Source of the DNA: Candidatus Desulfaltia bathyphila
GTDB taxonomy: Bacteria > Desulfobacterota > Desulfobacteria > Desulfobacterales > ETH-SRB1
Direction: 5' to 3'
DNA length: 64,000 nucleotides
NCBI GenBank assembly: GCA_014381545.1
Contig: JACNLL010000035.1
Coordinates: 1,741 to 65,740 of the forward strand
Part shown: one piece after another, positions 1-64,000 of the stretch
Layout: every line of letters starts with the position of its first letter
Numbering within the stretch: position 1 is the stretch's first letter
Notes under the pieces: model-generated
What the model saw: the letters and a program-made list of their open reading frames with translations, nothing else
What the model was told of the DNA's origin: nothing
Database searches by the model: none
Translations under genes and position numbers: made by a program

Positions 1-254
1 CGAACCGGTTTTATCCTGATTAAGCGTTTGATCCATTTTGTATATTCGGGTCTTGTGCGAATCTGATAACCACCCGCAACTTCGTGCAAATAAAATCCGC
101 CTTTGCGGGCTTCATATTCATCTGAAAGAGCCGAAAGAGCATTCCTTATCTCCTTTGTATTATTTAAGGCTAACACATTCTTAATCCGGTCTATTGTAAG
201 TGAAGAACCGGAAACAAACAGCAGGGCCTCGATAATGCTTTTAATATTTTCCAT
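1..254 (-). CDS. scpB: Segregation and condensation protein B (ScpB), N-terminal part; gene runs off the left edge
   Basis: Not in the ORF track because it is truncated. Manual minus-strand translation from the ATG at 254-252 gives MENIKSIIEALLFVSGSSLTIDRIKNVL...GGFYLHEVAGGYQIRTRPEY, a typical ScpB N-terminus. The start overlaps the scpA stop by 1 nt, and scpA-scpB is the canonical order. Confidence 0.75.
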   Translation of the reverse strand, partial: MENIKSIIEALLFVSGSSLTIDRIKNVLALNNTKEIRNALSALSDEYEARKGGFYLHEVAGGYQIRTRPEYTKWIKRLIRIKPV

Positions 255-967
255 TATAAATAAAAAAGTCTGATAATGCCTGTATGAACATGCTGAACAA
301 TACGAAGAAGGCTGATCTTAACCATTTCAAGGATTGCAAGAAAGGTCAGTATAATCTCAGCCTTGTCGGTATCTGAAGAAAACAGCTCGCCAAAGGTTAT
401 TGATCCTTGTTTTTCAAGTAAATCCATTATTTGAGCGATCCTGTCTTTTACAGAGATTCTGTCTGCAGTCAGCTCCAGCCTCTGATCATCGGAAATATTT
501 TCAAGTATTTTTTTAAATGCATCGATAAGTTCAAACAGGCCGACATTAATGATTTCATCTTCACCGGCTTTTGAATAATCCTCTTTATCGATAGTTCTGA
601 CAAAAGTATCTTCACCCAGGATGCTTCTTCTGCTTAAATGTTCGGCAGCCGACTTTGCCTGCAGATATTCCAGCAGTGGTTTTGCGATTTCCGAGCGTGG
701 ATCTTCCTCGGAGTCTTCGTCGTCATGAACAGGCAAAAGCATTCTCGACTTTATCTGGGTCAAGGTGGCTGCCATGACAAGAAAGTCTCCGGCAAAATCT
801 ATGTTCATCGACTTCATCCATTCCAGGTATTTCAGATACTGGTCGGTTATTAAGGCTATTGGAATATCATAAACATCCACCTCATTTTTTTTTATAAGGT
901 AAATTAAAAGGTCCATCGGACCTTCAAAAATACCATCAAGCCGTACCTTATAGATTTCGTCTGACAT
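254..967 (-). CDS. scpA: Segregation and condensation protein A (ScpA)
   Basis: ORF 254..985. The sequence MSDEIYKVRLDGIFEGPMDLLIYLIKKNEVDVYDIPIALITDQYL is the ScpA N-terminal signature. I prefer the ATG at 967 over the TTG at 985. Confidence 0.85.
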   Translation of the reverse strand: MSDEIYKVRLDGIFEGPMDLLIYLIKKNEVDVYDIPIALITDQYLKYLEWMKSMNIDFAGDFLVMAATLTQIKSRMLLPVHDDEDSEEDPRSEIAKPLLEYLQAKSAAEHLSRRSILGEDTFVRTIDKEDYSKAGEDEIINVGLFELIDAFKKILENISDDQRLELTADRISVKDRIAQIMDLLEKQGSITFGELFSSDTDKAEIILTFLAILEMVKISLLRIVQHVHTGIIRLFYL

Positions 968-985
968 AATTCTCTTAAAATTCAA

Positions 986-1112
986 AATTTAGGAATTCGC
1001 TCCTGCCGCGACGGGCGCGAGCACGGCGGGTCGCTTAATTGCGAATTTAGGGATTTAGGAATTAAAGGTATTCTGTTGATTTTAATTCCTAAATCCCTCA
1101 ATTCCTCAATTT
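986..1112 (-). repeat. Octamer-arm hairpin element in the trpS 3' region, with a conserved 19-nt loop
   Basis: Arms GAATTTAGGGATTTAGGAATT / AATTCCTAAATCCCTCAATTC flank AAAGGTATTCTGTTGATTT (1064-1082). The same loop and arm type recur inverted at 21181-21199. This copy has an extra GC-rich insert at about 1002-1030. Confidence 0.8.
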
Positions 1113-1116
1113 ATTC

Positions 1117-2103
1117 TCATATTTTTATCGCAGACCTAACCTCTTTCATGGTTTGCCGCGCTATATTTCTTGCTTTGTCGCATCCGCAGGCTATAATCTC
1201 GTCAACGAGTTCAGGCCGGGATTCATAGTATTCTCTTTTATCTCTAATAGGTTCAAGAGCCTTTATGAGATTTTGAGCCATTATCTTTTTGCATTCAACA
1301 CACCCTATTTGCGCCGAGCGGCATTCATTGTTTACTTTATTTACAGTTTCACTGTCGCTGTATAGTTTATGAAAGTCAAAAACATTGCATATATCGGGAT
1401 TGCCGGCGTCGGTTTTTCTGGCCCGTTGAGGATCGGTGATCATACCGGCGACCCTGGAAGCTATAATATCCGGCTTGTCCGATAAGTATATGGCATTATT
1501 GTAACTTTTGCTCATTTTGCGGCGATCCGCGCCAAGTATCTTAGGTGTTTTGGTTAAGATCGCTTTGGGTTCGGGAAATACTTTTTCATAGAAGTGGTTG
1601 AATCGCCGGGCAATCTCACGTGTAATTTCCACATGCGGAACCTGGTCGATCCCCACAGGCACACCGTCAGCCTTGTACATAATGATATCTGCAGCCTGGA
1701 GAACAGGGTAGCCTAAAAACCCAAGCGTGGAAAGATCCTTGTTGCTAATCTGGGCAATCTGTTCCTTGTAGGTTGGATTCCGTTCAAGCCACGGAACAGG
1801 AGTTATCATTGAAAGGATAAGAAATAGCTCCGCATGTTCCTTAATATGCGATTGCACAAAGAATGTGCTTTTGTCAGGTGAAAGGCCGACGCTCAGCCAG
1901 TCTATCATCATATTTTGGACATATTCTGAAATTAAACTTGTATCTTCATAATCGCTGGTTAAGGCATGCCAGTCCGCAATGAAGAAAAAGCATTCATACT
2001 CCTGCTGCATTTCGACCCAGTTTGCAAGAGCGCCGTGCAGATTGCCTAAATGAAGCAGCCCTGTCGGACGCATTCCGCTTAAAATCCGTTTTTTTCTGTT
2101 CAT
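1117..2103 (-). CDS. trpS: Tryptophanyl-tRNA synthetase
   Basis: 328 aa class I aaRS with an HIGH-like motif (LHLGNLHG), a KMSKS motif and TrpRS-like overall sequence. Confidence 0.95.
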   Translation of the reverse strand: MNRKKRILSGMRPTGLLHLGNLHGALANWVEMQQEYECFFFIADWHALTSDYEDTSLISEYVQNMMIDWLSVGLSPDKSTFFVQSHIKEHAELFLILSMITPVPWLERNPTYKEQIAQISNKDLSTLGFLGYPVLQAADIIMYKADGVPVGIDQVPHVEITREIARRFNHFYEKVFPEPKAILTKTPKILGADRRKMSKSYNNAIYLSDKPDIIASRVAGMITDPQRARKTDAGNPDICNVFDFHKLYSDSETVNKVNNECRSAQIGCVECKKIMAQNLIKALEPIRDKREYYESRPELVDEIIACGCDKARNIARQTMKEVRSAIKI

Positions 2104-2813
2104 CGAAAAGCTCCTATCAGCACCAGAAACAGATGCAACCCATCGCTTCCAAGCAATAAATTCATTAATTGGGGGATAAAGGCAAATAAGCTTCTTAGTG
2201 AATTAGAAATAAGCAAAAACATTATTATTATAATGCCGAAACTTTCAAGACGCGCAAACTGCCGCCTTAAACGCATCGGCAGAAACATGGCAAGCACCCG
2301 GCTTCCGTCCAGAGGCGGAACCGGCAGCATGTTGAACACCGCCAGAACAATATTGATCATCACGCTGTACCCGAGCAGAAGAAAGAGCTCTGTTATGAAA
2401 GGCCTGAAGAAATTATTATATTGAAACAGCTCAAGGCTCTGCAGGATTCGAAACAAGACTCCGCAAATAATCGCTAAAGCCAAATTTGCCAATACTCCGG
2501 CAGATGCGACATAAATTGTTCCCCTGCGATAATTACGAAGCCTTGCAAAATTAACAGGGACCGGCTTTGCATAACCAAATATAAACGGCGAAGAAGACAG
2601 CGCCAGTATCGCCGGCATGAGAAAGGAGCCGACAAAATCAAGATGTTTTATCGGGTTTAAGGTCAGCCTTCCAGCTAACAAGGCTGTATTGTCTCCCATC
2701 CTGTATGCGACATAACCGTGTGCAACCTCATGGATGGTTACCGCGAAAAGCAGCGTTGCTATCTTAATAATCAGTTGGTTTAAATCAAAATTTTGAAACA
2801 TAATTGCGTGCAA
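2100..2813 (-). CDS. Site-2 protease family zinc metalloprotease (peptidase M50)
   Basis: Polytopic membrane protein with an HEVAHG zinc motif. There is a 4-nt overlap with trpS. Confidence 0.85.
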   Translation of the reverse strand: MHAIMFQNFDLNQLIIKIATLLFAVTIHEVAHGYVAYRMGDNTALLAGRLTLNPIKHLDFVGSFLMPAILALSSSPFIFGYAKPVPVNFARLRNYRRGTIYVASAGVLANLALAIICGVLFRILQSLELFQYNNFFRPFITELFLLLGYSVMINIVLAVFNMLPVPPLDGSRVLAMFLPMRLRRQFARLESFGIIIIMFLLISNSLRSLFAFIPQLMNLLLGSDGLHLFLVLIGAFR

Positions 2814-5466
2814 ATTTAAGTTCGTCGTTTGCTGTTTTGAGTTTGCCGTCTAATTTTGCATATAAAACAGCCTCCAGGATTTCCCTGTATATAGGTCCCG
2901 GCTTCAAACCCATCTTTATTAACTGCTTGCCTGTGACAGAAGTAGTAATATATCTTAGCTTTGTAAAGTATCGAGATATGGATTTTTTTATCCTTTTCTG
3001 CTTTGTTACAGCCATCATATATAAGATCAGCTCTGTCTTAAAACCGCAAATTTGCTTGTAAAGAAAACTGTCTTTAACTGATACGGTTCGTTCCAGCGCA
3101 AGAAGACATTTCTCGGCCTGAAAACGTTCTTTGCAAATAATTGTTTTGTGCCGTGGTGAAAGTTCAAATCGAGTGCAGATTTCATCTGATGTTTTATCGT
3201 CACAATGCCTGACAAGCGCCAGAAAATAAACGATCCACTTCATATATAATTCATCTAAAAAAAGCAAATCATGCCATGACAATACCTTTTTAACGGAATT
3301 TAATAATGAAATAACCTCTTCGTTAATTCCTATTGAAGGATGAATCACCTTAAGTAAATTATAATCATAAAGTCTCTTAACTGCAGGCACCGGGTTTTCT
3401 TCTTCAAGAATCTGACGCAGCTCATTAAATACCCTCCGTCCGCTGAGCCGCTTGAAAAAATCCATTTTTACTGCATTGTTAATCAGCCCTGAAGTCAGTT
3501 TCCCTATTGTGAAACCAAAACGCTGCTCAAATCTTATTGCGCGGAAGGCCCGGGTCGGATCCTCAACAAAACTCAAATTATGCAATGCCCTGATACTTTT
3601 CCGTTTTATATCCCTTTGCGCCCCGAAAAAATCTATCAACATGCCGAATTTATTATGGTTAATATGAATTGCCAGAGTATTGACAGTAAAGTCTCTTCGA
3701 AATAAATCTAACTTTATTGAGCTCATTTCAACTGTAGGAAGCGCGGCAGGAAACTTGTAATATTCCATTCTGGCTGAAGCTACATCAATTTTAAAACCGT
3801 CAGGAAAGATTATAACCGCTGTGCCGAATTTTTCATGCGCATGAATACGCGCATTGAATTTTTCAGCATATTTTTTCGCAAAGGCTATGCCGTCACCCTC
3901 TATGACGATATCTATGTCCTCATTTGCTCTATACAAAAACAGATCACGAACAAATCCGCCTGCAACATAAGCATTATAACCGATTTCACTTGCCGTTTCA
4001 CCTGATGTTTTCAATATATTCATCAAACGCTCAGGAATACGTTCATTCATAAATCTTGCAACATTTCTTGTCCTGGCGTGAACCCTCTCGGTTCGCCGGT
4101 CTAATAAGCCTGTGGTTGATTCTTGTGTCTGCCGAACAAGGGCATTTAATAAATCGGTGCGTGTAATAACACCTTTTATAACATCATCATCAACGACAGG
4201 CAGAATGCGCTGCTTGTTCTCGATTATTTTTTTCTGAATTTCAGGAAGATCGGCATCAGATCCGACAACCGACAGCTCTGTTGTCATATATTCCTTTACC
4301 TGAACATAATCCAGTTTATGATAAAGCGCTTTTTCAATTACCTGGCGTGAGATAAAACCGACAAGCCTGTCCTTACCCTCTTTATCTCCGGATTTACCGG
4401 TAACTAAAAGCGCATTTACGTTATAACGTGTCAGAAAATTGTTAGCATCCTTACAAGAAATATCAGATCTTATCATAATCGGAGGAGAAGACATAAGATC
4501 CTTTGCCCATTTCTTAGGCTTAATGCTTTTATAAAGCTTCTCAATCAATTCATGTTCGGTCTGCGCCAGGGTTTTGTCCCTGATTGTAGCGGAAGCCGCA
4601 AAAGGATGCCCTCCTCCTTCAAAAGAGGTAAGTATGGTTCCAACATCGACCTCCGGCATTCTGCTTCGCGCAACAATGTAAATCTTCTTTCCCATGAGCG
4701 CCAAGGCAAAGATTACGCGGATATTTTCCATCTTAACCATTTTATGCACAAGGAAGGCAAAATCGGGCAAATAATCGTCGGTAGTTATACATGTCGCTAC
4801 AACTTCGATGCCGTTGATATTGTAATGCATTGCCGCCTGAATCATATCGTTTAAAAGACCGACCTGTTCGGTAGTTATCTCTCTATCAATCAGATTTGAT
4901 ACAATATCCAAATTTGCTCCCTTTGAAATTAGAAAGGCGGCCGCAACAAAATCGGTTTCAGTGGTGGAAGAAAAAGTAAAAGAACCTGTATCTTCATATA
5001 TGCCGAGACACAATATGGTTGCTTCATCAGGAGATAAGCCGATCCCTTTTTTCTTGATGATTTCGGTAATGATGGAAACAGTTGCCCCTGTTAAGCGATT
5101 AACCTCGTAATTTCCTTTAATATCATTTGCCATGGCTGGATGATGATCATAGATATGCACCTCTAAATCAGATTGTTTCAAAATAGATGCAAATTTTCCG
5201 ATTCGGCTTGTCTGCTTTGTATCGACAAGAACGAGCTTTTTGATATTTGAAAAGTCGACATCCTTTATATCCGCCATATTAAAGAGATATACCATCGACT
5301 TTATGAAGAAATTCCTTAGATTTTTCTCATGTGAGCCCGGGAAAACAATAATAGAACCAGGGTATAGCTTCTGAGCGGCAAGCATGGATGCCAATGCATC
5401 AAAATCAGCATTAATATGGGTGGTTATTACGGTAAGCTTTTTATCGTCTATTTTTGCCACGATCAA
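2785..5466 (-). CDS. Fusion protein: DHH/DHHA1 phosphoesterase, CBS pair and polyA-polymerase/CCA-adding nucleotidyltransferase
   Basis: 893 aa. The N-terminus has DHH motifs (HINADFDALAS, IYDHHP). CBS-like repeats lie mid-protein. GGFVRDLFL...DIDIVIEG is the head-domain motif of tRNA nucleotidyltransferase/polyA polymerase. Confidence 0.85.
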   Translation of the reverse strand: MIVAKIDDKKLTVITTHINADFDALASMLAAQKLYPGSIIVFPGSHEKNLRNFFIKSMVYLFNMADIKDVDFSNIKKLVLVDTKQTSRIGKFASILKQSDLEVHIYDHHPAMANDIKGNYEVNRLTGATVSIITEIIKKKGIGLSPDEATILCLGIYEDTGSFTFSSTTETDFVAAAFLISKGANLDIVSNLIDREITTEQVGLLNDMIQAAMHYNINGIEVVATCITTDDYLPDFAFLVHKMVKMENIRVIFALALMGKKIYIVARSRMPEVDVGTILTSFEGGGHPFAASATIRDKTLAQTEHELIEKLYKSIKPKKWAKDLMSSPPIMIRSDISCKDANNFLTRYNVNALLVTGKSGDKEGKDRLVGFISRQVIEKALYHKLDYVQVKEYMTTELSVVGSDADLPEIQKKIIENKQRILPVVDDDVIKGVITRTDLLNALVRQTQESTTGLLDRRTERVHARTRNVARFMNERIPERLMNILKTSGETASEIGYNAYVAGGFVRDLFLYRANEDIDIVIEGDGIAFAKKYAEKFNARIHAHEKFGTAVIIFPDGFKIDVASARMEYYKFPAALPTVEMSSIKLDLFRRDFTVNTLAIHINHNKFGMLIDFFGAQRDIKRKSIRALHNLSFVEDPTRAFRAIRFEQRFGFTIGKLTSGLINNAVKMDFFKRLSGRRVFNELRQILEEENPVPAVKRLYDYNLLKVIHPSIGINEEVISLLNSVKKVLSWHDLLFLDELYMKWIVYFLALVRHCDDKTSDEICTRFELSPRHKTIICKERFQAEKCLLALERTVSVKDSFLYKQICGFKTELILYMMAVTKQKRIKKSISRYFTKLRYITTSVTGKQLIKMGLKPGPIYREILEAVLYAKLDGKLKTANDELKFARNYVSKF

Positions 5467-5700
5467 GTCCTGTTTTGGATAGGTGTTAAGTGCCAGGTGT
5501 TAAGGGCTTGATAAAACAAAGAATTACTCGACCTCCTGACCCCTTGAATCTTTATTTATAACATATATGACCGGTTTATCAAGACCAAGTTAATTTACAT
5601 AAAGCCGTTGTTGTTTGGCACGGCTTATGATACACGATTTACCATAATTATAGAAAAGATAATCGGTTGGGATAGGTTTGTGTTGGAGTCTGTTTTGCAA

Positions 5701-6648
5701 ATGGTTAATATGAGAAAGTCCGGTTACAAATATATTTTTGGCCCTGTTCCATCGAGACGGCTCGGCATATCACTTGGTGTGGACATTATGCCGCACAAAA
5801 CATGCAGTCTCAATTGTGTTTACTGCGAGTGTGGAAGAACGACCAATTTAACCATAAAAAGGGGTGAATATACCCCTGTGGAGTTGATACGGAAAGAGCT
5901 CAAAGATTTTCTGTCAGGCAATCCAAAACTGGATTTTATTACCTTTTCAGGTTCAGGTGAACCAACATTGCATACAGGTATCAATGAAATCGTCGATTTC
6001 ATAAAAGCGGATTATCCTCAATATAAGTTGGCATTACTTACAAACAGCACACTTTTTTCTCAAAGCAATGTCATAGAACAGGTCCTTGATATGGATGTTA
6101 TTATTGCGTCACTCGATGCCGCAACTGAAAGAAATTTTATCAGAATAAACAGACCGCATCCAGGCCTTGATTTTAAACAGATCATCGACGGGTTAATCTG
6201 TTTAAGGGAAAATTTTTCCGGACAGCTCTGGATGGAAATTTTTTTGGTGCCGGGTATAAACGATAACGAGATTGAGCTTAAAAAGATAAAGAACCTGTTG
6301 ACTAATGTAAAACCTGATAAAATTCAGATTAATACGCTTGACAGGCCGGGAACTGAAAGCTGGGTAAAGCCGGTTGGCAAAAAACGATTAATAGATATAA
6401 ATAGATTTTTATCCGGATTTGAAGTTATTAAGGATTTTACTCCTGAAAAAAATAGCTTTGTACTAAATGAAAATGATTTCAGCAGATTTTTGTCTACATT
6501 AAAACGCAGACCATGTACAGATGAAGATGTTTCGCAAATTTTAGGTATTCACGTCAATGATGTAAAAAGGTTTCTTGAACCTCTAATAGAAAGTGGAAAG
6601 ATCGAAAAAAAGGAGATGCCAAGGGGTGTTTTTTATATAGCAAAGTGA
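5701..6648 (+). CDS. Radical SAM protein, function unknown
   Basis: CSLNCVYCEC (CxxxCxxC) follows the FGPVPSRRLGISLGVD motif. The ORF opens at 5608; the ATG at 5701 (MVNMRKSGYKY) fits the conserved N-terminus better. Confidence 0.8.
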   Translation: MVNMRKSGYKYIFGPVPSRRLGISLGVDIMPHKTCSLNCVYCECGRTTNLTIKRGEYTPVELIRKELKDFLSGNPKLDFITFSGSGEPTLHTGINEIVDFIKADYPQYKLALLTNSTLFSQSNVIEQVLDMDVIIASLDAATERNFIRINRPHPGLDFKQIIDGLICLRENFSGQLWMEIFLVPGINDNEIELKKIKNLLTNVKPDKIQINTLDRPGTESWVKPVGKKRLIDINRFLSGFEVIKDFTPEKNSFVLNENDFSRFLSTLKRRPCTDEDVSQILGIHVNDVKRFLEPLIESGKIEKKEMPRGVFYIAK

Positions 6649-6652
6649 GTTA

Positions 6653-6960
6653 CTCAAGTTTCGCACCCTTTTTATTAAAGCTTTTAACCAGCCTAAGGCA
6701 GGTAAAACGCTAAGGGCCAAAATAAATTTTTAAAGCGAAATATTATACCTTAAACTTCGACAACGGCACCAATAACAAACATTAAGACAATACTTGAAAC
6801 CACGTATGAGTTCAGTAAGTTATATATTCCTTGTGCCTGTCCTTGGCACAAGTCGTGGAGTGCTGGTTAAAAAAGACAAACGAATCATTTCGCTTGAAAA
6901 ATTGAATTTGGCTCCTTTACCGCCTTGACTTTTATAGAAATCAAGGATGCGAAACTTGAG
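6653..6960 (+). mobile_element. MITE-like non-coding element, copy 1 (complete)
   Basis: TIRs are CTCAAGTTTCGCACCC (6653-6668) and GGATGCGAAACTTGAG (6945-6960). The element is homologous along its length to 14441-14702 and, inverted, to 55720-56012. No conserved ORF. Confidence 0.7.
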
Positions 6961-6996
6961 TAAGTTAGTTATGCATAAATAAATGTGGGGGTAATA

Positions 6997-8205
6997 ATGC
7001 CGGTCTATTTGTGGAAAGGTAAAGACAGTAAAAAACGGGTCCGAAAAGGTGAAATGGAGGCTTTGAGCGAAGAAGCTGTCCGGGTAAATCTCACCAAAAT
7101 TAAAATAGTTCCCACAAAGATTAAAGAAAAACCAAAAGACATTTTTGAAAATATCGCTTTTATGCAGCCCAAGGTTGTCCAGGCTGATGTTATACTCTTT
7201 TGTCGACAATTTTCTACAATGATCGATGCTGGTCTTCCGATAATCCAGTGCCTTGATATACTCCATTCACAACAGGACAATAAAACATTTAAAAAAATGT
7301 TAAAAGAGATAAAAGAGGCTGTGGAAGGTGGCGAAACCCTTGCCGATGCTTTAAAAAAATATCCCAAAGAGTTTGACGATCTTTTTGTAAATATGATTGC
7401 AGCGGGTGAAGCCGGCGGTATCCTTGATATTATCTTGAGTAGGCTTTCAGCTTACATGGAAAAAGCGGCAAAACTTAAAGCCAAAATAAAAGGGGCTATG
7501 ACCTATCCGATAGTAACCATGATTATAGCTGCGATCGTGGTCGCTATAATCATGGTTTTTGTTATTCCGGTGTTTGAGGAGATGTTTGAAGGAATGGGCG
7601 GGGCCCTTCCAATGCCGACTCAAATCGTTGTGAATATGAGCAGATTTGTTAAGGGTAACATACTGTATATAATCGCCGCCATAGTCTTTATAATATTTGC
7701 ATTCAAAAGGTTTTATAAAACAGATAAAGGAGAGGCCCTGATTGATGACCTGTCTCTCAAGTTGCCGGTAATGGGGATGCTGCTGCGCAAAGGCGCTGTT
7801 GCCAAGTTTACACGCACCATGAGCACTATGCTAAGCAGCGGGGTTTCAATTTTAGACGCTCTCGATATTGTTGCAAAAACAGCGGGTAACAGAACAATTG
7901 AAACAGCCATATATGACGTTCGTTCCGGTATTACCGAAGGCCGCACAATGTCCGATCCTCTCTCTGAAAGCGGGGTTTTTCCGTCAATGGTATGCCAGAT
8001 GATATCGGTAGGAGAATCTACGGGAGCGCTGGATGACATGTTGAAAAAGATTGCGGACTTTTATGATGACGAGGTTGATCAGGCAGTGGAAAACATGACC
8101 GCATTGATAGAGCCGTTCATGCTGGTATTTCTTGGAGTTGTCATTGGAGGCCTCGTTGTTTCAATGTACCTCCCCATATTCAAGATGGCGGCTGCTATGG
8201 GTTGA
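6997..8205 (+). CDS. pilC: Type IV pilus assembly platform protein PilC (GspF family)
   Basis: About 400 aa with two GspF-type repeats and three TM segments. The N-terminus MPVYLWKGKD...GEMEA is typical of PilC. Confidence 0.9.
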   Translation: MPVYLWKGKDSKKRVRKGEMEALSEEAVRVNLTKIKIVPTKIKEKPKDIFENIAFMQPKVVQADVILFCRQFSTMIDAGLPIIQCLDILHSQQDNKTFKKMLKEIKEAVEGGETLADALKKYPKEFDDLFVNMIAAGEAGGILDIILSRLSAYMEKAAKLKAKIKGAMTYPIVTMIIAAIVVAIIMVFVIPVFEEMFEGMGGALPMPTQIVVNMSRFVKGNILYIIAAIVFIIFAFKRFYKTDKGEALIDDLSLKLPVMGMLLRKGAVAKFTRTMSTMLSSGVSILDALDIVAKTAGNRTIETAIYDVRSGITEGRTMSDPLSESGVFPSMVCQMISVGESTGALDDMLKKIADFYDDEVDQAVENMTALIEPFMLVFLGVVIGGLVVSMYLPIFKMAAAMG

Positions 8206-8326
8206 TAATAACTACTCATTTTGCAAAGCTCTCTTGACACCCATCTGTAAATAAGTTAGCAAATTAAGTTTAATCCTTTAATGTCACTAATAAACAAAAC
8301 CCGGACCCTTTTTGGATTGGATTGAC

Positions 8327-9838
8327 ATGAACAAAACAAGCGATATTGTTGAGCAACGAAGAAAGAAGCTTGAAGACTTAAAAAATAAAAATATTAATAT
8401 TTTTCCAAATGATTTTATTGTAACAAACACGGTAAAAGATGTTGTCAATACAATAGAAAAAGCGCCCGATTCCATCACGGAAAATGATCCTGTTTTTGTT
8501 CTTGCCGGACGTATGATGGCAATAAACCGATTCGGCAAAACCGCCTTTGTAAGATTCAGGGATCGCACAGGACAGCTTCAGGCATATATCAGAAAAGACC
8601 GGGTCGGCGATGAAGCCTTTTCTCTGTTCAAACAGCTCGATATCGGGGATTTTATCGGCATAAAAGGAGGAATGTTTAAGACTAAAACAGGAGAGTGGAC
8701 TCTGCTGGCTAATGAAATAAAACTTGTTTGCAAGGCAATAAGACCTCTCCCGGAAAAATTTCATGGGCTTAAAGATCCTGAAAAACGTTATCGCCGGCGC
8801 TACATTGATTTGATAATGAATTCGAATGTGCGTGATATATTTGTAAAGCGCAGTAAAATCGTCCGGGAAATACGCACATTTTTTCTTAAGCGCGATTTTC
8901 TTGAAGTAGAAACCCCCATGATGCAACCCATCCCGGGAGGCGCGGAAGCCACGCCGTTTAAAACCCACCATAATGCTCTGGGGATGGATCTGTTTTTGCG
9001 TATCGCTCCTGAGCTATATTTAAAGCGTCTCGTCATAGGCGGCTTTGAAAGAGTTTTCGAGCTTAACAGAAATTTCAGAAATGAGGGGGTTTCAACACGG
9101 CATAATCCTGAATTTACCATGCTTGAGTTTTACCAGGCATATGCTACGTATAGCGATTTGATGGATTTGACCGAAGAAATGTTAAGGGTTGTAGCCATAA
9201 ATGTTACAGGCTCTGCAGTAATAACATATCAGGGAAATAGTATCGATCTGGGACGCAAGTGGCGTCGCATGCCGTTGTTGACAGCTATGGAGGAAATCGG
9301 AGGTATTGATCCGGGCCTGCTTGATGACAGGGAAAAACTGCTTGATTTTGCCTCCTCGAAAAGTATCAACATAACACAAAAAACAGGAGCAAGAACTGCT
9401 CGTTTGGGGAAAATTATTGCAAAACTGTTTGATATTTTAGTGGAACCAAAGCTGATTCAACCCACATATATTACCGGATATCCGGTTGAAATTTCCCCTC
9501 TTTCCAGGAAAAGCGACAATGACCCCACACTAACCGACCGCTTTGAACTTTTCATCGCCGGGCATGAAATCGCCAATGGATTTTCCGAGCTTAATGATCC
9601 TGACGACCAGAAAGAGCGTTTTCTTCAACAGGCTGCGGACAGGGAAGCAGGAGATGAAGAGGCCCATTATATGGATGAAGACTATATAAAAGCATTGGAA
9701 TACGGCATGCCTCCGGCTGCCGGCGAAGGAATAGGAATAGACAGGCTTGCGATGATTTTTACCGATTCTGCTTCCATACGTGAGGTTATTCTTTTCCCGC
9801 ATATGAAGAGGGAGAAAAATAGCGCCACTATCATTTAA
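8327..9838 (+). CDS. lysS: Lysyl-tRNA synthetase (class II)
   Basis: OB-fold N-terminus followed by class II motifs (FLEVETPMMQ, NPEFTMLEFYQAY, GIGIDRLAM). The start is taken at MNKTSDIVEQRRKKL. Confidence 0.95.
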   Translation: MNKTSDIVEQRRKKLEDLKNKNINIFPNDFIVTNTVKDVVNTIEKAPDSITENDPVFVLAGRMMAINRFGKTAFVRFRDRTGQLQAYIRKDRVGDEAFSLFKQLDIGDFIGIKGGMFKTKTGEWTLLANEIKLVCKAIRPLPEKFHGLKDPEKRYRRRYIDLIMNSNVRDIFVKRSKIVREIRTFFLKRDFLEVETPMMQPIPGGAEATPFKTHHNALGMDLFLRIAPELYLKRLVIGGFERVFELNRNFRNEGVSTRHNPEFTMLEFYQAYATYSDLMDLTEEMLRVVAINVTGSAVITYQGNSIDLGRKWRRMPLLTAMEEIGGIDPGLLDDREKLLDFASSKSINITQKTGARTARLGKIIAKLFDILVEPKLIQPTYITGYPVEISPLSRKSDNDPTLTDRFELFIAGHEIANGFSELNDPDDQKERFLQQAADREAGDEEAHYMDEDYIKALEYGMPPAAGEGIGIDRLAMIFTDSASIREVILFPHMKREKNSATII

Positions 9839-9840
9839 TT

Positions 9841-11085
9841 ATGACTTTTGAATATTTCATAGGCAACCGCTATCTGAGGGTAAAACAAACCTTCGTTTCA
9901 TTAATTACAATTCTTTCCGTAGCAGGCATTACTATAGGTGTCATGGCCCTTATTATAGTAATTGCCGTTATGTCTGGCGCGGAGTCTGAATTCAAGTCCC
10001 GTATTCTTGGTGTTGAATCGCATGTTATGATAATGCGTTATGGCAGTGCATTTACAGATTACCGCCGGATAATTAAAGATATTGAAAAAATCGACGGGGT
10101 AAAAACAGCATCCCCTTATGTTTTCAGTCAGATTATGCTTCGTTCGTCATCCCGGGTATCAGGGGCTGTTTTAAGAGGGATAGATCCTGGATCTGCCGGT
10201 CAGGCAATAAAAAGTCTTGACAAAACTTTTCTGGAACAAAGATTAACAAAAAGTCAGAATGCAGGCGCGTCCGCCTTTGTGCCGGGAATCATTTTAGGCC
10301 GGGAGCTTGCCCGGAATTTAGGTGTAATGGAAAACGATATTATTTATCTGATTTCACCGAGGGGAATGATTTCTCCTGTTGGGCATATACCTGCAATGAA
10401 ACGATTCAGGGTAACAGGTCTTTTCGAGTCCGGGATGTATGAATATGATACATCTCTTGCTTACGTACACATAAAAGACGCGCAGTCTATCCTGCATATT
10501 GGAGACTCGGTAACCAATATCGGTGTTCGTGTAAAGGATATTTACAAAGCCGATAATATAGCGGAAAATATAGCGGGAAATCTTAACCAGAAATATAAAA
10601 CCGGGTCATATTGGGCCAGGGACTGGATGCAGATGAATCGCAACCTTTTTTCTGCGCTTAAACTCGAAAAAAAGGCCATGTTTATTATTTTGACTCTTAT
10701 TGTTCTTGTCGCGGCCTTTAATATTGCAAGCTCACTTATTATGATGGTTATGGGAAAAACAAAAGATATCGCCATGTTAAAGGCCATGGGCGCAACCAAC
10801 AAGAGCATTAAAAAGATTTTTGTGTTCAAAGGGATGATTGTCGGTCTAACAGGCACAGTTCTCGGGATGTGTCTGGGACTAACAGGATGTATATTGCTTG
10901 AACATTACAAGTTCATCAAGCTTCCGGGCGATGTGTACTATTTTACTACCCTGCCTGTGAAACTTGAGGCATTAGATGTTTTTGTTATCGTCTCCGCCGC
11001 CATGATAATCTGTTACCTGGCGACGCTCTATCCGGCGCGCCAGGCGTCAAAGCTTAATCCTGTTGAGGCGATCCGTTATGGTTGA
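9841..11085 (+). CDS. Lipoprotein-releasing ABC transporter permease (LolC/LolE family)
   Basis: 414 aa of the MacB/FtsX-type permease family with a LolC/E-like N-terminus (IGNRYLR...). It is followed by lolD. Confidence 0.9.
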   Translation: MTFEYFIGNRYLRVKQTFVSLITILSVAGITIGVMALIIVIAVMSGAESEFKSRILGVESHVMIMRYGSAFTDYRRIIKDIEKIDGVKTASPYVFSQIMLRSSSRVSGAVLRGIDPGSAGQAIKSLDKTFLEQRLTKSQNAGASAFVPGIILGRELARNLGVMENDIIYLISPRGMISPVGHIPAMKRFRVTGLFESGMYEYDTSLAYVHIKDAQSILHIGDSVTNIGVRVKDIYKADNIAENIAGNLNQKYKTGSYWARDWMQMNRNLFSALKLEKKAMFIILTLIVLVAAFNIASSLIMMVMGKTKDIAMLKAMGATNKSIKKIFVFKGMIVGLTGTVLGMCLGLTGCILLEHYKFIKLPGDVYYFTTLPVKLEALDVFVIVSAAMIICYLATLYPARQASKLNPVEAIRYG

Positions 11086-11779
11086 CAATCAGACCGGCAG
11101 TCAGTCTCATTTAATAAGCGCCAGGGGCTTAAGCAAGAGTTTCAGCAACAACGGTATAAGGATCGAAATATTAAAATCCATTAACCTTGATTTAGATGCA
11201 GGAGAAACAATATCCATTGTCGGAGCCTCGGGTATCGGCAAATCCACACTTCTCCATATACTTGGCACTCTCGACCGGCCGGATAGCGGAACATTTCTTT
11301 TTCAAGACAAAGATGTCCTGCTTTTTGATGATGAAAAGCTTGCAAGGTTTCGAAATGAATCCATTGGCTTTGTCTTTCAGTTTCATCACCTGCTTCCTGA
11401 ATTCAGCGCTGTGGAAAACACGATGATGCCGGCTCTTATAAGAGGGGTGAGCAAGAAAGAAGCGAGAGAGGCTGCAGAGACAATTCTTGTCAGGGTGGGG
11501 CTTAAAGACAGATTGTCATACAGGGTAAATAAACTTTCAGGCGGAGAACAGCAACGGGTCGCCCTGGCAAGGGCTCTGGTTTTAAAGCCGGTTATCCTTT
11601 TAGCAGATGAACCCACAGGCAATCTTGATGAAAAGAACAAAAGCCATGTTCACGATCTGCTTCTGGGATTAAACCAGGAATTAGGCATGACACTGGTTGT
11701 GGTTACACACAACATGGAGCTTGCATCATATATGTCACGTATCGTAACCATAATCGACGGGCAGCTGGTAAAAACTTAA
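11078..11779 (+). CDS. lolD: Lipoprotein-releasing ABC transporter ATP-binding protein
   Basis: Walker [10 protein letters not shown], signature LSGGEQQR and Walker B ILLADEPT. The ATG overlaps the permease stop (ATGGTTGA). Confidence 0.9.
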
Positions 11780-11793
11780 TTAAGGTGTTTAAT

Positions 11794-14439
11794 ATGTATA
11801 GATTTTTAAGCCTGCTAATAACTGCAACGATTTTTCTTTTGCCGAATGCCGCATATTCTCAAAGATCGGTGAGCATTGTCATACTGCCTTTTGAAATATA
11901 TTCGCAGGAGGATCTTTCATATCTTAAAACCGAAATTCCGGATGTAATTAAAAAACACCTTAAACAGGATGGAGCCAATGTAATTGTTCTGGAATCTATT
12001 TCCGGTTTGCCCGATTATCTGGGTGAAGAAACCGCCGCAGGCATGGATGCAATTAGAAATATTGGCGTAAAAAATGGCGCTGATTATGTTGTTTGGGGAA
12101 GTTTTACACGGATAGGGCAAAAATTCAGTCTGGATGCAAAGATGATTGAATCTTTTGGGCAAAGTCCTCCGAAGATTTTCTATGTCGAGGGGAAAGGGAT
12201 AGAAAATCTCCTTGGATCTGTGGAGGAGCTTGCCGGTGACCTTGGCATAAAGCTTTTTAAGAGGGAAAAGATAGCGGAAATACTCGTGGCCGGCAACAAG
12301 CGTATAGAGGCCGATGCGATTAAAAAAATCATCGAAACTTCGCCTGGAGATGTCTTTCTTGCAAAAAATCTTGCCGGAGATCTTAAATCAATATTTTCAA
12401 TGGGATATTTCGATGATGTAAGAATCGAGGCGGACGATGGGCCAAAAGGAAAGATAATTACCTTCAGGGTAAAGGAAAAACCGACCATCAGGGTAATTCG
12501 GATAAAAGGCAACAAGGTGTTTGACGATGAAGAGATAATGGAAAATTTAAACATCAGGACAGGCTCGATTCTGAATATATTCAAAGTGCGCAGTAATATT
12601 GAACGGATAGAGGAGTTATATAAAAATAAAAATTATCATAATGTAAAGGTGGTCTATAATATACATGAGCTTGAACACAATCAGGCTGATCTTGAATTTA
12701 TTGTCAAAGAGGGTGAAAAGGTAAGAATAAAAAGGATAATATTTGAAGGAAATAAAAAATATTCCAGCAAAAAGCTGAAAGGGATGATGAAGTCGTCTGA
12801 AAAAGGTTTCTTTTCATGGCTGACATCATCAGGAGAGCTTAATAAGGAAGACCTGAGCCAGGATGTTGCCATGCTTTCCGCTTTTTATCATAATAATGGT
12901 TATATCCAGGCCAGGGTCGGGGAGCCGGATATTGAATACAAAGATAATTGGATTGATATTACAATAAAAATTTTTGAAGGACCGCAGTTTATGGTCGGAA
13001 ATGTCGATATTGCGGGCGACATAATATTATCTAAAGAGGAATTGGAAAAAAATCTTAAAATTATTAGGGAAAAATTTTATAATCGTGAAGTCGTGAGAAA
13101 CGACGTGCTCGTCCTTACCGATATTTATTCTGACGAAGGTTATGCATATGCTGAGATATTCCCACGCATAGAGGAAAACCTGGAAAAATCACAGGTCAAC
13201 ATTACCTATAGCATTGACAAGGGCAAGCAGGTATATTTTGAAAAAATTATTATCAGCGGCAATACAAAAACCAGGGATAAGGTTATTCGCCGTCAGCTTA
13301 AGGTGTATGAACAGGAGATTTACAGCGGCCGGAGATTAAAACGAGGGGTGCGCAATCTGTACCGGCTTGATTATTTTGAAGACATAAAGGTTAATACTTC
13401 AAAGGGAAGCTCCGACGACAGGATGGTTTTGAATGTGGATGTTACTGAAAAGCCGACCGGCATGCTCAGCTTTGGAGGTGGTTACAGTAATGTCGAAAAT
13501 TTCTTTGCCATGGCGGCAATTGCCCAGAAGAATCTTTTTGGACGCGGTCAGATTCTTCAGCTAAAGGCACAGCTAGGAGGCAAGACAACAAGATACACCC
13601 TGAGTTTTACCGAACCGTGGCTGTTTGATATTCCTCTGTCGGCAGGCATCGATCTTTACGACTGGCAAATGAATTATGATACCTACGATAAGGATAGCAG
13701 AGGGATCGGCTTTAGATTCAGCTATCCTGTTTTTGATTTTACACGGGCATATTTATCCTATGCCTTCGACGTAAGCAATATAAAAAATATAAGCGAGGCA
13801 TATGCTTCAGATCTTGTCAAGGAGTCGAAAGGAGAAAATACAAAAAGCAGTATATCAACAGCCTTGAGATATGATTCAAGGGACAGGATTTTTAACCCCA
13901 CAAAGGGATCGCAGTACAGTATAAGTGTGCAATATGCCGGTATTGGAGGGGAAATAGGTTTTACAAAATATCTGGCTGAAACAGGATGGTATTTCCCATT
14001 ATTTAAGGGAACAGTGGGTTTTCTGCACGCCAGAACCGGGTATGTCAACAGAAATTCCAAGAAGAAACTTTTTGATTATGACAAGTTTTACCTTGGCGGC
14101 ATGAATTCGCTGCGTGGTTTTGACTGGCGTGATGTAAGCCCCACAGATGAAAATGGCGACAAGATCGGAGGCAATAAGTTCGTCCAGTTTAATGCTGAAT
14201 ATATAATCCCTTTGCTCAAAAAAGCGGGCATTGTCGGCGTTGTTTTTTATGATGCAGGAGATGTATATAGCAACAGCGAAAATATTAATCTGGGCGACCT
14301 GCGTCAAAGCGCCGGATACGGCTTCAGGTGGTATTCACCCTTAGGTCCTATCAGGCTTGAGAATGGATATATTCTTGATCCAAAAGAAGGAGAAAACAGG
14401 GGTGGAAGATGGGAATTTACTATGGGAACGGCATTTTAA
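11794..14439 (+). CDS. bamA: Outer membrane protein assembly factor BamA
   Basis: About 880 aa with a signal peptide, POTRA repeats and a C-terminal Omp85 barrel ending in F. It is followed by skp and lpxD, as in many diderms. Confidence 0.95.
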   Translation: MYRFLSLLITATIFLLPNAAYSQRSVSIVILPFEIYSQEDLSYLKTEIPDVIKKHLKQDGANVIVLESISGLPDYLGEETAAGMDAIRNIGVKNGADYVVWGSFTRIGQKFSLDAKMIESFGQSPPKIFYVEGKGIENLLGSVEELAGDLGIKLFKREKIAEILVAGNKRIEADAIKKIIETSPGDVFLAKNLAGDLKSIFSMGYFDDVRIEADDGPKGKIITFRVKEKPTIRVIRIKGNKVFDDEEIMENLNIRTGSILNIFKVRSNIERIEELYKNKNYHNVKVVYNIHELEHNQADLEFIVKEGEKVRIKRIIFEGNKKYSSKKLKGMMKSSEKGFFSWLTSSGELNKEDLSQDVAMLSAFYHNNGYIQARVGEPDIEYKDNWIDITIKIFEGPQFMVGNVDIAGDIILSKEELEKNLKIIREKFYNREVVRNDVLVLTDIYSDEGYAYAEIFPRIEENLEKSQVNITYSIDKGKQVYFEKIIISGNTKTRDKVIRRQLKVYEQEIYSGRRLKRGVRNLYRLDYFEDIKVNTSKGSSDDRMVLNVDVTEKPTGMLSFGGGYSNVENFFAMAAIAQKNLFGRGQILQLKAQLGGKTTRYTLSFTEPWLFDIPLSAGIDLYDWQMNYDTYDKDSRGIGFRFSYPVFDFTRAYLSYAFDVSNIKNISEAYASDLVKESKGENTKSSISTALRYDSRDRIFNPTKGSQYSISVQYAGIGGEIGFTKYLAETGWYFPLFKGTVGFLHARTGYVNRNSKKKLFDYDKFYLGGMNSLRGFDWRDVSPTDENGDKIGGNKFVQFNAEYIIPLLKKAGIVGVVFYDAGDVYSNSENINLGDLRQSAGYGFRWYSPLGPIRLENGYILDPKEGENRGGRWEFTMGTAF

Positions 14440-14440
14440 A

Positions 14441-14702
14441 AGCGTTAGACGGTAATGGCCAAAATAAATTTTTAAAGCGAAATATTATACCTTAAGCTTC
14501 GACAACGGCACCAATAACAAACATTAAGACAATGCTTGAAACCACGTATGAGTTCAGTATGTTATATATCCCTTGTGCCTGTCCTTGGCACAAGTCGTGG
14601 AGTGCTGGTTAAAAAAGACAAATAAATCATTTCGCTTAAAAAATTGAATTTGGCTCATTTACCGCCTTGACTTTGATAAAAATCAAGGGTGTGAAACTCG
14701 AG
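14441..14702 (+). mobile_element. MITE-like element, copy 2 (left terminus missing)
   Basis: Homology to copy 1 starts directly after the bamA stop. The right TIR, GGGTGTGAAACTCGAG (14687-14702), is degenerate. Confidence 0.65.
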
Positions 14703-14760
14703 TAAATTAATTCAACATTCAACATTTAAAATTAGAGCGAAGCGTTAAAGGGGTGATGAA

Positions 14761-15291
14761 ATGAAAATTAGGAAAATTGCTTTTATTGCAATAAGCTTTA
14801 TATTTTTTTCTGCTGGTTATTCATACAGCGCGGATGTCGCCAAAATAGGGGTAATTGATTTTCAGAGAATTCTTGAAACTTCAAGCACCGGCAAATCGGC
14901 ACAGTCTGAAATTAATAAAAAAGGAAAAAAAATGGAGGCTGAGCTTAAGGCAAAAGGCGCTGCAATAGAAGAAATCCAGAAGAAGCTTGAACGTGACGCG
15001 CTGGTTATGAGCAAGGAGATGCGTGACGAGAAAGGACGGGAAGTCAGAATAAAGATAAACGACATAAAGGTGCTTCAAAAGAAATATTTATCCGAGTTCA
15101 GGGAGCTTGAAAACAGGCTTGTTACGCGCATAAAAAAGGATGTTCTGGGCCTTGTTAAAGAGATTGGAAAAAAGGAAGGCTATCTTTTGATAATTGAAAA
15201 AGCCGGTGTGCTGTACTATCCGAATGCCATAGATTTAACAGACAAATTAATCCGGATGTATAATAAAAGAGAAGCCGGTAAGAAAAAGTAA
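14761..15291 (+). CDS. skp: Periplasmic chaperone Skp/OmpH
   Basis: 176 aa with a signal peptide and a lysine/glutamate-rich coiled coil. It sits between bamA and lpxD. Confidence 0.85.
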   Translation: MKIRKIAFIAISFIFFSAGYSYSADVAKIGVIDFQRILETSSTGKSAQSEINKKGKKMEAELKAKGAAIEEIQKKLERDALVMSKEMRDEKGREVRIKINDIKVLQKKYLSEFRELENRLVTRIKKDVLGLVKEIGKKEGYLLIIEKAGVLYYPNAIDLTDKLIRMYNKREAGKKK

Positions 15292-15389
15292 GGGATCAGA
15301 GGTCAGAGGTCAGAGGCCGGAGGTCAGATGTCAGAAGTCAGAGGTCAGAAGTCAGAGGTCGGAAGTCAGAGGCCGGAAGTCAGAAGTCA
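15292..15389 (+). repeat. Heptanucleotide tandem array (GAGGTCA/GAAGTCA), 14 units
   Basis: Read directly. The array begins at the nucleotide after the skp stop codon. Confidence 0.9.
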
Positions 15390-15483
15390 GGGATTTTGAA
15401 CCGCAGAACCGCAGAACAAGGAACCGCAGAATATCGAAGCGCTTGAATACTTCATAATTTTAAAGAGCGGAGCGACATCATTA

Positions 15484-15553
15484 TTCGATGTTCGATGTTG
15501 GACGTTCGATGTTGGGCGTTCATCTTTTAATATGTTCGATATTCGATATTCAG
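15484..15553 (+). repeat. Heptanucleotide tandem arrays (TTCGATG / TTCGATA), preceded by AACCGCAG x3 at about 15406-15436
   Basis: Read directly: TTCGATG TTCGATG TTGGACG TTCGATG TTGGGCG ... TTCGATA TTCGATA. Confidence 0.85.
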
Positions 15554-15587
15554 ATAGAGGCTCAGGAGTTCGAGGAATATATTACGT

Positions 15588-16640
15588 ATGGAAATACTGC
15601 TTTCCAGGATAGGAGAAGTTGTCGAAGGCAAGCTGTCCGGCGGCTATGATAAAATTATTTGTGGAGCAGCCCCTTTTGATATGGCTACCCGGGAGGATAT
15701 TACTTTTGCCGATAGCGCAAAATTTTTAAAAAAGATAGATAAAACCGATGCTGGGGCCGTTATTGTTCCGAAAAATTTTACAAGATCTTCAAAACTAACT
15801 GTTATGGTGGAAAATCCCAGGGTTGCTTTTGCAAAGGTTTTAGCCCTTTTTCATCCCTCTGCAAAACCGGCATATCTCAACAGCTCAGCCGGAATATCTT
15901 CAAATGCCTATATCGGCAAAAATTTCCTGTGCGGCAAGGATATTTCTATCGCCCCTTTTGCCGTGATTCAAAATAATGTTACGATAGGCGACCGTGTAAT
16001 TATTCATCCAAACGCAGTAATCGAGGATAATGTTGTAATCGGAAATGATGTGGAGATTTATCCTAATGCGACTATCCTTGAGCGCTGCAAAATAGGAAAC
16101 AGGGTAATAATTCATGCCGGCACGGTTATAGGAAGTGATGGTTTTGGTTTTGCCCCTGATGGGGAAAGCTATTTTAAAATCCCCCAAACAGGCATTGTCC
16201 AGATAGATGATGATGTGGAAATCGGCGCCAACAACGCAATCGACAGGGCTACATTTGGTAAAACCAGGATTTGCAGAGGAGTTAAGACAGACAACCTGGT
16301 TCATATTGCCCATAATGTGACGGTTGGCGAAGATAGCGTAATTGTGGCGCAGGTCGGGATTTCCGGAAGCGTAACAATCGGCAGACACGCCATATTAGCC
16401 GGGCAGGCAGGAATTGCAGGGCATATCACCTTAGGGGATAATGTGACGATTGGACCGCAGGCCGGGGTTGCCGCATCTGTACAAAGCGATCAGGTTATGT
16501 CAGGTTCGCCGGAAATGCCGCATAGATTATGGCTCAGGGTGCAAAGGATTATATGCAGGCTTCCTGAGCTGAAAAAAAAGCTTTCTGAAATAGAAAAGAA
16601 ATTGGACAGGATTAAGGAGGGTATGAAACTTGACTTATAA
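15588..16640 (+). CDS. lpxD: UDP-3-O-(3-hydroxyacyl)glucosamine N-acyltransferase
   Basis: 350 aa with left-handed beta-helix hexapeptide repeats, in the lpxD-fabZ-lpxA context. Confidence 0.95.
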   Translation: MEILLSRIGEVVEGKLSGGYDKIICGAAPFDMATREDITFADSAKFLKKIDKTDAGAVIVPKNFTRSSKLTVMVENPRVAFAKVLALFHPSAKPAYLNSSAGISSNAYIGKNFLCGKDISIAPFAVIQNNVTIGDRVIIHPNAVIEDNVVIGNDVEIYPNATILERCKIGNRVIIHAGTVIGSDGFGFAPDGESYFKIPQTGIVQIDDDVEIGANNAIDRATFGKTRICRGVKTDNLVHIAHNVTVGEDSVIVAQVGISGSVTIGRHAILAGQAGIAGHITLGDNVTIGPQAGVAASVQSDQVMSGSPEMPHRLWLRVQRIICRLPELKKKLSEIEKKLDRIKEGMKLDL

Positions 16641-17070
16641 TATTCAGGAAATAATGGATTTTCTGCCGCACAGGTATCCTTTTATTATGATTGATCGGAT
16701 ACTTGAGATTGTTCCTGATGAAAAAATTGCTGCTCTTAAAAACGTAACCATAAACGAGCCTTTTTTTCAGGGGCATTTTCCCGGAACTCCGATTATGCCC
16801 GGAGTGCTAATAGTGGAAGCAATGGCCCAGGCTGGCGGAGTGCTTGCTTCTGCATCCCTGCCTAAGGAAAAGCAAGGCGCTCTTATATATTTTATGGGGA
16901 TAGACAAAGTAAAATTTCGAAAGCCCGTTGTGCCCGGAGATCAGCTTGTTATTGAGGTGCAAATCCTGAAACAGAGATTAAAGGCAATCAAGATGTCCGC
17001 AATAGCTACAGTTGATAAAAAGATTGTGGCTGAAGCTGAATTAATGGCTACTTTTGGAGATAAATCATGA
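16630..17070 (+). CDS. fabZ: 3-hydroxyacyl-ACP dehydratase FabZ
   Basis: LPHRYPFIMIDRI and FFQGHFPG..IMPGVL are FabZ hot-dog signatures. The start is TTG at 16630 or an ATG slightly downstream. Confidence 0.95.
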   Translation: MTYNIQEIMDFLPHRYPFIMIDRILEIVPDEKIAALKNVTINEPFFQGHFPGTPIMPGVLIVEAMAQAGGVLASASLPKEKQGALIYFMGIDKVKFRKPVVPGDQLVIEVQILKQRLKAIKMSAIATVDKKIVAEAELMATFGDKS

Positions 17071-17837
17071 TACATTCGACGGCAATTATTAATCCTAAAG
17101 CAGAGATAAATTCAAATGTAGAAATAGGGCCATACTCGATTATCGGGGAGAATGTTTTTATAGGATCCGGAACAGTTATAGGCCCCCACGTTGTTGTCGA
17201 CCCTTATGTTACTATAGGCGCTGATTGTAATATATTTCAGTATGCCGCCATAGGCGCGCCTCCACAGTCTTTAAAATTCGAGGGGGGAAAAACCTATGTT
17301 AAAATCGGACGCGGCACTATTGTGCGTGAGTTTGTCACAATCCACAGGGGAACTGAATTCGGCGGAGGGATAACAGAGGTTGGTGAAGAAAACCTTTTGA
17401 TGGCCTATACCCATATAGCCCATGACTGCAAAACAGGCCGAAAGGTTGTTTTGGCTAACAATGCGACACTCGCCGGACATATAACAATAGGAGACAACGC
17501 GACTATCGGCGGGCTTGTAGCAATTCACCAGTTTGTAAGGATAGGCGATTATGCATTTATTGGAGGAAAATCGGCGGTCGTAAAGGATATTCCGCCTTAT
17601 GTTATAGCTTCAGGAGACAGGGCAAAACTGCACGGATTAAACAGCGTGGGATTAAAACGGCATAATTTTTCTAAAGAAACATTATCATCATTAAAAAAAA
17701 CCTACAGGATTATTTTCCGGATCGGGCTTACCATGAATGAAGCTATGGAAAGGGTGCGCGCAGAGGTGGAACAGATTCCGGAAGTCATCGGTTTTATCGA
17801 TTTCATAAAATCATCCCAGAGAGGGATTACAAGGTAG
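17067..17837 (+). CDS. lpxA: UDP-N-acetylglucosamine O-acyltransferase
   Basis: 256 aa with hexapeptide repeats and an LpxA C-terminal helical domain. Confidence 0.95.
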   Translation: MIHSTAIINPKAEINSNVEIGPYSIIGENVFIGSGTVIGPHVVVDPYVTIGADCNIFQYAAIGAPPQSLKFEGGKTYVKIGRGTIVREFVTIHRGTEFGGGITEVGEENLLMAYTHIAHDCKTGRKVVLANNATLAGHITIGDNATIGGLVAIHQFVRIGDYAFIGGKSAVVKDIPPYVIASGDRAKLHGLNSVGLKRHNFSKETLSSLKKTYRIIFRIGLTMNEAMERVRAEVEQIPEVIGFIDFIKSSQRGITR

Positions 17838-18667
17838 TGGTCGACAAAACTATGAGAATAGGCCTAATTGCAGGGAGCGGTCAGTTCCCTATTATTTTTT
17901 CCAGGGCGGCAAAATCAAAAGGATTTGCCGTTTATGCGGCAGCTTATCTAAATGAAACAGATCCCGTCCTGAAAGAGCATGTTGAAGCGATAGAGTGGAT
18001 GCATATAGGACAGATTAAACGGCTAATAATGTTTTTTAAAAAAAATAATATCAGCAAAGCCGTTATGATGGGCGCCATAAAAAAAACAAAGATGTTCTCT
18101 GATGTAAGGCCTGATATGAAAGCAATTGCTTTGATTGCAAAGATGAGACACACCCATGACAATCGGATTTTAAGCGGATTTGCAGAGATCCTTGAGAAAG
18201 AGGGGATTAAAATACAGGCTTCAACATTTTTACTTCCCGATCTTTTGGCGCAAAAAGGATGCTGGACCAAACGAAAGCCAACCAGATCCGAAAAGGCCGA
18301 CATCAGACTGGGCTGGAATCTTGCTAAGGAAATCGGACGTCTTGATATAGGCCAATGCGTTGTGGTCGGTGGTGGATCGGTTCTTGCCGTTGAGGCTATT
18401 GATGGAACAGATGCCACAATAAAAAGAGGTGGAAAACTGGCCAGGGGAATTGCCGTTGTTGTTAAAGTGTGCAAGCCTAATCAGGATATAAGGTTTGATG
18501 TTCCTGCTGTGGGAGTTCAAACAATAAAGACAATGCATGAGGCAGGAGCAGGAACGCTGACCATTGAAGCAGGTAAAGCGATTGTCTTTGACAGGCAGGA
18601 AATGATTGACCTTGCGAATAAACACGGCATTTCAATTGTTGCCTTAGATGATGGGGATGGCCTTTAG
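17837..18667 (+). CDS. lpxI: UDP-2,3-diacylglucosamine pyrophosphatase LpxI (DUF1009)
   Basis: The N-terminus MRIGLIAGSGQFP and the position between lpxA and lpxB match the LpxI family. The start is GTG at 17837 or ATG at 17852. Confidence 0.85.
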   Translation: MVDKTMRIGLIAGSGQFPIIFSRAAKSKGFAVYAAAYLNETDPVLKEHVEAIEWMHIGQIKRLIMFFKKNNISKAVMMGAIKKTKMFSDVRPDMKAIALIAKMRHTHDNRILSGFAEILEKEGIKIQASTFLLPDLLAQKGCWTKRKPTRSEKADIRLGWNLAKEIGRLDIGQCVVVGGGSVLAVEAIDGTDATIKRGGKLARGIAVVVKVCKPNQDIRFDVPAVGVQTIKTMHEAGAGTLTIEAGKAIVFDRQEMIDLANKHGISIVALDDGDGL

Positions 18668-18750
18668 AGGTCAGAGGTCAGAGATCAGAGGTCAGAGGTC
18701 AGAGGTCAGAGGTCAGAAGTCAGAGGTCAGAGGTCTGAAGTCAGAGGTCT
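18667..18750 (+). repeat. Heptanucleotide tandem array (GAGGTCA), 12 units
   Basis: Read directly. The first unit shares its G with the lpxI TAG stop. Confidence 0.9.
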
Positions 18751-18778
18751 GAACGATTAAGAAATTTAATCCTGAATT

Positions 18779-18920
18779 TTGATGAATTCGCAAAAAGTCA
18801 TTCCCCAAGTCATTGCGAGGAGCAAAGCGACGTGGCAATCTTGTGGCTTATCAATGTGTTATGAGATTGCTTCGCTTCGCTCGCAATGACATGTTTTTGG
18901 ACTTTTTACGAGTTTATCAA
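18779..18920. repeat. Nested palindromic REP-like element
   Basis: Outer arms are TTGATGAATTCGCAAAAAGTC and GACTTTTTACGAGTTTATCAA. Inner arms are GTCATTGCGAG and CTCGCAATGAC. The core is near-identical to 34633-34690. Confidence 0.8.
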
Positions 18921-18962
18921 TCCTGTTAATCCTGTCAAAAAAGTTTTTTTGAAAGATCTAAA

Positions 18963-19922
18963 ATGAATAAAAAATTAAGAGTTGGAGTTATAGGCGCGGG
19001 CTATCTTGGAAAATTTCATGCTGAAAAATATGCGCGCATGGACAATGTTGATCTTGTTGGGGTTGTTGATAAAAACAGATCATCAGCCGAGGATGTTGCC
19101 GGGAATTATAATATCAGGGCATATATTGACCATAAAGAGCTTTTGGGGAAGGTTGACGCTGCAAGCATAGTTGTCTCAACACCTGCGCACTATGCTGTAA
19201 GCAAGGATTTTTTGGAAAATGATGTTGATCTTCTCATTGAAAAACCAATGACCGTGACTCTTGAAGAGGCTGATGAACTTATCAGGATAGCTGAATCCAG
19301 AGGGCTTATTATCCAGGTTGGGCATCTTGAACGTTTTAATCCGGCAGTTGTTGCTTTGCGGGATATTATTAAAACCCCGATGTTTATAGAATCGCACAGG
19401 CTAAGCATTTATCATAGTCGTGGAACCGATGTCAGCGTTGTGCTTGACCTCATGATACATGATATAGACATTATGCTTAACTTTGTCAGGTCCGATATTA
19501 AGACTATTCATGCCGCAGGCATACCCGTAATATCAGAACATATTGACATCGCTAATGCGCGTCTTGAATTTGAAAGCGGATGCATTGCTAATGTTACAGC
19601 AAGTAGAATTTCGACCAAGAATGAAAGGAAGGTCCGGCTGTTTCAAAAGGATGCATATATTTCTGTGGATTTTGCTAATTGCAAAATAACGGTTATTAAT
19701 AAGGCCGGCCAGGGTGGAACCGGCCTGATTCCGGGTATGGGCATTAAACAGCTTTCTTTTACAAACACAGATGCCTTAGAGGATGAGTTGGTTTCCTTTG
19801 TAAAAGCGGTAAAAAGACGTGAAGCCCCGGAGGTAACAGGGCAGATGGGACGTAATGCTTTAAAGATCGCTTTAAGTATTATGGAACAGATCAATATAAC
19901 CCGTGGCCGTCTTTTAAGTTAA
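18963..19922 (+). CDS. Gfo/Idh/MocA family oxidoreductase
   Basis: N-terminal Rossmann motif VGVIGAGYLGKFH. It sits between lpxI and lpxB, a recurrent position for this family. Confidence 0.85.
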   Translation: MNKKLRVGVIGAGYLGKFHAEKYARMDNVDLVGVVDKNRSSAEDVAGNYNIRAYIDHKELLGKVDAASIVVSTPAHYAVSKDFLENDVDLLIEKPMTVTLEEADELIRIAESRGLIIQVGHLERFNPAVVALRDIIKTPMFIESHRLSIYHSRGTDVSVVLDLMIHDIDIMLNFVRSDIKTIHAAGIPVISEHIDIANARLEFESGCIANVTASRISTKNERKVRLFQKDAYISVDFANCKITVINKAGQGGTGLIPGMGIKQLSFTNTDALEDELVSFVKAVKRREAPEVTGQMGRNALKIALSIMEQINITRGRLLS

Positions 19923-19928
19923 CAATTT

Positions 19929-21065
19929 ATGGGTCAGATTCTTAATAAAAAATCTGTTATGATCATAGCTGGTGAAGCTTCCGGCGATATCCACGGATCG
20001 CGTCTTGTAATGGCCATGCATAAAAGAAACAGCGGCCTTTTTTTCTACGGTATTGGAGGGCGGGTTCTCAGGGATGCAGGGGTGAAGATTCTTGTTAATG
20101 CTGAAGAACTGTCCGTTGTCGGGATAACCGAAGTTTTTTCCAAGCTGATCGGCATTTTTAAAGGAATAAGCGCAGCCAAAAGGTCTCTTAAAAGGATGCG
20201 TCCTGATCTTCTTATTCTGATAGACTTTCCGGATTTTAACCTCCATATAGCGGCAACTGCAAAAAAGCTTAAAATACCTGTACTCTATTATATCAGTCCC
20301 CAAGTCTGGGCGTGGAGGCCGGGCCGTGTCAATAAAATCGGAAAGCTTGTCGATCATATGGCTGTTATATTGCCCTTTGAGCAGCAGTTTTACAGGAAGC
20401 ACAATATTCCCGTTACATTTGTGGGCCATCCTTTGTTAGACAATAAGCATGCAATAGATAATATCTGCAATGAGATGATATCCGATGAATTAGTTATAGG
20501 CCTTTTGCCCGGCTCACGCGACCGGGAAATAGCGCGCCATCTTCCGGTAATGCTTAAAGCTGCCGGTCTCATTTCAAAACTGGCAGGGAAGGTAAAATTC
20601 ATCATTTCACTTGCGTCCTCTGTTGAGAGAGAACATATAGAAGATATAGTGAAAAATTATAAAGTAATAATTGATTTTGATATTGTTGCAGACAGTGTGG
20701 ATAAAGTCTTTAGACAATGCAAACTCATTATTGCGGCATCCGGTACCGTTACTCTTGAAGCTGCGATTTCCGGCACTCCGATGTTAATTATTTACAAGGT
20801 GTCCGCGATAAGTTACTGGCTGGGCAAAATCATGATCAAGGTTAACAATATCGGCCTTGTTAATCTTATTGCAGGCAAGGAGATTGTGCCTGAACTGGTG
20901 CAAAGTAAGGCATCTCCTGAAAATATAGCAGAGACGGCGCTTAATATGTTAAATGATGCTTCCGGCCTTGAAAGGTTGAGAAACGAACTCTCAGGCGTAA
21001 GAAAGTCTCTGGGAGGACCTGGCGCTTCAGAACGGGTCGCTGAAATAGCTTTAGGCATGTTGTAA
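19929..21065 (+). CDS. lpxB: Lipid-A-disaccharide synthase
   Basis: 378 aa with the IIAGEASGD N-terminal motif, of the GT19 family. Confidence 0.95.
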   Translation: MGQILNKKSVMIIAGEASGDIHGSRLVMAMHKRNSGLFFYGIGGRVLRDAGVKILVNAEELSVVGITEVFSKLIGIFKGISAAKRSLKRMRPDLLILIDFPDFNLHIAATAKKLKIPVLYYISPQVWAWRPGRVNKIGKLVDHMAVILPFEQQFYRKHNIPVTFVGHPLLDNKHAIDNICNEMISDELVIGLLPGSRDREIARHLPVMLKAAGLISKLAGKVKFIISLASSVEREHIEDIVKNYKVIIDFDIVADSVDKVFRQCKLIIAASGTVTLEAAISGTPMLIIYKVSAISYWLGKIMIKVNNIGLVNLIAGKEIVPELVQSKASPENIAETALNMLNDASGLERLRNELSGVRKSLGGPGASERVAEIALGML

Positions 21066-21070
21066 GGGAA

Positions 21071-21283
21071 GGATTGAGGGATTGAGGGATTGAGGAATTG
21101 AGGGATTGAGGGATTTAGGGATTGAGGGATTGAGGGATTGAGGAATTGAGGGATTGAGGAATTGAGGGATTGAGGGATTGAAATCAACAGAATACCTTTA
21201 ATCCCTAAATTCCCCAATCCCTCAATTCACAATTAAGCGAAGCGAATCCCTAAATTCCCCAATTCCTAAATTCCTAAATTCAA
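21071..21283 (+). repeat. Inverted octanucleotide arrays around a conserved loop (long imperfect hairpin)
   Basis: 14 units of GGATTGAG/GAATTGAG/GGATTTAG (21071-21182). The loop is AAATCAACAGAATACCTTT (21181-21199). Complementary units CCCTAAAT/CCCTCAAT run to about 21283. Confidence 0.9.
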
Positions 21284-21300
21284 CGTGGTAAATATTTATT

Positions 21301-21987
21301 ATGTCCTTAAAACAAAAAAACGCAATCTCCGAAATGAAGTGGAATCTTGTTGGTATTTTCGGCAAGCTTTTAATTGATCTTCTTTTTAGTACAATGAAGA
21401 TTGAACTGAAAGGATTTGAGAGGGTAAAACCGATTATTTCATCAGGAAAGGTTATATTTGCAGTATGGCATTCGAGGATGCTTCTTGTCTCGTATCTTTG
21501 CAAAGGGCTTAATGGGACGGCAATGGTCAGCAGATCAAAAGACGGTGAAATTGCCGCAAGGATAATTCAAAGCCAGGGACATGAAGCTGTTCGAGGCTCA
21601 ACAATGAAAGGCGGGCTTCAGGCTCTATCAAGGCTTATAAAAAAGGTTAAAGAAAAAAACAAACCTTGCTTAATCGTGCCGGACGGCCCACAGGGGCCAA
21701 GATGCAAGGTGCAGCCGGGAATAATTATTCTGGCAAAAAAAACCGGATACCCGATAGTACCGATCAGCTACAGCGCCGGGAAAATAAAGGTCTTTGCAAG
21801 CTGGGACCGTTTTATTCTCCCTTTTCCATTCACGAAATGCAGGGTCATATATGGCGATCCTGTGTATGTTCCACAAAATGCCGACGAAAACGAGGGAAAA
21901 AAGTGCTTAATGCTGCTTGAAAATGAACTAAACCGCATTACCTCCGACGTTGACCGTTATTATGGACATAATTTGATGAACTCGTAA
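21301..21987 (+). CDS. DUF374 / lysophospholipid acyltransferase-like protein
   Basis: VWHSRML and VPDGPQGPR motifs typical of DUF374. It lies upstream of msbA. Confidence 0.8.
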   Translation: MSLKQKNAISEMKWNLVGIFGKLLIDLLFSTMKIELKGFERVKPIISSGKVIFAVWHSRMLLVSYLCKGLNGTAMVSRSKDGEIAARIIQSQGHEAVRGSTMKGGLQALSRLIKKVKEKNKPCLIVPDGPQGPRCKVQPGIIILAKKTGYPIVPISYSAGKIKVFASWDRFILPFPFTKCRVIYGDPVYVPQNADENEGKKCLMLLENELNRITSDVDRYYGHNLMNS

Positions 21988-21991
21988 AAAA

Positions 21992-22083
21992 GAAGTCAGA
22001 AGTCAGAGGTCAGAGGTCGGGAATTAGAGGATTAGAGGATTAGAAGATTAGAGGATTAGAGGATTAGAGGATTAGGGAATAAG
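21992..22083 (+). repeat. Heptamer (GAAGTCA/GAGGTCA x4) then octamer (AGGATTAG x8) tandem arrays
   Basis: Read directly. The arrays start 4 nt after the DUF374 stop. A partly complementary segment follows at 22095-22130. Confidence 0.9.
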
Positions 22084-22158
22084 GCTTGGTTTTCTAATCT
22101 TCTTAAGTTCTTACCTTCTCATCTTCTGAACTTTAAGAGGTCAGGAATTAGGGATTAT

Positions 22159-23934
22159 ATGATAAAAAAAACCTTATTATCGCTTATAACTAACGACAAA
22201 CACAGGCGGCTGCTTGCGCTTATAAAGGACAACTGGTTCAAGCTGTTTCTTGCAATGGCATGTATGATGGTTATAGCTCTTGCAACATCTGCTACAGCCT
22301 TTTTAGTAAAACCCGCGCTTGATGATATATTTTTCAATAAAGACATCAAGATGTTAAAGCTGATTCCAATCGTAATTATTATTATATATCTTTTGCGAGG
22401 GCTTGGAATGTATGGCCAGGCTTATCTTATGAATTATGTTGGAGAGAGCGTCATAAGAAGGCTTAGAAACAGTCTTTACGACCATATTCAGGATCTTCCG
22501 ATTTCCTTTTTTCATAAAGAAAAGACCGGCACCCTGATGTCTCGCGTCACAAATGATGTAGGTGTTATTAAGGGTATGGTATCCACCGCTGTAACAGGAG
22601 CATTAAAAGACGCGTTTACCATAGTGGGCTTAACAATGGTTATATTTTACCGGGACTGGAAGATGGCTCTGTTCGCATTTATAGTTTTGCCGATCGCCTT
22701 TATCCCTGTTGTGGAATTTGGAAGGCGTGTGCGCAAAATCAGCACAGGTTACCAGGAGGCGATAGCGGATCTGAGCTCTTTCCTGCATGAAACCTTTTCG
22801 GGCAACAAGATAGTCAAGGCGTTCGGGATGGAGCCGTATGAAAAGAAACGTTTTCATGAAAAAGCGCTCAATCTTTTTAAACTTGAGATGAAGGCGGTTA
22901 TAGCCAGCTCCCTTTCATCGCCTATCATGGAATTCCTTGGAGGATTAGGAATAGCCTTTATTATATGGTACGGCGGTTCAAAGGTGATTTCCGGCACATC
23001 AACACCCGGAACATTTTTTTCTTTTATGGCTGCAGTTCTTATGCTGTATGACCCTGTAAAAAAATTAAGCGGCCTGAACAATGCGATTCAGCAGGGACTT
23101 GCGGCTTCAGACAGGGTATTTGACATCATAGACAGAAAATCGGAGATTGCAGAGGATGACAACCCTGTGGAAATCCAATTCCAGCCTCACTGTGTAACAT
23201 TTGATAATGTTTTTTTTAAATATGACGAGGAAATGGTATTAAAAAACATCAACCTTGATGTTAAAGCCGGAGAGATACTGGCTTTAGTGGGAATGAGCGG
23301 GGGCGGGAAAACCTCACTCGTTAATCTGATACCAAGATTTTATGATGTAAGTAGAGGGGCGATCCTTGTTGACGGGATCGATGTTCGTAAAGCATCAATA
23401 TCGTCGCTTCGCAAACAGATAGCAATAGTAACACAGGAACCGATACTTTTTAATGATACCTTGAGAAACAATATCGCCTATGGGAATCAGAATGCATCTC
23501 AAGAAGAGATTGAGAAAGCTGCAAAGGCTGCCTATGCTTATGATTTTATACAGAGTTTCCCGGATAAATTTGACACAGTAATTGGAGAGCTTGGCGCGCG
23601 TCTGTCGGGCGGAGAAAAGCAGCGCATATGCATAGCCAGGGCGCTGTTAAAGGATGCTCCTGTATTAATCCTCGACGAGGCAACCTCATCACTGGACACA
23701 GAATCTGAAATGCTGGTTCAGAAGGCCCTTGAGAATCTGATGAAGGATCGCACTACCTTTGTAATCGCTCACAGGCTTTCAACCATCGATTATGCACACA
23801 GGATAGTAGTAATTGTAGGCGGCAGGATTGTGGAAGAAGGAAAACAGGAAGAACTGATCGCCTGCCGGGGAGAATTTTACAAGCTCTATCAGATGCAGTT
23901 TAACAATTCAGGGATTGAGGGATTGAGGGATTGA
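22159..23934 (+). CDS. msbA: Lipid A export ABC transporter MsbA
   Basis: 591 aa: a 6-TM domain plus an NBD with Walker A GMSGGGKTS, signature LSGGEKQR and Walker B LILDEATS. Confidence 0.9.
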   Translation: MIKKTLLSLITNDKHRRLLALIKDNWFKLFLAMACMMVIALATSATAFLVKPALDDIFFNKDIKMLKLIPIVIIIIYLLRGLGMYGQAYLMNYVGESVIRRLRNSLYDHIQDLPISFFHKEKTGTLMSRVTNDVGVIKGMVSTAVTGALKDAFTIVGLTMVIFYRDWKMALFAFIVLPIAFIPVVEFGRRVRKISTGYQEAIADLSSFLHETFSGNKIVKAFGMEPYEKKRFHEKALNLFKLEMKAVIASSLSSPIMEFLGGLGIAFIIWYGGSKVISGTSTPGTFFSFMAAVLMLYDPVKKLSGLNNAIQQGLAASDRVFDIIDRKSEIAEDDNPVEIQFQPHCVTFDNVFFKYDEEMVLKNINLDVKAGEILALVGMSGGGKTSLVNLIPRFYDVSRGAILVDGIDVRKASISSLRKQIAIVTQEPILFNDTLRNNIAYGNQNASQEEIEKAAKAAYAYDFIQSFPDKFDTVIGELGARLSGGEKQRICIARALLKDAPVLILDEATSSLDTESEMLVQKALENLMKDRTTFVIAHRLSTIDYAHRIVVIVGGRIVEEGKQEELIACRGEFYKLYQMQFNNSGIEGLRD

Positions 23935-23950
23935 GGGATTGAGGGATTGA
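23911..23950 (+). repeat. Octanucleotide tandem array (GGGATTGA) x5
   Basis: Five perfect units. The array contains the msbA stop (23932-23934) and the lptF TTG start (23947-23949). Confidence 0.95.
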
Positions 23951-25107
23951 TCAACTCAATTATAAATAGATATTTATTCAAAGAGATGATCCCGCCCTTT
24001 GTCATCAATGTCCTGTTTTTAACATTTGTTTTTCTGCTGACAAAAATACTTGACATAATAAACCTGATTGTAAATTACAAAATAGGTTTATCCGCCGTCT
24101 TTTTGATGCTTATTTATTCAGTGCCTCATTTCCTTGAGTTCGTCATTCCCATTTCAATAATGATGTCTGTTCTTTTAACCTTCCTCAGATTGTCTGCCGA
24201 CAATGAAATTGTAGCCCTTAAAGCCGGAGGAGTGAGTGTTTACGGGCTTCTTCCTCCGGTATTTCTCTTCTGTTTAATGGGATGTCTGCTAACAGGCTTT
24301 ATGACAATCTATGGAGTGCCGTGGGGCAGGCTATCCTTTAAAACATTGACTTATGACGTGGTTGCATCAAATGTCGATATCGGTCTTAAAGAGAGGACCT
24401 TTAATGACAGGTTTAAGGATGTGATGATTTATGTAAATAAAGTCGATTTAAGAAACAAAGTATTGATAAATGTTTTTATTGAAGATCAAAGGAACAAAAA
24501 TATCGTCAGCACTGTGATCTCTCCAACCGGCAAGTTGTTTAGCGAACCGGACAAACTTGCTTTTCACCTCCGGCTTTATAACGGAACAATAAATCAGGTC
24601 GACCTTAAAGGCAGGGCAGTGCATTCAATAAATTTTGACACCTATGATATAAGTCTTGATCTTAAAAAGGCTGTTTGCGCAGCAAAATCAAGCCAAAAGG
24701 ATGAAAAAGAGATGAGCCTGGCTGAGTTGAGCCGATATCTGCAATCTGCCGCAAAGAAAGATATTCTATACTATTCAGCCCTTATAGTATTTCACAAAAA
24801 ATTTTCACTTCCTTTTGCCTGCTTTGTTCTCGGGCTGGTCGCAATTCCCTTAGGTGTAGAGTCGAGTTCTTCAAGGCGGTCATTTGGTTTGGGGCTCGGT
24901 CTTGTTTTCTTTTTAGCATATTATTTGATGCTGTCTGCAGGTTTCGTTTTTGGTGAAACAGGCGCCTATCCACCTGTTATAGGGATGTGGGCTCCAAATA
25001 TCGTTATTGGAGCTATAGGATTATATCTTTTTATAAGAACAGCTAATGAACGTCCGATAAAGATCTATCCGGTTTTTAATTTGTTAAAAATGAAATTTAA
25101 AAGATGA
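23947..25107 (+). CDS. lptF: LPS export ABC transporter permease LptF
   Basis: YjgP/YjgQ family with N-terminus MINSIINRYLFKEM (conserved RYL..E). It is paired with lptG downstream. Confidence 0.85.
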   Translation: MINSIINRYLFKEMIPPFVINVLFLTFVFLLTKILDIINLIVNYKIGLSAVFLMLIYSVPHFLEFVIPISIMMSVLLTFLRLSADNEIVALKAGGVSVYGLLPPVFLFCLMGCLLTGFMTIYGVPWGRLSFKTLTYDVVASNVDIGLKERTFNDRFKDVMIYVNKVDLRNKVLINVFIEDQRNKNIVSTVISPTGKLFSEPDKLAFHLRLYNGTINQVDLKGRAVHSINFDTYDISLDLKKAVCAAKSSQKDEKEMSLAELSRYLQSAAKKDILYYSALIVFHKKFSLPFACFVLGLVAIPLGVESSSSRRSFGLGLGLVFFLAYYLMLSAGFVFGETGAYPPVIGMWAPNIVIGAIGLYLFIRTANERPIKIYPVFNLLKMKFKR

Positions 25108-25163
25108 TAACTACTCAGGAGTCAGAAGTCAGGAGCCAGAATCCAGAATAGAAGAAGTATGGG

Positions 25164-25328
25164 TATATTAGCCGGAATAGAAATGGCAGCTCTCCTGAAC
25201 TGGGAAGTAAGGCCATACGTCTCATCTGATGGAAAACTGCCGCTAAGATGATGCGAGGATAAAACAAATTGATGAGTCTTTTGCCAAACAATCAAGTCTT
25301 GAAAATGCTTGGCTGGTTCCCTTTTCAT
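25164..25328 (-). pseudogene. Truncated four-helix-bundle protein gene (23S rRNA intervening-sequence protein family)
   Basis: FQDLIVWQKTHQFV...ETYGLTSQFRRAAISIPANI matches only the first ~55 aa of this family. The reading then runs into repeat sequence. The fragment is flanked by inverted heptamer arrays at 25116-25150 and 25327-25362. Confidence 0.7.
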
Positions 25329-25383
25329 TCTGACTCCTGAATTCTGGCTCCTGGCTCCTGAATAGTTACAAATAAATTAGTTT

Positions 25384-26460
25384 ATGCCGATAATATATAA
25401 ATATTTGACCGGAGAAATCCTCAAATACTTTGCAATCATTCTAACAATGGTTGTAGGTATTTATGTTGCGGTCGATTTTTTCGAAAGGGTAGATAATTTT
25501 ATGGAAGCAGGTCTTTCTCTTTCAAAGACCTTTTCCTATTTAATATTAAAGATACCATTTATTGTCGCCCAGATAATTCCGCTCAGTATCCTGCTTGCGG
25601 TGCTGATTGTCTTTGGCCTGATGACTAAAAACAATGAACTGGTTGCTTTAAAAAGCAGCGGCATAAGCATCTATTATTTTTTAATACCGGTAATTTTATT
25701 GGGAATAATATTTAGCGCTTTTCTTTTTTTCCTGTCAGAAGTAATTGTCCCGGTAAGCATGGAACACGCTAACAGTATATGGCTAAAGGATGTCAGAAAA
25801 GAATCCGCTGTAATATCAAAGGAAAAAGATATCTGGATTAAGGGCAATCGCATAATAACGCACATAAAACACTATGATTTTGCAAACAAGACTATATTTG
25901 GCATTACTATCAACTATTTTGACATAGATTTCAGGCTTATTAGAAGGATTGATGCAAAAAAAGGTGTTTTCATCCAGGACAGATGGTACCTGTATGATGT
26001 AGCGCAGCAACATCTTAATAAGAAAGATAATAACTATAAGATAAGCTTCCATGAAAAGATTATTGAGAACTTGGATTTTATGCCTGATGATTTAATGAGG
26101 GTTATAAAAAAATCGGAAGATATGAGTCTCAAGGAACTGATCGCATATATCAGAAAGATTGAAGCAGAAGGATATGACGCCACAAGTTACAGGGTGGACC
26201 TTTATGCCAAGACAGCTTTTCCTTTTGTTTGCATTATTATGTGCATGATAGGCACAGGCATTGCAATGAGAGGAAAAATTAAGGAAGGTCTGCCCATCAT
26301 CATTGCATGCGGCATAGGGATAGCATTTCTTTATTGGATCTCTTATAGCTTTTGCATATCGCTCGGATATGGAGAAATGCTTCCTCCTGTTATTGCCGCA
26401 TGGGCTGCAAATCTTATTTTTTTATGTTTTGGCGCGCTTATATTGCTTAATGCAGAATAA
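25384..26460 (+). CDS. lptG: LPS export ABC transporter permease LptG
   Basis: 358 aa of the YjgP/YjgQ family with N-terminus IIYKYLTGEILKYF. Confidence 0.85.
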   Translation: MPIIYKYLTGEILKYFAIILTMVVGIYVAVDFFERVDNFMEAGLSLSKTFSYLILKIPFIVAQIIPLSILLAVLIVFGLMTKNNELVALKSSGISIYYFLIPVILLGIIFSAFLFFLSEVIVPVSMEHANSIWLKDVRKESAVISKEKDIWIKGNRIITHIKHYDFANKTIFGITINYFDIDFRLIRRIDAKKGVFIQDRWYLYDVAQQHLNKKDNNYKISFHEKIIENLDFMPDDLMRVIKKSEDMSLKELIAYIRKIEAEGYDATSYRVDLYAKTAFPFVCIIMCMIGTGIAMRGKIKEGLPIIIACGIGIAFLYWISYSFCISLGYGEMLPPVIAAWAANLIFLCFGALILLNAE

Positions 26461-26523
26461 TGTAAAAAAGATTTATCATTCGGCTGTTTTCACCACAGAA
26501 CACACACAGAGATCACAGAGAAA

Positions 26524-27822
26524 ATGCTTTTTTTATATAATATTCTTCTTGCGGCAGGAATTACCATTGGGCTTCCTCTGATAATTCCGCTTGTGCTCGC
26601 AACCGATAAAAGACGAAAAACGGTTCTATACAGGCTGGGGCTTATGCCGCTTCCGGAACGCATAAGACAAAACAGATCACATCATCCTCACAACAGACCG
26701 ATATGGATACATGCCCTTTCTGTCGGCGAGGTCCTTTCCGCAGCTCCTCTAATTAAAGAATTAAAGAGCTGTTTTAAACATCAGGATATTGTTTTTTCAG
26801 CCTCTACAAAAACAGGGTTTGAAATAGCAAATAAGCTTTTCAAAAAAAATGTAGATGCAATATTTTTCTTTCCCTATGATTTATTGATTTCGGTAAAACA
26901 TGTTGCGGCAAAAGTTGAGCCAGCCATCGTTATTATTGTTGAGTCTGATATATGGCCGAATTTTCTGTTTGAAATGAAAAGGCGCAATATTCCTGTGATC
27001 CTTGTAAACGCAAGGCTTTCAAGAAAATCATATTTTGGATACAAACTCTTTTTATTCTTTTTTAAAAGACTTTTTTTATCCTTTTCAAAAATTTGCGTTC
27101 AGTCTTCGGAGGATGCCAGTCGCTTCAGCCTCCTCGGGATTCCGCCGGCCAGGATAACAATAACCGGAAACATAAAATTTGACCAGCAATACGATTTTGC
27201 CGGACGTGAAGAAATGAATAAATTAAGACAATCTTTGCTTGTCAATCCGTCTCAAAAGATCCTGCTTACAGGAAGCACGCATTACGGAGAAGAAGCAATA
27301 CTGCTTGATGCGTTTTCAAGACTAAAAAAGAAATATCCCGATCTTATCCTTATTATTGTTCCCAGAAATCCGGATCGTGCCAAATCAGTATGCCGAATCT
27401 GTAAATCAGCGGGTTTTTTTGCGGTTACAATGACTGAGCTTGAAGAAAAAAAGACCAGGCAGGATGTGATCGTTGTTGACAGGATAGGTCTGTTAAAAAT
27501 GCTTTATGCCCTAACAGATATAGCCTTTGTGGGCGGAAGCCTTGTAAACTGCGGAGGCCACAATCCTCTTGAGCCTGCGGCATTTTCCAGACCGATTATC
27601 TTTGGGCCGGACATGAGCGATTTCGCAGATATATCGGATATGCTTATAAGCTCTGGTGGATCTGTCTCTGTGCAGGATGCAGAAAGCATATATAATATTG
27701 TATCAGAGCTACTGACTGACAATCAGAAAGCCGGAGAAATGGGTAGCATGGCTTTCAAAGTCTTTAATGCCAACAAAGGGGCTGTTGAAAAGACCTTGAA
27801 TGTGATTGAAGATATCATGTAA
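26524..27822 (+). CDS. waaA: 3-deoxy-D-manno-octulosonic acid (Kdo) transferase
   Basis: 432 aa with IWIHALSVGE and GGSL...GGHNPLEPA motifs of GT30 KdtA/WaaA. Confidence 0.9.
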   Translation: MLFLYNILLAAGITIGLPLIIPLVLATDKRRKTVLYRLGLMPLPERIRQNRSHHPHNRPIWIHALSVGEVLSAAPLIKELKSCFKHQDIVFSASTKTGFEIANKLFKKNVDAIFFFPYDLLISVKHVAAKVEPAIVIIVESDIWPNFLFEMKRRNIPVILVNARLSRKSYFGYKLFLFFFKRLFLSFSKICVQSSEDASRFSLLGIPPARITITGNIKFDQQYDFAGREEMNKLRQSLLVNPSQKILLTGSTHYGEEAILLDAFSRLKKKYPDLILIIVPRNPDRAKSVCRICKSAGFFAVTMTELEEKKTRQDVIVVDRIGLLKMLYALTDIAFVGGSLVNCGGHNPLEPAAFSRPIIFGPDMSDFADISDMLISSGGSVSVQDAESIYNIVSELLTDNQKAGEMGSMAFKVFNANKGAVEKTLNVIEDIM

Positions 27823-28040
27823 TTGAAGATTGAAGATTGAAGATTGAAGATTTGGTTCCCGAACAAAAAATTTCTTGTTTGTCATTGCGAGCGAAGCGAA
27901 GCAATCTTTTAACGCAAGTATTTTCAACACCATAAGATTTCTTGCTTCGCTCGAAATGATCCGCCTCCGGCGGAGATAGTTTTCGTTCAGCCACTATTTG
28001 TTTCTCTTGTTTTCAATCTTCAATTTTCAATCTTCAATCC
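27822..28040. repeat. Composite: heptamer array, REP hairpin and inverse heptamer array
   Basis: TTGAAGA x4 (27823-27850), then GTCATTGCGAGCGAAGCGAAGCAATC...CTCGAAATGAT (27881-27960), then TCTTCAA-type units (28010-28040). Confidence 0.85.
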
Positions 28041-28043
28041 TAA

Positions 28044-29327
28044 ATGGATAATCAGGTGATGGTCAGGATCAGAAAAAAGATAGAAACAATTATAACAGGG
28101 AACAGAAAAGACCGATTATTCTCTTTCGGCTCTTTCTTGTTTATGATTTCTCTTGTTTATGGCGGCATAGTAAAATTAAGAGAATTCTGCTATAAAACAG
28201 GGCTACTAAAATCAAAAAGGCTGCCCTGCGCGGTAATATCTATCGGGAATATAACGGTTGGCGGAACAGGAAAAACTCCGATGGCTATCAAGGTGGCACA
28301 GATAATCAGGCGCCTTGGCTATAAGGTAGCCATAATCAGCAGAGGATATAAGGGGGGGGCGGAAAAAACAGGAGGAATTGTAAGCAACGGGCATACTATA
28401 TTCATGGAGCCTGAAAAGGCGGGTGACGAACCGTTTATGATGGCTTCAAAATTAAAAGATATTCCTGTGGTTGTTGGGCAAAACCGGTTTGAGGCAGGCC
28501 GCCTGGCAATACAGGAATTCAATCCTGATGTTATTGTGCTTGATGATGCTTTCCAGCATCTGAACCTGAAGCGAGACATTGATATCGTCCTTTTGGATTG
28601 CGGCCGTCCTTTAGGCAACGCGCATCTTCTTCCAAGGGGCATCTTAAGAGAGACAATCTCTGCATTAAAGCGAAGTGATGCATTTGTCTTAACAAGGTTT
28701 GATTCCGTTTCCGATTACATCAGACAGGCCACTATGGATAAAATTGAACCGCAAAAGCGAGCGCATTCCCCGCAGTCCGCCAAAGCACTCTGGCGGACGG
28801 GGTTAGCGAGCGAATCTGAAAATAGCAAAGTTCCTTACGGTCGAAGATTCCCCGCAGCTTGCTGCGGGGAGCTTCAAAACCTGGCGCCCGGCAGACCGGT
28901 TTTCAGGTCTTTTCATGTTCCGAATCTTTATAAACCGGTAAATGACAAAAAGAGCATGCCGGGCATCGAGCTGCAAAACTTTGATTACGGTTTGTTACAT
29001 GGACGCAGAGTCGTTGCCTTTTCAGGGTTGGCAGGAAATAATGATTTTCGCAGAACAGTTGAAAGTCTTAAATGCGATTTGATCGATTTTTTTGAATTTC
29101 CAGACCACCACAAATATACGAAAATGGATCTGCAAGCAATCATACAATCGTCGATTAATGCTCAGGCTGAATTTATCCTCACAACTGAAAAGGACTATGT
29201 GCGGATTCCCGGCAAAACTTCATGGCCAGTAGAACTTGTTGTTGTCGGTATAGAGCTTTCCCTGGGAGATGATGAAAATGCCTTTATTGATTTTATTAAA
29301 AACAGGCTTGAAGAGATAGTCGAGTAG
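28044..29327 (+). CDS. lpxK: Tetraacyldisaccharide 4'-kinase with an internal in-frame insertion
   Basis: P-loop GNITVGGTGKTP and an LpxK-like sequence throughout. It is 427 aa, against 328 aa for E. coli LpxK. The extra segment at about 28750-28880 is GC-rich and palindromic. Confidence 0.9.
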   Translation: MDNQVMVRIRKKIETIITGNRKDRLFSFGSFLFMISLVYGGIVKLREFCYKTGLLKSKRLPCAVISIGNITVGGTGKTPMAIKVAQIIRRLGYKVAIISRGYKGGAEKTGGIVSNGHTIFMEPEKAGDEPFMMASKLKDIPVVVGQNRFEAGRLAIQEFNPDVIVLDDAFQHLNLKRDIDIVLLDCGRPLGNAHLLPRGILRETISALKRSDAFVLTRFDSVSDYIRQATMDKIEPQKRAHSPQSAKALWRTGLASESENSKVPYGRRFPAACCGELQNLAPGRPVFRSFHVPNLYKPVNDKKSMPGIELQNFDYGLLHGRRVVAFSGLAGNNDFRRTVESLKCDLIDFFEFPDHHKYTKMDLQAIIQSSINAQAEFILTTEKDYVRIPGKTSWPVELVVVGIELSLGDDENAFIDFIKNRLEEIVE

Positions 29328-29356
29328 TCGAGTAGTCGAGTAGTCGAGTGGTCGAG
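29317..29356 (+). repeat. Octanucleotide tandem array (TAGTCGAG) x5
   Basis: Read directly. The array covers the last codons and the TAG stop of lpxK. Confidence 0.9.
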
Positions 29357-29547
29357 TATATACATGACACGACATTAGTGGTTGAACTATTACTATGAAA
29401 AAATCAAACTTAGAGAATCTGTCATTTCGACCGCAGGGAGAAATCTTATATTTACAGGATGCTACAGCGAAAAGATTTCTCGTTCCACTCGAAATGACAA
29501 GTTCTAAAGTCTTTTTGCGAGTCCATCAATGATTACGATTTAAAAAT

Positions 29548-30303
29548 ATGAAAAAGCCAAAAATAAGCATAGCAATTATTGCAAAGAACGAAGTGGATCG
29601 AATCGGTCGTCTGCTCAAGAGCGTAAAATTTGCTGATGAGGTGCTTGTCGTTGACTCCGGAAGCACAGACGGCACTCAGGCTATCTGCAAAAAGCTTGGA
29701 GTAAAGGTAGTTTTTCATGAATGGGCCGGATATGCTGCTCAGAAACAGTTTGCGATGGAGCATACTTCGTCGGAATGGATACTCAGTCTTGATGCAGACG
29801 AAGAGATATCCGACTCTCTTGCAGAAGAGATACAGCATGCCATCAAAAATGCCGGTCCTGATGTATCCGCCTTTTCCATGCCAAGACTATCCAGATATCT
29901 CGGCCGCTGGATAAAACATGGCGGATGGTACCCTGATCGCAAATTGCGCCTTGTTCGCAGAGGCAAAGGCATGTGGAAAGGGGAGGGCCTTCACGAACAA
30001 CTAATTGTTAATGGAAAGATAGAACAGCTCTCTGAACCGATTCTTCATCATGTTTACCGGAACATTTCAGACCATGTTGCAACAATCAACAGGTTTTCCG
30101 ATGTTTATTCCGCTGATCGCGGCCCGGCCGGCGGCTGGTTTGTTCCTGCAGGCGCGGTTCATGCTCTTGGCAAATTCGCAGAATGTTATTTATGGAAACT
30201 CGGTTTTCTTGACGGCATCCCCGGGCTTGTTATCGCCATGAATTCAGCTTGGTATGTCTTCCTTAAGCATGCCAAGACATGGGAGCCCGGCCCGCTAAAG
30301 TAG
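29548..30303 (+). CDS. Family 2 glycosyltransferase (LPS core type)
   Basis: ISIAIIAKNE...VVDSGSTDGT...SLDADE is a typical GT2 pattern with a DxD motif. Confidence 0.85.
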   Translation: MKKPKISIAIIAKNEVDRIGRLLKSVKFADEVLVVDSGSTDGTQAICKKLGVKVVFHEWAGYAAQKQFAMEHTSSEWILSLDADEEISDSLAEEIQHAIKNAGPDVSAFSMPRLSRYLGRWIKHGGWYPDRKLRLVRRGKGMWKGEGLHEQLIVNGKIEQLSEPILHHVYRNISDHVATINRFSDVYSADRGPAGGWFVPAGAVHALGKFAECYLWKLGFLDGIPGLVIAMNSAWYVFLKHAKTWEPGPLK

Positions 30304-30555
30304 GCTATATTCACCGCAGAGCCGCAGAGGACGCAAAGAAGTTTATTTTTTTAAATTGTCGTGAGAGGCGACAATTTAAAAACTAAGCTGTAAATCTAAC
30401 TACAATATATCTTTGAATGGTATTCTTAGTTATCGCAAAGCGATGGAGAACATTTCTTTTCTGCCCTCTCAGCAGAAAAGATAATATTTTTTCTCTGCTA
30501 CCTCCGCGTCTTGAGCGAAGCGGGCGGTGAAAAACCGACTTTTTACGAGTTCATA

Positions 30556-31461
30556 ATGTTTAACTTACAAGAGATTACATACAAAGTTATTGCCGGCCTG
30601 CTTAAAGTCTTGGGCATTATCCCGCGCAAGACGGCATTCAAGCTGGGTAACTTTATCGGGCGAATTCTGTTTTTGTGTGATAAAAAGCATCGGAAAATAG
30701 CGATAAACAACCTGACACGCTCTTTTGGCCATGAAAAAAGTTCATATGAGATTAAAACTCTTGCCCGGAGTGTTTTTAAAAATCTCAGCCAAATTTTATT
30801 TGAAATAGGATGGTCTCTTAGATTAGAGAGCAAAGATTTTAACAAACATTTTTTCATCAATGGATTATCCAACTTCGAGGCTGCTTTTGAAAAAGGCAAA
30901 GGCGTTTTATTTCTCACCGCCCATATCGGAAACTGGGAACTTCTGCCTATTATTGGGGCCATGACCGGCCGCAATATCAACATACTTTTTCGTCCCCTTG
31001 ATTTTTTGTCCTTAAATACGATTTTTATAAACACCCGGACCCGTTTTGGAGCAAAATTGATCCCAACCAGGCATTCAATGCGCAGGATTTTAAGCAGTTT
31101 AAAAAAAGATGAAGGGGTTGTCATTTTACTGGATCAGAATGTTGACTGGTATGAAGGGGTTTTTGTCGATTTTTTTGGCCACATGGCCTGTACAAACAAA
31201 GGCATGGCTCTCCTCGCGCTAAAGACTGAAGCGCCGGTTGTCCCTGTTTTTTTAGTGCGTGAAGGTCTGGGCTTTAAAGCAGAATTCTGTCGCGAAGTGC
31301 CTCTGATAAAAACAGGAGACAAGACAAGGGATGTTGAAGAAAACACTCAGCAGTATAACAGGATTATAGAAGACTTTATCCGTCAATACCCTGACCAGTG
31401 GTTCTGGGTTCATCAACGCTGGAAAACAAAACCATACTGCCAATGGCCGCGAAAGATATGA
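30556..31461 (+). CDS. Lipid A late acyltransferase (LpxL/HtrB family)
   Basis: HIGNWEL catalytic motif and a YPDQWFWVHQRWK C-terminus. The ORF opens at 30511 inside a repeat, so I prefer the ATG at 30556. Confidence 0.8.
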   Translation: MFNLQEITYKVIAGLLKVLGIIPRKTAFKLGNFIGRILFLCDKKHRKIAINNLTRSFGHEKSSYEIKTLARSVFKNLSQILFEIGWSLRLESKDFNKHFFINGLSNFEAAFEKGKGVLFLTAHIGNWELLPIIGAMTGRNINILFRPLDFLSLNTIFINTRTRFGAKLIPTRHSMRRILSSLKKDEGVVILLDQNVDWYEGVFVDFFGHMACTNKGMALLALKTEAPVVPVFLVREGLGFKAEFCREVPLIKTGDKTRDVEENTQQYNRIIEDFIRQYPDQWFWVHQRWKTKPYCQWPRKI

Positions 31462-32498
31462 AATCTTTAAATCTGAGAAGTATCAAGCGACTCCTTATCC
31501 GTTCCACCAACTGGATCGGCGATGCAGTCATGACAACGCCTGCTGTCCGGGCGATCCGGAAAAACTTTCCTGATGCCAAAATCAGCCTGTTAACCAAGCC
31601 ATGGGTTGCGCCGGTTTTTTCAGACAGCCCTTATGTAGATAACCTGTTGATATATGACGAAGCGGAAAAACATAAAGGCCTTTCCGGGAAGCTGCGGCTT
31701 GCAAGGGAATTGAAACAATACGGGTTTGATGCGGCAATCCTGCTGCAAAACGCCTTTGAAGCCGCTCTCATTACATTTTTTGCCGGCATTCCATGTAGAA
31801 TCGGGTACAATACAGATGTTAGAGGCTTTCTGCTGACTCACTCTGTTTTCTGCACGCCTCAAATCAAGAAGATGCATCAAACCGGATATTACTTGGGCAT
31901 TCTCCAGGGAATAGGCCTAAAGGCAGATGGTCTGGGTCTGGATCTTGTTGTGAATAAGAAGTATCAAAAGCGTGCTGTTGAAATTTTGGAAGAACATGGC
32001 ATATCCAGAACAAATAGATTGGTTGGAATCAACCCGAGCGCCACTTTTGGTCCGGCCAAACAGTGGTTCCCTGAGCGTTACGCTGCTTTATCTGATAAAA
32101 TACATGAAGTTTTTGGCGCTGACATACTTCTTTTTGGAGGTCCGGGAGACAGAGAACTTGGGCGCAAAATTTCAAAGATGATGAAATATCCGCCGGTTGA
32201 TCTTTCAGGAAAAACAGATCTTGGAGAAGCAATAGCCTTGATAAATATGTGCAACCTCTTTATTACAAATGATTCCGGTTTGATGCATGTTGCGGCTGCT
32301 TTTGATATTCCTTTGATTGCCATATTCGGCTCTACAAATCCGGTTACAACAGGACCGAAAGGCTTAAACAGCAGGATTGTGCGGATTCCTGTTGAATGCA
32401 GCCCTTGTTTGAAACCAAAATGCCCCAAAGGCCATCTTGAATGCATGAATGAAATTGATGTTGACATGGTCTTTGATATGGCAAAGGAACTTTTGTGA
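31458..32498 (+). CDS. waaF: ADP-heptose:LPS heptosyltransferase II (GT9)
   Basis: The N-terminus RLLIRSTNWIGDAVMTTPA is WaaF-like. The ATG overlaps the upstream stop (ATGA). Confidence 0.8.
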   Translation: MKSLNLRSIKRLLIRSTNWIGDAVMTTPAVRAIRKNFPDAKISLLTKPWVAPVFSDSPYVDNLLIYDEAEKHKGLSGKLRLARELKQYGFDAAILLQNAFEAALITFFAGIPCRIGYNTDVRGFLLTHSVFCTPQIKKMHQTGYYLGILQGIGLKADGLGLDLVVNKKYQKRAVEILEEHGISRTNRLVGINPSATFGPAKQWFPERYAALSDKIHEVFGADILLFGGPGDRELGRKISKMMKYPPVDLSGKTDLGEAIALINMCNLFITNDSGLMHVAAAFDIPLIAIFGSTNPVTTGPKGLNSRIVRIPVECSPCLKPKCPKGHLECMNEIDVDMVFDMAKELL

Positions 32499-33547
32499 AC
32501 ATACTCATTGTAAAATTGAGCGCAATCGGCGATGTAATCCATACCCTTCCCGCTCTGAATGCCGTTAGAAAACAGTATCCTGACGCACATATCACATGGC
32601 TTGTGGAAGAGGCGACATATAGCGTTATAAAAGGGCACAAAGCGCTTGACAGGATAATTGTTTCAAGGAGAAAGAGATGGCTGAAAGGGCTTGCCGGGCG
32701 ATTCTGTGTTAAAAATTTCAGAGAGGCTTGCGGTTTTATTAAGCAGCTTCGCGATACTAACTACGACATAATACTCGATTTCCAGGCCCTGCTTAAAAGC
32801 GGGGTTTTAATAGAACTGGCCAGGGGCGGGCGAAAAATCGGTTTTGACAAAGGCATGGATCACCAGGAACACAGTTATATATTCTTAAATGAACGTATTA
32901 AGCCGGTTGATATGGAGGTTCACGCTCTTACCAGAGGGATGATGCTTTTAGAATCCATAGGCATTAAATCTCGTGAAACTGTATTTAATGTTCCGATTTC
33001 CGAGCAGGATCGCGATGCCGCAAATGATCTGCTGATGCAACACGGTATAAAAGCGCCAAAACCGCTTGTTGCAATAAATCCAATGGCCAAGTGGGAGACA
33101 AAGCTCTGGGATAATCTGAAATTTGCAAACCTTGCAGATAGGCTGATTGAACAGGCAAACGCTGATGTAATTTTTACAGGAAGCCGGGAAGATAGCAAAG
33201 CAATCGAGGATATTATTTCAAACATGAAGGCTAAGGCATCCAATCTTGCCGGTAGGACAGATCTGAAAACACTGGCTGCACTTTACGAGAAAACATCCAT
33301 TGTTGTTTCAACCGACACAGGACCCATGCATCTTGCCGCAGCCATTGGAACGCCTGTTGTGGCCCTTTTTGGACCTACAGCGCCGTGGAGAACCGGTCCG
33401 TTTGGGCCTGGTCATAAAATTATTAGGGCAGATATGGAATGCAGCCCCTGTTTTAAAAGGCAGTGCAAAACAATTGATTGCATGAAACAGATTACTGTTG
33501 ATCAGGTTTTTGAAGCAGCAATGTCTGCAATTCTTTTACCACATTAA
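32495..33547 (+). CDS. waaC: ADP-heptose:LPS heptosyltransferase I (GT9)
   Basis: MNILIVKLSAIGDVIHTLPAL is WaaC-like. The GTG start overlaps the waaF stop (GTGA). Confidence 0.8.
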   Translation: MNILIVKLSAIGDVIHTLPALNAVRKQYPDAHITWLVEEATYSVIKGHKALDRIIVSRRKRWLKGLAGRFCVKNFREACGFIKQLRDTNYDIILDFQALLKSGVLIELARGGRKIGFDKGMDHQEHSYIFLNERIKPVDMEVHALTRGMMLLESIGIKSRETVFNVPISEQDRDAANDLLMQHGIKAPKPLVAINPMAKWETKLWDNLKFANLADRLIEQANADVIFTGSREDSKAIEDIISNMKAKASNLAGRTDLKTLAALYEKTSIVVSTDTGPMHLAAAIGTPVVALFGPTAPWRTGPFGPGHKIIRADMECSPCFKRQCKTIDCMKQITVDQVFEAAMSAILLPH

Positions 33548-33643
33548 TATTTTATCTTCTTCCTGTGCTTCGTGGTGAAAATAAAATGTGATTAATTTAA
33601 AACTGAGAATTTAAAATTCAAAATTGTTCAGTTAGGATCTCGC

Positions 33644-34564
33644 ATGGACGTTTCAATTATAATTGTTAACTGGAATACTAAAAAACTTTTGTTAGACTGC
33701 ATTTGCTCAATCTACGAAACTGTGAAAAGTATAACTTTTGAGATATGGCTGGTTGATAATGCATCCAGCGATAACAGTGTGGAGGCTGTTAAACAAAATT
33801 ATCCTGATATAAAGATTATCCGGAACAGGAAAAACTTAGGTTTTGCCGCGGCCAACAACATTGCTCTGGAAAGAATGTGCGGCCAATATGCTTTACTGCT
33901 AAATACAGACACAATCGTTACGAACGGAGCGGTCGAAAACCTTTTCGATTTTATGGAAAAAAATCAGAATGCAGGCATGGCATGCGGTCAACTGCTTAAT
34001 CAGGATGGATCAAAACAGAACTCTGTTGCCAATTTTCCGAGCTCACTCTCTCTGCTTTGCAATGAGAGCGTTTTGCAGATATTGTTTCCAAAAAAATTCC
34101 CAGGGAAGAGAAGAGAATATAAAAAGCCGGTTGAGGTGGATTCATGTATCGGAGCCTGTTTGATGGTAAGAAAAAGGGCTATGGATGAAGTTGGCCTGCT
34201 TGATGAAAGATATTTCTTTTTCTTTGAGGAAACAGATTGGGCATACAGGATGAAGCGGGCTGGATGGAAAATATATTTTGTTCCATCAGCCGGAATTTTT
34301 CATATTCAGGGGCAGACTGTAGGCCATAATGCAAGTTCCAGGATAATGTTCTACCGATCACGCTATATCTATTTTAAAAAATGGTGCCCCCGTTCTTATC
34401 CGTTTGTGCGCCTGATTATTTTTGTCAGACTGTTGATAAATGCAATTTTGAGCCTGGTGGGAGTTGTTGCCACGCTTGGCATGCATGCGGGCATAAAAAA
34501 GAAGTTGTCGGTTTATAGCAGGCTGATCTTATGGCATCTTGCCGGATGCCCTGAAGATAAATAG
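33644..34564 (+). CDS. Family 2 glycosyltransferase
   Basis: VSIIIVNWN...VDNASSDNS...LLNTD is a typical GT2 pattern. Confidence 0.85.
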   Translation: MDVSIIIVNWNTKKLLLDCICSIYETVKSITFEIWLVDNASSDNSVEAVKQNYPDIKIIRNRKNLGFAAANNIALERMCGQYALLLNTDTIVTNGAVENLFDFMEKNQNAGMACGQLLNQDGSKQNSVANFPSSLSLLCNESVLQILFPKKFPGKRREYKKPVEVDSCIGACLMVRKRAMDEVGLLDERYFFFFEETDWAYRMKRAGWKIYFVPSAGIFHIQGQTVGHNASSRIMFYRSRYIYFKKWCPRSYPFVRLIIFVRLLINAILSLVGVVATLGMHAGIKKKLSVYSRLILWHLAGCPEDK

Positions 34565-34599
34565 TAGAATGTTTCCGAAATAACATTGTATCTTATCCT

Positions 34600-34720
34600 G
34601 TCATTGCGAGACGTTTGCATAACCCCAGAATTGTCATTGCGAGGAGCAAAGCGACGTGGCAATCTCGTGGCTTATCAATGTGTTGGTGAGAGTGCTTTGG
34701 CGGAGCGGACTTGCAATGAC
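34600..34720. repeat. REP-like palindromic element (GTCATTGCGAG family), with a duplicated left arm
   Basis: GTCATTGCGAG occurs at 34600 and 34633. The core GTCATTGCGAGGAGCAAAGCGACGTGGCAATCT.GTGGCTTATCAATGTGTT is shared with 18809-18860. The right arm is CTTGCAATGAC. Confidence 0.8.
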
Positions 34721-34758
34721 AAATTGTTTTAAAAACGATGCAATAGGTGCTAAATTTT

Positions 34759-35865
34759 ATGCTCATAAAAGGAGATAAGTTAATATTAAAAGATATCCGC
34801 AGCATTTTATTAATTCAATTAGGCGATATCGGCGATGTGGTATGGGCTACACCCACTTTCCGTGCCGTAAAGGAAGCATATCCGCAGGCAAATGTTTCCG
34901 TTCTCTTGAGGGAAAGCTTTAGATCGCTTTTGGAGTCAGACCCTAATATCCATAAAATTTTTGAAGTAAAGCGATACAGAGGAAATCTTCTTGAAAAAGC
35001 GATCAAACAACTATCCTTTATCAGAGATTTGCGCAGAGAGCGCTTCGATCTGGTCTTTGATCTTCGCTCAGACGAGAGGGGGGCTTATATGGCCTTCCTT
35101 ACTGGAGCTCCCATTAGGGCCGCAATGTTTTATCGCGGTCTCAGATGGCGTAATTGCCTCTTTACACACCTCGTTGATCCACCTGTTCCCAAAGAAAGAA
35201 TCCATGGTGCAGCAGAGCAATCTCTTCAGATTGTGAGAGAATTTAGCATAGACACAAAAGATACCATTCCGAAACTCTGGGTTTCTGAAAAAGTCAAAAA
35301 ACGGGCAAAAAAACTCTTAGATGGTGACGGCGTAGCGGTTGTAAGCCGCTGGATTACACTGAACCCATTTTCAAGATGGCAGTACAAAGAATGGGGTTAT
35401 GAGAAATGGGTGCAAATTATTGACTGGTTACGCGAAGAATACGGAATTTCAACCGTTATTGTCGGGGCACCTGGAGAGAGAGAAAAATCAATTGATATTG
35501 CAAGTAAATGCAAGGGGCAAATTTTTAATCTTGCCGGCAAGACTACCTTGGATGAACTGGCTGGGGTACTCAGCTTGAGCAGCCTGCATGTAGGAGTAGA
35601 TAGCGCGGCTCCACATATTGCTGCCGCAGTTAGTACTTCTACGATAACCATCTACGGGCCTTCCGATTGGAGAGATTGGGCGCCTCTGGGAGAAATACAT
35701 AGCGTTCTAACTCCGGATTGCGATTGTGTTCCATGTCACCAGAAAGGGTGTGATGGTAGCGGCACAAGTAAATGTCTTGAAGAATTAACGGTTGATAAGG
35801 TGAAAGGGGCAATTCAAGAATTCTTGCACTACAATGGCAAAATACCTGTTAGATCAATCCCGTAA
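34759..35865 (+). CDS. GT9 family glycosyltransferase (third heptosyltransferase-like)
   Basis: ILLIQLGDIGDVVWATPTFRAV and a C-terminal CxxC-containing region, as in GT9 enzymes. Confidence 0.8.
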   Translation: MLIKGDKLILKDIRSILLIQLGDIGDVVWATPTFRAVKEAYPQANVSVLLRESFRSLLESDPNIHKIFEVKRYRGNLLEKAIKQLSFIRDLRRERFDLVFDLRSDERGAYMAFLTGAPIRAAMFYRGLRWRNCLFTHLVDPPVPKERIHGAAEQSLQIVREFSIDTKDTIPKLWVSEKVKKRAKKLLDGDGVAVVSRWITLNPFSRWQYKEWGYEKWVQIIDWLREEYGISTVIVGAPGEREKSIDIASKCKGQIFNLAGKTTLDELAGVLSLSSLHVGVDSAAPHIAAAVSTSTITIYGPSDWRDWAPLGEIHSVLTPDCDCVPCHQKGCDGSGTSKCLEELTVDKVKGAIQEFLHYNGKIPVRSIP

Positions 35866-37003
35866 TCGTAAACATCTTCTCAAATCTCATTTCCCAGGTA
35901 TGTTCAGTATGAGCTCGTTGAAACCCCCTTTTTCTTACCTTTTCCGCCTCTTCAGGATTTGACAGGAGATAGCTGATCTTTGCGACGAGGTCGTCGAAAT
36001 TTGTGTATGTAATGATTTCATTGCCGATATCGTAGACTTTTTCGAGTTCGGGATTGTGTTCGGTTAAGTAAAGACCGCCACTCATGGGGATTTCAAAATC
36101 TCTTCCTTTTAGGCAGTAAGTGTCCTGGTGTCCTGCCACTCCACCGAAACCGAGATTGATTTTACTCTTCGAATACATACAAATCATATCTTCCATTGGC
36201 AAAGGCCCATTTGGCCAGCCATATCCAAAAGCTTCCACGTGAATGCCACGATCTTTCAGGGCATGAATAATGGTCGATCGGTTTCCATAACATTGTCCAA
36301 CGAATGACACACCAATAGTTTTTTCTAAATCGTATGGTTTATGAATTTCGGGATTAGCTCCTTCAGGAAGATAGATGGGAAGAGCTTTCTCCACACAATA
36401 TTTCTTCAGGGCATCTTCGGTACTTGTCCAGCAAAGATCAAAGAAGCGGCAGATATTTTTCATTCCAATGGGCTGACCCTTTTTTGTCTTTCCGAAGAAT
36501 GTTTCCTTGTCGTTCAGAGATAGATTGACTATGGGAACACCAAATGAACCCAATTTCTGAATCGTATTCGGAAATACAAGTCCCCCTGACAGATAGGTGA
36601 AAATAACGTCGGTTGAATCACCTTGAATCCATTTTCTTGCTCGACTGACAAGATCTTTATTCATTTTTGCTTTTATGGATTTGTACCAATCTTTTCTTTG
36701 GTGGTTGTAATTTTCAAACCAATCATAATGCCGAACTTGACCGAATTTTTCGAGGGACGGTTTCAGCGATTCATTTTCCCAGTTATAATGGTGGTAGATT
36801 GCGAGGATATTTAAATTTCCTTTTGGCGTTGGTTTCAGGTTAGGAAACTTGCGTTTAAAAATCTTTTGGATTATTTCTTCGTCAGGCAAGGTGAGGTGAA
36901 GTGAATCGAATTTAGAGCTATAGTAATGAAGTTCCCGTTTAAGCTGCTGCTTGTTCTTCCATTCTCTGAATCGTCTTCTGTACTTTTTAAATGGGTCGTT
37001 CAT
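35849..37003 (-). CDS. CgeB/DUF3880-like glycosyltransferase
   Basis: The C-terminal half (FEIPMSGGLYLTEHNPELEKVY...AEKVRKRGFQRAHTEHTWEMRF) resembles the CgeB-type GT1-like domain. There is a 17-bp convergent overlap with the GT9 gene. Confidence 0.65.
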   Translation of the reverse strand: MNDPFKKYRRRFREWKNKQQLKRELHYYSSKFDSLHLTLPDEEIIQKIFKRKFPNLKPTPKGNLNILAIYHHYNWENESLKPSLEKFGQVRHYDWFENYNHQRKDWYKSIKAKMNKDLVSRARKWIQGDSTDVIFTYLSGGLVFPNTIQKLGSFGVPIVNLSLNDKETFFGKTKKGQPIGMKNICRFFDLCWTSTEDALKKYCVEKALPIYLPEGANPEIHKPYDLEKTIGVSFVGQCYGNRSTIIHALKDRGIHVEAFGYGWPNGPLPMEDMICMYSKSKINLGFGGVAGHQDTYCLKGRDFEIPMSGGLYLTEHNPELEKVYDIGNEIITYTNFDDLVAKISYLLSNPEEAEKVRKRGFQRAHTEHTWEMRFEKMFTITGLI

Positions 37004-37005
37004 CC

Positions 37006-37950
37006 TTAATTTCTTGTATCCTTGTGTATGGTGTATAACCTTGGCCCATTTGATTTGTCTTCTCTGCCATTCATCATGTTCAATACATGTCCAGCATCAA
37101 TGGCCGGTATTGAAAATCTATTTGCTACATCAACGCAAACTAAAAGAGAACCGATTCCTGCTCCTACAAGACAAAGATCAACATTGGGAGGTATTTGGTT
37201 TAATGTTTTTTCTTTTATAGATCCCCACCGGGTTGCCACGTAGGAATCAGGAATTTCAGCAAACACGATATCTGGATAACTTGAAAATTGGGCAAACCAT
37301 TGCTTACACGTATCCATATTGCAATCTGAACTAATAATGCATATCTTTTTTCCGCTTACAAGGTTGCCAAAAGATTTTGACGTCAAATATGCATAAACTA
37401 TGTAAAAAGGAATATAATTGTTATTCGTTAATTCGATATTATTATTAAACAAAAATTCAATAAATTTTAATGCTGAACCATCTCCTTTTGATCTGCAAAA
37501 AAAAGAAAATACTCCCTTCTTTTCCTGACGGACATTTCCGGGATAAATCAAAGAGGCAAACTTACCCGACTTAGCCAGAATTTTCAGCGCTTCAATATGT
37601 ATGGGCATAGCTTTCTTTATAGATTCCACCGATTCTGCTTGTTGGTAAAGGCCGTTGCAGTGCAAACTGTTTTGATAAAATGCATATTCTCCGTCGGCAA
37701 ATCGAACAATCGGTGTTGCCCTTCTTGAGGAGATACCTTGTTCAACGAATTTGTGCATAATATTGAAATATTGATTGCCGTTCAAAACATCTTTATGGAA
37801 AAGACATGTTTCCTGTTCAATCATTTCTGGTGCATTGACTTGCAAAACCGGCGTGTTATCTATTTCAATCAGATCAAGTTTATCAAATCGAAATATCTGA
37901 CTTGCAATCATGTAATCGAGATAAGATTCTTTTTTCATGACATGTTCCAT
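37006..37950 (-). CDS. Hypothetical protein, possibly a GT-D (DUF1792-like) glycosyltransferase
   Basis: RFADGEYAFY and LVGAGIGSLL....IPAIDAGHV resemble the two conserved GT-D motifs. The assignment is tentative. Confidence 0.55.
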   Translation of the reverse strand: MEHVMKKESYLDYMIASQIFRFDKLDLIEIDNTPVLQVNAPEMIEQETCLFHKDVLNGNQYFNIMHKFVEQGISSRRATPIVRFADGEYAFYQNSLHCNGLYQQAESVESIKKAMPIHIEALKILAKSGKFASLIYPGNVRQEKKGVFSFFCRSKGDGSALKFIEFLFNNNIELTNNNYIPFYIVYAYLTSKSFGNLVSGKKICIISSDCNMDTCKQWFAQFSSYPDIVFAEIPDSYVATRWGSIKEKTLNQIPPNVDLCLVGAGIGSLLVCVDVANRFSIPAIDAGHVLNMMNGREDKSNGPRLYTIHKDTRN

Positions 37951-37959
37951 ATGCTAACA

Positions 37960-38850
37960 TTATTTCTTTGCTTCATGATAAATTACCTGGTATTTACCGA
38001 GCTTTTCTCTCGCTATTGTTTTGTCTTTTGCTAAGGGCATAAAAAGTTTTAGCGTTATTATTCTCCACCAAGCTTTTATAATATTAGCCCTGCTGATCCG
38101 CTTAATAGTTTTTGGAAGATAATGTTTTCTATAAAAAATATATTCAGCACGTATTTTCTTTTTCCATACTTCTGATGATAATGAGTTTTTTTCACTTTGT
38201 CCGCCAAGATGAACAACCGTTGCGGAATCTATATAACCGATTTCGTATCCTAGTTTTCTAATTCTAAGACACAGGTCCTGATCCTCCCCGTAGAGGAAAA
38301 AATCCTCATCAAATCCCCCAATTTTTTTGACAAGTTCCGAACGGGCAATCATACTCGCACCGAGAACACAGGCTATATTACCTGGGAGCTCCGACAATTC
38401 GTTTGTTGTATGTTTTTGACCGGGATATTTGTATGATACTGACCATTGCAAAGTTCCATCAGGATTAATAATTTTAGTTCCGGCAAGACCGATGTGTGAA
38501 TTTGCATCCATAAACGATATGGCTTTGCTGAAAGTATCTGGTACTACTTCGGTGTCCGGATTGAGGAAAAAGATGTATTTTCCTTTACACTGCGGTAACA
38601 TTTGGTTATTAGCTGCGGCAAATCCCCTGTTTTCCATATTGGCTATAAGGTAAACCGCTGGAAAATTTTTCTTAATAAGAGTCACGCTTCCATCTGTTGA
38701 AGCATTGTCAACAACAAATATTTCCTTGGTAATATTACTTGCTGCAAAAACAGATTTGAGGCAATTCCCAATCAGGTCTGCGGTATTATAGGATACAACT
38801 ATAATGGACAGATTCGGCTGTTCTCTTTTAAAATTTACTGTATTTTCCAT
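37960..38850 (-). CDS. Family 2 glycosyltransferase
   Basis: LSIIVVSYN...VVDNASTDGS...FLNPD, and a later EDQDL motif. Confidence 0.85.
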   Translation of the reverse strand: MENTVNFKREQPNLSIIVVSYNTADLIGNCLKSVFAASNITKEIFVVDNASTDGSVTLIKKNFPAVYLIANMENRGFAAANNQMLPQCKGKYIFFLNPDTEVVPDTFSKAISFMDANSHIGLAGTKIINPDGTLQWSVSYKYPGQKHTTNELSELPGNIACVLGASMIARSELVKKIGGFDEDFFLYGEDQDLCLRIRKLGYEIGYIDSATVVHLGGQSEKNSLSSEVWKKKIRAEYIFYRKHYLPKTIKRISRANIIKAWWRIITLKLFMPLAKDKTIAREKLGKYQVIYHEAKK

Positions 38851-38923
38851 GAACTAAATCAAATTGTTATCATAAAACATTTCTATAGGTAATTTTAAAG
38901 CCACGGATAAAATAAAGGTTTTA

Positions 38924-39682
38924 CTATTTCTTCCATGCCCACAACATACCCACAGGTCGACGACGAGTGGTGAAACCTTGTGCAATAAGGTATGCCTCCA
39001 GAGAGTCAATGTTCTGCCCGGATTCGGCCCCGCCGTGAACCTCCATTGCTATTTGATCAATCCTGGACAGGCATTCCAACGGGCAACCATAAATGATGTC
39101 ATATTCGGCGCCTTCACAATCCATTTTCAACAGGTCGCACCTTTTTATTCTGTGTTCTCTAAATATGTCGAAAAGCATAATTGAAGGTACCTGAATAACT
39201 TGATTGTGTTTGTGAGGTTTTTGAAAAATTGTGGCGCTTGTTGTAAAGCTATCATCAGGATCAAACATTACCTCAACCGTGCTAGAATGTCCGGCAACGG
39301 CTTTTTGAAAACATTCAATACTGCAATCTGCATTCAAACCCCGATTTTTTGCCAATTGCTTAAAATTAGAAGGTACTGGTTCATAAGCCAATATTCTTGA
39401 ATCATTAAAGCGGGAAGCTGCAAAAAGTGTGAAGAAACCTGCGTTGGCGCCGATGTCTATAATGGTTGAATTATCAGGAACATGTAATTCAAGTCCATCC
39501 ATATAGCATTCATCCATGAAGATCTCTTTAAAGGTTTGAAGGAGTCTTTGAGGAACTTCAACAAGTATTCCTCTTCTCGTTCTAAACAAGATAGGATCAG
39601 CATTATAAATACCAAACTTGGTTGCCAAATATAGCCACCAGTTCGATAGATTTTTTATAAGGTTAAAATATCTCATATCCAA
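38924..39682 (-). CDS. FkbM family methyltransferase
   Basis: IIDIGANAGFFTL...YEPVPSNF...LLKMDCEGAEYDI are FkbM signatures. Confidence 0.85.
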   Translation of the reverse strand: MDMRYFNLIKNLSNWWLYLATKFGIYNADPILFRTRRGILVEVPQRLLQTFKEIFMDECYMDGLELHVPDNSTIIDIGANAGFFTLFAASRFNDSRILAYEPVPSNFKQLAKNRGLNADCSIECFQKAVAGHSSTVEVMFDPDDSFTTSATIFQKPHKHNQVIQVPSIMLFDIFREHRIKRCDLLKMDCEGAEYDIIYGCPLECLSRIDQIAMEVHGGAESGQNIDSLEAYLIAQGFTTRRRPVGMLWAWKK

Positions 39683-39704
39683 GCATATCTTAGCGGCAAA
39701 CGGT

Positions 39705-40841
39705 TTATGTTTGCAACATTTCCTCGTAAATTCCCTCCACCCTTTTTGCTACAGTGTCCCAACTGTTATTGAGAGCCGTATTGTAAGCTTTTTTTGCCAT
39801 CGTGCTTCTAATTTCGCTGTCTAACATAAAGCCTATTTTGTCACAAATCATATCGGTATTGGTTGTATCTTCAATTATGAATCCGTTTATCCCTTCCCTG
39901 AGCAGATCCTTTGCCCCTACCTTATTGCTGATTATTACTGGTAAAGAAGCCGCCATGGCTTCCAAGACAGTGATTCCAAAGGTGTCGAATCTTGAAAGCA
40001 TCATAAAAATGTCACTTGCCAGATAGATCTTTTCGAGATTTTCTTTCTGGATACCGGCAAAGATCACGTTATCTTTTATGCCGGTCTGTTGTGCAAGCGC
40101 GCCATACTTTTTGTAATCGCCCTTTCCAACGACAAGCAGTCTGATCTTGCGAGAAGGATAAGATGCCTTTGCCTTCCCAACAGCGGCCATAACATAATCG
40201 AGCCCCTTGATTTTGAAATTCATTGAAACAAATAAGATTACAATATCGGAGGGATCGATTTTAAATTGTTTTCTTATTTCTTTGCGGCAATGTTCACGGT
40301 CGAGCCTGTGGAACCTGTCGATATCAACACCGGGATGAATGACCTGGGTCTTTTCTGGCTCTATCTTATATTCCTGTAGAAATTTTTCCTTTGTCAGGTT
40401 GGAAACAGGAAGAAATATTTTGTATCTTGTGTTGTTGACGAGACGCTTCTCAACCCAACATGTAGCTCGATCAAAAAGGCTCATGAATTTCATGCGGACT
40501 TCATGCACCCATATCCGATGAGGAATTCCATGCATGGTGAATATATCTGCATCAAATATTCGATCATGGGTGTGGATGAGATCAAAGTTCATTTTTGCTA
40601 TTTTGCGATTGGCAAACCAGGCAAAGCTGATTGTTGTAAGGAATCTTGGGAATTTTATTATGGGAACCTTATGAAATGTGATTCGATCTGAATTTGACTG
40701 CCATTTGTTTGCAAAAACATGCAAGCCATATTTTTTGTTGAGGGACAGACGTTCGGATAGCTCATAAGCAAATCTTTCCGCCCCGCCAACTAGACCGTAT
40801 TTAGGGATTACTACGGCTATTTTTCTGATATTCGATATCAT
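39705..40841 (-). CDS. GT4 (GT1-fold) glycosyltransferase
   Basis: GGAERFAYEL at the N-terminus and a C-terminal E(x7)E-type region (FGITVLEAMAASLPVI). Confidence 0.9.
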   Translation of the reverse strand: MISNIRKIAVVIPKYGLVGGAERFAYELSERLSLNKKYGLHVFANKWQSNSDRITFHKVPIIKFPRFLTTISFAWFANRKIAKMNFDLIHTHDRIFDADIFTMHGIPHRIWVHEVRMKFMSLFDRATCWVEKRLVNNTRYKIFLPVSNLTKEKFLQEYKIEPEKTQVIHPGVDIDRFHRLDREHCRKEIRKQFKIDPSDIVILFVSMNFKIKGLDYVMAAVGKAKASYPSRKIRLLVVGKGDYKKYGALAQQTGIKDNVIFAGIQKENLEKIYLASDIFMMLSRFDTFGITVLEAMAASLPVIISNKVGAKDLLREGINGFIIEDTTNTDMICDKIGFMLDSEIRSTMAKKAYNTALNNSWDTVAKRVEGIYEEMLQT

Positions 40842-40850
40842 CTATAAGTG

Positions 40851-42101
40851 TTATTGATTCTGTAGTCTTGCTGCATTAGATTCCGAATCGAGTTTCCACA
40901 ATATGGTCATCATAGCAAGTATTGTATAAAAAACGATTGCCTGTAGGCCGAATGTGGCATCAGCGAACATTGATTGGGTGAAGTATGCGATAAAGCTGGC
41001 CATGAGGCAAATTCCCCAATTTCTGATAAAATCATTTCTTCTGTGTCTGATTACTTTCCATCCCATCCAGACAAAGGTAAATTGTATATAGAGAAATAAC
41101 GCAAGTCCCACAAGGCCGGTCCTCACAGTAACGTCAACTAATGTATTATGAGGGGCGGCTACGATGTGTCCTTGTCGGTATTCTGGGGGAATTCTTGCGT
41201 TGTATTTATCTAAATCCAAAAGATTTTTATTTCCATACGTTTGCATGCCGAAACCTATTCCTGTGCTCGGATAAGATTTGATAATTTCTAAAGAGGTTAA
41301 ATTTATACCTATTCTTTCATTACGCAAAATATGTGTGATAGCAAAGCGATTCTTGTATCCGGGAATAATTTCTATCCCCACCAATAAAATGATAACAAAC
41401 ACAATCAAAATCTTTTTGTTTTTATTTAAAAGAAAAATCAGCGATAAGACTACCGCAAGCAGGGCACTTCTAGTTTGAGTAAGAAGCGTTACCGTTCCTA
41501 TTCCTAAAATACAAATCAGAAGAACAGCCTTGCTATATAATTTGGTGTTGTTTAACAAGTGGCTAACTGATAGAAGAAGGGCGAATACGTATATATAATC
41601 TTTATAAGCGAATAATACAAATCTACCTGAAACATCATGTCCGAGAATAATGTAATAGTAAGTGATCGCTCCGAAAGAAAAAATTGCAGCAGAAATGATA
41701 ATGGTCCACGATAGAACAATAAGTCTCTTTCTGGAATTGAAAAAATTAATCACGATATAGTAGATGGCCAGATATTTTAGCAGATGCGCGCGAAAATCAT
41801 GTATGCTGTTTCCTTTATCAAGCGCAAAGAAAAGGCCGATGAATGCCCAGGCGGTAAAAAGCGCAATTGGAAGTGTAAGAGGTGACTTGAATGAAAAATC
41901 AGTTTTTTTAAAGCAGGTTAAAATAAGGACAATTATGACAGACCCATAAAAACAGATCTCCTTTATGGACGTTGTGTGAGGGATGGGACTAAAAAATAGA
42001 AAAATCACCATCAAAATTGGGATGATCTGATTTAACACTTTAAAATAACTTGTATTTGCTTTAATTTTTTTTAACAAGAGCATTTCCCCCGATAAAACCA
42101 T
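40851..42101 (-). CDS. O-antigen ligase family protein (Wzy_C/WaaL-like)
   Basis: 416 aa with about 10-12 TM segments and a periplasmic loop containing ...AAPHNTLVDV.. (conserved His region). Confidence 0.8.
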   Translation of the reverse strand: MVLSGEMLLLKKIKANTSYFKVLNQIIPILMVIFLFFSPIPHTTSIKEICFYGSVIIVLILTCFKKTDFSFKSPLTLPIALFTAWAFIGLFFALDKGNSIHDFRAHLLKYLAIYYIVINFFNSRKRLIVLSWTIIISAAIFSFGAITYYYIILGHDVSGRFVLFAYKDYIYVFALLLSVSHLLNNTKLYSKAVLLICILGIGTVTLLTQTRSALLAVVLSLIFLLNKNKKILIVFVIILLVGIEIIPGYKNRFAITHILRNERIGINLTSLEIIKSYPSTGIGFGMQTYGNKNLLDLDKYNARIPPEYRQGHIVAAPHNTLVDVTVRTGLVGLALFLYIQFTFVWMGWKVIRHRRNDFIRNWGICLMASFIAYFTQSMFADATFGLQAIVFYTILAMMTILWKLDSESNAARLQNQ

Positions 42102-42215
42102 TTTAAGTTCTTCTTATTTTTAACAAAACGTTTACTTATATCATATAATTATTAAAAAATACACTGTTTTTTGTTATACATTGATCAACTTATGCGGAAA
42201 TTGGAGGTTGAATTA

Positions 42216-43151
42216 ATGAAGACTGTTGGAACTGTGGTAGCTACATATAATGGTGAGAGATACTTGGATGAACAATTGAAGAGTATTATAAATCAATCAC
42301 AAAGGCCTCAACAAATTGTAATTGTAGATGATTGTTCTCAGGATGAAACGAAAGAAATAATAAGGAAATATGTTAAAGAATTACCAGACCTTTTCCTTTT
42401 TATTGAAAATAAAGAGAACTTAGGAGCTAAGAAAACTTTTGAAATAGGAATTTCGAAATGTAAAACTGATTATATAGCGTTATGCGATCAAGATGATGTG
42501 TGGAAACCGGATAAGATTGAAAAACAATTTAACTCACTGGAAGATAATAGAGATTCAAAGTTATGTTTTCATGATTTAGAGTTAATTAATAAAAAAGGGG
42601 ATACACTTGCAAATAGTTACTGGAAAGTAGCACCATCCGACGAACCATTGCCGGTAATAGGTCGTCAAGCAAGGGCGCGCTTGGCTGGTTTTTCAAATCC
42701 TGTCCCGGGGTGTACAATGTTTTTTTCTTCTTCCTTAAAGGATTATATTATTCCAATATCATCTTCTATATGGATCGGTCACGATTGGTGGATATCCGTT
42801 ATAGCCTTTTTTTTTGATGCACCGACCTATATTAAAGAAACCCTTTCGAGGTATAGATTTCATCCATATCAAGCAGCAGGTATCGGGACTTCTTTAAAGA
42901 AAAAGAAGGACCAGAGAAGTGCACTTGCCGTACATGCGCGAATTGTAAGAGAAGTTAAACGAATTATTCACAAGAAGAAATCTAAAAGAATGAAGTTAAT
43001 AGCATTGAATGAAAGTAGACACGCAATGAGCATTGAACTAATTAAAATTATTGAAAAATGTGAAAAAATAAATATATATCAGAATCGAAAACATGAGTAT
43101 AAATTGCTCAGGAATCGTCTCAAGAAAAATTTGGTAACGTTCATATCTTGA
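42216..43151 (+). CDS. Family 2 glycosyltransferase
   Basis: VVATYNGERYLDEQL...IVIVDDCSQDET...LCDQDD. GGAGG lies 8 nt upstream of the ATG at 42216. Confidence 0.85.
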   Translation: MKTVGTVVATYNGERYLDEQLKSIINQSQRPQQIVIVDDCSQDETKEIIRKYVKELPDLFLFIENKENLGAKKTFEIGISKCKTDYIALCDQDDVWKPDKIEKQFNSLEDNRDSKLCFHDLELINKKGDTLANSYWKVAPSDEPLPVIGRQARARLAGFSNPVPGCTMFFSSSLKDYIIPISSSIWIGHDWWISVIAFFFDAPTYIKETLSRYRFHPYQAAGIGTSLKKKKDQRSALAVHARIVREVKRIIHKKKSKRMKLIALNESRHAMSIELIKIIEKCEKINIYQNRKHEYKLLRNRLKKNLVTFIS

Positions 43152-43198
43152 AGTATCTTAAAATCGAAAAAAAAATGTGTACCGTTTCCAACTTTTTC

Positions 43199-43282
43199 TC
43201 ATATAAGACAAACCTGATCCTGCCAGTACAGGTTAATGAGAAATGGTGTACGCGTATCAGGATACATATCATGGAAGGCTTT
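43199..43282 (-). pseudogene. C-terminal fragment of a COG1373-type ATPase gene
   Basis: The translation KAFHDMYPDTRTPFLINL parallels KAFCDMYPESRAPFLINL of the ATPase at 47761..49026. The nucleotide match is to 47836-47889. Confidence 0.55.
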
Positions 43283-43580
43283 ATTTATACCCATTGGGAT
43301 GCTTCCGATGCCATTCCCAGGCGGTAAAGAGTGCAAAAGGAAGTGTAAGTGGTGACTTAAAGGAAAAGTCAATCTTTTTGAAGCAGATTAAAATAAGGAC
43401 AATTATGACAGACCCATAAAAACAGACCTCCTTTATGGACGTTGTGTGGGAGAAGGGATTAAAGAATATGAATATCCCCATTAGTATGGGGACACTCAGG
43501 TTTAGGACCTTGAAAATCTTTTCTCTTGTGTTTTGTTCGCTTAATTGCGGCGTCGTGTCTCTAATTGTATTCATACCCAT
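43281..43580 (-). pseudogene. Chimeric fragment: 5' part of an O-antigen-ligase allele fused to the galE 3' end
   Basis: KVLNLSVPILMGIF...TTSIKEVCFYGSVIIVLILICFKK.DFSFKSPLTLP.ALFTAW parallels residues ~22-85 of the ligase at 40851..42101. It then reads EWHRKHPNGYK*, which is the GalE C-terminus. Confidence 0.75.
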
Positions 43581-43805
43581 GTTTACTTGTAAATATTCTT
43601 CTCTGTCTGCATATCATAAAGGCTTTTTTATACCCATCAGGAGATTTTCTATATCTCAATGGAAAGTAAAGAATGTAGAAACTGTTCTCCGAACAGGCTC
43701 TACATTCTCCAGCGTAGAAATGCATACCATGCGAGTTCCCGCGCAGGAGAGCGGGAACGATAAACCGCTCTGAACTCGTGAATGGTTACCAGATAAGTAA
43801 CGAGG

Positions 43806-44201
43806 CTATCTAAAGGATTTAATAGCTTTTTTTATTTCGACATCTATATGCTCTGCGGCCTTTTTTGCCTTAATAGCCTCCTCCTTTGTATATTGAGTCG
43901 GCCAGTGTACAGGATATCGTGTATCAATATAAAATCCGTTTAAAAGCCTGCAATCATCCATAAGTATTTCGAGCTCAGGTTTTTTACTCACGCATGATTT
44001 CAAAAGCATTGGCAAGTCATGAATTTTCTTGAATTCCAAATCGCAGGTTATAATTAAGGATTTCAAATACTTTTCGGCGGCCTGATGAAAATGAAAACAA
44101 ATCTGGGCGTAAAATGCACTATCTTCAATAACTGAAATGGCAAATTCAAGATCTTCATCGGCCTTCTTTAACCACTCACTAATTATTTGTGAATCAGCCA
44201 T
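43806..44201 (-). CDS. HEPN domain protein (toxin partner of an MNT/HEPN pair)
   Basis: About 130 aa, helical, HEPN-like (AEKYLKSLI...YIDTRYP). The ATG overlaps the MNT stop (ATGGCTGA). Confidence 0.85.
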   Translation of the reverse strand: MADSQIISEWLKKADEDLEFAISVIEDSAFYAQICFHFHQAAEKYLKSLIITCDLEFKKIHDLPMLLKSCVSKKPELEILMDDCRLLNGFYIDTRYPVHWPTQYTKEEAIKAKKAAEHIDVEIKKAIKSFR

Positions 44202-44514
44202 AAAGAACCCTGCCTTCACGGAGAATAGTTTTTATAAATGGGTCGCCTAATTTAATTCGCTCATCAAATTCATCGGGACGGTAAACAAGCATATCAGCAG
44301 CAATATTTCGCTCGATTAAGCCATCCAACTCGCGCATTCGATCAATGCCGCGCAAAGGTACGTCTTTTTTTATAATAAGGAAGTCCAGATCGTTAACCTC
44401 ATCATATTCTCCCCGCCCCGCAGAACCAAACAAAATTATTTTCATAGGACGATATTTCCGAATGATCTGCCCAACAATAGTTTCTATTTCTAATGTGATT
44501 TCATTTAGTTTCAT
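44194..44514 (-). CDS. Minimal nucleotidyltransferase (MNT antitoxin-type)
   Basis: LFGSAGRGEYDEVNDLDFLII is the GSxxRG...DxD Pol-beta-type NTase motif. Confidence 0.9.
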   Translation of the reverse strand: MKLNEITLEIETIVGQIIRKYRPMKIILFGSAGRGEYDEVNDLDFLIIKKDVPLRGIDRMRELDGLIERNIAADMLVYRPDEFDERIKLGDPFIKTILREGRVLYG

Positions 44515-45038
44515 AAATAATTCATATCACGTCTTTGAGAGAAAAGCAACTTCCCACTTTTCTTCATATTTTCGAAGTGTGAGCCCAAATTTTTTCAGTA
44601 TAAAGTTGCTGGAAATGTTGCATATTTTTTTGCCCCAGTCGGATTAGAAAAATCGGAACCGGAAGCAAGGATATTGATTGGCGCTTCTCAACATCTTGTT
44701 TTGTGATAACATTCAGATGATCCTTTTTAGAGCTTATTTTTGTAACCCATTGTATTTATTAGATACATAATTGGCGTCAATTATTTATACAATGCGCTTT
44801 TTCCTAACAGTCTTCAGTCTATCCACCTGAGTATTTACCTTAATTTCTTTGTATTTAAACCTATCTGCGTTTATCCTCCAAATGCGGACAAGTCTGTGTG
44901 AATCTGTGGCTGAATGGTTAGTATTCTTTTTTGCCGCCAAACTCAAGGATCTTTTTATAAAACGGGAATCCAGGTCGGTGGGCGGGGGAGGATATGAATG
45001 GTCGTGGGGTCACGAGGTACGGCGTGGGATAGTTTTTC

Positions 45039-45066
45039 TTGACAACCCTTATTCGTCGAGTATAAT
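45039..45066 (+). promoter_or_regulatory. Near-consensus sigma70-type promoter upstream of the ATPase gene
   Basis: TTGACA (45039-45044), a 16-nt spacer, then TATAAT (45061-45066). It lies ~50 nt upstream of AAGGAGG plus the ATG at 45117. Confidence 0.5.
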
Positions 45067-45116
45067 AGTCATTATTTTAACTGTTCTGTCGTGTGTTGTC
45101 GACAAAAGGAGGGGTT

Positions 45117-46370
45117 ATGCTAAATGAACTCTTCGGCATTCATGGCCGAATGATTTCAAAGATTTCGTTGGATTTCAAAAGGCGCCTTTACGAAATAATA
45201 AACTGGGACCAAAGGATGATAATTATTACCGGTGCAAGAGGAACCGGGAAGACTACATTGGTCTTGCAGCATTACCTTGAAACTTACAATGATATTAAGA
45301 AGTGCCTCTATATTTCAGCGGATAACCCATTAGTACTGAAAACCGGACTCTATAAAACGGCCGGTGAATACTTTAAGTATCATGGTGACTGTTTGATAAT
45401 CGATGAGGTTCATAAGCAAAAAGATTGGAGCATTGAAGTAAAGGCGCTGTATGACGCATATCCTGACAAAAAATTCATTATTCTCGGCAGTTCAACCTTG
45501 AATATTTTATATGAAAAAGGTGATCTTTCACGGAGAGGCGTCCTATATTCACTTCAGCCACTCTCCTTTAGAGAATATCTTGAACTAAAATATCAAAAAC
45601 AACTCCAGGGATTCTCTTTTTCTCAAATCTTGTCCAACCATATCAGTATATGCGGCAAACTTATCTATCAGTTCAAAACCATACTTGGAGATTTTAACGA
45701 TTTTTTGATAAGCGGCAGCTATCCCTTTTTTCTCAATTTTTCCCAAAATGAATATTTTGACATATTATCTAATGTCCTTGATAAAGTTATCTACGAGGAT
45801 ATTTCAACGCTAAAATCCCTGAAATCATTTTCGAGTCTAAAATTAAAAAAATTATTGGCCTTTATAGCTATGAGCAAAATACCCCTCTTTAATATCGAAT
45901 CGCTTAAGGTCGAAATTGGTGTATCAAAAGACACGTTATATGAATACTTTGATCTATTGGACAGGGCGGAAATAGTTAAGATCGTCAGAACCAAATCCTC
46001 GTCTGTACGGGTTTTTAAGAATTCAAAAATCCTCTTTAAGTCTCCCAATATCTATTATGCTGTTGCATTTGAATCATGGAAAAGCGATGTTGACAGGGGA
46101 AACATACGGGAATCATTTTTTGCATCCCAAATTGAGGGCGCTTATCCCTTGTTTTCTTCCATGAATGCCGATTTTGTAGTGATTGACGGTGAAAAACGAA
46201 TTGAAATAGAGGTCGGAGGGAAAAGCAAGAAAAGAAAACAGATAAGAAATCTGAAAGACGCTTATGTTTTTAAAGATGGTATAGAGATCGGTTTTGCAAA
46301 TTCCATTCCCCTGTATCTGGCAGGATTTTTACTGACAGATCGGCCACAAAGGCCTCGAAAAGTTAAGTAG
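45117..46370 (+). CDS. AAA ATPase of the COG1373 type (AAA_14 + DUF4143-like)
   Basis: Walker A GARGTGKTT and Walker B CLIIDEVHK. The C-terminus has ADFVVIDGEKRIEIEVGGK, a nuclease-fold-like D...E.E/K pattern. Confidence 0.85.
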   Translation: MLNELFGIHGRMISKISLDFKRRLYEIINWDQRMIIITGARGTGKTTLVLQHYLETYNDIKKCLYISADNPLVLKTGLYKTAGEYFKYHGDCLIIDEVHKQKDWSIEVKALYDAYPDKKFIILGSSTLNILYEKGDLSRRGVLYSLQPLSFREYLELKYQKQLQGFSFSQILSNHISICGKLIYQFKTILGDFNDFLISGSYPFFLNFSQNEYFDILSNVLDKVIYEDISTLKSLKSFSSLKLKKLLAFIAMSKIPLFNIESLKVEIGVSKDTLYEYFDLLDRAEIVKIVRTKSSSVRVFKNSKILFKSPNIYYAVAFESWKSDVDRGNIRESFFASQIEGAYPLFSSMNADFVVIDGEKRIEIEVGGKSKKRKQIRNLKDAYVFKDGIEIGFANSIPLYLAGFLLTDRPQRPRKVK

Positions 46371-46388
46371 TCGCATGAACCCATAAAC

Positions 46389-46425
46389 TTATTTATACCC
46401 ATCCGGATGCTTTCTGTGCCATTTT
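46389..46425 (-). repeat. Remnant of the galE 3' end (copy R2)
   Basis: The minus strand reads KWHRKHPDGYK*, compared with GalE WEWHRKHPNGYKFF*. Confidence 0.65.
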
Positions 46426-46483
46426 ATGACCGAGAATAATCATGAGAGATTTCCAGAGAAGTGAGAATGTGGGCTGTGGTTTT

Positions 46484-46834
46484 TTAAGAAAGGGTTGCCT
46501 CGCTTATTCCAAAAACTTTCGCTAACTTTTGTCTGGTTGCTTTGCGATAAACAGCGCCTTCACGTTCCCATTTTGCCACGGTTGACTGTTTTACCCCGAT
46601 TCGACCGGCAAGTTCTTTCTGTGTCCATCCCCTTTCAAGGCGCTCCCGTTTGACAGGATTCATAAAGATATAGTCTTCCGCTTCGTTCTGATCATATAGC
46701 GGTTCAGACTTGGCCTCACGAATGTCGCGCAGATCGGATTCATCTTCTATACGGTCAAGGATGGCCTGGAATGACTTGACGGGCAGCACCACAAACTTTA
46801 CTTTTCCATTTTCCTTAATTGTCTGGTATTCCAT
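46484..46834 (-). CDS. XRE-family HTH antitoxin (HigA-like) with an N-terminal extension
   Basis: WTQKELAGRIGVKQSTVAKWEREG is an HTH motif. The gene lies immediately downstream of the RelE-like gene. Confidence 0.85.
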   Translation of the reverse strand: MEYQTIKENGKVKFVVLPVKSFQAILDRIEDESDLRDIREAKSEPLYDQNEAEDYIFMNPVKRERLERGWTQKELAGRIGVKQSTVAKWEREGAVYRKATRQKLAKVFGISEATLS

Positions 46835-46836
46835 AG

Positions 46837-47097
46837 TTACCTCTTGTAAATGTCGCCACGTGGGCGGATTTTTATTATTTCTATTATTAGCCGGTCATCC
46901 TGACGTGTATAGATGACACGATACTGTCCCGCTCTGAGACGAAATCCCTCTCGTCCCTTTAAGACGTCGATATTAAGAGAGGCATTATCAGGATTTGCCG
47001 CAAGCTGATGCAAATTGCCTACTATGGCCGATTTTATTTTCAGCGGCAGGTGTGCCAGATAGTTTCTGGCCTGGCGCCTGTATTTCAATTCATACAT
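46837..47097 (-). CDS. RelE/ParE superfamily toxin (toxin-first, HigB-like arrangement)
   Basis: 86 aa. ...GFRLRAGQYRVIYTRQDDRLIIEIIKIRPRGDIYK is a typical RelE/ParE C-terminal pattern. Confidence 0.85.
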   Translation of the reverse strand: MYELKYRRQARNYLAHLPLKIKSAIVGNLHQLAANPDNASLNIDVLKGREGFRLRAGQYRVIYTRQDDRLIIEIIKIRPRGDIYKR

Positions 47098-47286
47098 GAT
47101 TTGATTATAGCTTTAAAAGATATATTGTCAAGATGAAAAAACGTTTGGAATTAATGTGCAACATATGAAAATATAAATGACCAAATCTGCGTTTTTTCAA
47201 TAATTCAGACAGCGTGAACACATGCAGCATAATCATACACGTCCTGAAATCTAATTTTTTGAACCCTGAACCCTGAACGGTTGTGG

Positions 47287-47340
47287 TATACCCATTCGGA
47301 TGTTTTCTGTGCCATTCCCGTGCGCAGGCGATGATGTCTT
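47287..47340 (-). repeat. Remnant of the galE 3' end (copy R3)
   Basis: The minus strand reads KDIIACAREWHRKHPNGY, compared with GalE EDIVATAWEWHRKHPNGY. It is about 80% identical to 50422-50475 by eye. Confidence 0.7.
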
Positions 47341-47562
47341 TTAAAAGCCTGATAACCATAGTCTAAAGACTGGATCTACAACCTGCCAAACCTGATTCTT
47401 CTTTTCAATTAAATCCATTTGCTCAAGCTTTTTTTGAGCATATTGAATCCCGCCGATGGATAGTTTATGCTTATTCATATATTTGGTTGAAAGAATCTTT
47501 GTGCTTGGATTAACAGCTAACGCTTTTAATAATAATATTTGCGGGCTGGTTAGTTCCTGCAC
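47341..47562 (-). pseudogene. Stand-alone winged-helix fragment, probably the C-terminus of a DUF234/archaeal-type ATPase
   Basis: 73 aa ending ...WQVVDPVFRLWL, as in C-terminal domains of those ATPases. No upstream ATPase domain is present. It abuts galE remnant R3. Confidence 0.45.
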
Positions 47563-47760
47563 AATGCCTTCATAACAAGGGAATTAATTATACTTTATGT
47601 CTTTCATTATTTTCAATAATTGATTCTGCTTAAAAAGTTATCTATAAATTTGTTTCAAAAGGCCGGATCGTGGTCATTATGGCTGATTTACTTCTTTTTT
47701 CTTGGTTCTCCGTGATCTATGGTAAAAAGCTTATGTCTTTCGCAGACCTTAGGGTATTTT

Positions 47761-49026
47761 TTAAAGCTCTCTACCTGAAAATGACAGATCATAAGGCAGA
47801 ATGAGTTCATATCCTTTCTCCTGTTTCTGCCTGCCCAGGTTGATAAGAAATGGTGCGCGCGATTCCGGGTACATATCACAGAAGGCTTTTAGCCCTATGA
47901 AATCCTCACGTTTAAGGTTTTCCTTATATTTAATTTCTATCGGGATCTGTTTGCTGATAAAATCCAGGATAATGTCAACTTCATGTCTGTTCTTATCTTG
48001 CCAAAATTTAATTATATCAGTTTTTATACCGCTCTTCAATAATTCAGACAGCACAAACCCCTCAAATAAGAACCCGGAATCATTTCTTTTGTTAACAGGA
48101 TTAAAATTGTTGATGAAATAATTTCTTACGCCATTATCTATAAAGTAGATTTTTGGAATTTTGACAAGCTCAGAATTTTTGTTTGAAAAAAAAGGCCTCA
48201 GGCTAACTACCAGATATGTTTCTATTAATAATTCAATATAATTAAGAACCTCTTTATAACGCAGAGAACATATCTGTCCGATCTCATTATACTTTATTTT
48301 TTGCCCGTTATTGATTGCCAGATATTCTATCAGCCGTTTTACATGACCGATCTTCGAGACATTCAGATATTCCAGCAGGTCCTTCTTGACATAGAGGTCG
48401 AAAATGCTTTCCAGGACACCTGTCTTGTCATTTTCCAGAACGACTTCGGGGTAGCTGCCGGTCACCATAAATTCATTCAAGTATGCGAATAATTTGGAAG
48501 TTAATTGCGTAAGATGCTTCCCCTTTAATTTTCTGATGTTATGCAGATGCTGAATGGCATCTTTATCTTCCTTGAACCATAAGAATTCCTCAAAGCTTAG
48601 CGGATAAACATAGGTTGTTTGTTTCCTGCCTGCGAGCGATTCCTGAATTTCGTCCTTGATTTTGATTGAAGATGAGCCCGATGCGTAAATCTTGATATTG
48701 TCGAAATTGTCGTAGATGTTTTTCATTACGAGGGTCAGCCCCGGATATCTTTGGAATTCATCAAGGAATACGTAGAAAAACTCCCTCTGATTTTCATCAT
48801 AACCGTTTAATCTTAAAGTATTTAAAAAGTTTTCGAAGGCGCTAACCTTCTCATAATTGCTGTATATATCCAAATCGAGAAAAACGGCCTTTGAACTGAT
48901 GGCAATCTCATCATGAAGCGCTTTGAGAATTGTTGTCTTGCCAACCTGCCGTGCGCCAATCAGCAGAGATACCTTTTTGTCTTTTTTCTGTTTCAGTAGT
49001 GGTTGAAGTGATTTTCTTGACTTCAT
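47761..49026 (-). CDS. AAA ATPase of the COG1373 type (AAA_14 + DUF4143-like)
   Basis: Walker A GARQVGKTT and Walker B VFLDEFQ. The C-terminus has RHEVDIILD...IPIEIKYK, a PD-(D/E)xK-like pattern. Confidence 0.85.
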   Translation of the reverse strand: MKSRKSLQPLLKQKKDKKVSLLIGARQVGKTTILKALHDEIAISSKAVFLDLDIYSNYEKVSAFENFLNTLRLNGYDENQREFFYVFLDEFQRYPGLTLVMKNIYDNFDNIKIYASGSSSIKIKDEIQESLAGRKQTTYVYPLSFEEFLWFKEDKDAIQHLHNIRKLKGKHLTQLTSKLFAYLNEFMVTGSYPEVVLENDKTGVLESIFDLYVKKDLLEYLNVSKIGHVKRLIEYLAINNGQKIKYNEIGQICSLRYKEVLNYIELLIETYLVVSLRPFFSNKNSELVKIPKIYFIDNGVRNYFINNFNPVNKRNDSGFLFEGFVLSELLKSGIKTDIIKFWQDKNRHEVDIILDFISKQIPIEIKYKENLKREDFIGLKAFCDMYPESRAPFLINLGRQKQEKGYELILPYDLSFSGREL

Positions 49027-49040
49027 CTATAATTACTCCT

Positions 49041-49072
49041 ATGTTAACTTTAGTTTAAACTAAAATTAACAT
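49041..49072. promoter_or_regulatory. 32-bp near-perfect palindrome upstream of the ATPase start (possible operator)
   Basis: ATGTTAACTTTAGTTT|AAACTAAAATTAACAT has 1 mismatch. It lies 15 nt upstream of the start codon at 49026. Confidence 0.35.
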
Positions 49073-49549
49073 ACTTTTATAAAAAGAATATACTTCTGTC
49101 AAGATATTTCTGAGGAAACTTTTGCATAATGCACGCAATGTCAATGCGAACGAATGTGCCTCAATTCCATGGCTTGTAACCGCTTGTAATTACTGGATTC
49201 CCGCTTTCGCGGGAATGACACATGAGGCAGGAATGACATAAAGATGGAATTTGATTTCTTTACAGGGGGGTAAGAAATGTACGTCTAAGGAAAGCATATT
49301 TCATCTATTGAAATATTATAAAAAACTGCTCGATTCAGATAGCTGATTCCTGATCCCTGTCTGCGTGCAACGCACAGGCAGGCCTGGCCCACGACAACTA
49401 TCAATTGAACGTTTCGCTCAATTGAGGTTATATTCGTTTTTGTCCTGCTCAATAATGGCAAAGGCTGTGGTACCGGTGAGTTCATTAAAGTAGACTTGCA
49501 GAAAACGATTTTTTCAACAAAGTCAAGGTCTGCACCTCTAAGTTTATGC

Positions 49550-49966
49550 TCATAGTATATCCTCTGTTTCAATTCCTCTTTCTTTTAAAAACAAAAGAAT
49601 CCTTTTGATAAATCGATCAGCCTTTTCAATAGAATCCCTCACCTCTTCTTCATCAAAATAGGTGATCAGATCATAATCGCCATTCTCTCTGTCTTCCTTT
49701 AAGCTGTTCAATATCTTGCCAAACTCTTTCTCAATAAGATTGTTTTTAACCAGATGTAACCCAAACATTTGTTTTAAACCATCATGGGTGTAAACATTTA
49801 TCCCGGCAATCAAAAGGGCAGCTTTTGCTGCATGAAATACTGCATAATAGGCTCTTGAAACAGCATCATCAATATCTCCAGCAGCCAGACAGTGTCGAGC
49901 TGCTTCTATCTTTTGTCTTGATTTTCTTATCATTTGAGAAATTTCCTCAATAACTATTGGGTCCAT
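49550..49966 (-). CDS. HEPN domain protein (toxin partner of an MNT/HEPN pair)
   Basis: SRAYYAVFHAAKAALL...EDRENGDYD is HEPN (PF05168-like). There is a 13-nt overlap with the upstream MNT gene. Confidence 0.85.
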   Translation of the reverse strand: MDPIVIEEISQMIRKSRQKIEAARHCLAAGDIDDAVSRAYYAVFHAAKAALLIAGINVYTHDGLKQMFGLHLVKNNLIEKEFGKILNSLKEDRENGDYDLITYFDEEEVRDSIEKADRFIKRILLFLKERGIETEDIL

Positions 49967-50295
49967 AAGGTTATCCCTTCTTTTTTTATTATCTTATAAA
50001 AATGGCTGTTTCGATGTTTCATGGTTTTCCAGTCACTCTCCGAGGTGATTTTCAATGAGATATCAGCCAAGCTGGACAAAAAAAACTCATATGCTTCACC
50101 ATAAAGTTTCTCTTTTATTACAGGATCTTTTTCATTCGTTATAATAAGCAGATCATAATCTGAGCCAGGCCGTGCAACTCCTCTTGCCCTTGAACCAAAA
50201 AGAATTATTTTTTGAATGGCCTTGCGATAATCAGTAATTATTAGATGTATAAATGTTTTAACAATAGATTCTTCAACCCTGTTTAATCTATTCAT
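49954..50295 (-). CDS. Minimal nucleotidyltransferase (MNT antitoxin-type)
   Basis: LFGSRARGVARPGSDYDLLII is the GSxxRG...DxD motif. Confidence 0.9.
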   Translation of the reverse strand: MNRLNRVEESIVKTFIHLIITDYRKAIQKIILFGSRARGVARPGSDYDLLIITNEKDPVIKEKLYGEAYEFFLSSLADISLKITSESDWKTMKHRNSHFYKIIKKEGITLWTQ

Positions 50296-50410
50296 TGCCC
50301 TTTTTCTCTATCTGCATGGAGTAAAGCTTCTTTACTCTATATTTTGATAGATATTACAAAACACTTTTGAATGTCAAGAGAACAAGAGGATTAGGCCGGA
50401 AAGAATAGAA

Positions 50411-51394
50411 TTAAAAAAATTTATATCCATTCGGATGCTTTCTATGCCATTCCCAGGCAGTGGCGACGATATCTTCCAGTTTTGCATACTTTGGATTCCA
50501 ATGTAGTTCCTGATGAGCCAGATCTGAAGAGGCTATAAGAACTGCCGGATCTCCTGGCCTTCGGGGGGCAAATTCAAAAGGAACTTTTCTGCCGCTTACG
50601 AGTTCTACAGTTTTGACTACTTCAAGGTTCGAAAATCCCTGCCCATTCCCCAGGTTATATTTGCCGTTGGGATGTTTATCCAGATTTTCCAGCGCCTGGA
50701 TGTGAGCCTGGAACAGATCCAGCACATGTATATAGTCTCTGATGCAGGTACCGTCTTTTGTCTGGTAATCGTTGCCGAATATTTGCAGCTTTTCACGCTG
50801 TCCAAGCAGAACCTGAATGGTTACCGGAATGAGAAGAGTTACGTGACGTTTTGCATCGCCAAACCTTTTGCTTGCACCGGCAGCATTGAAGTATCGCAGG
50901 GCATTGAATTTGAGGCCGTAGGCTCTATGATACCAGTCTAAAATCTTTTCAAACATCAGCTTGGATTCCCCGTAAGGATTAATCGGCATCTGAGGATGTT
51001 TTTCGTCCACCGGGATATACTGAGGCTCGCCAAAAGTGGCGGCGCTGGAGGAAAAGATTATGCGGTTGCAGTCAGCCTCTCGCATGGCATCAAGAAGTGT
51101 AATACCGTTTGCCACATTATTATTGAAAAACTGACCTGGATCGGTCATGGAGGATTCAACTCTGGTATCGGCCGCGAAATGGATTACCGCATCAATGGAG
51201 TGGTTCTGAAAAATCGTTTTCAACAAAGATCGATCGCCAGAATCCCCTTCATAGAAAATAGCCTCGGGAAGCACCGCTTTACGATGTCCTTCCTGTAAAT
51301 TATCTATTACTACTACCTTATGCCCCTGGAGCAAGAACTCTTCAACACAAATAGAGCCGATATAGCCGGCCCCTCCTGTAATTAGTAGTGCCAT
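50411..51394 (-). CDS. galE: UDP-glucose 4-epimerase
   Basis: ITGGAGYIGS Rossmann motif and YGESK catalytic motif. 327 aa of GalE-like sequence throughout. Confidence 0.95.
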   Translation of the reverse strand: MALLITGGAGYIGSICVEEFLLQGHKVVVIDNLQEGHRKAVLPEAIFYEGDSGDRSLLKTIFQNHSIDAVIHFAADTRVESSMTDPGQFFNNNVANGITLLDAMREADCNRIIFSSSAATFGEPQYIPVDEKHPQMPINPYGESKLMFEKILDWYHRAYGLKFNALRYFNAAGASKRFGDAKRHVTLLIPVTIQVLLGQREKLQIFGNDYQTKDGTCIRDYIHVLDLFQAHIQALENLDKHPNGKYNLGNGQGFSNLEVVKTVELVSGRKVPFEFAPRRPGDPAVLIASSDLAHQELHWNPKYAKLEDIVATAWEWHRKHPNGYKFF

Positions 51395-51499
51395 AGCATT
51401 TTTTATCCTTATTTTTTATCCTTTGATTTCTGGTCTTGTGTATCCTGCTTGCGGTCTGTCAACTGACAGGCATTTTTCATTCATGTGGAAATCCCTAAT

Positions 51500-52372
51500 T
51501 TAGGCAGGATATACATCTGTAAAAGGAACCAGATTCCTGCTATGGCCAGCAAAACAATTGCTGCTTTCATTGTTTATCTCCTTATTAAAATTTCCTGAGC
51601 ATTTTATCACATGATCAAGCGCCTGCTTCACAGCCTCTTTTACCTCTTTTGATTGAGGCAGGGTTGACGCAAGCTGCTCTAAATATTTGTGGCTTTGAAG
51701 GGTCTGGAATGAGGGAACAAAATTCAGATCAAATGCCCAGCCTGTCAGGAGCAGTTTAAAATCGTTTAGTGTCTTCAAATCATTTATTCTTACTGTTTTG
51801 CATTTTTTCAAAGTCTGCAAGACCTGCGGTGAACATATGGGTTCATCTGCAAGTCCCAGCTCGATGATTGGATTTGGATTCTTTTCCCGTTCATTGTAGT
51901 AATCAATAAAAACCTTCCATATATCAAGTTTGTCAGCATCTCGAAGAAGCCGTATAAAAAACAGGGTGTTTTCATCTTCTGCTTTTGGAAGAACAGCGGC
52001 ATTATGATATGCAACAGCTTTTGCGACAAGTCTTTTTTCGTATTTTGAAAATACATTCAAAATTTTATGCATCCCTATCTGTTGCAATCCCAGCCTGGCA
52101 TGGTTTTTAGAATTCATATCATTAAATGTGCCGTATACGGCATACTGTTTAAACCTTCCGATGTCATGCAGTAAAGCCGTTGTTTCCGCTAACAGCAGCT
52201 CCTGCTCTGAAATGTTTAGGGATTTGCCTAACATGACAATATTATTGCACACACGTTTTGTATGTTCTTCTTTTAACCTGATAGCGCGGTTATATTCTGA
52301 ATCAGCGGTGTAATAACCGGACACATAATCAGCAAACCAGCTCTTTAAATGTGTAAGTTCACTTTTTTTCAT
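51500..52372 (-). CDS. HD domain phosphohydrolase family protein
   Basis: LLHDIGRF and LRDADKLD motifs (H...HD...D). There is a 4-nt overlap with mobB. Confidence 0.8.
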   Translation of the reverse strand: MKKSELTHLKSWFADYVSGYYTADSEYNRAIRLKEEHTKRVCNNIVMLGKSLNISEQELLLAETTALLHDIGRFKQYAVYGTFNDMNSKNHARLGLQQIGMHKILNVFSKYEKRLVAKAVAYHNAAVLPKAEDENTLFFIRLLRDADKLDIWKVFIDYYNEREKNPNPIIELGLADEPICSPQVLQTLKKCKTVRINDLKTLNDFKLLLTGWAFDLNFVPSFQTLQSHKYLEQLASTLPQSKEVKEAVKQALDHVIKCSGNFNKEINNESSNCFAGHSRNLVPFTDVYPA

Positions 52373-52851
52373 AAGTACTTTTTTTCTATAAAATCGACCA
52401 GGCTATCTATCTCTTCCAATCCGAACTTCGGCACTTTCAAGTCTATATTTGAATCTGTGACAAGGGCTATGAGATTATTATCTTCCCTGCAAAGAGGTTT
52501 TTTGTGCGTTGATGAACGGAAGATCTCTATTTTAGGTTTGTTTTCCCTCTTATAACCTTCGACTATAATTATGTCCATGTCATGGAAGTATTTCTCAAGA
52601 TATTTTAGAGATTCGGAGTTATCATCTTTTATCATGGCGATTTTACCCGGCGAGGCGACAATTACCATATCTGCCCCGGCCTCCTTATGCCGCCAGCTAT
52701 CTTTGCCTTTCTGGTCAATATCAAATCCATGATATGCATGTTTAATTGTGCCGATTTTATGCCCACGCCTTTTTAATTCAGGGATTATCTTTTCTATTAG
52801 TGTGGTTTTGCCTGATCCGGACTTTCCTACGATCGATATAATTGGCGGCAT
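52369..52851 (-). CDS. mobB: Molybdopterin-guanine dinucleotide biosynthesis adapter protein MobB-like P-loop protein
   Basis: IVGKSGSGKTTLIEKII...GTIKH...KDSWRH is the MobB pattern. Confidence 0.8.
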   Translation of the reverse strand: MPPIISIVGKSGSGKTTLIEKIIPELKRRGHKIGTIKHAYHGFDIDQKGKDSWRHKEAGADMVIVASPGKIAMIKDDNSESLKYLEKYFHDMDIIIVEGYKRENKPKIEIFRSSTHKKPLCREDNNLIALVTDSNIDLKVPKFGLEEIDSLVDFIEKKYL

Positions 52852-52913
52852 AATAAATTACCTTTTTGTATTTTTATACCCTAATTTAGCATTGGCTCAA
52901 TTAGGATAATAGT

Positions 52914-54560
52914 TCAATTTGCAGATGTTAGCAAACTCAAGTAATATTTTATAAGTGGAATCTGTTCCATGTATTCGGAATTCTTCCCTGTCTCAAGAAT
53001 TGCCTCTATGAGACGCTCAGATATTTGTTTTGCTGTTTCAATTTCTCCGTAATCTGTGAGTTTGCGGAAAAAATAATCATAAACAGATGTCCGGGCCGAA
53101 ATATCGGCGTTGAAAAATCCGGTCGCAGCCTTATCCCAGTCCTTTTGGTCAATTAAATACCTTATTGCCAGGTCCTGAAACATCGGCTCCTCATAATTGT
53201 TTTTATAATCTATTGAAAAGGGCAAAATATCGTCAATATATGCTTTGAGTTTTAACGGGCTTTCAGGACAGCAATAATAATACGGCTCAAGGTACCCTTC
53301 CGATTTTCTTCCGTATAGATGACGGCTGTTTTCCTGTTTGTCGACAAAACGACAAAGAGGTGTGTCTTTGTAAATTCTGCCGCCGATTGTATATTCATAT
53401 CGCCTTAAAAAATTCGGCGAAAACTTTATCATCTGTTCAATGGTATGATCAATTGTCTCATATGTTTCTCCGGGAAGACCAAAAACAAGATTTATTGTGC
53501 AATCAAGGTCGAATTGACGGCATAATTCAAGGGTCTGGATTATATCATTTTGGCGGTATGATGTTCGATTTATCTTCAAAACAGAGTCTGCAAAGCTGTC
53601 ACAGGTAAGCACAACGGAAAAGCCGGCCTGGGCTAAAAGCTCTGCGAATCCATCATTAAAGGGCCTGGGCAAAAATTGAGAAGAAAATCGAAAATGTTCA
53701 TGCAAACCGGATTTGATTATTTTCTTGACCAGAGTAGAGCAATGTTTCAGATCGGGTATATTAAACTCTGTGTCTGTAAAAAAAATATTTTTAATTCCAT
53801 CATACTTTTCAGCGATATTTTTTAGTTCATAAATAACATCATCATGGTCCCTGAAAATAAAGTTTCTGCCTTCAATGAGAGGCTCAACGCAGTAAGAGCA
53901 GTTCTGATTGCATCCCCGTTTTACCTGTATCGGCAGCCCCGCAGTTTCATAAGCATAATTGAATTTACTTTCCCTTTCAATAATTCTTCCAGCTTTCCTG
54001 AAGGCGTATGGCTGTTTCTGATTTATCTTATAACTATCCCTGCATTGAAATATCATGTTGGGGATTTTGGATATTTTGTCGTCATCAGGAAATGCTTCAA
54101 GAAATTGACGCACAGCCTCTTCACCTTCTCCGACAACGCCGTATCGAATCCCCAGCCTTTTCAGGATTGCCGCAGGAGATATTGTAAAAGCGCCCCCTCC
54201 GGCGATTAGAGGCACCCCGGGTCTTTGCTTTTTTATAATATCAATCAGCTGTTTTACATCCGGTAGAAAATAAAAAGTCCTGTATCCGGCGCCCTTATGA
54301 TTTCCATACTTCTCGCAGGCCATGCAAGTGTCTATGTTCCGGAGCCCGAGCCCTATCAGGTCGGGATCTTCGCGTTCTAAAATCCCGATCAGGTTAGTTT
54401 CAGGATCGGTTTCCGGAAGAAAAGGGAAGTCAATGGTTACATCATAAGAATGCCGGCGAAGATAATCGGCAATAATGTCCAACCCAAACGGGTATATCTG
54501 TTTTACAAAATAGTATTTATCTGTATATAAAAGCAACACTTTCTTAGGCTTGGACTGCAT
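52914..54560 (-). CDS. B12-binding-domain radical SAM protein
   Basis: The N-terminal Rossmann-like part (VLLLYTD...IAGGGAFT) is followed by CNQNCSYC (CxxxCxxC). 548 aa. Confidence 0.85.
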   Translation of the reverse strand: MQSKPKKVLLLYTDKYYFVKQIYPFGLDIIADYLRRHSYDVTIDFPFLPETDPETNLIGILEREDPDLIGLGLRNIDTCMACEKYGNHKGAGYRTFYFLPDVKQLIDIIKKQRPGVPLIAGGGAFTISPAAILKRLGIRYGVVGEGEEAVRQFLEAFPDDDKISKIPNMIFQCRDSYKINQKQPYAFRKAGRIIERESKFNYAYETAGLPIQVKRGCNQNCSYCVEPLIEGRNFIFRDHDDVIYELKNIAEKYDGIKNIFFTDTEFNIPDLKHCSTLVKKIIKSGLHEHFRFSSQFLPRPFNDGFAELLAQAGFSVVLTCDSFADSVLKINRTSYRQNDIIQTLELCRQFDLDCTINLVFGLPGETYETIDHTIEQMIKFSPNFLRRYEYTIGGRIYKDTPLCRFVDKQENSRHLYGRKSEGYLEPYYYCCPESPLKLKAYIDDILPFSIDYKNNYEEPMFQDLAIRYLIDQKDWDKAATGFFNADISARTSVYDYFFRKLTDYGEIETAKQISERLIEAILETGKNSEYMEQIPLIKYYLSLLTSAN

Positions 54561-54636
54561 TTTTCAAAGGTCTCTCCTTTTGAAAATCGACTTTTAAACA
54601 AGAGCTTTCAATAATCTCACAATGTTTGAGTCGATG

Positions 54637-55710
54637 CTATTCCGGAACATTGGGTATAGTGGTGAACTGCCCCTTATAATTTTTCAGCCTGTATTCTTTG
54701 TCCGATTTTTCAATAATGTAATAGTCGGGCATGAGCGGGATTTTGCCTATATTTGTGGCAATGACATACATGGGCTGGGCAAGACCGGTTGTGTGGCCGC
54801 GGAGTGCGTCTCTGATAAGCTCTGCGCCCTTTTCAACCGGCGTGCGGAAATGATCGATCCCCGGCGCCGGCTCACAATAGAAGACATAATAAGGCCGGAT
54901 GCGGATTGCCAGAAGCTTTTGATGCAGCTTTCTGAATGTTTCAACATCATCATTGATGCCTTTTAAAAGGACCGCCTGATTCCCGACATTGACACCACAG
55001 GAAAGGAGATCATAGACAGCCCTGGCTGTCTTTTCGGTAATTTCCTGAGGATGATTGCAATGGGTGTTTATCCAGATGGGGACCCGGTGAAAGCCGCTAA
55101 GCGCCTTCCTGAGGCCTCCGGTGATGCGATGTGGCAGTACAATCGGCGTCCGAGTACCAAAACGGATCATTTCAATATGGGGAATCTCCCGGAGTTTATT
55201 AATAAGATATTCTATCTTGTCATCTGAGAAAATAAAAGGATCGCCGCCGGTTATCAGAACATCCCGAATCTCTTTATGCTTTCTGATCCATTGAAGACCT
55301 TCTTTAACATCAAAACGCAGCTTAAGATCGCGATTAACAACAATCTCCTTGCGAAAGCAATGACGGCAGTAATTTGCGCAGGTATCCGTTACAGTAAAGG
55401 CAATGCGGTCATAATACTGTCTGGCAATACTGTCAGGCCTGACCTCATCGGTTTCCCTGTTTTCTTTCCAGATCAGATAATCGTGCATACCATAGCGATT
55501 TTCTTTTTCCTTCATAGATGGAATCACCTGCTTGCGTATCGGACAATTGGGATCATCCGGATTCATCAGGGAAGCAAAGTATGGAGTAGTTCCCCATTTT
55601 GTATTTAGAGTCGTTATGGCTTCTTCCTCTTCCGGACTGACATTGATAAATTCTTTTAATCTATCGAGAGTATTAACGCTGTTTTGCAGTTGTTCTACCC
55701 ATTCTTCCAT
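54637..55710 (-). CDS. KamA family radical SAM aminomutase (lysine 2,3-aminomutase-like, short form)
   Basis: CANYCRHCFRKE cluster motif, GGDPF, and PYYVFYC...HFRTP, typical of KamA/EpmB family enzymes. Confidence 0.9.
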   Translation of the reverse strand: MEEWVEQLQNSVNTLDRLKEFINVSPEEEEAITTLNTKWGTTPYFASLMNPDDPNCPIRKQVIPSMKEKENRYGMHDYLIWKENRETDEVRPDSIARQYYDRIAFTVTDTCANYCRHCFRKEIVVNRDLKLRFDVKEGLQWIRKHKEIRDVLITGGDPFIFSDDKIEYLINKLREIPHIEMIRFGTRTPIVLPHRITGGLRKALSGFHRVPIWINTHCNHPQEITEKTARAVYDLLSCGVNVGNQAVLLKGINDDVETFRKLHQKLLAIRIRPYYVFYCEPAPGIDHFRTPVEKGAELIRDALRGHTTGLAQPMYVIATNIGKIPLMPDYYIIEKSDKEYRLKNYKGQFTTIPNVPE

Positions 55711-55719
55711 TAGTTATTC

Positions 55720-56012
55720 CTCAAGTTTCGCACCCTTGATTTCTATCAAAGTCAAGGTGGTAAAGGAGCCAAATTCAATTTTTCAAGCGAAATGATTTAT
55801 CTGTCTTTTTTAACCAGCACTCCACGACTTGTGCCAAGAACAGGCACAAGGGATATATAACATACTGAACTCATACGTGGTTTCAAGCAGTGTCTTAATG
55901 TTTGTTATTGGTGCCGTTGTCGAAGCTTAAGGTATAATATTTCGCTTTAAAAATTTATTTTGGCCCTTACCGTTTAAAGGCTTTAATAAATAAAAAGGGT
56001 GCGAAACTTGAG
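55720..56012 (-). mobile_element. MITE-like element, copy 3 (complete, inverted orientation)
   Basis: TIRs are CTCAAGTTTCGCACCC (55720-55735) and GGGTGCGAAACTTGAG (55997-56012). The flanking direct repeat is GTTATTCC/TTATTC (55713-55720 and 56012-56019). Confidence 0.8.
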
Positions 56013-56064
56013 TTATTCCTTTTCTTCACGGAGCACACAGAGACCATAGAGAAAACCCTTTAAA

Positions 56065-56096
56065 CCACTCGACCACTCGACTACTTGACTACTGCA
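56065..56096 (-). repeat. Octanucleotide tandem array (TAGTCGAG family, read on the minus strand), 4 units
   Basis: The plus strand reads CCACTCGA CCACTCGA CTACTTGA CTACTGCA. The array directly abuts the glnA stop and belongs to the same unit family as 29317-29356. Confidence 0.85.
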
Positions 56097-57407
56097 TCAG
56101 ATGCTCAGATACTTTTCCAGCTCTCTATGGGTAACATGTATTCTATGGTCTTCCCAGTCATCTATTTTTAAAGACATATAGTTATGGTAAATCCGCTCGC
56201 CAAGCAGTTCCTTTAAGAACTTGCTTCTTTCAGCCTCAACCAGAGCTTCAAACAAGCTTTTGGGCAGGAACCGCTTATCAGCTACGCGGGCATGAAAATG
56301 CTTGTCATACGCGCTTCGGATATCCGGCTGGCCGCATTGCAGCTCTTCTTCTATACCTTTAAGCCCCATGGCAATAAAGGCCGCAAACTGCAAATATACA
56401 TTGCCTGCCGGGTCGGGATTTCTCAGTTCAATTCTCGTGTTTTCCGGTTTGCCGGCATAGGGCACCCTGACCATTGAGCTTCTATTTCTAAAACCCCAGC
56501 CTCTGATAATCGGGGCTTCCCTCTCCATCACATATGCCTTGTATGAATTGAAATTTGAGGCCATGACAATTGATGTTTCCCTTGCATATTTCAAAATGCC
56601 TCCGATAAAATGTTTGGCAATAGAACTTAGATTATGATCTGCCCCTTCTTCATAAAACAGGTTTTCCCCGTCCTGATTCTGCATGGAAAGGTGAATATGA
56701 AAGGCATTTCTATTATATCCATCAAAAGGCTTGGGCATGAAGGTTGCGTAATAGCCAAACTCTGCGGCAGCTTTCTGCGTAACATAATTAAAAAGCACTG
56801 TACGGTCTGCTCCCCTCAAGGGCTCTATAGCCTCCAGATTGATTTCGTGCTGGGAAGGGGTTACTTCATGATGGGCCTTTTCAAACTTTATTCCGCACTC
56901 TTTAAGTATTTTGATAATTCTGTTTCTTACGAGCTCACCCTTGTCATGCGGTGTGGATTGAAAATAACCGGCATTGTCGGAATGTTCCTTTTCACCAAAT
57001 TCATCGCCTGTGAGCAAAAAGAACTCATGCTCAGGCCCAACCATAAACCTGTGTCCATGTTCCGATTCTGCTTTGCTTAAAACTTTTTCCAGCACAGCTC
57101 TGGGATCAGCTTTGGCCCGCATTCCCCATTCATTATAAATATGGCCGATAAAAAAACCGAGTGTTTCATCAGAAAATTTTATAACACGAAAACTCTCCGG
57201 ATCAGGCAGGAGAAGCCGGTCGCTGTTTTCAACCGTGGCATATCCGGCAATAGAGCTTCCGTCAAAACCGATTCCATTTTTAATCAGCATCTCGATATTT
57301 TCCGGATTTACCGGCAGGCTCATGATCCTTCCGTTAAGATCGGTAAATAGAATCTTTGTGGATTCCATATCTTTTAGTTTTTCTTTAATCTCTTTAATAT
57401 TGGCCAT
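56097..57407 (-). CDS. glnA: Glutamine synthetase family protein (type I-like)
   Basis: GFDGSSI, GPEHEFFL, HHEV..SQHEI and NAFHIHLS motifs. The start is taken at MANIKEIKEK (AGAGG 8 nt upstream) rather than the ORF opening at 57482. Confidence 0.9.
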   Translation of the reverse strand: MANIKEIKEKLKDMESTKILFTDLNGRIMSLPVNPENIEMLIKNGIGFDGSSIAGYATVENSDRLLLPDPESFRVIKFSDETLGFFIGHIYNEWGMRAKADPRAVLEKVLSKAESEHGHRFMVGPEHEFFLLTGDEFGEKEHSDNAGYFQSTPHDKGELVRNRIIKILKECGIKFEKAHHEVTPSQHEINLEAIEPLRGADRTVLFNYVTQKAAAEFGYYATFMPKPFDGYNRNAFHIHLSMQNQDGENLFYEEGADHNLSSIAKHFIGGILKYARETSIVMASNFNSYKAYVMEREAPIIRGWGFRNRSSMVRVPYAGKPENTRIELRNPDPAGNVYLQFAAFIAMGLKGIEEELQCGQPDIRSAYDKHFHARVADKRFLPKSLFEALVEAERSKFLKELLGERIYHNYMSLKIDDWEDHRIHVTHRELEKYLSI

Positions 57408-57598
57408 GATTTTAACCTCTTTAATTTTTATCGCCAACGCACAATAAATATTGCTATATATTGACTGTAAGCGCAATATCAAGTGTAATTATAAAATGCA
57501 ATATTATTTCTTAGCCTGAGAAGTAGCGCCGAAAAAATATGATGGATTTTTCTGTTTCAAAATAGTAAATATCAATTTTATCCTGCGAAGTAACTGCC

Positions 57599-60280
57599 AT
57601 GAATAAAGAAAAGACATTATACCTGATAGACGGGAGCGCATATATATATCGCGCTTATCATGCAATCCAAAGCCTTACAAACTCGAAGGGCTTGCCCACA
57701 AACGCTGCTTTTGGATTTACCAGGACCCTTTTAAAGCTTATTGAAGAACGAGCTCCTGAATATCTGGCAATGTTCTTTGATGCAAAGGGGCCCACTTTCA
57801 GGCATAAGATATATAAAGAATACAAGGCTAATCGCCCCCCCATGCCGGATGACCTGTCAATTCAGATTCCATATATAAAGGATATAACAAAGGGATTCAA
57901 TATGCCGGTTATCGAGATGCCCGGATATGAAGCAGACGATCTCATCGGCACCCTTTCGACAGTTGCCGAAAAAGCCGGATTCCATGTGGTCATGGTTACA
58001 GGGGACAAGGATTTCATGCAGCTTGTGACCGATAAAATCACTATCTGGGATCCCATGAAAGATAAGATAATAGATGCGGAGGCCATACAGAAAACCTTTG
58101 GAGTGGAGCCGCTGCAGATAATTGATATAATGGGCCTGACCGGCGATACAGCGGATAATATTCCGGGCGTGCCGGGTGTCGGCCCCAAAACCGCTATTAA
58201 TCTGATTAAAACATATCAAAGCATGGAGCTTTTATATGAACGGATTGATACTGTAAAAAAGAAAAAGCTGCATGAAAATCTTGTCAAATACAAAGACCAG
58301 GCCTTTTTGAGCAGAGAGCTTGTCACAATTAATACAAGCCTGCCTTTATCATTTAATCCGGAAGAGTTGAAAGCTAAAACTCCTGATAATAATATTCTTT
58401 CCAGGCTGTTTAAAGACCTTGAATTCAGGCAATTGCAGCAGGCCTTTCCTCGAAAGAGCGATCTTTCCAAGAAAAATTACAAGACAGTTTTCAGCATTGA
58501 CGAGATTTCCGATCTTGTCAATAATCTTGAAAGGGCAGGGCTGTTTGCCCTTGATACCGAGACCACCTCTGTAAATCCCATGCAGGCTAAGCTTGTGGGG
58601 TTGTCATTTTCAAGCAGGCCTGATCAAGCATTTTACATCCCCTGCGGCCATGATTATCCGGGCGTCCCGGATCAACCCGGTCTTGATGAGGTTTTAAACT
58701 TGTTGAAGCCGGTTCTTGAAAACCCGGATATCAAGAAGATCGGCCAGAACATCAAATATGACTGGATAGTTCTTGCGCGTCATGGGATTAATCTCTCAGG
58801 CATTGTATTCGATACAATGCTTGCCTCATATCTTCTCAATCCTTCAAAACGCGCACATAATCTCGACCAGATAGCTCTTGATTTTCTTGATCACAGGACA
58901 ATTACATATTCGGAGGTTACGGGCGGCAAAGGCAAAAAAGGCTTATGTTTTTCTCATGTCCTGATAGAAAAGGCCGGTCCATATGCATGCGAAGATGCTG
59001 ATATTACACTTATGGCTTACGATGCATTGAAACCCATGCTCAAAGAGGCGCGTCTTGAAGAGCTTTTTGAAAAGGTTGAAATGCCTCTTGTGCCTGTTTT
59101 GATGAAGATGGAAATGACAGGCATATGTATAGACAGAGAAAAGCTCAGATCTCTTTCAAAATCGTTTGAACACCAGCTTGAAGGGCTTGAAGGCAGAATT
59201 TTTGCCATTGCTGGAGAAGAGTTCAATATAAACTCATCACAGCAGCTTGGCCGGATTCTTTTTGAAAAGCTCGATCTGCCGGTGCAGAAAAAAACTAAAA
59301 AGAAAACAGGCTATTCAACAGATGTCGATGTGTTAACGACCCTTGCCGCACAGCATGAACTTCCGGCCATTATTTTAAGATACCGCAGTCTGTCCAAGCT
59401 AAAATCAACATATACCGATGCTCTGCTTGAACTCATTCACCCGGAGACAGGCCGTATCCATACCTCATTTAATCAAACCGTTACAGCCACAGGCCGTCTA
59501 AGCAGCTCTGATCCGAATCTTCAAAACATTCCTGTGCGCACCGATGACGGCAGGGAAATCCGCAAAGCATTCATCCCTAAAAAAGGATGGTCGATTCTTT
59601 CAGCCGATTATTCGCAGATAGAGCTGCGCATTCTGGCACATTATTCAAATGATCAAATACTGATAAAGGCTTTTCAGGATGACGAGGATATTCATACCCG
59701 CACGGCGGCCGAAGTGTTTCAGGTTTTTCCTTCTTTTATCACTCCTGAGTTAAGGCAGCAGGCAAAGGTTATAAACTTCGGCATTGTGTACGGAATGAGT
59801 GCTTATGGTTTATCGAAAGAGCTTGGCATAAGCCGGAAGATGGCAACAACCTATATAGAAAACTATTTTGCAAGATACAAAGGGGTTAAAGAATTTATTG
59901 ACAGGACAATAGAAGATGCAAAACAAACAAAGAAAACATCTACTCTGCTCGGCCGTATCCGTCTTCTGCCTGATATCAACAGCTCCAATAGAAACGTGCG
60001 CGAATTTGCCGAACGCACGGCCATTAACACCCCCATCCAGGGATCTGCCGCAGACCTTATAAAGGTGGCGATGATAAATGTTGATATGGCCTTAAAGGGT
60101 AAAGGGCTTAAAACCGCAATGCTTTTATCAGTGCATGATGAGATCGTTTTTGAATCGCCTCCCGATGAAATCGATTTGGTTCAGGAACTTGTCAAAAATA
60201 TCATGGAAGGGGTTTGGGACCTCAAGGTGCCACTGAAGGTTAATGTCGCATGCGGTGTTAACTGGGCCGAAGCACATTAA
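57599..60280 (+). CDS. polA: DNA polymerase I
   Basis: 893 aa. 5'-nuclease N-terminus (LIDGSAYIYRAYHA), 3'-5' exo region (ALDTETTS), and pol motifs DYSQIELRILAH and QVHDEI-like (SVHDEIVFE). Confidence 0.95.
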   Translation: MNKEKTLYLIDGSAYIYRAYHAIQSLTNSKGLPTNAAFGFTRTLLKLIEERAPEYLAMFFDAKGPTFRHKIYKEYKANRPPMPDDLSIQIPYIKDITKGFNMPVIEMPGYEADDLIGTLSTVAEKAGFHVVMVTGDKDFMQLVTDKITIWDPMKDKIIDAEAIQKTFGVEPLQIIDIMGLTGDTADNIPGVPGVGPKTAINLIKTYQSMELLYERIDTVKKKKLHENLVKYKDQAFLSRELVTINTSLPLSFNPEELKAKTPDNNILSRLFKDLEFRQLQQAFPRKSDLSKKNYKTVFSIDEISDLVNNLERAGLFALDTETTSVNPMQAKLVGLSFSSRPDQAFYIPCGHDYPGVPDQPGLDEVLNLLKPVLENPDIKKIGQNIKYDWIVLARHGINLSGIVFDTMLASYLLNPSKRAHNLDQIALDFLDHRTITYSEVTGGKGKKGLCFSHVLIEKAGPYACEDADITLMAYDALKPMLKEARLEELFEKVEMPLVPVLMKMEMTGICIDREKLRSLSKSFEHQLEGLEGRIFAIAGEEFNINSSQQLGRILFEKLDLPVQKKTKKKTGYSTDVDVLTTLAAQHELPAIILRYRSLSKLKSTYTDALLELIHPETGRIHTSFNQTVTATGRLSSSDPNLQNIPVRTDDGREIRKAFIPKKGWSILSADYSQIELRILAHYSNDQILIKAFQDDEDIHTRTAAEVFQVFPSFITPELRQQAKVINFGIVYGMSAYGLSKELGISRKMATTYIENYFARYKGVKEFIDRTIEDAKQTKKTSTLLGRIRLLPDINSSNRNVREFAERTAINTPIQGSAADLIKVAMINVDMALKGKGLKTAMLLSVHDEIVFESPPDEIDLVQELVKNIMEGVWDLKVPLKVNVACGVNWAEAH

Positions 60281-60295
60281 CCCGGAGTATATATA

Positions 60296-63200
60296 ATGTC
60301 GATTCAGCTATATTTCAGCAATCGTTTGGATAAACTGGCAGAGCAATTTGCTTTAATGGTTGACCTGGAGAACAGGCGCAAAGAAAATGTATTTAAAGCC
60401 CCGCTTGTAATTGCTCCCAATGCCAATCTTATCAAATGGCTGCAGCTTGTCCTGGCAAAGAAACGGTTTATATGCATGAATATGGATTTTCAATTTTTAG
60501 AGACCGGCTTGTGGTCTTTGTTAGCAAATCTGGACACTGAAAAATTAAACCCAAAGCTGCTTGATAATGACTGTTTGCAGATGCTGCTGCTTTATGCTTT
60601 GCAAAACCTCGATGAAAATAGAATTCAATTTGAACCGATAAATCATTACCTCCTCAATCCTGACAACATTAAAAGACCGGATTATACCGTAAGGCTCTGG
60701 CAGCTTTCAGAAAAATTTGCCCGACTGTTTCAAGAATATGAATTCAATCGCTGGGACATGATTCAGAAATGGCGTCAAAACAAAGTCCTTCCAAAAGGCA
60801 TGGAGCTGTGTCAGCAAAAGCTGTATTTGCTGACAAATAAATTGCGGGACAAACTTTTCAATAAAAGCAACTCTTTCTATCTTTCAATGATGGAATACGC
60901 AGACAGGCTTCTTGCAGGGAAAAGCGAAAAAAAGAAAATTGCCGTTAATGGAAATAATTTTGTGCATTTTTTCGGCTTGTCCCAGATTTCCCCTTTTCAT
61001 TTGCAACTTATCGGGCGATTGAAAGATTATTATGAAATCTTCATATATGCCTTTAATCCATCCCGTGAGTTCTGGGAAGATATTAAAACCCCTCAAGAAA
61101 AAAGATGGATTTTAAGAAAAAATCTAACAAAATTAGCTATAAAATCGGAAGAAAAAGATCAGGGAGAACTTTTTGTTCAGGATGATAATGAGCTTTTATC
61201 CTTATGGGGCAAGCCGGGAAGGGAAAGTATTCGCCTTTTGTGTGAACTGACAGATTATGATTTTCATGCCTGCTTTGCAAAAGAAAAAACCCCGGCAACG
61301 GTGCTGCAGAGAATCCAGAGCGATATCCTGACCCTTCCCTCTAAAAAAGCCGGGCCAAAACAGGACAGGTCTTTGCAAATTGTCGCCTGCCCCGGCATAT
61401 ATAGAGAAGTTGAAACAGTATATAACAGCATCTTATATAACCTTGAGCAGGATAACGGTTTGCAGTTAACCGATATCGCGATCCTTGTGCCGGACATATC
61501 AAAATATAAATTTGTTTTTGACTCTGTTTTTAATCGATCTCCAAAATCACTCTCATATAATCTTGTTGATTCACACGCTGAGATAGAAAGCATATTTGGC
61601 CGCGGGGTTTTGTCGATCTTTGATTTTGCCACAGGAAGATTTTCACGCAGGGAGGTTTTTGATCTGATTTTAAATCCCTGTTTCATGAGCAAATGGAAGA
61701 TAGGATTTGAGGAAATAAGAGCATGGGCATACTGGGCTCAAGAATTAAACATATTTCATGACTTTGATCAAAGGTCAAAAAAGGAAAAAGGTTATTGTGA
61801 AAGCCCTTATTACACCTGGAAACAGGGGCTTCAGAGACTGCGCCTGTCAAGAATTATGTCAAATCCTGTGGAATCGAAAAAAGCTGTTTCAGGCAGCTTT
61901 AAACATTTTCAGGACATTGTTCCATATTTTGATTTAAACACAGGCGATGTTCATCTAATGGAAAAATTCTGCATTGTAATTGAGAAGCTGAATAATGTTG
62001 CAATTTATTTAAATGATGTCCCGCTATCAGGGAAGGAGTGGAATGGCCGGTTTTTAGAAGCCTGTGATGAGCTGCTGGATATACCTTCGGACTTTGCAGG
62101 AGAAACAGAGGTTAAACATTCTCTTATTAATGCGCTTGACAACCTGCAATTTTATGACGCTATTAGTGAAGATGATGAAGACTCAAAGCTTGATATAGAG
62201 ATGATTAAAGAATTTATTAAATCCAGGTTAAGCTCAATATCAGGAGGTTATGGCGATTATTTAACCGGCGGGGTCACAATCTCCGCACTGCAGCCGATGC
62301 GGCCCATACCATTTAAGATTGTTTATGTATTGGGGATGGAAGAAGGCTCATTCCCCGGGAAAGCGGAAAGTTCATCCTTGGATCTCAGGCTGCTTAAAAG
62401 GCGGATAGGCGATATCAGCCAGCCGGAACGCAATTGTTATATTTTTCTTGAAATGCTGCTTTCTACACGTGACAAGCTATATATCAGCTATATTTCAAAG
62501 GATCTGCAAAAAGACCGCATCCTTCAGCCATGCTCGGTGGTCAATCAGTTACGCAGGTATATTGAGGGGGAAATTTTGCCGGCCGGGCAGTTGTTGCAGA
62601 CAGCAGAGATTCCTTTAAAGGGCAGCAGCAATAGATATCTTGACAAAGACAGTGTAAACGAATGCTTTGATGTTATGGTGAACTATTCAATGGCCGACAG
62701 GCTAACATATTACAGGGAAAATAAGTTATGGCGGCATGTTAAGGAAAAAGCTTTAAAAAATGACTTAAACAATGCTGCGGCATTTTATCCTGACCTTAAA
62801 CATGAGATCGAGGCTGTTGAAGACGAAGACATAATCGCTGAAAAAATTACTTTAAAACAGTTGAAAAAGTTTCTGGAAGATCCTGTTTCACAGAGCATAA
62901 AACATAATTTGGGTATATATGATGAGAAAGAGAGTGTTGAAGAAATCGTTCTCAGCGAAGACGAGCCCTTTTATTCCGATTTTCCGATAGATTACAGGTT
63001 AAAAATGGAGCCGTTAAAACAATGGCTCGATTCTTTTTTTTCTTCCAAAGGGAATAATGCCGACGCAAAAGAGATAGAAGAGATTTATAACTTAGCCTAT
63101 AATAACTTCCTCAGACAAAGTAAAACACCGGAAGGCTTATTTGCCGCATTGGACAAAAATGAATTAAAAGACGAAGTTCTAAAAAAAGCCGAAACAATTT

Positions 63201-63928
63201 CATCTGTGCTTAAAGGAATAAGGTCAAGCAATGCTTTATACCGGGCGTTTTATATTGGAGAGCCGGAAGATGACTATTCCCTTCGCATAAGCCAGGGTGT
63301 TGTAAAATATTTTAGCCCGTTAACCCTTACCGTTAAAGCTACAAACAGCAGATCTGAAGATATTCAGCGCAAAGTTGAGCTTCACGGCCAGCTTCCCTGG
63401 GTCTGGAAAGAAAATGGGGACGAGTGGCATGCGCTGGTGTTAAGCGGTTCATATAACAAGCCTGGCAAGAAGCCGGACAAATATATACTGGAACCGGTTT
63501 TGTTTTATGTATTTTCCCTTTGCGGCGTTGAAAGCTCAAAATGGATCGGCAACAGGGGCATTACCTTTCATATTGTATATAATGAACAGGTCAGATCCGT
63601 TAAATACAGTATCGATAAAAAGCTTGCTTTAGATTACCTGGCAGATCTTCTTTCAGATTATCTCAGCCAGAAAGAGCTTCAATGGATGCCGTTTAAAGAT
63701 GCAACTTCAGGGGATGTAAAGCCTCATGAAATTGCAGAAAATAAAATTACTGAAGATATTAAGACATATTTTCAAATTCAGCTTGCAGAGGCACTTTCAA
63801 AGGATGACGCTGATCTAATTAAACTTGCGAAACCAGAAATTCCATCAAATGCTTTTGACAAGGCAAGGCAGCGTTTTAAAATTTTCTTCAACCATATTAA
63901 CGGGAACGAGGGAAAAGCATATTCCTGA
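60296..63928 (+). CDS. recC: Exodeoxyribonuclease V gamma subunit (RecC)
   Basis: 1210 aa. It is collinear with E. coli RecC landmarks: N-terminal YFSNRLDKL, WGKPGRE, IQSDIL, and LQPMRPIPFKIVYVLGMEEGSFP...ERNCYIFLEMLLSTRDKLYISYI. Confidence 0.85.
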   Translation: MSIQLYFSNRLDKLAEQFALMVDLENRRKENVFKAPLVIAPNANLIKWLQLVLAKKRFICMNMDFQFLETGLWSLLANLDTEKLNPKLLDNDCLQMLLLYALQNLDENRIQFEPINHYLLNPDNIKRPDYTVRLWQLSEKFARLFQEYEFNRWDMIQKWRQNKVLPKGMELCQQKLYLLTNKLRDKLFNKSNSFYLSMMEYADRLLAGKSEKKKIAVNGNNFVHFFGLSQISPFHLQLIGRLKDYYEIFIYAFNPSREFWEDIKTPQEKRWILRKNLTKLAIKSEEKDQGELFVQDDNELLSLWGKPGRESIRLLCELTDYDFHACFAKEKTPATVLQRIQSDILTLPSKKAGPKQDRSLQIVACPGIYREVETVYNSILYNLEQDNGLQLTDIAILVPDISKYKFVFDSVFNRSPKSLSYNLVDSHAEIESIFGRGVLSIFDFATGRFSRREVFDLILNPCFMSKWKIGFEEIRAWAYWAQELNIFHDFDQRSKKEKGYCESPYYTWKQGLQRLRLSRIMSNPVESKKAVSGSFKHFQDIVPYFDLNTGDVHLMEKFCIVIEKLNNVAIYLNDVPLSGKEWNGRFLEACDELLDIPSDFAGETEVKHSLINALDNLQFYDAISEDDEDSKLDIEMIKEFIKSRLSSISGGYGDYLTGGVTISALQPMRPIPFKIVYVLGMEEGSFPGKAESSSLDLRLLKRRIGDISQPERNCYIFLEMLLSTRDKLYISYISKDLQKDRILQPCSVVNQLRRYIEGEILPAGQLLQTAEIPLKGSSNRYLDKDSVNECFDVMVNYSMADRLTYYRENKLWRHVKEKALKNDLNNAAAFYPDLKHEIEAVEDEDIIAEKITLKQLKKFLEDPVSQSIKHNLGIYDEKESVEEIVLSEDEPFYSDFPIDYRLKMEPLKQWLDSFFSSKGNNADAKEIEEIYNLAYNNFLRQSKTPEGLFAALDKNELKDEVLKKAETISSVLKGIRSSNALYRAFYIGEPEDDYSLRISQGVVKYFSPLTLTVKATNSRSEDIQRKVELHGQLPWVWKENGDEWHALVLSGSYNKPGKKPDKYILEPVLFYVFSLCGVESSKWIGNRGITFHIVYNEQVRSVKYSIDKKLALDYLADLLSDYLSQKELQWMPFKDATSGDVKPHEIAENKITEDIKTYFQIQLAEALSKDDADLIKLAKPEIPSNAFDKARQRFKIFFNHINGNEGKAYS

Positions 63929-64000
63929 CCCTAACAAAAAACCACCGATTTCCGAAAACTCAAGTATTTAATTACCATGTGAGCGAGGTTGTTCTTGAAA

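Follow-up and report, generated by a model that had tools for sequence, protein, structure and literature searches.

Diverged galE ends as probable scars of successive foreign-DNA insertions between galE and an O-antigen-ligase gene in an uncultured sulfate-reducer lineage

Prophages and islands, phage 21 and e14 at icd among them, integrate at the 3' terminus of protein or tRNA genes and restore the target with an end of their own. They depend on an integrase and on a fixed att core, and the gene end goes with them everywhere. The borders of polysaccharide (O-antigen or capsule) clusters are likewise integration hot spots flanked by core genes, usually through clean double-homologous replacement. 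Foreign DNA can also enter through a single homologous anchor, either by homology-facilitated illegitimate recombination (HFIR) or by circularisation of a fragment and a single crossover, giving an insertion-duplication (de Vries & Wackernagel 2002; Prudhomme et al. 2002; Amarir-Bouhram et al. 2011, PMC3240628). HFIR joins are reported at microhomologies of 3-10 bp, and the single-crossover route is reported to duplicate 109-950 bp of the homologous end in E. coli (PMC3240628). C-terminal displacement arrays are found at rhs, CDI and T6SS effector-immunity loci (Jackson et al. 2009, PMC2935791; Kirchberger et al. 2017, PMC5361080); there the 5' part of the gene is kept, each newly arriving module shifts the earlier 3' ends, with the genes linked to them, further downstream as a series of orphans, and HFIR, with no involvement of an integrase, has been proposed as the mechanism.

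The window analysed here, a stretch of 64,000 nt from Candidatus Desulfaltia bathyphila, carries an intact galE gene separated from the O-antigen-ligase gene by several small cassettes (Table 1). Across 30+ related loci (L numbers below) galE is 79-94% identical, and the variable region is found on one and the same side of the gene throughout; the window's galE shows 90-91% nucleotide identity to that of L006-L012. In the simplest relatives (L016, L030, L086, L087, L090, L094, L095 and L098) the ligase follows galE immediately. The window instead contains, reading outward from galE, block C, copy 3, block B, copy 2, block A, copy 0 with a foreign ligase stub, copy 1 and the resident flank, the copies being repeats of the galE end. 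Pfam searches uphold the cassette annotations first given to the blocks, which comprise HEPN, nucleotidyltransferase, AAA_14/DUF4143, ParE-type toxin and HTH_3/RelB-like antitoxin domains; block C gave PADLOC matches to PDC-S01, PDC-S09 and PDC-M05. The entire arrangement was assembled independently in three other assemblies (L001-L003) at 99.9% identity without gaps and is therefore not an assembly artefact.

Table 1. Features between the O-antigen-ligase gene and galE in the window.
Feature	Coordinates	Strand	Basis or relationship
Intact galE, UDP-glucose 4-epimerase	50411..51394	-	TIGR01179 400 bits (cutoff 262), Pfam Epimerase; homologous anchor
Reference galE end (last 65 nt)	50411-50475	-	Ends GYKFF then stop, F-type tail
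Block C, proposed newest insert	47341..50410	-	Pfam; absent from L166
MNT, block C	49954-50295	-	Pfam
HEPN, block C	49550-49966	-	Pfam
REP-like repeat, block C	49177-49239
ATPase_C gene (AAA_14-DUF4143), block C	47761-49026, upstream region to 49112	-	Pfam; 85-86% identical in L013, L092
wHTH C-terminal fragment of Arch_ATPase-like gene, block C	47341-47562	-	C-terminus of longer ATPase in L179
Copy 3, last 54 nt of T-type galE allele (KDIIACAREWHRKHPNGY)	47287..47340	-
Native tail and flank of copy 3 (ACCACAACCGTT, then CAGGGTT repeats)	47199-47286	-
Block B	46480..47140	-	Pfam; RelE/XRE pair
Consensus promoter of block B's own	47104-47131	-	12/12 consensus positions matched
RelE/ParE toxin, block B	46837-47097	-	Pfam
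XRE/RelB-like antitoxin, block B	46484-46834	-	Pfam
Copy 2, last ~35 nt of K-type galE allele (KWHRKHPDGYK then stop)	46389..46425	-	Nearest intact ends: L011, L006 (94%)
Block A	43663..46388	mixed	Pfam
ATPase_A unit, convergent, block A	45033-46370	+	74-83% nucleotide identity in L173-L177
C-terminal remnant of 463-aa ATPase, block A	44606-44785	-	Matches ATPase gene 3' end in L006, L011, L096, L166
MNT, block A	44194-44514	-	Pfam
HEPN, block A	43806-44219	-	Pfam
Copy 0, decayed galE end and about 20 nt of ATPase-fragment flank	43624..43662	-	Directly upstream of foreign ligase 5' region
Foreign O-antigen-ligase 5' region and codons 1-88	43326..43608	-	Repeat D1; 82% identical to resident ligase
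Copy 1, last 45 nt of K-type galE allele	43281..43325	-	93% identical to intact ends of L016, L007
DUF4143 ATPase C-terminal fragment (KAFHDMYP...)	43213..43282	-	Repeat D4; begins at galE stop codon
Resident O-antigen ligase (Wzy_C)	40851..42101	-	Pfam

The original prediction, made by reading the DNA alone, held that diverged copies of the galE end bound three blocks, and this proved correct. The last 35-54 nt of galE are repeated in the same orientation as copies 1, 2 and 3, and a further, decayed copy (copy 0) is present. The copies were used to build a degenerate 28-nt pattern, which, with up to 3 mismatches allowed, matched only four sites (43288-43315, 46396-46423, 47289-47316 and, in galE itself, 50424-50451) and had no match in 100 dinucleotide-preserving shuffles. 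A repeat search returned the same four sites together with 43619-43658 as one family (D2), and extended copy 3 to its full 54 nt (D3). Over a 35-nt core the four good copies are 74-86% identical to one another in pairwise comparison, and the degenerate copy is 60-69% identical to the others. That copy, proposed as probable at 43628-43662, is genuine: aligned with copy 1 and its downstream flank it scores 21, against a null of 8.4 +/- 1.6, a value matched by 4 of 2935 random windows, some of them possibly true homologues. The predicted translations of the copies were recovered from the open reading frames, that at 43281-43580 ending in FTAWEWHRKHPNGYK and a stop codon, while 46389-46424 spells the copy 2 peptide and the copy 3 peptide falls within the frame at 47105-47359. 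What the displaced ends encode is the conserved C-terminus of galE, over 11-18 codons; the toxin-antitoxin (TA) genes stand apart from them, in cassettes that have their own promoters.

Direct repeats in the same orientation are the usual product of duplication, and the two copies in L007, about 97% identical, resemble a fresh local duplication. The galE 3' region of this genome could accordingly have been duplicated, in tandem or as a segment, the copies diverging in place and unrelated genes being inserted between them later. The allelic affinities of the window copies speak against such a history. Every remnant bears the tail or the downstream flank of its own, distinct natural allele of galE that is intact in related Desulfobacterales MAGs, and each is nearer to some foreign intact galE end (90-94%) than to the window's own (77-86%). 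In L008, L010 and L166 an intact galE ends natively in the tail seen at copy 3 (GY-TTTVQGSG, then the CAGGGTT repeats), and the flank of copy 3 is orthologous to the L007b flank. The junction of galE with the DUF4143 fragment also occurs after intact galE in L014 (10934-11018) and L093 (3315-3399), 84% identical over 87 nt. With three allele-specific tails or flanks in the window, each beside an intact galE in other genomes, and a ligase stub that matches the resident ligase at 82% but those of L011, L088 and L030 at 84-85%, duplication within this genome is highly improbable. The foreign ligase 5' region is read as the far end of a DNA segment that came in from outside.

Comparison with L166 provided a view of the locus at lower complexity. 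Positions 651-1388 of L166 correspond to the window from 47319 to 46457 at 90-96% identity and are continuous with an intact galE; block B, 96% identical, follows that gene directly and block C is absent. Since intact galE is joined straight to the copy 3 flank and the RelE/XRE pair, L166 represents the empty site for the galE-proximal block. The repeat-bounded presence or absence of a cassette among relatives, proposed at the outset as a check, is thus found, and the idea of the galE terminus as a reusable entry point at which cassettes accrete holds. Relative to L166, the last ~240 nt of the window's galE are 2.6x more diverged than the remainder of the gene (18.1% vs 7.0%; maximum chi-square), a value reached in none of 500 permutations, and the 3' end showed no excess divergence in the control comparison with L009. 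The intact galE looks mosaic, with a tract apparently derived from a donor; a search for a donor genome with the exact layout of block C found none. Similar events are seen in L088 (a 273-nt remnant, about 83% identical to its own galE), in L007 (a 186-nt remnant, about 97% identical to its galE) and in L013/L092 (remnants of about 47-54 nt).

It might be argued that the array was built elsewhere and moved in as a whole, by double homologous replacement through arms in galE and the LPS genes. Arrays of this kind have been proposed to travel as units by ordinary homologous recombination (PMC5361080), and copy 0 and the ligase stub evidently did move together as a pre-existing scar. A transfer of the entire array would, however, relocate the making of the scars and leave their origin unexplained, and the intermediate state of L166, with block B and without block C, favours stepwise growth over one-step transfer. 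This scenario, too, has a very low probability.

The original prediction compared the repeats with those left by integrating elements, which bring a copy of the gene end with them. In that case small islands with a galE 3' end as attP would have been inserted by a tyrosine or serine recombinase acting in trans or since lost, and the copies would be repeats of the attL/attR type. The identical orientation of all copies, the stop codon as their common boundary and the exactness with which they bound the blocks fit this reading, and elements can bring a replacement 3' end, as phage 21 and e14 do; the repeat-bounded polymorphism between the window and L166 fits as well, but is equally predicted by a homology-anchored model. 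Across events, however, the galE-side breakpoints lie at five positions (-35, -45, -54, -186 and -273) rather than at a fixed one. Three remnants, copy 3, that of L013/L092 and a partial one in L011, do share their start codon (-54), with two different upstream partners, which hints at a preferred site and counts in favour of integration. The divergence of the copies leaves no invariant core beyond the coding-constrained motif.

The junctions show microhomology with unrelated partners. Upstream of copy 1, which junction alignment shows fused to ligase codon ~88-90, ligase and galE share 7-10 nt (ACCGCCTGGG/GCCTGGG); downstream of it, the galE downstream region and the ATPase share AAAGCCT (7 nt); the L088b junction has GAAAA (5 nt). 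Microhomology is shown for these three resolvable junctions, to which those of copies 2 and 3 do not belong, and the reading at the L007b junction is ambiguous. The cassettes also occur apart from galE. Both block B in L167-L172, at about 89% nucleotide identity, and the ATPase_A unit in L173-L177 lie within unrelated flanks and extend no further than their own promoter and stop codon; no galE-like end was found beside them.

Nor did searches for a recombinase yield a candidate. The absence of an integrase from the window, already remarked in the original prediction, was borne out by Pfam analysis of all sizeable open reading frames, and those of the L007, L088 and L013 inserts contain TA and ATPase genes only. 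Searches by tblastn with XerD, Hin and lambda Int gave 0 matches in 2.08 Mb, comprising about +/-10 kb around each galE, a weak test run with no positive control. Phage, plasmid and viral collections gave no match. As single-stranded DNA the repeats have no excess folding (z -0.18 to +1.47), a point against att-type repeats; an integron cassette array, which has an IntI integrase with attI and attC sites at the cassette ends that fold into imperfect hairpins, was rejected on the same ground and for want of an integrase. Taken with the variable breakpoints, the microhomologies and the cassettes that occur elsewhere without galE-like sequence, these results make site-specific integration unlikely. 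The fallback offered in the original prediction, that of homologous exchange at the LPS cluster's border, comes closest to the data.

Ordinary recombination with galE as its anchor, rather than a dedicated integrating element, is the most likely origin of the scars. We consider it probable that foreign DNA entered between galE and the O-antigen-ligase gene in at least three successive insertions, each with homologous crossing-over in galE on one side and an illegitimate join on the other, and that the galE-end copies are the non-functional scars left by them. In the pathway and order of events that we infer, the incoming DNA would consist of the 3' part of a donor galE and a downstream cassette. 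One side would recombine homologously inside galE, and the far side would be joined illegitimately, at a microhomology of a few bases, within the final 35-273 nt of the resident gene. This may have occurred by HFIR, or by circularisation of the fragment and a single crossover, which would duplicate part of the homologous segment. The donor galE end would become the working end of the gene, the truncated resident end and its native downstream DNA would be pushed outward, and repeated events would stack blocks between galE and the resident flank. The foreign ligase stub upstream of copy 1 can be understood in these terms as the expected trace of a donor fragment whose end fell within the neighbouring gene. 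RecA-type crossing-over would be inefficient between stretches of 35-54 nt that are about 85% identical, so that the short remnants would need an HFIR-type join inside galE or later trimming.

The likeness to HFIR and single-crossover insertion lies in the single homologous anchor, in the insertion of about 1-3 kb of foreign DNA and in the joining of the other end at microhomology, the 5-10 nt observed here agreeing with the range reported for HFIR; the partial duplication of the single-crossover route matches the 186- and 273-nt remnants. The three remnants of 35-54 nt are, in contrast, shorter than the experimental duplications. The known cases are also laboratory events, whereas those described here are deduced from natural sequence in an uncultured sulfate-reducer lineage and were repeated at least three times at one site. 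Displacement of old ends and linked genes is shared with the rhs, CDI and T6SS loci. An array of that type was nevertheless rejected: its displaced ends encode variable toxin domains and its retained genes are the cognate immunity genes, while here a housekeeping epimerase whose end is conserved acts as anchor for a cargo of independent TA and ATPase cassettes with promoters of their own.

The locus resembles the prophages of gene 3' ends in having an intact gene with a substituted 3' end, a displaced partial copy beyond the insert and scope for tandem accretion; the integrase, the fixed att core and the travelling gene end of those elements were not found. As at other polysaccharide-cluster borders, a conserved sugar-nucleotide gene would serve as recombination arm and the neighbouring content is highly variable among close relatives, but the scars point to events that were imprecise and one-sided, with TA and defence-candidate genes, not glycosyltransferases, as cargo. 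The galE-end scars are a clear instance of a kind of event that is already known, and by such events TA and ATPase genes would have come to be stacked at the edge of the lipopolysaccharide cluster.

The window covers a lipid A and LPS core region (BamA, Skp, LpxD/A/I/B/K/L, MsbA, LptFG, WaaA, heptosyltransferases and several glycosyltransferases) with galE at its edge, in an organism grouped with Desulfobacterales MAGs labelled Ca. Desulfaltia / Desulfobacteraceae. Three remnants comprising the last 35-54 nt of galE (copies 1-3), together with a decayed one (copy 0), recur beyond the intact gene (see table). The intact end and copies 1-3 delimit block C (MNT/HEPN, ATPase_C and a wHTH fragment), block B (RelE/XRE) and block A (ATPase_A and MNT/HEPN). 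A degenerate 28-nt pattern matched exactly the four good sites of the window (copies 1-3 and the intact end) and nothing in 100 shuffles, and a repeat search put all five sites into one family. Core identity among the good copies is 74-86%, and copy 0 aligns with copy 1 and its flank far over background. With four matches against none expected, motif-level or chance similarity was rejected, as was an assembly chimera, the arrangement having been recovered at 99.9% identity in three independent assemblies. The resemblance noticed in the original prediction is beyond chance, and its translations of the copies and its cassette annotations were correct.

Coordinates and sequence features of galE, its end copies and their junctions
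Feature	Position	Orientation	Remarks
galE, UDP-glucose 4-epimerase	50411-51394	minus	TIGR01179, 400 bits vs cutoff 262
Copy 3 of galE end	47287-47340	same as galE	
Copy 2 of galE end	46389-46425	same as galE	
Copy 1 of galE end	43281-43325	same as galE	
Copy 0, decayed galE end	~43624-43662		
O-antigen-ligase gene	40851-42101		
Remnants starting at -54	window 47287-47345; L013 3580-3640; L092 11420-11480; L011 3860-3895		
CAGGGTT heptamer	window 47262-47282; L007 10915-10945, 11955-11985; L010; L166		
Copy 1 upstream junction			foreign ligase codon ~88-90 to galE; GCCTGGG exact; ACCGCCTGGG with L007-type galE allele
Copy 1 downstream junction			L030-type galE downstream sequence to ATPase KAF codons; AAAGCCT
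L088b (galE fragment in L088) junction			DNA just after antitoxin stop codon to galE codon ~235; GAAAA
L007b (galE fragment in L007) junction			same antitoxin end as L088b to galE codon ~263; microhomology ambiguous

Comparison with related loci (L-numbers) placed each remnant with a natural galE allele. Intact galE genes end in GYKF(F) followed by TTCTATT (F-type; the window, L006 and L011), in GYK (K-type; L007, L012, L014, L030 and L036) or in a longer GY-TTTVQGSG tail with CAGGGTT repeats behind it (T-type; L008, L010 and L166). The working end in the window is F-type, copy 3 is T-type with its native tail retained, and copies 1 and 2 are K-type; for every remnant, the window's own end is a poorer match than at least one foreign intact end (90-94%). 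The CAGGGTT heptamer stands in tandem, 2-4 times, right after the T-type tail, its copy number differing between loci. The stop codon of copy 1 abuts a DUF4143 ATPase fragment (C-terminal part), and the same junction is found after the intact galE in L014 and L093 (84% over 87 nt).

A Thermodesulfobacteriota MAG contig, L166, carries at 651-1388 an intact galE end with tail, flank and RelE/XRE pair, 90-96% identical to window 47319->46457; relative to it, an insertion in front of copy 3 gives the window the 3.07-kb block C and a new galE end. Judged from the alignment, L166 is an empty site lacking block C, and provides the repeat-bounded presence/absence polymorphism that the original prediction had called for. 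The window galE itself differs from that of L166 by 7.0% in its first part, rising to 18.1% in the final ~240 nt (maximum chi-square; observed value reached in 0 of 500 permutations). Not every relative gave a clear breakpoint: the test was significant for L166, L086, L010, L088 and L007, and non-significant for L006, L011 and L009. Since the L009 comparison shows no 3' end excess of divergence, the pattern is not simply relaxed constraint. The mosaic fits a crossover inside galE by which block C and the current 3' end would have arrived jointly.

Relatives differ in what follows galE. In the simplest ones (L016, L030, L086, L087, L090, L094, L095 and L098) the ligase gene follows galE within ~75 nt, while in L006, L011, L015 and L096/L097 the two are separated by 1-4.5 kb of ATPase genes, TA genes and gene debris. 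In L088, galE is separated from the ligase first by a 1.7-kb insert, with a 470-aa ATPase and antitoxin debris, and then by a galE fragment of 273 nt, ~83% identical to the locus' own galE. In L007, a RelE-like/XRE pair lies between galE and a galE fragment of 186 nt (~97% identity to that galE); the downstream flank of the fragment is orthologous to that of window copy 3. The remnant in L013/L092 measures ~47-54 nt and that in L011 is partial. When 154 galE loci were each scanned with their own end, extra copies were confined to the close clade, L007, L088 and L092. In L010, a putative YhgA/Rpn-like ORF identified by eye (MTEITNPHDRFFKEVL..., 3459-4037) lies ~1.2 kb downstream of galE.

On the galE side, there are five distinct breakpoints: -35, -45, -54, -186 and -273 (nt before the galE end). 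The microhomologies at the copy 1 and L088b junctions match the 3-10 bp reported for homology-facilitated illegitimate recombination (HFIR). In the alternative route, a fragment with one-sided homology circularises and then enters by a single crossover; in E. coli this leaves 109-950 bp of the homologous end in duplicate (PMC3240628). Parent sequences of the copy 2 and copy 3 junctions were sought and not recovered. For copy 3, the search for the native 3' flank of wHTH gave only six homologues, L178 and L179 diverging 12 nt before the junction; for copy 2, no empty site with an intact galE beside ATPase_A was seen, the ATPase_A relatives lying in other contexts. The exact donor of block C was not found among the relatives compared. 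Copy 3 shares the -54 start (codon K-D-I) with the remnants of L013/L092 and L011. Two different partners lie upstream of the -54 remnants, the wHTH stop codon or an ATPase (...PYDL), and copy 3 and the L013 remnant have a W-to-R change (TGG-to-CGG) in common. These remnants may descend from one event later overwritten upstream, or may mark a favoured site. At copy 1, an open chimeric ORF of 99 codons (43281-43580, minus strand) joins ligase residues 1-88 to the last 11 of galE; it is intact with a start codon, its ligase part has two or three predicted membrane helices, and it is probably a pseudogene.

In the original prediction, small defence/TA islets had stacked up at the galE terminus, and the repeats were likened to the att-like copies that elements integrating into the 3' end of a gene leave behind. 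The accretion idea was upheld; the integrase mechanism was not. The locus lacks three of the four defining features of an att-flanked integrative island. In agreement with the original prediction, no sizeable ORF of the window showed an integrase domain, and none a transposase domain either; the inserts in L007, L088 and L013 contain TA and ATPase genes only. A tblastn search with XerD, Hin and lambda Int gave 0 matches in 2.08 Mb of fetched loci, a weak test run with no positive control. Elsewhere, both the RelE/XRE unit (L167-L172, ~89% nt identity) and the ATPase_A unit (L173-L177, 74-83%) extend from their own -35 box to the stop codon, without galE-like sequence. Phage or plasmid origin was rejected: the 7.2-kb islet has no blastn match in phage or plasmid collections, and the galE-end pattern is absent from 2.9 million viral contigs. 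A functional RNA, terminator or attC was rejected as well, Rfam returning nothing at E <= 0.1 across 42000-52000 and the repeats showing no excess folding. The galE-end structure works like HFIR or insertion-duplication, and the mechanism itself is not new; a homologous crossover in galE with an illegitimate join at the far end, by HFIR or by circularisation and a single crossover, is the probable account.

The RelE/ParE-XRE pair (46480-47140, minus strand) forms a conserved unit that reaches from its -35 box to the stop codon. In L167-L172, unrelated metagenome contigs with completely different flanks, it again adjoins Wzy_C ligase, epimerase or AAA_14 genes; antitoxin homologues number 847 at E <= 1e-10, with 84-100% identity among the 120 matches listed. 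The ATPase_A unit (45033-46336, plus strand) recurs at 82-83% nt identity in L173 and L174/L175, after an N-terminal wecB (Epimerase_2) fragment in L174 and before a C-terminal wecB fragment in L173, so that in sequence the relatives look as if a single gene had been inserted into wecB. Because the TA unit (~89%) stands beside Wzy_C or epimerase genes in unrelated contigs, because ATPase_A relatives apparently lie within wecB, and because three remnants start at one galE codon, one could imagine that minimal promoter-to-stop cassettes (RelE/XRE and single-gene AAA_14-DUF4143 ATPases) are mobilised by a mechanism not yet described, which would work in trans or without a recombinase and favour sugar-nucleotide epimerase genes, at their ends or within them, where these border polysaccharide clusters, with galE -54 as its target. 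We regard this as very unlikely.

Under one-sided homologous and illegitimate recombination, the starting state would have been a K-type galE, an ATPase fragment, the family-2 glycosyltransferase gene (GT2) and the ligase. Event 1 would have introduced, along with a K-type galE end, the convergent ATPase_A, ATPase debris and MNT/HEPN, an older scar (copy 0) and the 5' stub of the donor's ligase; its join 45 nt before the resident galE end would have left copy 1. Event 2, a T-type end plus RelE/XRE joined 35 nt before the then-current end, would have left copy 2. Event 3 would have delivered the present F-type end, MNT/HEPN, ATPase_C and the truncated Arch_ATPase wHTH, its join 54 nt before the T-type end yielding copy 3.

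The GT2 gene (42171-43151, plus strand) falls within the kilobase of lowest GC (0.326) in the window. It is encoded opposite to the copy 1 flank and the resident ligase, between which it lies; the relatives, with their galE, ligase, GT4 layout, lack it here, and it is probably a further acquisition. Intergenic DNA of block C contains a palindromic, REP-like repeat (ttcccgctttcgcgggaatgac...; 49177-49239) that is also present at 43735-43765, with copies at unrelated positions in L007, L009, L014, L016, L030, L088, L091 and L093. A stretch at 44606-44785 (minus strand), 84-92% identical in L006, L007, L011, L096 and L166, was rejected as a "conserved non-coding element": it is a decayed ATPase C-terminus, from a gene encoding 463 aa that L006 and L011 carry intact.

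The structure is like the displacement arrays of rhs, CDI and T6SS loci (PMC5361080); unlike there, the anchor in the window is a housekeeping gene, and the cargo consists of independent TA and defence-candidate genes (PADLOC PDC-S01, PDC-S09 and PDC-M05). Such cassettes, stacked without an integrase, can look like att-flanked islands; predicting islands from direct repeats of gene ends calls for caution on this account. With nested scars, an empty site and sister-lineage events, one-sided homologous plus illegitimate recombination can be read from sequence, making this locus an unusually legible natural record, from an uncultured clade of syntrophic sulfate reducers (Ca. Desulfaltia / ETH-SRB1 relatives), of a core-gene border turning into a hot spot.
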